DNA from: a virus
Lineage: Duplodnaviria > Heunggongvirae > Uroviricota > Caudoviricetes
IMG/VR virus record: IMGVR_UViG_2671180338_000008
Span: 1-9,979 of that record
DNA length: 9,979 nt
Strand: one strand, 5' to 3'
Positions within the stretch are counted from its first letter, which is position 1, and every line of letters begins with the position of its first letter. Below, piece by piece: positions 1 through 9,979 of this stretch. The notes under the pieces were generated by a model. That model saw nothing but the letters and a program-made list of their open reading frames with translations. It was not told the DNA's origin and ran no database searches. The translations under genes were made by a program, and so were the position numbers.

Positions 1-414
1 CGTAAGTAAAATCAGCCACCCACAGCTGGTCAGGACGTTCTGCCACGAACTGACGGTTTACGCGGTCACCTGCGGCAACGGTTTTCCGGCTGACGGTAGT
101 GCGGACCTTTTTACCCCGGAGAACACCGACAAGTCCCATAACCGCCATGAGGCGCGCCACTGTACATCTGGCCACCCTGATTCCTTCCCGTAACAACTGG
201 CGCCAGACTTTACGCACACCGTACACCTGATGATTTTCATCGTATACGCGCTGTATCTCTCTCTTCAGCCAGTCATCGTGCTGCGCACGGGCACTGCGTT
301 TATCAGGATGATGTCCTGTTGCTAACAGTGGTAATACGTTGACGGGGCAATATGCAGTTCACTGCATACCGGTCCGACCCCGTACTGCCCACGCAGCTTA
401 TCCAGCAGTGGCAT
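1..414 (-). pseudogene. IS629-like transposase OrfB, partial (runs off window) and disrupted
   Basis: ATG at 412-414 overlaps the orfA stop (TAATG). Reads MPLLDKLRGQYGVGPVCSELHIAPSTYYHC then an in-frame TAG at 322-324 (CAG Gln expected). A 1-nt frame change near 316-318 precedes the conserved frame resuming as GHHPDKRSARAQHDDWLKREIQRVYDENHQVYG... Confidence 0.6.
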
Positions 415-739
415 TATTTTTTCCAGAGGCGGTCGAACTCCGCCTTCGCAAAATAAGCGGAAGCCTGGCGAAGGATATCGTTACTGCGGCGCAGTTCACG
501 ATTTTCACGCTCCAGCTCTTTCAGACGCTGACGTTCAGCGGTGGTGAGCCCTCCATCACCGCCCCCGGTATCCCGCTCATGCTGGCGAACCCAGACACGC
601 AGAGTCTCCGGTGTACAGCCAATCTTTGGAGTAATGGAACAAATTACCGCCCATTGTGAGTCATATTCGCCCTGACTTTCCAGAACCATACGGACTGCCC
701 GTTGACGGACTTCGGGGGAAAACGAGTATTTTTAGTCAT
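414..739 (-). pseudogene. IS629-like transposase OrfA, frameshifted after codon 7
   Basis: ATG at 737-739 with GAGG about 9 nt upstream. The conserved OrfA frame (ORF 414-689, starting MVLESQ...) is +1 relative to this ATG after a T4C5 homopolymer run (plus-strand G5 714-718, A4 719-722). From the ATG the frame reads [15 protein letters not shown]... and terminates early. The intact element is remembered as having one more T in this run. Confidence 0.6.
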
Positions 740-768
740 CCTGTTTACCTCTTTCTCAGGGAGTTTAG

Positions 769-793
769 TCTCCAGGATTCCCGGGGCGGTTCA
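769..793 (-). repeat. Left terminal inverted repeat of the IS629-like element (approximate extent)
   Basis: Element-strand sequence TGAACCGCCCCGGGAATCCTGGAGA... begins at 793. Followed by a GAGG Shine-Dalgarno and the orfA ATG at 737-739. The exact IR length is not determinable without the right end. Confidence 0.6.
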
Positions 794-1696
794 TTATCTA
801 AAAAAGCTGAAAGCCTTAGCTCAGGAAAAATTACGATTGGAACAAAAGAAAAAGTAATCATTATTAATGAGTTAAGGCAATGTCATCCATTATCACAATT
901 ACTGGTTATCGCGGATTTGCCACGTAGTACATTTTACTATCACGTGAAACGCCTTAATGCGCCAGATCCATATCAACTTGTTAAACAAGTAATATTGAGA
1001 ATATACCATCAGCATAAAGGGCGTTATGGTTATCGACGCATCAGACTTGCCTGCCGTAACGAGGGCATTTTACTTAATGGTAAAACCATCAGAAAGTTAA
1101 TGAAGGAACTGGGTATCAGCTCACTTATCAGGCGCAAGAAGTACCGTGCCTATCGTGGAGAACAGGGGCGAACTTGTAATAATTTACTGAAGAGACAATT
1201 TTATGCTGACCGCCCAAATCAAAAGTGGGTAACAGATGTCACAGAGTTTAAGGTCGATGGCAGGAAGCTCTATTTATCACCAATCATGGACCTGTATAAT
1301 GGAGAAATAGTCTCATATAACCTTACTGAGCGCCCATTAGCATCAATGGTAAAGAGCATGCTATTAGATGCGGTAGAACAACTCAATAAAGACGATAAGC
1401 CCTTGTTGCATAGTGATCAGGGGTGGCAATATCAGATGCCTCGTTGGCAACGTTGGTTGAGTGATAATGGCATAACACAAAGCATGTCCCGACGTGGTAA
1501 CTGCTTAGATAATGCAGCAATGGAAAGCTTTTTTAGTACTTTAAAATAAGAATGTTACTACCTAAATAAATACAATAAGTTACATCATCTAAAGCAAGAT
1601 ATAATTGATTACATTGAATACTACAATCACCATCGCATTAAAGAGAAACTCGATGGCATGAGTCCGGTTCAATATCGACTTAAACATTTTTCATAG
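794..1696 (+). pseudogene. IS150-like transposase OrfB (integrase core) with an in-frame TAA
   Basis: Single frame through the conserved transposase core, interrupted by TAA at 1547-1549 (FFSTLK*ECYYLNKY...), after which the same frame continues to the natural stop TAG at 1694-1696 (...HHRIKEKLDGMSPVQYRLKHFS). No own start is present in the window. Confidence 0.7.
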
Positions 1697-1723
1697 GATG
1701 TCCAAGATTTGGGGCGCAGATCA
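794..1723 (+). mobile_element. IS3-family (IS150-group-like) insertion sequence remnant, 5' end displaced by the IS629-like insertion
   Basis: Starts exactly at the IS629-like terminus. 795-857 encodes an OrfA C-terminal leucine-zipper tail (YLKKLKALAQEKLRLEQKKK*) containing an A AAA AAG slippery motif. It is followed by an OrfB with DDE-transposase hallmarks (RSTFYYHVKRL, GRYGYRRI, LHSDQGWQYQ, SMSRRGNCLDNAAMESFF, MSPVQYR). The putative right terminus GTCCAAGATTTGGGGCGCAGATCA at 1700-1723 ends in CA; this IR assignment is tentative. About 40% GC, distinct from the phage module. Confidence 0.7.
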
Positions 1724-1787
1724 TTTGAAAAGGTGGGCACCTACGTTACCAATACTGGCTTAATGGCTACATACGGCAGTCGGTTTA

Positions 1788-1829
1788 CGCTTACCTCCGT
1801 TAACGCTTACCTCCGTTAACGCTTACCTT
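1788..1829. repeat. 16-bp tandem direct repeat, about 2.6 copies (CGCTTACCTCCGTTAA)
   Basis: Read directly: CGCTTACCTCCGTTAA at 1788-1803 and 1804-1819, then CGCTTACCTT at 1820-1829. Lies in the unassigned segment downstream of the IS150-like end. Confidence 0.8.
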
Positions 1830-1973
1830 TAATCTGCTGAATTTCGAATTGTTCAGGAGTAATAGTCCAAAGTATCGGGAATTTTCCAGACAATCCTGAT
1901 AATACGCTTATGAACATTACAACACGCTCATGCGGAACCTGGATGGGGGAAGGAACGGTGAAGCTGTTAGCGA

Positions 1974-2003
1974 ATGACCGGCGTTTGTATAAACGCCGGT
2001 CAT
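1974..2003. repeat. Perfect 13-bp-arm inverted repeat with a 4-nt loop (ATGACCGGCGTTT GTAT AAACGCCGGTCAT)
   Basis: Read directly. No U-tract follows on either strand, so it is not a canonical intrinsic terminator. It sits about 50 nt downstream of the stop of the minus-strand 96-codon ORF. Confidence 0.8.
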
Positions 2004-2053
2004 GATGAATGATATTTCAGAATATACCTCGGGCTAAAATACCGGGACAGAGA

Positions 2054-2344
2054 TCAGGCGTGATTAATCTGCAGCATTTTTAATAACAGAAGTACTGAGC
2101 TTACTTTACCTTTGATGATGTAATAGTTATTTCCGTCGGTACTCATTTTTCCCTGAAATAATGTCACGGATGTTTCTTCCTGCTGATCCTGCAGGCGCAG
2201 TCGTAAGGTCATATTTTTAATGAGCTGAGATCCGGGTGGCAAGGGGTATTTGCTGTCAGATACTGGGCGACTGAGTCTGATGTGGCGCGTATACAGCCCG
2301 TTTTCGTACAGGGTGGCCTCTGTTATGGTGTCAGTGACCAGCAT
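2054..2344 (-). CDS. Hypothetical protein (96 aa), possibly a 5'-truncated gene remnant abutting IS1
   Basis: ORF MLVTDTITEATLYENGLYTRHIRL...LKMLQINHA. Its ATG (2342-2344) lies 3 bp from the IS1 end and in the same frame as insB, 6 codons after the insB stop. No recognisable family and no clear Shine-Dalgarno. Confidence 0.3.
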   Translation of the reverse strand: MLVTDTITEATLYENGLYTRHIRLSRPVSDSKYPLPPGSQLIKNMTLRLRLQDQQEETSVTLFQGKMSTDGNNYYIIKGKVSSVLLLLKMLQINHA

Positions 2345-2362
2345 GTGGGTAATGACTCCAAC

Positions 2363-2866
2363 TTATTGATAGTGTTTTATGTTCAGATAATGCCCGATGA
2401 CTTTGTCATGCAGCTCCACCGATTTTGAGAACGACAGCGACTTCCGTCCCAGCCGTGCCAGGTGCTGCCTCAGATTCAGGTTATGCCGCTCAATTCGCTG
2501 CGTATATCGCTTGCTGATTACGTGCAGCTTTCCCTTCAGGCGGGATTCATACAGCGGCCAGCCATCCGTCATCCATATCACCACGTCAAAGGGTGACAGC
2601 AGGCTCATAAGACGCCCCAGCGTCGCCATAGTGCGTTCACCGAATACGTGCGCAACAACCGTCTTCCGGAGACTGTCATACGCGTAAAACAGCCAGCGCT
2701 GGCGCGATTTAGCCCCGACATAGCCCCACTGTTCGTCCATTTCCGCGCAGACGATGACGTCACTGCCCGGCTGTATGCGCGAGGTTACCGACTGCGGCCT
2801 GAGTTTTTTAAGTGACGTAAAATCGTGTTGAGGCCAACGCCCATAATGCGTGCAGTTGCCCGGCAT
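2363..2866 (-). CDS. insB: IS1 InsB reading frame (expressed as the InsAB' fusion by programmed -1 frameshifting)
   Basis: 167-aa translation [27 protein letters not shown]...[15 protein letters not shown]. Stop TAA at 2363-2365 lies inside the terminal repeat. Confidence 0.9.
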
Positions 2867-3060
2867 CCAACGCCATTCATGGCCATATCAATGATTTTCT
2901 GGTGCGTACCGGGTTGAGAAGCGGTGTAAGTGAACTGCAGTTGCCATGTTTTACGGCAGTGAGAGCAGAGATAGCGCTGATGTCCGGCAGTGCTTTTGCC
3001 GTTACGCACCACCCCGTCAGTAGCTGAACAGGAGGGACAGCTGATAGAAACAGAAGCCAC
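2785..3060 (-). CDS. insA: IS1 InsA (transposition repressor / N-terminal part of the InsAB' transposase)
   Basis: 91-aa translation [43 protein letters not shown]...LKNSGRSR starting at GTG 3058-3060; zinc-finger CxxC...CxxC motif. Confidence 0.9.
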
Positions 3061-3130
3061 TGGAGCACCTCAAAAACACCATCATACACTAAATCAGTAA
3101 GTTGGCAGCATCACCTCATTCGTCTGTTCC

Positions 3131-3637
3131 TTAAATCTTCCAGGAAATTTCTGCATTGCCGTCAGCATCACCGGCACCTGTGAATTCAGCGTTGGTCAGC
3201 ACCACGTTTTTGCCACTGACTGACGTGGACATGAATCCACCCAGCGGCACTTTGATGGATTCATCAGTGGAGACGACAACGTATACCGGATCGCCTTTTT
3301 TGATAGTGCTGGCATCAAAATCAGAACCGAGATTAACGGTCACGTAGCCACGCTTCATGGCGTCGCCCGGGAAGTTCTTGCCTGTTCCCACCTGGCGAAC
3401 CATGTCCGGCTGCGACGTGGTCGGATAAGGGCGCACGTAGATCCCCTTCACCTTGTCTGCGGTATCACCATCTGCCAGCGGCACGAAAAAACCGTCATCA
3501 TCGTATTTACCAGCCAGGCCATAGGCAGCGAAGGCGTTATCGGATTTAAGGACCACCGGTTCGACGGTTAAGTCCTGCGGGCGAGAGACAGCCCCGGCAA
3601 TGCCAACAGGCATCCGGTACAGAAATACATTATTCAT
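3131..3637 (-). CDS. Phage protein of unknown function (168 aa), last gene of the head module before IS1
   Basis: ATG 3635-3637 with AAGGG about 7 nt upstream, 3 nt after the stop of the upstream gene. Stop TAA 3131-3133 lies only 15 bp from the IS1 terminus. Beta-rich, Gly/Asp/Val-rich composition suggests a structural protein; no family recognised. Confidence 0.5.
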   Translation of the reverse strand: MNNVFLYRMPVGIAGAVSRPQDLTVEPVVLKSDNAFAAYGLAGKYDDDGFFVPLADGDTADKVKGIYVRPYPTTSQPDMVRQVGTGKNFPGDAMKRGYVTVNLGSDFDASTIKKGDPVYVVVSTDESIKVPLGGFMSTSVSGKNVVLTNAEFTGAGDADGNAEISWKI

Positions 3638-3640
3638 TTT

Positions 3641-4861
3641 TTACCCTTTACGGTTTGCCCAGAATTCAGCGTTTTGTTTGTTCAGGGAAGCGATACTGGT
3701 CATGCCCATGTTTAGGCGCTGTGCATCGCCGGTGGTGGCGCGGGTGTTTCGCCCTTTGGCAACCTCAGACACGGCATTAAACGCCATGTCGACCGATTGT
3801 TTCGGTAATTTGCGGATATCCGCATCACCGACTATCTGGCGAACCAGCGTTTTGTCAGCAGAAGCCAGAACCTCGCGTTTGAACGCGGTCGGTTTCATCT
3901 TACGGCTCAGATCGATACCCGGAACGATAACTTCGGCACGCCAGGCTGAGTCACCAGTAATCGTGGTTTCCTCTTCATCGTCCTCGCCGTCACCGGTCGG
4001 ATTATCGTCAGGCTTATTATCGTTATCGCCCGTGGCATTTCTTTCCAGCTTAGCCAGCAGGGCTTTCAGTAATGTTTTGAGGTCATCATCACTGTCGCCG
4101 GTTGGATCTCCGCCCATCTCTGGTGCTTTGTCCGGTAGTGGTTGCTGCGGGGACAGGTTGATGTTGAGATTAACGCCCTGCGGCAAATCCCCCTCATCTC
4201 CTGTAACCGATGCGGGAGCCGACTCCACCAGTTCGTTCATGGTGTCGGCATCTCCTGTCTTGATGGCCGCACGCATGCGGTTCCACCAGTTTTTCTTTTG
4301 ATTTGCCATTGTGTCTCTGTCTCCAATTGCACAACGATTTCCGGCTCTGCCTTTAGGGACAAGAGCCACATGGTTTCCGGTAATATCGACCTGCTCGGCT
4401 TTACCTGGCTCGGTCTGCTCGTACTCCGCGTCATAGCCGCACGACACTTCGCGCAGGCCATCTTCGATAAGCTGAATGGCGCTTTCGTCTTTGACGATAA
4501 GGTCAGCCAGCATCAAATCAGACTGCTCACCCGTCCCGCGCCGGACATTCTGGAGGTGCCCGACAGCAAGCTCTTTCCAGTTCTCGGGATTTACCAGCCG
4601 CACATTCCCGTTTTCATCTTCAGGATGCAGGATCGTGATGCTCATCCCTTCGAATGAGGCAAGCGTGGCCGGATGGAATACCTGCTCAGGAGAACGCGTG
4701 ACGACTATTTCACCGAACTTATCGGGTTTCAGTTTTGGCAGGTCATCAGCACCATAGAGCTGCTTACCTGTTCGTCCTATCGGCACGTCTTTGCACAGCA
4801 ACGAGCCGTCAGCCAGGCGGTATCGGGTTTCCCCGAGCCTGGTCTCAAAAAAGTATTTCAT
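3641..4861 (-). CDS. Phage head-maturation protein: N-terminal DUF2213/XkdF-like putative prohead protease domain with a C-terminal acidic scaffold-like region (406 aa)
   Basis: N-terminal motifs FHPATLASFEGMSITILHPE, REVSCGYD and GNHVALVPKGRAG resemble the DUF2213 family (recalled, not searched). The C-terminal half is acidic and low-complexity (TGDSDDDL, DNDNKPDDNPTGDGEDDEEE) with a coiled-coil-like LKTLLKALLAKLERN. An internal in-frame ATG at 4307-4309 is preceded by GGAGA. Gene starts 3 nt after the Mu-F-like gene stop. Confidence 0.55.
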   Translation of the reverse strand: MKYFFETRLGETRYRLADGSLLCKDVPIGRTGKQLYGADDLPKLKPDKFGEIVVTRSPEQVFHPATLASFEGMSITILHPEDENGNVRLVNPENWKELAVGHLQNVRRGTGEQSDLMLADLIVKDESAIQLIEDGLREVSCGYDAEYEQTEPGKAEQVDITGNHVALVPKGRAGNRCAIGDRDTMANQKKNWWNRMRAAIKTGDADTMNELVESAPASVTGDEGDLPQGVNLNINLSPQQPLPDKAPEMGGDPTGDSDDDLKTLLKALLAKLERNATGDNDNKPDDNPTGDGEDDEEETTITGDSAWRAEVIVPGIDLSRKMKPTAFKREVLASADKTLVRQIVGDADIRKLPKQSVDMAFNAVSEVAKGRNTRATTGDAQRLNMGMTSIASLNKQNAEFWANRKG

Positions 4862-4864
4862 GGG

Positions 4865-5647
4865 TTATGCTGCCCTTTTCATTGCGAATGGAACGCGAAC
4901 AAACACGATCTCTTTATAGCAGCGGCAGTTTGGCAGCTCGCCCGCGTGGCCGGTCATGCCGTCCAAAGTTGGAGGTGAATCCCAGCGGACGAATTTACCT
5001 TTCATGTGATCGTGGGAATCTCGGACATCGCCATCATCGGCTGTACGCCAAATATAACCATCCGAGCCAATAGCTATCGCTCGGGCCATATCCAGCGCGC
5101 CCGTTGCTCTTCCCAGTTCCGTTCGGGCAATCAGATCGGCCCTAGACTTAGCAACATCGCCGGTAGATGCAATCTCTTTAGCAAACTGCTCCGCCCGACC
5201 ACCGGTGACAACAGCCTCTATCGCTTTGTTCTGGATGTCGTACACCCTGTCTGCGGCCTCGAGAGGCAGAGATTTGATGTACTTGACCTGTTCGGCGATG
5301 ATGGATTGCATCACCTGGCCCACAGGAGCGCTTTCCACAAGATTGCGGAGCTCGCGACTGATGTTCTTGCTGTGTTGCCGCCAAACTTTCTCGTTCTGCC
5401 GGGTTAGGTCCGCAGTAAAGTTTTCCGCGACCTTTGTCGCCCAGGGGGTGATGATTTCACTGTAACGCTCCAGCGCCGCAATAATTTCCGTGATACTGTC
5501 ATTTGAACCATCGTAGCGACCATTTACGATGTCTCCGACCGCCCTCGCTATCCTGCGTAGGCTGGTTCGATACCGGATTTCCGCCTGACGGCTCCTGCGG
5601 TTCGTCATCAGGTTCGCCGATGCCGGGCGGCGCTTCATCTTCGGCAT
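4865..5647 (-). CDS. Phage head morphogenesis protein, Mu F / SPP1 gp7-like (260 aa)
   Basis: Motifs typical of the Phage_Mu_F domain: RTELGRATG, DVRDSHDHM, GHAGELPNCRCY. ATG at 5645-5647 with GAGGA 8 nt upstream. The start is uncertain (alternative ATGs at 5636-5638 and 5606-5608), and any of them overlaps the portal 3' end by more than 100 nt. Confidence 0.7.
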   Translation of the reverse strand: MPKMKRRPASANLMTNRRSRQAEIRYRTSLRRIARAVGDIVNGRYDGSNDSITEIIAALERYSEIITPWATKVAENFTADLTRQNEKVWRQHSKNISRELRNLVESAPVGQVMQSIIAEQVKYIKSLPLEAADRVYDIQNKAIEAVVTGGRAEQFAKEIASTGDVAKSRADLIARTELGRATGALDMARAIAIGSDGYIWRTADDGDVRDSHDHMKGKFVRWDSPPTLDGMTGHAGELPNCRCYKEIVFVRVPFAMKRAA

Positions 5648-6965
5648 TCTCGATGTCCTCGTCGGTAATGGATGCCCCGATGCCGGTTACGTCAGAATTT
5701 TCTCGCAAATCAGTCATAGCGGCTTTCAGTGTCATCAGACCATCACCCAGCGCCGTACTGATTGCGTTGGTGGTGTTTAACGCCACCGTTGAGCGATCGA
5801 CATCAGACATTTGCCAGAGCGGGTTAAACTCAAACGTGAAATCGTCCGGCAGCGGCTTGCCAAGTTCCGAACGATGCATGATGTCCAGTATCCGCCGCAC
5901 CGGAAGACGTAAACGCCTCTCCTGCAACGAACTGATGCGATCGTAATAGTTGGCAAGGTCTGCATCACCGGTAGAAAATCCTTTCGGGGACTGTCCGAAC
6001 AACCGCACCAGTGGGATACCAACAGCGCCACTAATCTGTTCTACAAACTGCGAAAGGATGTCATCCAGACCACTGAAGCTGTACTGATGGGTTTCAAACT
6101 TATCCCGCGAGTCCATGAGCGTCATGCCTTCATTACTCTGGAACTGTCGAATCAGGTCGATATTCTTCAGCAACGCTTCATACGCAGGACCACCAAGTGC
6201 GATAAGCTCGCGTAGCTTCTCCACGCTGTAGGTACGCAAATGCGCCTTGTAGACCAGCTGCGCCGCGCCGACAGTAGCGCTGTCGAACGCGGTAAGACGA
6301 TCCCAGATACGCTCTACAACCGACATTCCCCATTCGTTCTCGGTCATCTTCTGCTGAAATGGCAACGTGACGCCATCAAAGCGAATCAGGCGACTGTGAT
6401 GAATGCGCCAGGCAGGAATTCCCGTTGCTGTGGTCACCACATCGTAAAACTCAGGTTTACCCAGGTCCGGCCCCATATCTTTAATGCGGCGGGTCAGTGC
6501 CGGGTCGACCATCCAGCGGTCGAGCGGGAGAATCCCCTTAAACTTGCCCTTACCGATGGTTTCGGGTCGCAGCGGGGTCATTGGTGCCTACCCCTCAATC
6601 ATGATGAAACCCACCGCGCCGCCGTAGAGGCGCGACCATTTCAGCACGTCATTCAGCGCATCCCAGATTTGCAACTCATCCAGTTGTGATTCGAGAATGC
6701 CACGATCTTTTGCATCAATTTCCGAAGTGATGCGAATGCCTTTGCGGGTCATATCATCCGGGATAGCATCGACTGCTTCGCCGATGATCTAGGATGAACG
6801 ATAGGACCATTCCACCAGCATGCGGTTACGACTGGTGAAATTAGCCCGGTAGGTGGATGCTGAGTGCTGGTTAGGTGTCTGCATCCCTACGCGGGCAATA
6901 AAATTCTCATAACCATCAGCTGTGGCCTGCACAGTTCGCCGCAGGGCTTGTTTGTTTCGTGCCAT
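5499..6965 (-). pseudogene. Phage portal protein gene interrupted by two in-frame amber (TAG) codons
   Basis: One continuous frame. ATG 6963-6965 overlaps the large-terminase stop (TGA 6965-6967) by 1 nt. Reads MARNKQALRRTVQATADGYENFIARVGMQTPNQHSASTYRANFTSRNRMLVEWSYRSS, TAG at 6789-6791, IIGEAVDAIPDDMTRKGIRITSEIDAKDRGILESQLDELQIWDALNDVLKWSRLYGGAVGFIMIEG, TAG at 6588-6590, then APMTPLRPETIGKG... for 360 more codons to TGA 5499-5501. Size (~487 codons) and position after the terminase fit a portal. Confidence 0.8.
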
Positions 6966-8368
6966 CAGGCCTGTCTCCCCAGCTGTTCCCAGATATCCAG
7001 CGATGTATCGATTGGCGCGAAGGCCATAATGAATGCATCAGCAACGTTTGGTGACGGTATCTCGCGTTTTGCGAGGTCTTTTTTACTTTCGACCATCACA
7101 CGTCCGTTACGGTCGAAATCACGATGAGGTGTTGTCAGTTCCAGTTTCAGCTTTTCAAGCAACGGACAACGAGAATCTATGCTGATCAGCTCATCCACAG
7201 GATACTGTTCTCCGTTGTTAATGGCGTTAAACGTATTTCTGAAACGGTCAGCCACCAGCCACCATGCCTGAGCCTTAAGATTTGCGAAAAAGTCTTTGTT
7301 GGGGATGCCGTTGTACTCGTCATCTGGCTCATGCACACCAGCACCGGCGTTAAACCTCTGGTAATTCACACGTCGCGCGTATGCGTTCTCGCTCTTCCGG
7401 TCAGCGTTAATTTCAGAGAATTTAGCACCGGCAGACGCACCAACACCGATAGAGTCGTAAACAATATCTGCTTCACGCTCCAGCGCCGCCTGATAAGTAC
7501 GCTGGCAGCTCTTCAGTAATTCATCTTCTTTGGCCTTCCATTCGTCGGCCCAGAAAACAACGGATCCGTGACGGTAAACGTTAGCGCACTTATCTGTACC
7601 ACTGTCAGCCACGTCAAAGCCAATACGCTTTCTTCCACTGGGTTCGAAATTTAACGTTTTGTGCGCATCCACTGCGGCTTCTATCCAAGACAGTTTGATG
7701 ATTGCCGCATCATCATCAGACTCCGGAACGCCCTCATACACATGTTTAAAACCATCCGGATCACGGCGTCGCGCCGCGTCGATAACCTTAAGCATGGTGT
7801 CAGACAGAAACGGATTTTCGTCATAGTTAATTTTGCGGATGAGAGTGCCTTCGGGCGGATCAACAACGAAGTTGCGCCAGACGAAATCAGTAACAAGTCC
7901 GGGGTTGAATATGAACCAGCATTCCGAACCCTCTTTACGGATCGTTGGCTCCAGAATTTTCCACTGGTATTCCGTCAGTGCGTGGGCTTCTTCCAGCCAC
8001 AACACATCGATCCCCTCCAGTGACTTAATTTCTTCGATGTTGCGCCATAATCCATAAAAAACAAATTCCGAGCCAGTAACCCGGTTAATGATTTTGTTGT
8101 TCAGAATACGGAAACGGTGCCGCAGACCAAACCTGTCTATCTGAATTTTGAGCAGGGTATACACCGACTCTTCGATTTTATTCTGGATCTGACGGGCACA
8201 ACAAAAACGCAGGGTGTATTTATTCGACAGAAATATGGCAATGCCAGCGGCATCCCATGATTTTGACGATGACCGACCACCATAAAGCACTTTGTTACGT
8301 GCCCGCATAGTCCAGAAACTACGTAAAGCCGGATTCAGCGTCGGTTTGGATGTCAGAGTAGAAGTCAT
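6965..8368 (-). CDS. Phage terminase large subunit (Terminase_3 / PBSX-type), about 467 aa
   Basis: N-terminal NPALRSFW...ARNKVLYGGRSSSKS (Walker A P-loop), then WLEEAH (Walker B-like) and a C-terminal nuclease-like region. Start chosen at ATG 8366-8368 (MTSTLTSKPTLNPALRSFW...) with GGAGAG 10 nt upstream. The ORF-track start at 8476 is a TTG far upstream and unlikely. Alternative ATGs at 8384-8386 and 8393-8395. Confidence 0.85.
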   Translation of the reverse strand: MTSTLTSKPTLNPALRSFWTMRARNKVLYGGRSSSKSWDAAGIAIFLSNKYTLRFCCARQIQNKIEESVYTLLKIQIDRFGLRHRFRILNNKIINRVTGSEFVFYGLWRNIEEIKSLEGIDVLWLEEAHALTEYQWKILEPTIRKEGSECWFIFNPGLVTDFVWRNFVVDPPEGTLIRKINYDENPFLSDTMLKVIDAARRRDPDGFKHVYEGVPESDDDAAIIKLSWIEAAVDAHKTLNFEPSGRKRIGFDVADSGTDKCANVYRHGSVVFWADEWKAKEDELLKSCQRTYQAALEREADIVYDSIGVGASAGAKFSEINADRKSENAYARRVNYQRFNAGAGVHEPDDEYNGIPNKDFFANLKAQAWWLVADRFRNTFNAINNGEQYPVDELISIDSRCPLLEKLKLELTTPHRDFDRNGRVMVESKKDLAKREIPSPNVADAFIMAFAPIDTSLDIWEQLGRQA

Positions 8369-9083
8369 TGAGGTCACGCTCTCCATTGCCATCATCAATA
8401 CCTGCATCACGGCGAAGACGATCAGCCTCCAGAGACACCTTATCAGTGGCGGCCTTGCGGTAGGCTGTATCAGCAAATATTTTTCCTACCGTCGCAAGCG
8501 TGCCAACGATGGACTCAATACGAACTGTATTGCGCATCATTGCTTTCTCGGCGGCGCTGATATTTTCAATCAGCATCTTCCTTTCCTGGTCCCCATTAGC
8601 ATCTTCCAGCGACACCAACCACCGACCAATATTCTCTGCAGCGACAAGGTTGTTAGCACGAAGGCGAAATAATTCGTCCTCGAGCGTCAACGCTTTAGCG
8701 TCCTCTATCACCTCATCTTTGAGCAGAAGGCGACGGGCATAACCACCGTGTTTTAATGCCTGCTGGTTACCGGGTTGGAATGGGTTAGTCGGGGGATCGG
8801 TACGCATTCCGCGTATCGGTTTCGTATCCGGTGTAGATTCTGTTTTTAGTTGCGTACTTTTTTGTGTAAGGCCAGTAATGGCAGGCTTTCTGCTGGTACG
8901 CACTTTCCTTTTTTGCGTACCATTTTTGCAAACCTGCGTACCGCCACTGCGTGCCCAACCAAGCTTTTTGGCCCTCTTCCTGATAGCCCCTTCTGTAACG
9001 CCGTATTTCTCGCCTATATCACGGAGGCTAAGGACTCCGGCCCGGTATGCCGATTCGATGGCCTCCCAGTCCGGTTTTGCCAT
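8319..9083 (-). CDS. Phage terminase small subunit (254 aa)
   Basis: ATG 9081-9083 with AGGAAG 7 nt upstream. N-terminal HTH-like segment (LSLRDIGEKYGVTEGAIRKRAKKLGW) typical of small terminase DNA-binding domains. Sits immediately upstream of the large terminase; its 3' end overlaps the chosen terL start by 50 nt. Confidence 0.8.
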   Translation of the reverse strand: MAKPDWEAIESAYRAGVLSLRDIGEKYGVTEGAIRKRAKKLGWARSGGTQVCKNGTQKRKVRTSRKPAITGLTQKSTQLKTESTPDTKPIRGMRTDPPTNPFQPGNQQALKHGGYARRLLLKDEVIEDAKALTLEDELFRLRANNLVAAENIGRWLVSLEDANGDQERKMLIENISAAEKAMMRNTVRIESIVGTLATVGKIFADTAYRKAATDKVSLEADRLRRDAGIDDGNGERDLNDFYSDIQTDAESGFT

Positions 9084-9280
9084 GATTATGCTTCCTGTGA
9101 TTTACTGTTATCGCTGCCTGTCACAATAGGTTGCTTTAATTCTTCCTCATCACTCACTCCTGCGACGCTCCGTGGCAGGGCCCCCCACAGGAGTACCTTG
9201 TAAATGTAAGGTGTTTAAGCCTAAATTAAGTCGTATCACGGTTAAATAGCAAAGAAAAATTCACAGAAGGAAAGACATTG

Positions 9281-9790
9281 ATGGAGTGGATAAATGCTTT
9301 GATGAACTATTTTGTACTTCATCCATATCGCCTATGGGGGCTTCTTTTTATAATAGCGTTCACAAAATCCACTTTACTCATTTCGGCGATATTGCCACCA
9401 GCATCAATTATGATGGCCACTGTAATTACAGTCAGCAAGACGACTCTTTCACCATGGGAAGCTGGAATCACGGTCATGAGTGGCGCATGGTGCGGTACTA
9501 TCGTTAATTACCATCTTGGTATAATAATTGGGCATATCCCTCAACTTGCATGTATAATATCAAGCCGTTCCAATACAATAGAACGGGTTCGCCTTCAGTT
9601 GCAAAATAACTCTGTGTCAATACTTTTCACTTCGCGCTTTATCGCCGTGCTGCGTTATATTGCTCCTTTGGTGGCAGGAATGTTGCAACTTCATCCAGTG
9701 AAAGTGTATACAGTGAGTCTGATTTCAGCTGCTAGCTGGTCAGCACTTTATGTTGGTAGTTTTAGCTTCGTGTTGCCTTTTTTTAGCTAA
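9281..9790 (+). CDS. Small inner-membrane protein, DedA/YqaA-like (about 169 aa)
   Basis: Hydrophobic segments throughout; weak resemblance to the COG1238/YqaA family (...GTIVNYHLG..., ...VLRYIAPLVAG...), recalled from memory. ATG at 9281 preceded by AAGGAAAG; the track ORF starts at TTG 9278. About 40% GC, unlike the adjacent phage module. Confidence 0.5.
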   Translation: MEWINALMNYFVLHPYRLWGLLFIIAFTKSTLLISAILPPASIMMATVITVSKTTLSPWEAGITVMSGAWCGTIVNYHLGIIIGHIPQLACIISSRSNTIERVRLQLQNNSVSILFTSRFIAVLRYIAPLVAGMLQLHPVKVYTVSLISAASWSALYVGSFSFVLPFFS

Positions 9791-9878
9791 ACTGCCCATA
9801 AAAAGCTCTTGCGAATCCAGCTTCCCCCATTCCTCTGACAACAGAATCTGATTTGAAGGATAATGAGTAAAATTACCG

Positions 9879-9979
9879 CTACCCCCCAAGGCATTGGATC
9901 CTGATGTACTCCTGAAGCATTCTCAATGCTGTCTGGTCGCTGATGATTCCGTCCCGGATACCGAGAACGTTTCGTCCAG
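9879..9979 (-). CDS. Possible 3' end of a gene entering from beyond the right edge (partial)
   Basis: Minus-strand frame open from the window edge reads ...GRNVLGIRDGIISDQTALRMLQEYIRIQCLGG* with stop TAG at 9879-9881. A second frame is also open through this region, so the assignment is weak. Confidence 0.25.
   Translation of the reverse strand, partial: GRNVLGIRDGIISDQTALRMLQEYIRIQCLGG

Follow-up and report, generated by a model that had tools for sequence, protein, structure and literature searches.

Mobile DNA at different stages of decay in a window of the Shigella sonnei chromosome

Introduction

Escherichia coli K-12 carries the cryptic defective prophages DLP12, Rac, and Qin. Shigella reference chromosomes hold 229-348 insertion sequence (IS) insertions, with IS1 accounting for 42-59% of the insertion sites, together with at least 199 pseudogenes, and the fastest current diversification is found in S. 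sonnei (Hawkey et al. 2020, PMC7373316). Out of 114 reconstructed inversions, 103 were placed on Shigella branches (Seferbekova et al. 2021, PMC8072062). The window analyzed here is a stretch of DNA of 9,979 nucleotides, in which positions are counted from the first letter. Judging from its sequence, it is a piece of ordinary, previously sequenced S. sonnei chromosome of the 53G type, in which an active IS1 copy links defunct insertion sequences to the headless remnant of a prophage, and its biology is already known. Very probably, it is composed of three layers of mobile DNA, each at its own stage of decay.

Origin of the window and nature of its lesions

Positions 2348-9979 are identical (100%) to S. 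sonnei 53G, and positions 1-3115 are 99.6-99.9% identical to S. sonnei island loci. This near-identity to named genomes on both sides of the window points to the S. sonnei chromosome; accession-to-strain matching for the S. sonnei genomes was taken from PMC5447701. The first-pass annotation had compared the window with host-restricted enterobacterial lineages, which agrees with its identity to this IS-laden organism.

Four coding regions had been described as broken, namely orfA and orfB of an IS629-like element, orfB of an IS150-like element, and a phage portal gene, and alignment with references confirmed all of the lesions. Each lesion was compared with intact or near-identical references, and all six point lesions were found at, or within one base of, the positions first claimed. 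The orfB frameshift lies at 315/316 and not at 316-318, and the base lost from orfA falls in the A-run at 719-722. The lesions comprise two frameshifts, three transitions, and one transversion, and the references have sense codons at the stops. The larger damage is structural and does not consist of these point lesions. The IS629-like element lies within the IS150-like orfA, IS1 cuts a gene of the sat island, and the capsid and tail genes of the prophage are gone at IS1. All three structural lesions had been missed in the first-pass annotation.

Systematic error in sequencing or assembly, such as homopolymer miscalls, had been named as the alternative source of the lesions. One lesion does lie in a homopolymer (the A-run at 719-722), and some draft S. 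sonnei assemblies have scattered single-base indels in this region that resemble long-read errors. However, the other five lesions lie outside homopolymers. In addition, six independent complete S. sonnei genomes, as well as E. coli JE86, have exactly the same G5A4 run, 315/316 deletion, and in-frame TAA of the IS150-like element, and the portal fragments of 58, 54, and 360 aa are recorded in 2737, 2758, and 2576 assembly blocks, respectively. This recurrence of the same broken reading frames across independent assemblies refutes the sequencing-error reading for practical purposes, leaving it highly improbable. The broken genes are real and inherited.

Nested insertion sequences from the aerobactin/sat island

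The 5' 794 bp of a defective IS629-like element of the IS3 family occupy positions 1-794 (minus strand) and run off the window start; the terminal inverted repeat TGAACCGCCCCGGG ends at 794. This segment has 97.5% identity to intact programmed-frameshift copies in O145 RM9154 and CFT073, and the BR1220 copy at the same junction carries the annotation 'IS3-like element IS629 family'. Besides the terminal repeat and the nucleotide identity, the overlapping orfA and orfB with a -1 frameshift signal mark the element as IS629-like. Both reading frames are recognizable after repair, and the repaired translation matches NCBIfam transpos_IS3 and Pfam HTH_21. The ALIL frameshift-stimulating pseudoknot at 343-459 (minus strand; Rfam RF01497) is matched over its full length (1-117) with 119.1 bits against a gathering score of 50, and this RNA signal is still intact. 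The rve domain of the element lies beyond the window start. At positions 488, 504, and 566, the window has bases found in none of the other S. sonnei copies examined, and the 53G copy is also cut 3' by another IS1, outside the window.

The transposase of this element is not intact, with two frameshifts and one amber in the part present. Alignment with intact copies revealed a -1 frameshift in orfA (414-739, minus strand), where the window has G5A4 at 714-722 and the intact copies of O145 RM9154, CFT073, and BR1220 have A5. Read on the coding strand, T5 has become T4 at codon 7. The frameshift is common to six S. sonnei genomes and to the copy on the JE86 pAA plasmid (aggR plasmid); among the copies compared, it was not found in the JE86 pic copy, BR1220, O145, or CFT073. 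The N-terminal part of orfB (1-413, minus strand), also aligned, carries a 1-nt deletion and an amber codon. The deletion lies outside homopolymers, changes CAGCGAC to CAG-GAC on the coding strand between 315 and 316, and is common to the JE86 pic and pAA copies and to all S. sonnei examined. The amber is a TAG at 322-324 where every reference has CAG, so the proposed C-to-T transition on the coding strand was correct. It occurs only in the window, 53G, and CP061367 (two of six S. sonnei loci); the other four S. sonnei genomes, lineage III strains included, lack it, and it arose within S. sonnei. The copy is a pseudo-element of the IS3 family and not an active member.

The neighboring 795-1742 (plus strand) holds the 3' 948 bp of an IS150-group element of the IS3 family, with 99% identity to the copy in TUM9803. 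The intact TUM9803 reference is 1451 bp long, with an annotated programmed frameshift and 43-nt inverted repeats. In the window, the IS629-like element interrupts orfA at 794/795, leaving a tail that ends at 857 (plus strand), and orfB (856-1695, plus strand) contains an in-frame TAA at 1547-1549. This codon is TCA (Ser) in TUM9803, which makes the change a C>A transversion, and InsB of K-12 IS150 also has Ser there. OrfB matches NCBIfam transpos_IS3 (332.9 bits) and Pfam HTH_21, rve, rve_2, and rve_3, and after repair it has 56% identity to K-12 IS150 InsB versus 27% to IS629 OrfB. The HTH_21 and rve domains and the kinship with InsB indicate membership in the IS150 group; the element is incomplete, with its left approximately 500 bp split off by the IS629-like element and the TAA in orfB. 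In the nucleotide comparison, no IS150-labelled match was present among the matches listed, where ISEcB1 was the nearest named element (64.5%). The TAA is common to E. coli BR1220 (goose), JE86, and cM8a.

A 16-bp tandem repeat of 2.9 copies follows at 1783-1828 (no strand; TRF score 85). Its copy number differs by strain, with 16 bases fewer in BR1220 and cM8a, 32 fewer in JE86 and 53G, and the same count as the window in S. sonnei CP032523. The next feature, at 2054-2347 (minus strand), is the 3' remnant of a hypothetical gene neighboring sat, with 96 codons from an internal ATG. The full gene (582 nt, 193 aa, WP_000291745.1) adjoins sat in BR1220, JE86, and cM8a, and its 5' half has been removed by IS1. 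The 96-aa remnant is recorded in 1010 blocks, beside iucABCD-iutA in S. sonnei genomes.

E. coli copies also carry the TAA and the two IS629 frameshifts, so these three of the six point lesions arose before S. sonnei, and indeed before Shigella. The E. coli with the old lesions carry sat, pic, or aggR loci, and copies with the IS629 frameshifts adjoin pic and aggR in the enteroaggregative E. coli (EAEC) strain JE86. The lesions thus differ in age and do not represent a single burst. One ongoing pseudogenization had been suggested by the first-pass annotation and, taken literally, it would mean that all six lesions arose recently and in place under host restriction. The organism is S. sonnei, which has a fast turnover of pseudogenes and insertion sequences (PMC7373316), and three of the lesions, namely the ambers of the portal and of the IS629-like orfB, are confined to S. 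sonnei or to one of its lineages. Against this, the TAA occurs in a goose commensal and in EAEC strains, and copies beside pic and aggR, whose sites are unrelated, have the IS629 frameshifts as well. Moreover, all affected genes are mobile DNA already disabled by IS insertion or truncation, which would decay in any E. coli, so its decay can be explained without host restriction. A single recent burst is therefore very unlikely.

The first layer would be a graveyard of old insertion sequences that derives from the aerobactin/sat island, in which the IS629-like element inserted into orfA of the IS150-group element. The nonsense codon of the IS150-group orfB would have been inherited from E. coli ancestors. 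The IS629-like copy would derive from an already defective subfamily with two frameshifts, members of which also adjoin pic and aggR in EAEC.

IS1 and the junction of the two remnants

An IS1 of 768 bp occupies 2348-3115 (minus strand), with NCBIfam transpos_IS1 matches on both reading frames. It has the terminal repeats, an open insA (2785-3060, minus strand), an open insB' frame (2363-2866, minus strand), and the A6C slippery site near 2805-2812, and the earlier description of this copy as intact is upheld. Other S. sonnei IS1 copies match it with 100% identity, and for one of them an InsAB' of 232 aa has been called. IS1 is missing at both sites in the E. coli relatives; together with the identity to copies in the same genome, this supports the recent arrival that had been proposed.

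The window IS1 has no 9-bp target-site duplication (left flank cagcatgtg, right flank tcattcgtc), whereas the same script scan found perfect 9-bp duplications at other IS1 copies. The missing duplication therefore indicates recombination or deletion after insertion and does not argue against membership in IS1. The left flank is that of the island IS1 in 53G and the right flank is that of the prophage IS1 in 53G, as observed directly, and both of these copies have 0 mismatches to the window IS1. In 53G, the two remnants are approximately 3.2 Mb apart, each next to an IS1, and the two IS1 copies are in opposite orientation. The junction in the window was not seen in any S. sonnei genome read; in these genomes, the pgl side lies beyond the prophage IS1, and sat' or iutA lies beyond the island IS1. 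The gene order across the IS1 differs from that in the complete genomes read, and the junction in the window is a recombinant of these two arrangements. IS1 thus joins two loci that are distant in 53G, either by an IS1 x IS1 inversion or through an assembly chimera. The latter could be the case because the junction was unseen in the genomes read, and it would have formed across the 768-bp repeat; the former would make the junction a real inversion. The third layer would be this young and intact IS1, identical to the other copies of the genome, which bridges the two remnants.

The prophage remnant and its portal pseudogene

The remainder of the window (3116-9979, minus strand) is a remnant of a prophage head and packaging module, which IS1 has cut four bases into a DUF2184 gene. 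DUF2184 is major-capsid-like, and the capsid, connector, and tail genes are missing from the remnant. The remnant matches 53G throughout (100% identity) and has 99.88% identity, with 8 mismatches and no gaps, to a complete prophage of E. coli FDAARGOS_944. In the latter, DUF2184 and the tail genes extend further to the left, and the homology with the window ends at IS1. The nearest isolated phages are vB_EcoM-689R2-like, with 94.5% identity, and also include Salmonella phage SEN34.

Intact frames encode a Gp24 cement protein (3131-3637, by ORF length), a DUF2213 protein (3641-4861, by ORF length), and a Mu F-like head-morphogenesis protein (4865-5608, TIGR01641 match), all on the minus strand and with the ORF lengths annotated in FDAARGOS_944 and VL40. 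The large terminase of the PBSX family (6965-8368, minus strand; TIGR01547, 142.5 bits) and a small-terminase-like ORF (8319-9083, minus strand; by ORF length) are also intact, and both are as long as annotated. A gene for a DedA-family membrane protein (9278-9790, plus strand) lies as cargo between the packaging and lysis genes. It is WP_011069285.1 in the E. coli relatives, its NCBIfam DedA match is weak, and its single difference, at 9562, is synonymous (TCA versus TCG). Five further 53G-specific differences, which are unpolarized, are located in lysis genes just outside the window.

The portal pseudogene (Phage_portal_3/DUF1073; PF06381, TIGR01555) lies at 5499-6965 (minus strand), and its frame is interrupted by ambers at codons 59 and 126. 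W59amber is a TAG at 6789-6791 (TGG in the references), Q126amber is a TAG at 6588-6590 (CAG in the references), and a missense change, A308V, is found at 6043. The references are three E. coli prophages, 99.9% identical, with an intact portal of 488 aa (WP_000113499.1), and the two ambers separate S. sonnei from them. On the repaired translation, the full-length profile match (PF06381, 348.1 bits, profile positions 7-355 of 357; TIGR01555, 249 bits) places the protein in the portal family. The three portal substitutions on the S. sonnei branch are all G:C>A:T transitions, and the change at 6790 is CCAGG>CTAGG, read from the sequence, at a Dcm site.

Within 3116-9085, all three polarized substitutions of the S. 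sonnei branch are in the portal gene, and two of the three are nonsense. P is about 0.007 for the nonsense share and about 0.04 for the clustering in one gene, both post hoc values for a window that had been flagged for its stops, and the pattern slightly exceeds the expectation of simple neutrality. For the IS relics, the question of more than chance does not apply because the elements are dead. Selection for portal inactivation, either through an expression cost or to avoid a host defence that senses portal proteins, would account for this concentration in a 6-kb head module whose six other prophage frames in the window are intact. However, only three events are involved, the window was ascertained on those stops, and CCAGG, a known hot-spot motif for mutation, is the site of one stop. 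Once a gene is dead, a further stop in it is by definition neutral, the neighboring lysis genes contain other 53G-specific differences, and without capsid and tail genes the entire module is unselected. We therefore assign only a small probability to selection.

A suppressor tRNA or recoding might also allow readthrough of the ambers, so that the portal is still made; in favor of this, each of the three stops specific to S. sonnei is a TAG, and a tRNA cluster is present in related prophages. The only tRNAs that ARAGORN found in the relatives are those for Met, Gly, Thr, Arg, and Val; at the 53G locus, it found a single tRNA-Met and no tRNA with a CUA anticodon. Close relatives have sense codons at both portal sites, and TAG is the commonest outcome of G:C>A:T at CAG and TGG codons. 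Readthrough is hardly credible.

The neutral reading, which we infer together with the order of the prophage events, would be as follows. The second layer is a lambdoid-type prophage from which the capsid and tail genes were lost at an IS1, and its portal, useless by then, would have gained two ambers and a single missense change along the S. sonnei branch. For the window as a whole, the mechanism is very probably an ordinary combination of IS insertion, homologous recombination between IS1 copies, and unconstrained point mutation of dead genes, with the lesions fixed by drift in a young clonal pathogen. The lesions themselves and their distribution among strains were observed directly.

Comparison with known systems

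The IS150-like element has the IS3-family layout of K-12 IS150, 56% OrfB identity to it, and a conserved Ser at the TAA codon, but at the DNA level K-12 IS150 is only a distant relative. The IS629-like element is similar to IS629/IS1203-type elements in nucleotide identity (97.5%), terminal repeat, orfA/orfB layout, and ALIL pseudoknot. In contrast to them, the window copy comes from a defective subfamily in which two frameshifts are fixed, and it carries an extra amber. The prophage remnant resembles DLP12, Rac, and Qin in its lambdoid type, its IS-associated deletion, its retained lysis and packaging genes, its inability to form particles, and its accumulating point lesions. It differs from them in its head module, which has a PBSX-family terminase, a Phage_portal_3 portal, and a Gp24 cement protein.

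The published degradation of Shigella genomes (PMC7373316, PMC8072062) concerns the same organism, with IS1 dominant and recently active, and it likewise includes IS-truncated genes, IS-mediated rearrangement, and nonsense and frameshift pseudogenes. Those studies describe the loss of host genes, such as metabolic genes, whereas every broken gene in the window is mobile DNA. Unlike the published decay, half of the point lesions in the window were inherited from E. coli ancestors and not acquired through host restriction.

Age and origin of the point lesions

The first-pass annotation listed six point lesions in the window and interpreted them, together with an intact IS1, as ongoing pseudogenisation in a host-restricted lineage. 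The lesions are real and were carefully observed, and each was confirmed against intact or near-identical references. A host-restricted lineage is right for the organism, Shigella sonnei, and a recent arrival is right for IS1, but the six point lesions are not one recent burst. Three of them were already present in E. coli ancestors and came with the island or as part of a defective IS629 subfamily, a fourth appeared within S. sonnei, and the remaining two distinguish S. sonnei from the E. coli prophages most closely related to its own. All six fell in mobile DNA that was dead beforehand. Sequence error, which had been named as the alternative, is ruled out by how widely the lesions occur among assemblies: each of the three portal fragments is recorded in 2,576-2,758 assembly blocks, and independent complete genomes carry the same IS lesions.

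Layout and source of the window

The window was partitioned by six-frame ORFs, direct sequence reading and database comparisons. Families were assigned from NCBIfam and Pfam matches, an Rfam match to ALIL at 343-459, and the way near-identical E. coli loci are annotated. The window opens with the 5' part of an IS629-like element (1-794, minus strand), followed by the 3' two-thirds of an IS150-group element (795 to about 1742, plus strand), a spacer with a 16-bp tandem repeat (1743-2053), the 3' half of a hypothetical gene (2054-2347, minus strand), IS1 (2348-3115, minus strand) and a prophage head and packaging module (3116-9979). This module encodes a cement protein, a DUF2213 protein, a head-morphogenesis protein, the portal, the large and small terminases, a DedA-family protein and the end of a lysis gene.

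Positions 2348-9979 match S. sonnei strain 53G with 0 mismatches. Positions 1-3115 match a second S. sonnei locus at 99.6-99.9%, which adjoins the aerobactin genes iucABCD-iutA. This island sequence also occurs in E. coli BR1220, JE86 and cM8a, where its neighbour is sat, which encodes an autotransporter; the cM8a island is sited at tRNA-Sec. Complete chromosomes encoding the 360-aa portal fragment include HE616528.1 and CP019689.1, which belong to S. sonnei 53G of lineage II and 75/02 of lineage IIIc, respectively (PMC5447701). The window sequence is already in public genomes, and its biology is known.

Lesions in the IS629-like and IS150-like elements

The IS629-like orfA carries a -1 frameshift at codon 7, where a homopolymer of five T is shortened to four on the coding strand (A-run 719-722). 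This deletion is present in all six S. sonnei loci and in the copy beside aggR on the pAA plasmid of the enteroaggregative strain JE86, and it is absent from the JE86 copy beside pic and from BR1220, O145 and CFT073. The orfB of the same element has lost one coding-strand C in CAGCGAC between 315 and 316, a non-homopolymer -1 frameshift common to S. sonnei and both JE86 copies. The third lesion, a C>T transition of coding-strand CAG to TAG at 322-324, arose within S. sonnei: it is found in the window, 53G and CP061367 only, and CAG is kept in four other S. sonnei genomes, including 75/02.

The defective IS629 subfamily, with one or both frameshifts shared, occupies three unrelated sites (window 1-794; JE86 loci L009, 2537-3793, and L030, 2528-3793), namely next to the sat-island remnants of S. 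sonnei, next to chromosomal pic in JE86 and next to aggR on the pAA plasmid of that strain. The explanation is either mobilisation of a dead copy in trans or spreading of the lesions by conversion. At 488, 504 and 566, the window copy has the consensus IS629 base, and every other S. sonnei copy of the locus compared and the JE86 pAA copy have a variant base. This cluster resembles a short patch (79-222 bp) converted from a different IS629 copy.

The IS629-like element sits in the IS150-like orfA at 794/795, and BR1220 has an IS629-like element at the identical junction (its island locus, 4205-5000). The BR1220 copy shares the junction but is only 95.7% identical to the window copy and is without both frameshifts, which suggests that one of the two copies was replaced or converted after a common insertion.

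The lesion in the IS150-like orfB is a C>A transversion of coding-strand TCA to TAA at 1547-1549, common to BR1220, JE86 and cM8a. The codon is TCA in the intact copy of TUM9803, and the residue is Ser in InsB of K-12 IS150. PGAP labels the element only as "IS3 family", and the nearest named element among the DNA-search matches listed is ISEcB1, at 64.5%. Inverted repeats place its right end near 1742. Homology to TUM9803 (3448-3490 of that locus) continues for about 43 bp past the inverted repeat, through 1743-1785, which means that the element either extends farther than the inverted repeat indicates or has a preference for repeated targets.

The 16-bp tandem repeat beside this end (1783-1828) varies in copy number between strains: 2.9 copies in the window and S. 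sonnei CP032523, one unit fewer in BR1220 and cM8a, and two fewer in 53G and JE86. In several S. sonnei genomes (loci L021, L024, L026 and L028), a further IS3-family element, about 1.25 kb long, is inserted at about 1745-1747, at the end of the IS150-like remnant. This element is present in lineage IIIc strain 75/02 and absent from the window, 53G, CP061367 and CP032523.

Portal stops in a headless prophage

The portal pseudogene (5499-6965, minus strand) carries two amber codons in S. sonnei. Codon 59 (6789-6791) changed from TGG to TAG on the coding strand by a G>A transition, which on the plus strand is CCAGG to CTAGG, a Dcm motif. Dcm motifs are classical deamination hot spots. Codon 126 (6588-6590) changed from CAG to TAG by a C>T transition. 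The E. coli prophages of FDAARGOS_943, FDAARGOS_944 and VL40, at 99.85-99.9% identity, all have an uninterrupted gene for one and the same 488-aa portal. Amber suppression or recoding was rejected, as ARAGORN found no tRNA with a CUA anticodon in 53G and two related prophage loci.

Polarised against prophage PEC148 (96.7% identical) as outgroup, 3116-9085 contains just three changes that arose on the S. sonnei branch, at 6043 (A308V), 6590 and 6790; all are G:C>A:T and all lie in the portal. Three others, at 3654, 8087 and 8625, arose on the side of the E. coli trio. Stop-creating changes make up 4.9% of G:C>A:T changes, given the codon content of the six genes, so that P is ~0.007 for drawing at least two stops in three changes and ~0.04 for a single gene receiving all three. 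Portal loss could have been favoured in the S. sonnei ancestor, for example because a resident portal was costly or triggered a portal-sensing defence, and this would explain why all three polarised lineage-specific changes of the 6-kb head module lie in the portal and two of them are stops. It is nevertheless very improbable: the window was picked for those stops, which makes the figures post hoc, only three events are involved, and the lysis genes beyond the window end hold five more differences that are 53G-specific and unpolarised. For these reasons, the excess, although nominally significant, is treated as a curiosity and is not relied on.

Homology to the complete prophage ends four bases into a DUF2184 (major-capsid-like) gene, and the capsid, connector and tail genes are absent from the window remnant. 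Since the portal has no capsid or tail partners for assembly, its decay is expected to be neutral. The E. coli prophage of FDAARGOS_943, a close relative, has been damaged independently, by a stop within the head-morphogenesis gene and by an IS2 insertion in the large terminase (7750-8493 and 9850-12589 of that locus), which indicates that decay of this prophage type is not limited to Shigella.

The gene for the DedA-family membrane protein (9278-9790) is flanked by the packaging genes and the lysis genes and is read from the other strand. It is conserved among the E. coli relatives and resembles cargo carried by the phage. In the lysis region past the window (53G equivalents of 10079-10837), 53G and the E. 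coli prophages differ at nine variable sites in ~760 bp. This density is well above that of the head module and suggests a recombination mosaic.

IS1 and structural damage

The window IS1 is intact, as had been noticed, and does not differ from several other S. sonnei IS1 copies. Both sites lack it in the E. coli relatives, so it is a late arrival, as the first-pass annotation proposed. It cuts off the 5' half of the sat-adjacent hypothetical gene. Comparison of its flanks revealed no target duplication. The left flank is that of the 53G island IS1 and the right flank is that of the 53G prophage IS1; these two copies are identical to that of the window and inversely oriented, at about 0.79 and 4.04 Mb, ~3.2 Mb apart. 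The mixed flanks indicate that the window is either the product of recombination between them or an assembly join across the repeat. In the former case, IS1 x IS1 recombination would have produced a large inversion spanning the replication origin region. The exact junction occurs in 0 of ~50 S. sonnei contigs compared, and hence the inversion and the chimera are not separable. A long-read check is advisable for contigs joined across IS1 in Shigella.

Structural lesions outside the initial list are the nesting of the IS629-like element in the IS150-like one, the truncation of the hypothetical gene by IS1, and the prophage truncation; structural damage here is the work of active IS1. Broken genes that cluster in one window can be the outcome of more than one process. 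In this case, long-inherited scars in dead IS elements stand alongside a few recent mutations in a headless prophage and an IS1 that is still active, and the importance of the case beyond annotation is small.

Comparison with other Shigella genomes

The description of a host-restricted lineage with expanding IS1 was correct for S. sonnei and agrees with the literature. Shigella reference chromosomes carry 229-348 IS insertions, with IS1 at 42-59% of insertion sites, and at least 199 pseudogenes, and S. sonnei is the fastest-diversifying Shigella species (PMC7373316). IS-mediated inversions are very common in Shigella (PMC8072062).

Follow-up and report, generated by a model that had tools for sequence, protein, structure and literature searches.

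The stretch of DNA analyzed here (9,979 nucleotides; hereafter, the window) raises the question of how a run of phage genes limited to head formation and DNA packaging came to lie against an IS1 element that is not flanked by a target-site duplication. A preliminary description, made from the sequence alone, saw in this locus a head-only phage module truncated on both sides, with IS1 at the break. The region is a decayed remnant of an ordinary temperate, ipaH-carrying prophage of Shigella sonnei that is located between ybhA and pgl, and the remnant itself is already known; in the window, the IS1 of this prophage seems to have undergone recombination with another IS1 copy, one that resides in a remote virulence island. 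The best reading of the locus, which we regard as quite probable, is an old IS1-associated deletion that was followed by an inversion between two IS1 copies.

The phage head and packaging genes (3116-9083, all on the minus strand) start, on the IS1 side, with the final 15 bp of prophage DNA (3116-3130), which consist of the spacer between the cement and capsid genes, the ATG of the major capsid gene (DUF2184; 3117-3119) and one more capsid base; IS1 ends one base past this ATG and cuts the gene after codon 1. Position 3116 corresponds to position 20001 of locus L001, in which the capsid coding sequence spans 19063-20004 on the minus strand. The adjacent gene, for a structural cement or minor capsid (decoration) protein (3131-3637; Pfam XM1_gp53_minor_capsid, 4.4e-30, and Phage_cement, 2.8e-21), is intact and encodes a protein that does not differ from that of the intact relative; its stop codon at 3131-3133 confirms the earlier observation that the last phage gene ends 15 bp from IS1. 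Next come two intact genes, one for a DUF2213 protein of the head-maturation protease/scaffold type (3641-4861; Pfam DUF2213, 2.8e-42), which also matches PHROG families of head maturation proteases and carries S403N relative to the intact prophage, and the other for a Mu-F-like head morphogenesis protein of 247 aa (4865-5608; Pfam Phage_Mu_F, phrog_324). The portal gene (5499-6965), by contrast with its intact 488-aa counterpart, is a pseudogene whose frame is interrupted by two nonsense codons, W59* (6790) and Q126* (6590); it is represented by three in-frame ORFs, with Phage_portal_3 matches on the fragments (Pfam), and identical fragments are found in every S. sonnei locus. The genes for the large terminase subunit TerL (6965-8368; 467 aa; Pfam Terminase_3, 4.5e-38; "PBSX family phage terminase large subunit" in RefSeq), with A431D relative to the intact prophage, and for the small subunit TerS (8319-9083; 254 aa; phrog_370 terminase small subunit, 7.5e-95), which is unchanged, are both intact. 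Thus, all genes named in the preliminary description retain their identities, the unassigned small protein being the cement protein, but the portal gene has to be demoted to a pseudogene. The window contains no major capsid gene, no intact portal gene and no contiguous tail, baseplate or fibre genes, the features by which a functional prophage would be recognized, and the remnant cannot make particles. Where the tail, baseplate and fibre genes would lie, standard S. sonnei has IS1 followed by pgl, and the window has IS1 followed by the selC island.

The preliminary description had proposed a search for an intact prophage at this locus in related genomes, and such a prophage, 43 kb in length, is indeed present in FDAARGOS_944, with 99.88% identity to window positions 3116-9979 (8 substitutions, no gaps). 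Its gene order is pgl, an invertase remnant, ipaHb, tail fibres, baseplate, tail, neck, capsid and cement, and, in the remaining part, TerS, DedA, Rz, lysozyme, holin, tRNAs, the Q region, cI/cro, xis, int and ybhA. The prophages of FDAARGOS_944 and FDAARGOS_943 (NZ_CP065613.1 and NZ_CP065615.1, respectively; both labeled E. coli, and Shigella-like) share with the window the integration site, the gene order from cement to Rz and the DedA moron; unlike the window remnant, which lacks 19 kb and has a portal pseudogene, they possess capsid, neck, tail, baseplate, tail-fibre, ipaHb, regulatory and integrase genes as well as an intact portal, and in FDAARGOS_943 other IS elements break TerL and the tail region. 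S. sonnei 53G and five further genomes of the species match window positions 3116-9979 at 100% identity. The standard S. sonnei remnant (53G, HE616528.1; Ss046, CP000038.1; and others) is identical to the window at 100% from IS1 to the window end and shares with it the exact IS1 base, the portal stop codons and the missing 19 kb; the difference lies on the far side of IS1, where standard S. sonnei has pgl and the window has a half-gene of the selC island. The prophage is of the myovirus type with lambdoid regulation, and its head module is of the SEN34/vB_EcoM-689R2 type. The head and packaging DNA of the Escherichia phages vB_EcoM-689R2, 611R5, 683R1 and 606R2 is 94.5% identical to the first 3.9 kb (window 3116-7018), and Salmonella phage SEN34 shows 82.8% identity across query positions 1-5968, with 58% of the query covered. 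These temperate myoviruses have in common with the window the set of DUF1073 portal, Mu-F, DUF2213 and cement genes; they are, however, complete phage genomes of 33-43 kb, whereas the window holds a non-functional fragment fixed in a chromosome.

On the right-hand side of the window (9278-9979), no truncation is evident. The divergent AT-rich membrane-protein gene that had been noticed beside the small terminase encodes a DedA/VTT-domain protein (9278-9790, plus strand; Pfam VTT_dom) and has a G+C content of 39-45%, compared with about 50-55% across the phage genes. In the intact prophage, a gene of the DedA family occupies the same place between TerS and Rz, and it is missing from the E. coli relative APEC E19057; DedA is a moron carried within the prophage, with lysis genes on one side and packaging genes on the other, and does not mark a boundary. 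The last 33 codons of the gene for an Rz-like "lysis protein" are found at 9879-9979 (minus strand), with a translation that equals the C-terminal end of the L001 lysis protein (156 aa). Hence lysis genes, which had been taken to be absent, do follow, and the right side, which had been taken to be truncated, is continuous and retains the TerS-DedA-Rz order of the intact relative. Phage_lysis and Phage_lysozyme genes come next in all S. sonnei loci; beyond the equivalent of the window, Rz, lysozyme and the Q region are still present in 53G, and its holin region carries IS insertions.

The break on the left side is formed by a complete IS1 of exactly 768 bp (2348-3115, minus strand), delimited by its ends and by comparison of its flanks. 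Its imperfect terminal inverted repeats match in 18 of 23 bases (GGTAATGACTCCAACTTATTGAT and, as reverse complement, GGTGATGCTGCCAACTTACTGAT); a repeat-finding program reported no terminal repeat for this element, the longest exact run being 8 bases, shorter than the seed length of the program. Both IS1 genes lie on the minus strand, insA at 2785-3060 (Pfam Zn_ribbon_InsA, 1.3e-21; HTH_Tnp_IS1, 4.7e-31) and insB' at 2363-2866 (DDE_Tnp_IS1, 5.9e-78), with the overlap required in the IS1 family, and FDAARGOS_943 has a copy, different at 2 of about 769 bp (99.7% identity), that is labeled "IS1A-family transposase" in RefSeq. Comparison of the flanks revealed no 9-bp target duplication around the window IS1: the 9-mers CAGCATGTG (2339-2347) and TCATTCGTC (3116-3124), read directly, differ, as had been reported. 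Sister copies do have duplications, with TATTCTCTC on either side of the copy in 53G and CACAGTCAT on both sides of the copy in EIEC O121; the duplication is missing from the window because of later rearrangement.

The older part of this rearrangement can be traced in S. sonnei at large. The collection's 24 longest-contig blocks contain 27 contigs with the S. sonnei-specific portal fragment; 26 of these are chromosome-scale, and all 26, including Ss046 and 53G, have the arrangement cement gene, IS1, a 43-aa ORF and pgl. The pgl-side flank stops at L001 position 925, and therefore positions 926-20000, that is, 19,075 bp, are missing; the flanks of the standard IS1, CCCCCTGTT and TCATTCGTC, differ, so there is no duplication there either. 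The prophage integrated between ybhA and pgl in a Shigella ancestor, and the comparison shows that 19,075 bp were later lost from the S. sonnei lineage in a deletion associated with IS1. Its one end is codon 2 of the major capsid gene and its other end lies some 400 bp upstream of pgl; the connector, tail, baseplate, tail-fibre and ipaHb genes went with it. A single IS1 devoid of a target duplication was left behind, the portal gene acquired its two nonsense codons, and other IS elements struck the holin and late region. The data are equally compatible with intramolecular IS1 transposition (adjacent deletion) and with recombination of two direct IS1 copies as the route.

The DNA on the other side of the window IS1 (1-2347) belongs elsewhere, to an island at selC. 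It is 97.7% identical to the selC island of E. coli BR1220, with sat and iutA alongside, and also matches cM8a and the SHI-2 loci of S. sonnei. At its far end is a remnant of IS629 (IS3 family) with a frameshift pseudoknot, part of a SHI-2-type selC-island flank (1-690, minus strand; RefSeq, Rfam and Pfam); the syntenic copy in BR1220 is annotated in RefSeq as an IS629-family pseudogene, the Rfam ALIL pseudoknot scores 119 bits (343-459, minus strand), and a strain-specific ORF of 91 aa (414-689), with an HTH_Tnp_1 domain (Pfam), finds matches on short contigs only. At bases 488, 504 and 566, the IS629 remnant of the window is canonical and those of other S. sonnei chromosomes are derived. It is abutted by a second IS3-family element with a 297-aa transposase ORF (656-1549, plus strand; Pfam rve and HTH_21) that is also present in S. 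sonnei SHI-2 loci. A 16-bp tandem repeat follows (1783-1828; 2.9 copies by TRF), which has two extra units in 53G and CP061367.1, as judged by an alignment length difference of 32 bp. Against IS1 lies the 3' half, 97 of 193 codons, of a hypothetical gene (2054-2347, minus strand; aligned to WP_000291745.1), which in full length adjoins sat in the selC islands of BR1220 and cM8a. The S. sonnei SHI-2 loci have the same truncated half-gene against IS1, with the identical flank CAGCATGTG.

The selC island and the ybhA/pgl prophage, from which the two flanks of the window IS1 therefore derive, are separated by about 3.24 Mb in 53G, and both parental IS1 copies are found at these exact positions in standard S. 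sonnei, with TCATTCGTC on the cement side and CAGCATGTG on the half-gene side. In 53G, these copies, at approximately 794,235-795,002 and 4,038,971-4,039,738, are in opposite orientation, and the window IS1 is identical to both at 768 of 768 positions. Judging from the single junction, the prophage IS1 seems to have recombined homologously with the 100% identical IS1 of the selC island (SHI-2-type, with aerobactin and sat), presumably after the 19-kb deletion and in the strain that supplied the window. The partner in the selC island, which in a 53G-like genome is in opposite orientation, itself borders a 2.7-kb deletion. Such an exchange would invert the DNA between the two IS1 copies, in 53G coordinates about 3.24 Mb or, the other way round the chromosome, 1.74 Mb, and would produce the junction of selC-island half-gene, IS1 and cement gene; a reciprocal exchange in 53G reproduces the strand arrangement of the window. 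Of the two junctions that an inversion predicts, one is visible in the window; the reciprocal one is expected to read, from the pgl side, ...CCCCCTGTT / IS1 / TATTCTCTC... (or GTATCTGAG..., on the sat'/iutA side). Because the two IS1 copies are identical, the crossover point cannot be mapped. K-12 map positions suggest that the inversion, in a genome otherwise collinear with 53G, would be strongly asymmetric with respect to the origin of replication, which weighs against it. The parental IS1 copies, inverted relative to each other in 53G, are direct in CP019689.1; hence large inversions separating the relative orientations of these two loci already exist within the species. Furthermore, in CP179997.1, a complete S. 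sonnei genome, the cement-side IS1 is joined to a third flank, ipaH-upstream/invertase-remnant sequence adjoining yaiW, which indicates that this IS1 swaps partners repeatedly.

An IS1-mediated adjacent deletion was among the mechanisms favored in the preliminary description. The reading that a single such deletion, or a simple insertion, explains the whole locus, with IS1 landing at the capsid gene and then removing the adjoining phage DNA and with the DNA on the left being the original chromosomal neighbor of the prophage, would agree both with the lack of a target duplication and with the actual loss of DNA next to the cement-side IS1 in the S. sonnei lineage. It is nevertheless refuted as the sole event, and we consider it highly improbable, given that the left flank is selC-island DNA, which in 53G lies about 3.24 Mb from the prophage and is no neighbor of it; that the true neighbor, pgl, flanks the cement-side IS1 in 26 of 26 chromosome-scale S. 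sonnei contigs; and that a deletion joining the selC island to the prophage would cost megabases of core genome. What stands from the earlier proposal of IS1-mediated deletion or IS1-IS1 recombination is the exclusion of simple insertion, the flanks coming from distant loci; of the two mechanisms that it offered as alternatives, both appear to have acted, in turn. The other idea put forward there, a remnant of a cf-PICI-like satellite equipped with head and packaging genes alone, draws on the fact that nothing else is visible between IS1 and the DedA gene, a cluster purely of this kind being the likeness to capsid-forming PICI satellites. This identity was rejected and has, in our judgment, hardly any chance of being correct: the module is collinear, at 99.9% identity, with a 43-kb prophage whose own gene set includes tail, lysis, regulation and integrase; free temperate myoviruses match it in their head regions (94.5% for vB_EcoM-689R2, 82.8% for SEN34); the module lacks a major capsid gene, and its portal is dead, with two stop codons; and, unlike in such satellites, there is no satellite integrase/replication module, and the lysis and late genes of the full prophage come directly after the module.

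More serious is the concern that the genome in fact has the standard S. sonnei arrangement and that an assembler or scaffolder mis-joined unique flanks across identical 768-bp IS1 repeats, in which case the junction would not exist in the cell. Mis-joins classically arise at repeats such as these two IS1 copies, which are 100% identical. A junction of the window type was found in none of the 26 chromosome-scale S. sonnei contigs. It was likewise missing from 24 contigs inspected around the selC-side ORF, among which the listed S. sonnei loci all retain the iutA side. The junction is therefore rare or unique, and its absence from these contigs speaks for a mis-join. The canonical bases in IS629 could likewise reflect a repeat-confused consensus or polishing, but the same bases occur in an independent draft contig, LYDY01000034.1. 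The window, moreover, is unbroken across several IS elements, which points to a finished or long-read assembly, where a repeat of 768 bp is readily bridged; CP179997.1 shows another partner swap at the same IS1; and the strand geometry exactly matches a legitimate inversion. An assembly chimera thus seems unlikely, although clearly less so than the two preceding explanations, and we retain deletion followed by IS1-IS1 inversion as the preferred reading.

The passages of two studies that bear on this subject indicate high rearrangement rates in Shigella generally (Seferbekova et al. 2021, PMC8072062) and the confirmation of IS-flanked inversions in S. sonnei by long reads (PMC12795559). In these passages, we found no mention of an exchange between the IS1 at the prophage remnant next to pgl and that of the selC island; the inversions tabulated in the latter study, for 15 reference S. 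sonnei genomes, are of 20-130 kb and have IS4, IS3 or IS630 flanks. As far as these passages go, homologous recombination between IS copies in Shigella leads to inversions and deletions, with genes of prophages and islands becoming pseudogenes, as is the case here.

The region is of an ordinary and well-understood kind: a prophage that has decayed in a pathogen rich in IS elements. In a search of complete E. coli genomes, positions 3116-9979 aligned with 'E. coli' FDAARGOS_944 (NZ_CP065613.1) at 99.9% identity, with eight substitutions and no gaps, and the matching segment lies within a complete prophage in the pgl-ybhA interval. From the pgl end, this prophage encompasses an invertase remnant, ipaHb, tail fibres, baseplate, tail and neck genes; the DUF2184 major capsid, cement, DUF2213, Mu-F, portal, large terminase (TerL) and small terminase (TerS) genes; DedA, an Rz-like lysis protein, lysozyme RrrD, holin and four tRNAs; and a Q-like region, cI/cro, xis and int next to ybhA. 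The same segment is 100% identical to the loci of S. sonnei 53G (HE616528.1) and five more S. sonnei chromosomes retrieved through exact-protein look-ups; judged by its sequence, the window is DNA of Shigella sonnei, which GTDB places within E. coli. Among free phages, the head module is shared by Salmonella phage SEN34 (82.8% identity) and by Escherichia phage vB_EcoM-689R2 and its relatives (94.5%). An Rfam scan detected only an IS3-type pseudoknot, and tRNA and promoter/terminator scans of the window yielded nothing further.

The identities of all six phage genes given in the preliminary description were confirmed by the ORF list and by Pfam and PHROG scans of the window. All are on the minus strand. 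The leftmost, at 3131-3637, encodes a structural cement or minor capsid protein of 168 aa; next come the genes for a DUF2213 protein at 3641-4861, which is of the head-maturation protease/scaffold type, and for a Mu-F-like head morphogenesis protein at 4865-5608; then the DUF1073/Phage_portal_3 portal gene at 5499-6965, followed by those for the large terminase (Terminase_3, 6965-8368) and the small terminase (8319-9083; phrog_370, E = 7.5e-95). Compared with the intact 488-aa portal, that of the window contains two stops, W59* (base 6790) and Q126* (base 6590), because of which it appears as three in-frame pieces in the ORF list; it is a pseudogene, and identical portal fragments are present in every S. 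sonnei locus fetched.

The module had been described as truncated on both sides, with a membrane-protein gene in place of lysis genes; on the right-hand side, this is not the case. The DedA/VTT-domain membrane gene (9278-9790), which is low in G+C, lies between TerS and the lysis cassette in the intact prophage. It is present in the Shigella-type prophage copies (FDAARGOS_944, FDAARGOS_943 (NZ_CP065615.1) and all S. sonnei) and missing from E. coli relatives, for example APEC E19057, in which the lysis genes directly precede TerS, and is therefore a moron; its product in the window is intact and identical to WP_011069285.1. Positions 9879-9979 encode the final 33 residues of the Rz-like lysis protein, and in 53G the prophage continues past the window end: Rz and lysozyme are followed by a holin region disrupted by IS elements and by the Q region.

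On the other side, IS1 occupies exactly 2348-3115 (768 bp), with InsA and InsB' frames and imperfect terminal repeats. The initial observations on this element were accurate: the flanking 9-mers differ (CAGCATGTG vs TCATTCGTC), and 15 bp separate the stop of the cement gene from IS1. Of the major capsid gene, the ATG is kept at 3117-3119 (as CAT), and the right-hand IS1 end is one base beyond it, so that the capsid gene is cut after its first codon. Within the 24 longest-contig blocks, we examined all 27 contigs that have the S. sonnei-specific portal fragment; in all 26 that are chromosome-scale, including Ss046 (CP000038.1) and 53G, the same IS1 comes after the cement gene, and a 43-aa ORF and pgl come next. 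The pgl-side flank stops at position 925 of the intact FDAARGOS_944 locus and the phage side resumes at 20001. The loss therefore amounts to 19,075 bp; it begins in the capsid gene, takes in the tail fibres and ipaHb on the way, and extends over most of the invertase remnant. The flanks of this standard arrangement, CCCCCTGTT and TCATTCGTC, show no duplication either. As read from these alignments, the standard junction is an IS1-associated deletion fixed in S. sonnei, which may have occurred by intramolecular transposition or by recombination of two direct IS1 copies, either of which fits. When IS1 at the pgl-side endpoint was sought in genomes that keep the tail genes, the nearest copy, in EIEC O121 strain 201805972, was ~60 bp off; it has its own duplication, sits in a related prophage that occupies a different site and is uninformative on a direct-copy deletion.

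To the left of IS1 (1-2347), the window has, instead of pgl, sequence that matches the selC island of E. coli strains cM8a and BR1220 (97.7% for the latter). Its components are a remnant of IS629, another element of the IS3 family and the 3'-terminal 97 codons of a hypothetical gene of 193 codons (2054-2347, minus strand) that adjoins sat and the aerobactin genes in the selC island. In S. sonnei, this half-gene, with the flank CAGCATGTG, abuts IS1, beyond which comes the sat'/iutA portion of the SHI-2-type island; compared with E. coli, 2.7 kb next to this island-side IS1 has been deleted.

The prophage-side, island-side and window copies of IS1 are identical at 768/768 positions, and because the parental copies are identical, a crossover inside IS1 is unmappable. 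In 53G, one parental copy is at ~0.794 Mb and the other, oppositely oriented, at ~4.039 Mb, and a reciprocal exchange between them gives exactly the arrangement and strands of the window. Given the identity of the copies and the matching exchange geometry, the window IS1 is best read as a hybrid inversion junction. IS1 thus first bordered a deletion and later probably mediated an inversion: the prophage-side IS1 would have recombined with the island-side IS1, giving rise to the order half-gene, IS1, cement gene. The expected reciprocal junction would connect the region upstream of pgl, ending in GGTAAATCCCCCTGTT, through IS1 to TATTCTCTCAACTCATT on the iutA side or to GTATCTGAGTTAG on the sat' side. 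The mechanism proposed in the preliminary description, an adjacent deletion or IS1-IS1 recombination, was right in kind, but a single adjacent deletion as the sole event is rejected because it cannot join loci that are megabases apart.

The suggestion that the module is a remnant of a capsid-forming satellite proved wrong, given that it is collinear with the 43-kb prophage, has no capsid gene and carries a portal inactivated by two stops. A mis-join across IS1 copies during assembly could also have made the window-type junction; the identity of the copies favors such an error, as does the absence of the junction from every other complete genome sampled. No record among the complete E. coli genomes covers at least 80% of the window, and look-ups with the truncated 96-aa ORF, the portal fragment, Mu-F, DUF2213 and the strain-specific 91-aa ORF of the IS629 remnant did not recover the junction. 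A mis-join is therefore a serious, if less probable, alternative. The inversion is plausible because the relative orientation of the prophage and island loci differs between 53G and CP019689.1, and because in the complete S. sonnei genome CP179997.1 (L050 5116-6421) the cement-side IS1 has yet another neighbour, a third flank consisting of ipaH-upstream and invertase-remnant sequence up to the ipaH ATG, followed by yaiW. The latter is a second, independent partner swap at the same IS1 copy. One study describes IS-flanked inversions in S. sonnei that long reads confirm (PMC12795559), and rearrangement rates in Shigella generally are reported to be high (PMC8072062).

If real, the junction marks a strain-specific large inversion, relevant to structural typing of S. 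sonnei and to the use of the assembly as a reference; if a mis-join, it marks an assembly error. Should the source genome be otherwise collinear with 53G, the inversion would presumably be very asymmetric about the origin, going by K-12 map positions. It is a tentative possibility that the IS1 at the broken capsid gene is a recurrent partner driving megabase, strongly asymmetric inversions in S. sonnei, with the two swaps marking a hotspot. In that case, the border of the aerobactin/SHI-2 island would have been moved beside prophage packaging genes, with possible effects of the hotspot on replichore balance or island gene expression. This type of decay is already known, and the novelty is low; the value is that of a base-resolved example, little beyond bookkeeping, of how IS1 takes a prophage apart in a pathogen that is young and host-restricted, and later offers a portable patch of homology through which the chromosome is rearranged. 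'Head-only' clusters beside IS elements should be compared with intact relatives before they are labeled satellites.

Within the island segment, the window has the canonical IS629 bases at 488, 504 and 566, in common with the syntenic BR1220 remnant, whereas in a position-by-position comparison three S. sonnei chromosomes (53G, CP032523.1 and CP061367.1) show derived bases that alter two amino acids of the 91-aa ORF. The difference could reflect an early-branching strain, gene conversion from full-length IS629 copies or a polishing artefact; in an exact-protein look-up, this ORF with the window bases was found only in short contigs, none above 8 kb. At 1783-1828, the window and CP032523.1 have 2.9 copies of a 16-bp tandem repeat, GTTAACGCTTACCTCC, and 53G and CP061367.1 have two extra copies; in several further S. 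sonnei genomes, an IS3-family element of ~1.25 kb is inserted near 1747. The 53G island keeps a 1.5-kb sat' fragment (N-terminal 510 codons) flanked by two IS1 copies, one of them a simple insertion with the duplication TATTCTCTC; the fragment has been lost from most other S. sonnei genomes, apparently through recombination between these copies.

The Mu-F gene is in its intact 247-aa form in the window, whereas for some S. sonnei genomes (L015-L017, L019 and L022) the annotation calls a product of only 152 aa; in FDAARGOS_943, it has an internal stop. The same prophage has followed a different route of decay in S. flexneri chromosomes (L032-L041) and at locus L002, where TerL is broken by IS2 at a point corresponding to ~7915-7920, the shortened cement gene encodes 118 aa, the capsid gene is followed by IS600 and Mu-like DNA, and the portal is intact. 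In the E. coli record NZ_CP148474.1 (H30), a DUF1073 portal homologue is named 'anti-CBASS protein Acb1 family protein' by RefSeq, apparently through an odd transfer of annotation to a member of the portal family.

Follow-up and report, generated by a model that had tools for sequence, protein, structure and literature searches.

The portal gene of a prophage remnant in Shigella sonnei is a pseudogene of family PF06381 (Phage_portal_3/DUF1073), interrupted by two in-frame amber codons, and not a working member of that family. The window analyzed here, a stretch of 9,979 nucleotides (IMG/VR record IMGVR_UViG_2671180338_000008, Caudoviricetes), derives from a S. sonnei chromosome and contains the remnant of a temperate phage. 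We are highly confident that the stops reflect ordinary gene decay, that is, a nonsense pseudogene in a S. sonnei prophage remnant truncated by an insertion sequence (IS), rather than recoding or error. Nonsense decay of a defective prophage was among the readings put forward in a first-pass annotation, and it is borne out by the derived state of both TAG codons together with an IS1 cut at the start of the major capsid gene.

Reading frame, identity and ancestry of the portal gene

The portal pseudogene occupies positions 5499–6965 on the minus strand (488 codons plus stop, with two TAGs). Translated from 6965 to 5499, the region forms a single frame of 489 codons, composed of 486 sense codons, two TAGs and a terminal TGA (5501–5499); intact homologues have 488 sense codons. 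The amber codons stand at codon 59 (6789–6791, minus strand) and codon 126 (6588–6590, minus strand), and the translation contains no other internal stop. The frame is kept far better than chance allows, and the earlier description of a portal frame with two TAGs that is otherwise intact was confirmed by translation. With TAG at these two codons, no uninterrupted frame covers the whole portal, and the list of open reading frames (ORFs) breaks it into three pieces at 6789–6965 (58 aa), 6588–6752 (54 aa) and 5499–6581 (360 aa). Upstream lies the intact large terminase gene (PBSX family, Terminase_3; 6965–8368, minus strand). Its overlap with the portal gene had been given as ATGA and needed correction: the TGA stop of the terminase and the ATG of the portal share one base (cTGATGg, with TGA at 6967–6965 and ATG at 6965–6963), and the same one-base overlap is found in annotated relatives.

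That the gene is a portal, as had been proposed, is confirmed by its family match and by homology to solved portals. For this comparison, the ancestral protein was restored from the closest intact portal copy, and the HMM gathering score (33.8 for PF06381) served as the threshold for family membership. The restored protein scored 355 bits (E = 3.3e-106, residues 55–402), and the 54-aa and 360-aa fragments carry precomputed PF06381 matches. Among solved structures, it matched the portals of Pam3 (8hds, E = 2.2e-37) and E217 (gp19, 8fvh, E = 1.1e-14), as well as portals 9jlf and 9l01 (E about 1e-22). The Pam3 and E217 portals show clear sequence homology to that of the window, but they are distant relatives; in Pam3, a Trp and a Gln align with ancestral Trp59 and Gln126. 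Unlike either of these portals, the protein of the window cannot be made full-length.

Gene position agrees with the assignment, the portal lying directly downstream of the large terminase gene and inside a head-morphogenesis module. The order terL, portal, Mu F-like, DUF2213 and cement protein is found both here and in relatives. The Mu F-like head morphogenesis gene (4865–5608, minus strand) is open and overlaps the 3' end of the portal gene by 110 nt in another frame. The DUF2213 head gene (3641–4861, minus strand; ORF list, relatives and profile match) and the gene for a cement or minor capsid protein (Gp24/XM1 gp53 type; 3131–3637, minus strand) are both intact. The head module of the window resembles that of Salmonella phage SEN34, the resemblance comprising terminase, portal and head genes.

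In a collection of 5426 complete E. coli genomes, the portal gene was present in 382, and over most of its length in 338. The closest intact copies belong to the E. coli prophages FDAARGOS_943, FDAARGOS_944 and VL40 (protein WP_000113499.1, 488 aa). They align with the window over 1467 bases without gaps at 99.8% identity, leaving three differences: TGG (Trp59) to TAG through G to A at window position 6790, CAG (Gln126) to TAG through C to T at position 6590, and GCA (Ala308) to GTA (Val; codon at 6042–6044, minus strand), the last being common to 8/8 S. sonnei loci examined. All three are G:C to A:T transitions. The codons TGG, CAG and GCA are present not only in these three prophages but also in the prophage of E. 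coli 8178 (97.8% identity), in phage vB_EcoM-689R2 and in S. flexneri SFBU1023/E. coli ECMA0423. Salmonella phage SEN34 likewise has TGG and CAG, with the Ala encoded as GCC. Trp and Gln also occupy codons 59 and 126 in a Citrobacter phage. Both residues are kept in all eight intact homologues read.

The TAG59 and TAG126 alleles were searched for in the 5426 complete E. coli genomes with 30-nt queries, every 28-base seed of which spanned the mutated base, and neither was found there; nor was the TAG59 allele found in an exact search of GTDB species representatives. A degenerate search around codon 126 returned four genomes, two of which, with near-identical portals, have CAG and TGG. Because the closest and the more distant homologues carry TGG and CAG and the TAG alleles are absent from the E. 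coli collection, both TAGs are shown, by comparison with these homologues, to be derived through single-base changes. The first-pass annotation had asked which residues the TAGs replaced, and the alignment gives Trp (TGG) at codon 59 and Gln (CAG) at codon 126.

The portal stands in the same place as that of the window in the prophages encoding WP_000113499.1, in vB_EcoM-689R2 and in SEN34 (Brunovirus). In those relatives, it follows the large terminase gene and precedes the Mu F-like, DUF2213, cement and major capsid genes. Portal identity to the window is 99.8% for the E. coli prophages, 97% for the vB_EcoM phages and 84% for SEN34. Both vB_EcoM-689R2, an isolated phage, and SEN34 are functional phages with an open portal gene of 488 codons. 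Whereas the intact relatives have Trp59, Gln126, Ala308 and the capsid and later genes, the window reads TAG, TAG and Val at these codons, and everything from the capsid gene onward is absent. A naturally split portal, which the first-pass annotation had named as a refuting outcome, was rejected: every intact homologue read, including SEN34 and vB_EcoM-689R2, has one 488-codon ORF, and in none does the protein end at codon 59 or 126.

Recurrence in Shigella sonnei and truncation by IS1

Exact copies of the 58-, 54- and 360-aa fragments are present on at least 1000 public contigs for each fragment, with listings in about 2600–2760 blocks of the collection. The names attached to the exact fragments are S. 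sonnei and include UniProt Q3Z426_SHISS for the 360-aa ORF. Across the 1467-nt portal region, 8/8 S. sonnei assemblies compared are identical to the window, and 12 S. sonnei assemblies show 0–1 differences from it over the 6864-nt prophage part. We give virtually no credence to the view that faulty sequencing or assembly of this single record produced the TAGs. Nothing was found in its favor, both TAGs being single-base differences from close relatives, and the identical fragments come from independent projects that include finished genomes. The exact fragments on at least 1000 contigs each and the identical portal in eight assemblies rule such error out, and these matches assign the window to S. 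sonnei. The lesions are real and fixed in the clonal S. sonnei lineage. Of the three readings between which the first-pass annotation did not choose, decay stands, error falls to this breadth of identical contigs and suppression found no support.

The element is defective well beyond its portal gene. Between window positions 9979 and 3116, the sequence is similar to intact prophages, and this similarity ends at 3116, on the fourth base of the major capsid gene (DUF2184). Only the first four bases of that gene, ATGA, remain (3116–3119, minus strand), directly adjoined by the terminal repeat of IS1. Junction mapping places window position 3116 at position 8985 of L002, where the capsid gene starts at position 8982. 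The capsid gene from its fifth base, together with everything downstream in intact relatives, is missing and replaced by the IS1 copy that truncates the prophage (2348–3115). The same IS1 junction occurs in all other S. sonnei assemblies examined, and beyond IS1 these carry non-phage-looking genes (lactonase, LysR, aconitase-family and pectinesterase domains). Upstream, other S. sonnei loci have IS3-family genes that overlap the holin gene call and, farther out, an IS110-family element. The element therefore carries independent inactivating lesions besides the stops, namely the IS1-associated capsid loss and, in those other loci, the IS3-family and IS110-family insertions. This prophage remnant cannot make particles. 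The earlier statement that the element as written yields no full-length portal was right but understated, as the capsid gene and all genes after it are also missing.

Shigella pseudogenes formed by nonsense mutations and IS insertions are a feature of reductive evolution. The remnant shares the same kinds of lesions, with stops, IS1 and IS3-family insertions and deletions in a non-essential element of a clonal pathogen. Nothing of note sets it apart from the usual Shigella pseudogenes, although the proportion of stops, two of the three substitutions, is slightly high. The portal pseudogene is ordinary in this respect, and its fragments are already annotated in public genomes; a literature search on this remnant found nothing specific. 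The S. sonnei entries of 58, 54 and 360 aa that are named "putative bacteriophage proteins" are parts of a single portal pseudogene; they should be joined and marked accordingly. Beyond correct annotation, the importance of the case is small.

Readthrough and the 360-aa open reading frame

A different reading is that the host still makes some full-length portal, the two stops being read through with a natural amber suppressor tRNA or because of their sequence context. In its favor, the frame continues unbroken before and after each TAG, and the terminase gene and three head genes have stayed open. However, with only three changes in 1467 nt, recency explains the intact frame, and a full-length portal would be of no use in an element that lacks the capsid gene and all genes after it. 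No relative has TAG at codon 59 or 126. ARAGORN detected no tRNA in the window. In two S. sonnei loci, covered to 10 kb on either side of the 360-aa ORF, a scan turned up a single tRNA, whose anticodon is CAT, and none with CUA. The tRNA arrays of related intact prophages comprise Ile/Met(CAT), Arg(TCT), Thr(TGT) and Val or Gly, without a CUA anticodon.

Recoding would also be expected to leave in-frame TAGs in many genes, with relatives having them too; no such pattern was seen. The other genes of the window contain no in-frame TAG, the terminase, Mu F-like, DUF2213, cement-protein and DedA genes all being open. An Rfam search returned only an ALIL pseudoknot in an IS element. Judged from the window and the two S. 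sonnei loci scanned, suppression of the TAGs appears very unlikely, and production of full-length portal by any form of readthrough seems extremely so.

Ordinary decay also leaves a long ORF behind. The 360-aa C-terminal ORF (5499–6581, minus strand) starts at an ATG located 7 nt past TAG126 and preceded at a distance of 9 nt by GAGGGG, and is publicly annotated as a separate "putative bacteriophage protein" (the UniProt entry named above). Translation might reinitiate here after TAG126, yielding a fragment with a retained or gained function; a truncated portal subunit could, for example, poison head assembly of related superinfecting phages. The spacing of the ATG and GAGGGG, the unchanged state of the ORF in every S. 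sonnei assembly examined and an ORF of equal length in S. dysenteriae all speak for such a function. Against this, the clonality of S. sonnei makes invariance uninformative, the whole remnant showing only 0–1 differences. Furthermore, the Shine–Dalgarno–ATG arrangement exists in the intact genes too, since only the C of CAG has changed, and the copy in S. dysenteriae Sd197, which has four private amino-acid changes among its 360 residues, looks like decay. A retained or gained function is very doubtful on this evidence.

The S. dysenteriae copies and some rare contigs complicate the history of the gene. In S. dysenteriae Sd197 and 1617, the 360-aa ORF begins at Met129 and has ancestral Ala308 along with four amino-acid changes of its own, and in S. 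dysenteriae 155-74 a 360-aa ORF has a fully ancestral sequence. The ORFs of Sd197 (genome CP000034) and 155-74 have the accessions ABB62211.1 and EGI96254.1, respectively. Exact look-up in Logan returned a 125-aa ORF with Trp59 that ends at codon 125 (three contigs), a 417-aa ORF from Met72 to the end with Gln126 and Ala308 (one contig) and an intact 488-aa protein with Val308 (one contig). The 125-aa and 417-aa ORFs each look like a haplotype with only one of the two ambers. Taken at face value, these haplotypes would fit no single simple mutation order, and the rare contigs may be chimeric.

We consider it rather unlikely that portal knock-outs of this prophage type arose more than once, or spread, among Shigella lineages. 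Should S. dysenteriae share the codon-126 stop, either a portal-defective prophage would have moved between lineages or the gene would have been disabled in parallel. Parallel loss, if true, would suggest either that disarming of head assembly was selected for or that the site is hypermutable. Sharing of the codon-126 stop would bear on how defective prophages of Shigella are inherited or repeatedly disabled.

Origin of the two stops

The portal gene gained two independent G:C to A:T mutations, Trp59 to TAG and Gln126 to TAG, plus Ala308Val, and all three changes are now fixed in clonal S. sonnei. Translation from the native start ends after 58 residues. As this lies ahead of almost all of the portal domain (residues 55–402), no portal ring can form.

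In the 6864 nt of the S. sonnei remnant, comparison with the two nearest intact prophages reveals seven lineage-specific substitutions; 6/7 are G:C to A:T, the commonest class of spontaneous mutation in E. coli. A signature of chemical mutagenesis or hypermutation was considered and dropped, seven substitutions in 6.9 kb being too few. Outside the portal gene, three of the four substitutions are synonymous and one changes Ser to Asn; inside it, all three are non-synonymous. Depending on the assumed spectrum, nonsense changes make up 3.5%–6.2% of possible substitutions in the ancestral gene. The probability of at least two nonsense changes among the three in the portal is about 0.5–1%, and that of at least two among all seven in the remnant is about 3–6%.

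These figures bear on whether the portal knock-outs were selected, for instance if disabling head assembly of an inducible prophage stops lytic killing, or through another form of domestication. The three non-synonymous portal substitutions, two of them stops, set against mostly synonymous ones elsewhere, and the low probability of two nonsense changes among three (about 0.005–0.01) would favor selection. The S. dysenteriae ORF starting from the same Met129 suggests an upstream lesion there too. However, the second stop adds nothing after the first, a portal knock-out does not prevent lysis and one of the stops lies at a mutational hot spot. The counts are also tiny and chosen after the fact, and Fisher's test of 0 synonymous to 3 non-synonymous substitutions against 3 to 1 gave a one-sided p of about 0.11. 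Selection is improbable in our estimation. The nonsense excess is a weak hint at something beyond neutral drift, since the probability over seven substitutions is only 3–6%, the case was picked for its oddness and one stop falls at a known hot spot. We infer that the changes were neutral rather than selected.

Mutational context separates the two stops. The codon-59 change most likely arose by 5-methylcytosine deamination at a Dcm site (6789–6793, minus strand), which reads CCTGG in intact relatives and CCTAG here. In the ancestral context TCC TGG ATC, the base opposite the mutated G is the inner, methylated C on the bottom strand. CCWGG sites are documented hot spots of G:C to A:T mutation in E. 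coli (PMC13250602). The portal gene contains three of them, and a change at 2/6 methylated positions would give TAG; among the seven lineage-specific substitutions, only that at codon 59 hits a Dcm position (1/7). Codon 126 (context GGG CAG GCA) lies outside any Dcm site, and its change is an ordinary C to T transition. That both stops are TAG is unremarkable, because 57% of the G:C to A:T nonsense routes in the portal gene end in TAG. Coulondre et al. reportedly described lacI amber hot spots at Dcm sites (CCWGG) of E. coli in 1978. Codon 59 resembles these in having a G:C to A:T change at a methylated position that leads to TAG, unlike codon 126, and would make a neat case from nature of an amber mutation at a site of Dcm methylation.

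Possible downstream start site and portal haplotypes

The second in-frame amber codon of the portal gene (TAG126) is followed seven bases later by an ATG, and a GAGGGG stands nine bases upstream of that ATG (window 6581..6597, minus strand). This makes reinitiation, yielding a 360-aa C-terminal portal fragment, conceivable. The same GAGGGG-ATG arrangement is found in intact portal genes also, so it is probably fortuitous.

Shigella dysenteriae likewise has a portal fragment of 360 aa that begins at this methionine, Met129; it occurs in strains Sd197 and 1617 (ORF P0003) and in strain 155-74 (ORF P0061). These fragments carry the ancestral Ala308, and the Sd197 copy has four additional amino-acid changes. 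Exact-sequence look-up with a set of haplotype proteins (P0046, P0062, and P0063) recovered three further forms, all rare in Logan contigs: an ORF of 125 aa that has Trp59 and runs to codon 125, one of 417 aa that begins at Met72 and has Gln126, and an uninterrupted 488-aa portal carrying Val308. These seemingly intermediate haplotypes, set beside the forms seen in S. sonnei and S. dysenteriae, do not fit any single order of mutations. The rare haplotypes may have arisen through recurrent mutation, as recombinants, or as chimeric assemblies.

Substitutions, relatives, and annotation

Among the seven S. sonnei-specific substitutions in window 3116..9979, identified relative to the nearest intact prophage loci (L002 and L003), six were G:C to A:T transitions, and only the codon-59 change fell at a Dcm-methylated position.

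The prophage of E. coli FDAARGOS_943 (L001, locus 2397..7236) has an intact portal gene, an IS2 within the large terminase gene, and an internal stop in its Mu F-like gene. It is a close E. coli relative decaying by a different route from the remnant in the window. Upstream of the lysis genes, intact relatives carry an array of four tRNA genes (L002, 444..751; L003, 53..363), namely Ile/Met-CAT, Arg-TCT, Thr-TGT, and Val-TAC or Gly-TCC. When two S. sonnei loci were scanned for array tRNAs, a single one was present in L008 and none was found in L005; in these loci the array region is taken up by IS elements.

Some RefSeq records label the portal family of the window "anti-CBASS protein Acb1 family protein". 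Pfam and solved structures identify the same family as portal. The RefSeq name looks like an annotation artefact.

IS1 junction and left flank

An IS1 copy of 768 bp (2348..3115) adjoins the fourth base of the prophage major capsid gene, of which ATGA is the sole remainder at the IS1 edge (window 2348..3119 region). This junction was common to all S. sonnei assemblies examined. Three features lie to the left of IS1, in window 1..2347. On the minus strand there is a remnant of IS629 type with an ALIL frameshift pseudoknot (343..459), and the plus strand has a transposase ORF of the IS3 family (656..1549). The third is a hypothetical gene of which only the end is present (2054..2344, minus strand); in E. 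coli this gene adjoins the sat autotransporter toxin gene. At this place, the S. sonnei assemblies used for comparison instead have chromosomal genes that are pgl-like. Because the left flank differs from that of other S. sonnei and includes a gene adjacent to sat in E. coli, this strain seems to carry a rearrangement, mediated by IS1, by which the remnant became joined to the flank of a pathogenicity island.

Other genes of the remnant

A 254-aa ORF (8319..9083, minus strand) immediately precedes the large terminase gene and shares 50 nt with it. A Pfam search with this ORF gave no match; its position suggests that it may encode the small terminase subunit. Between the lysis and terminase genes, but in the opposite orientation, stands a gene for a DedA/VTT-domain membrane protein (WP_011069285.1; 9278..9790, plus strand). 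It is present in all close relatives and appears to be prophage cargo (a "moron" gene).
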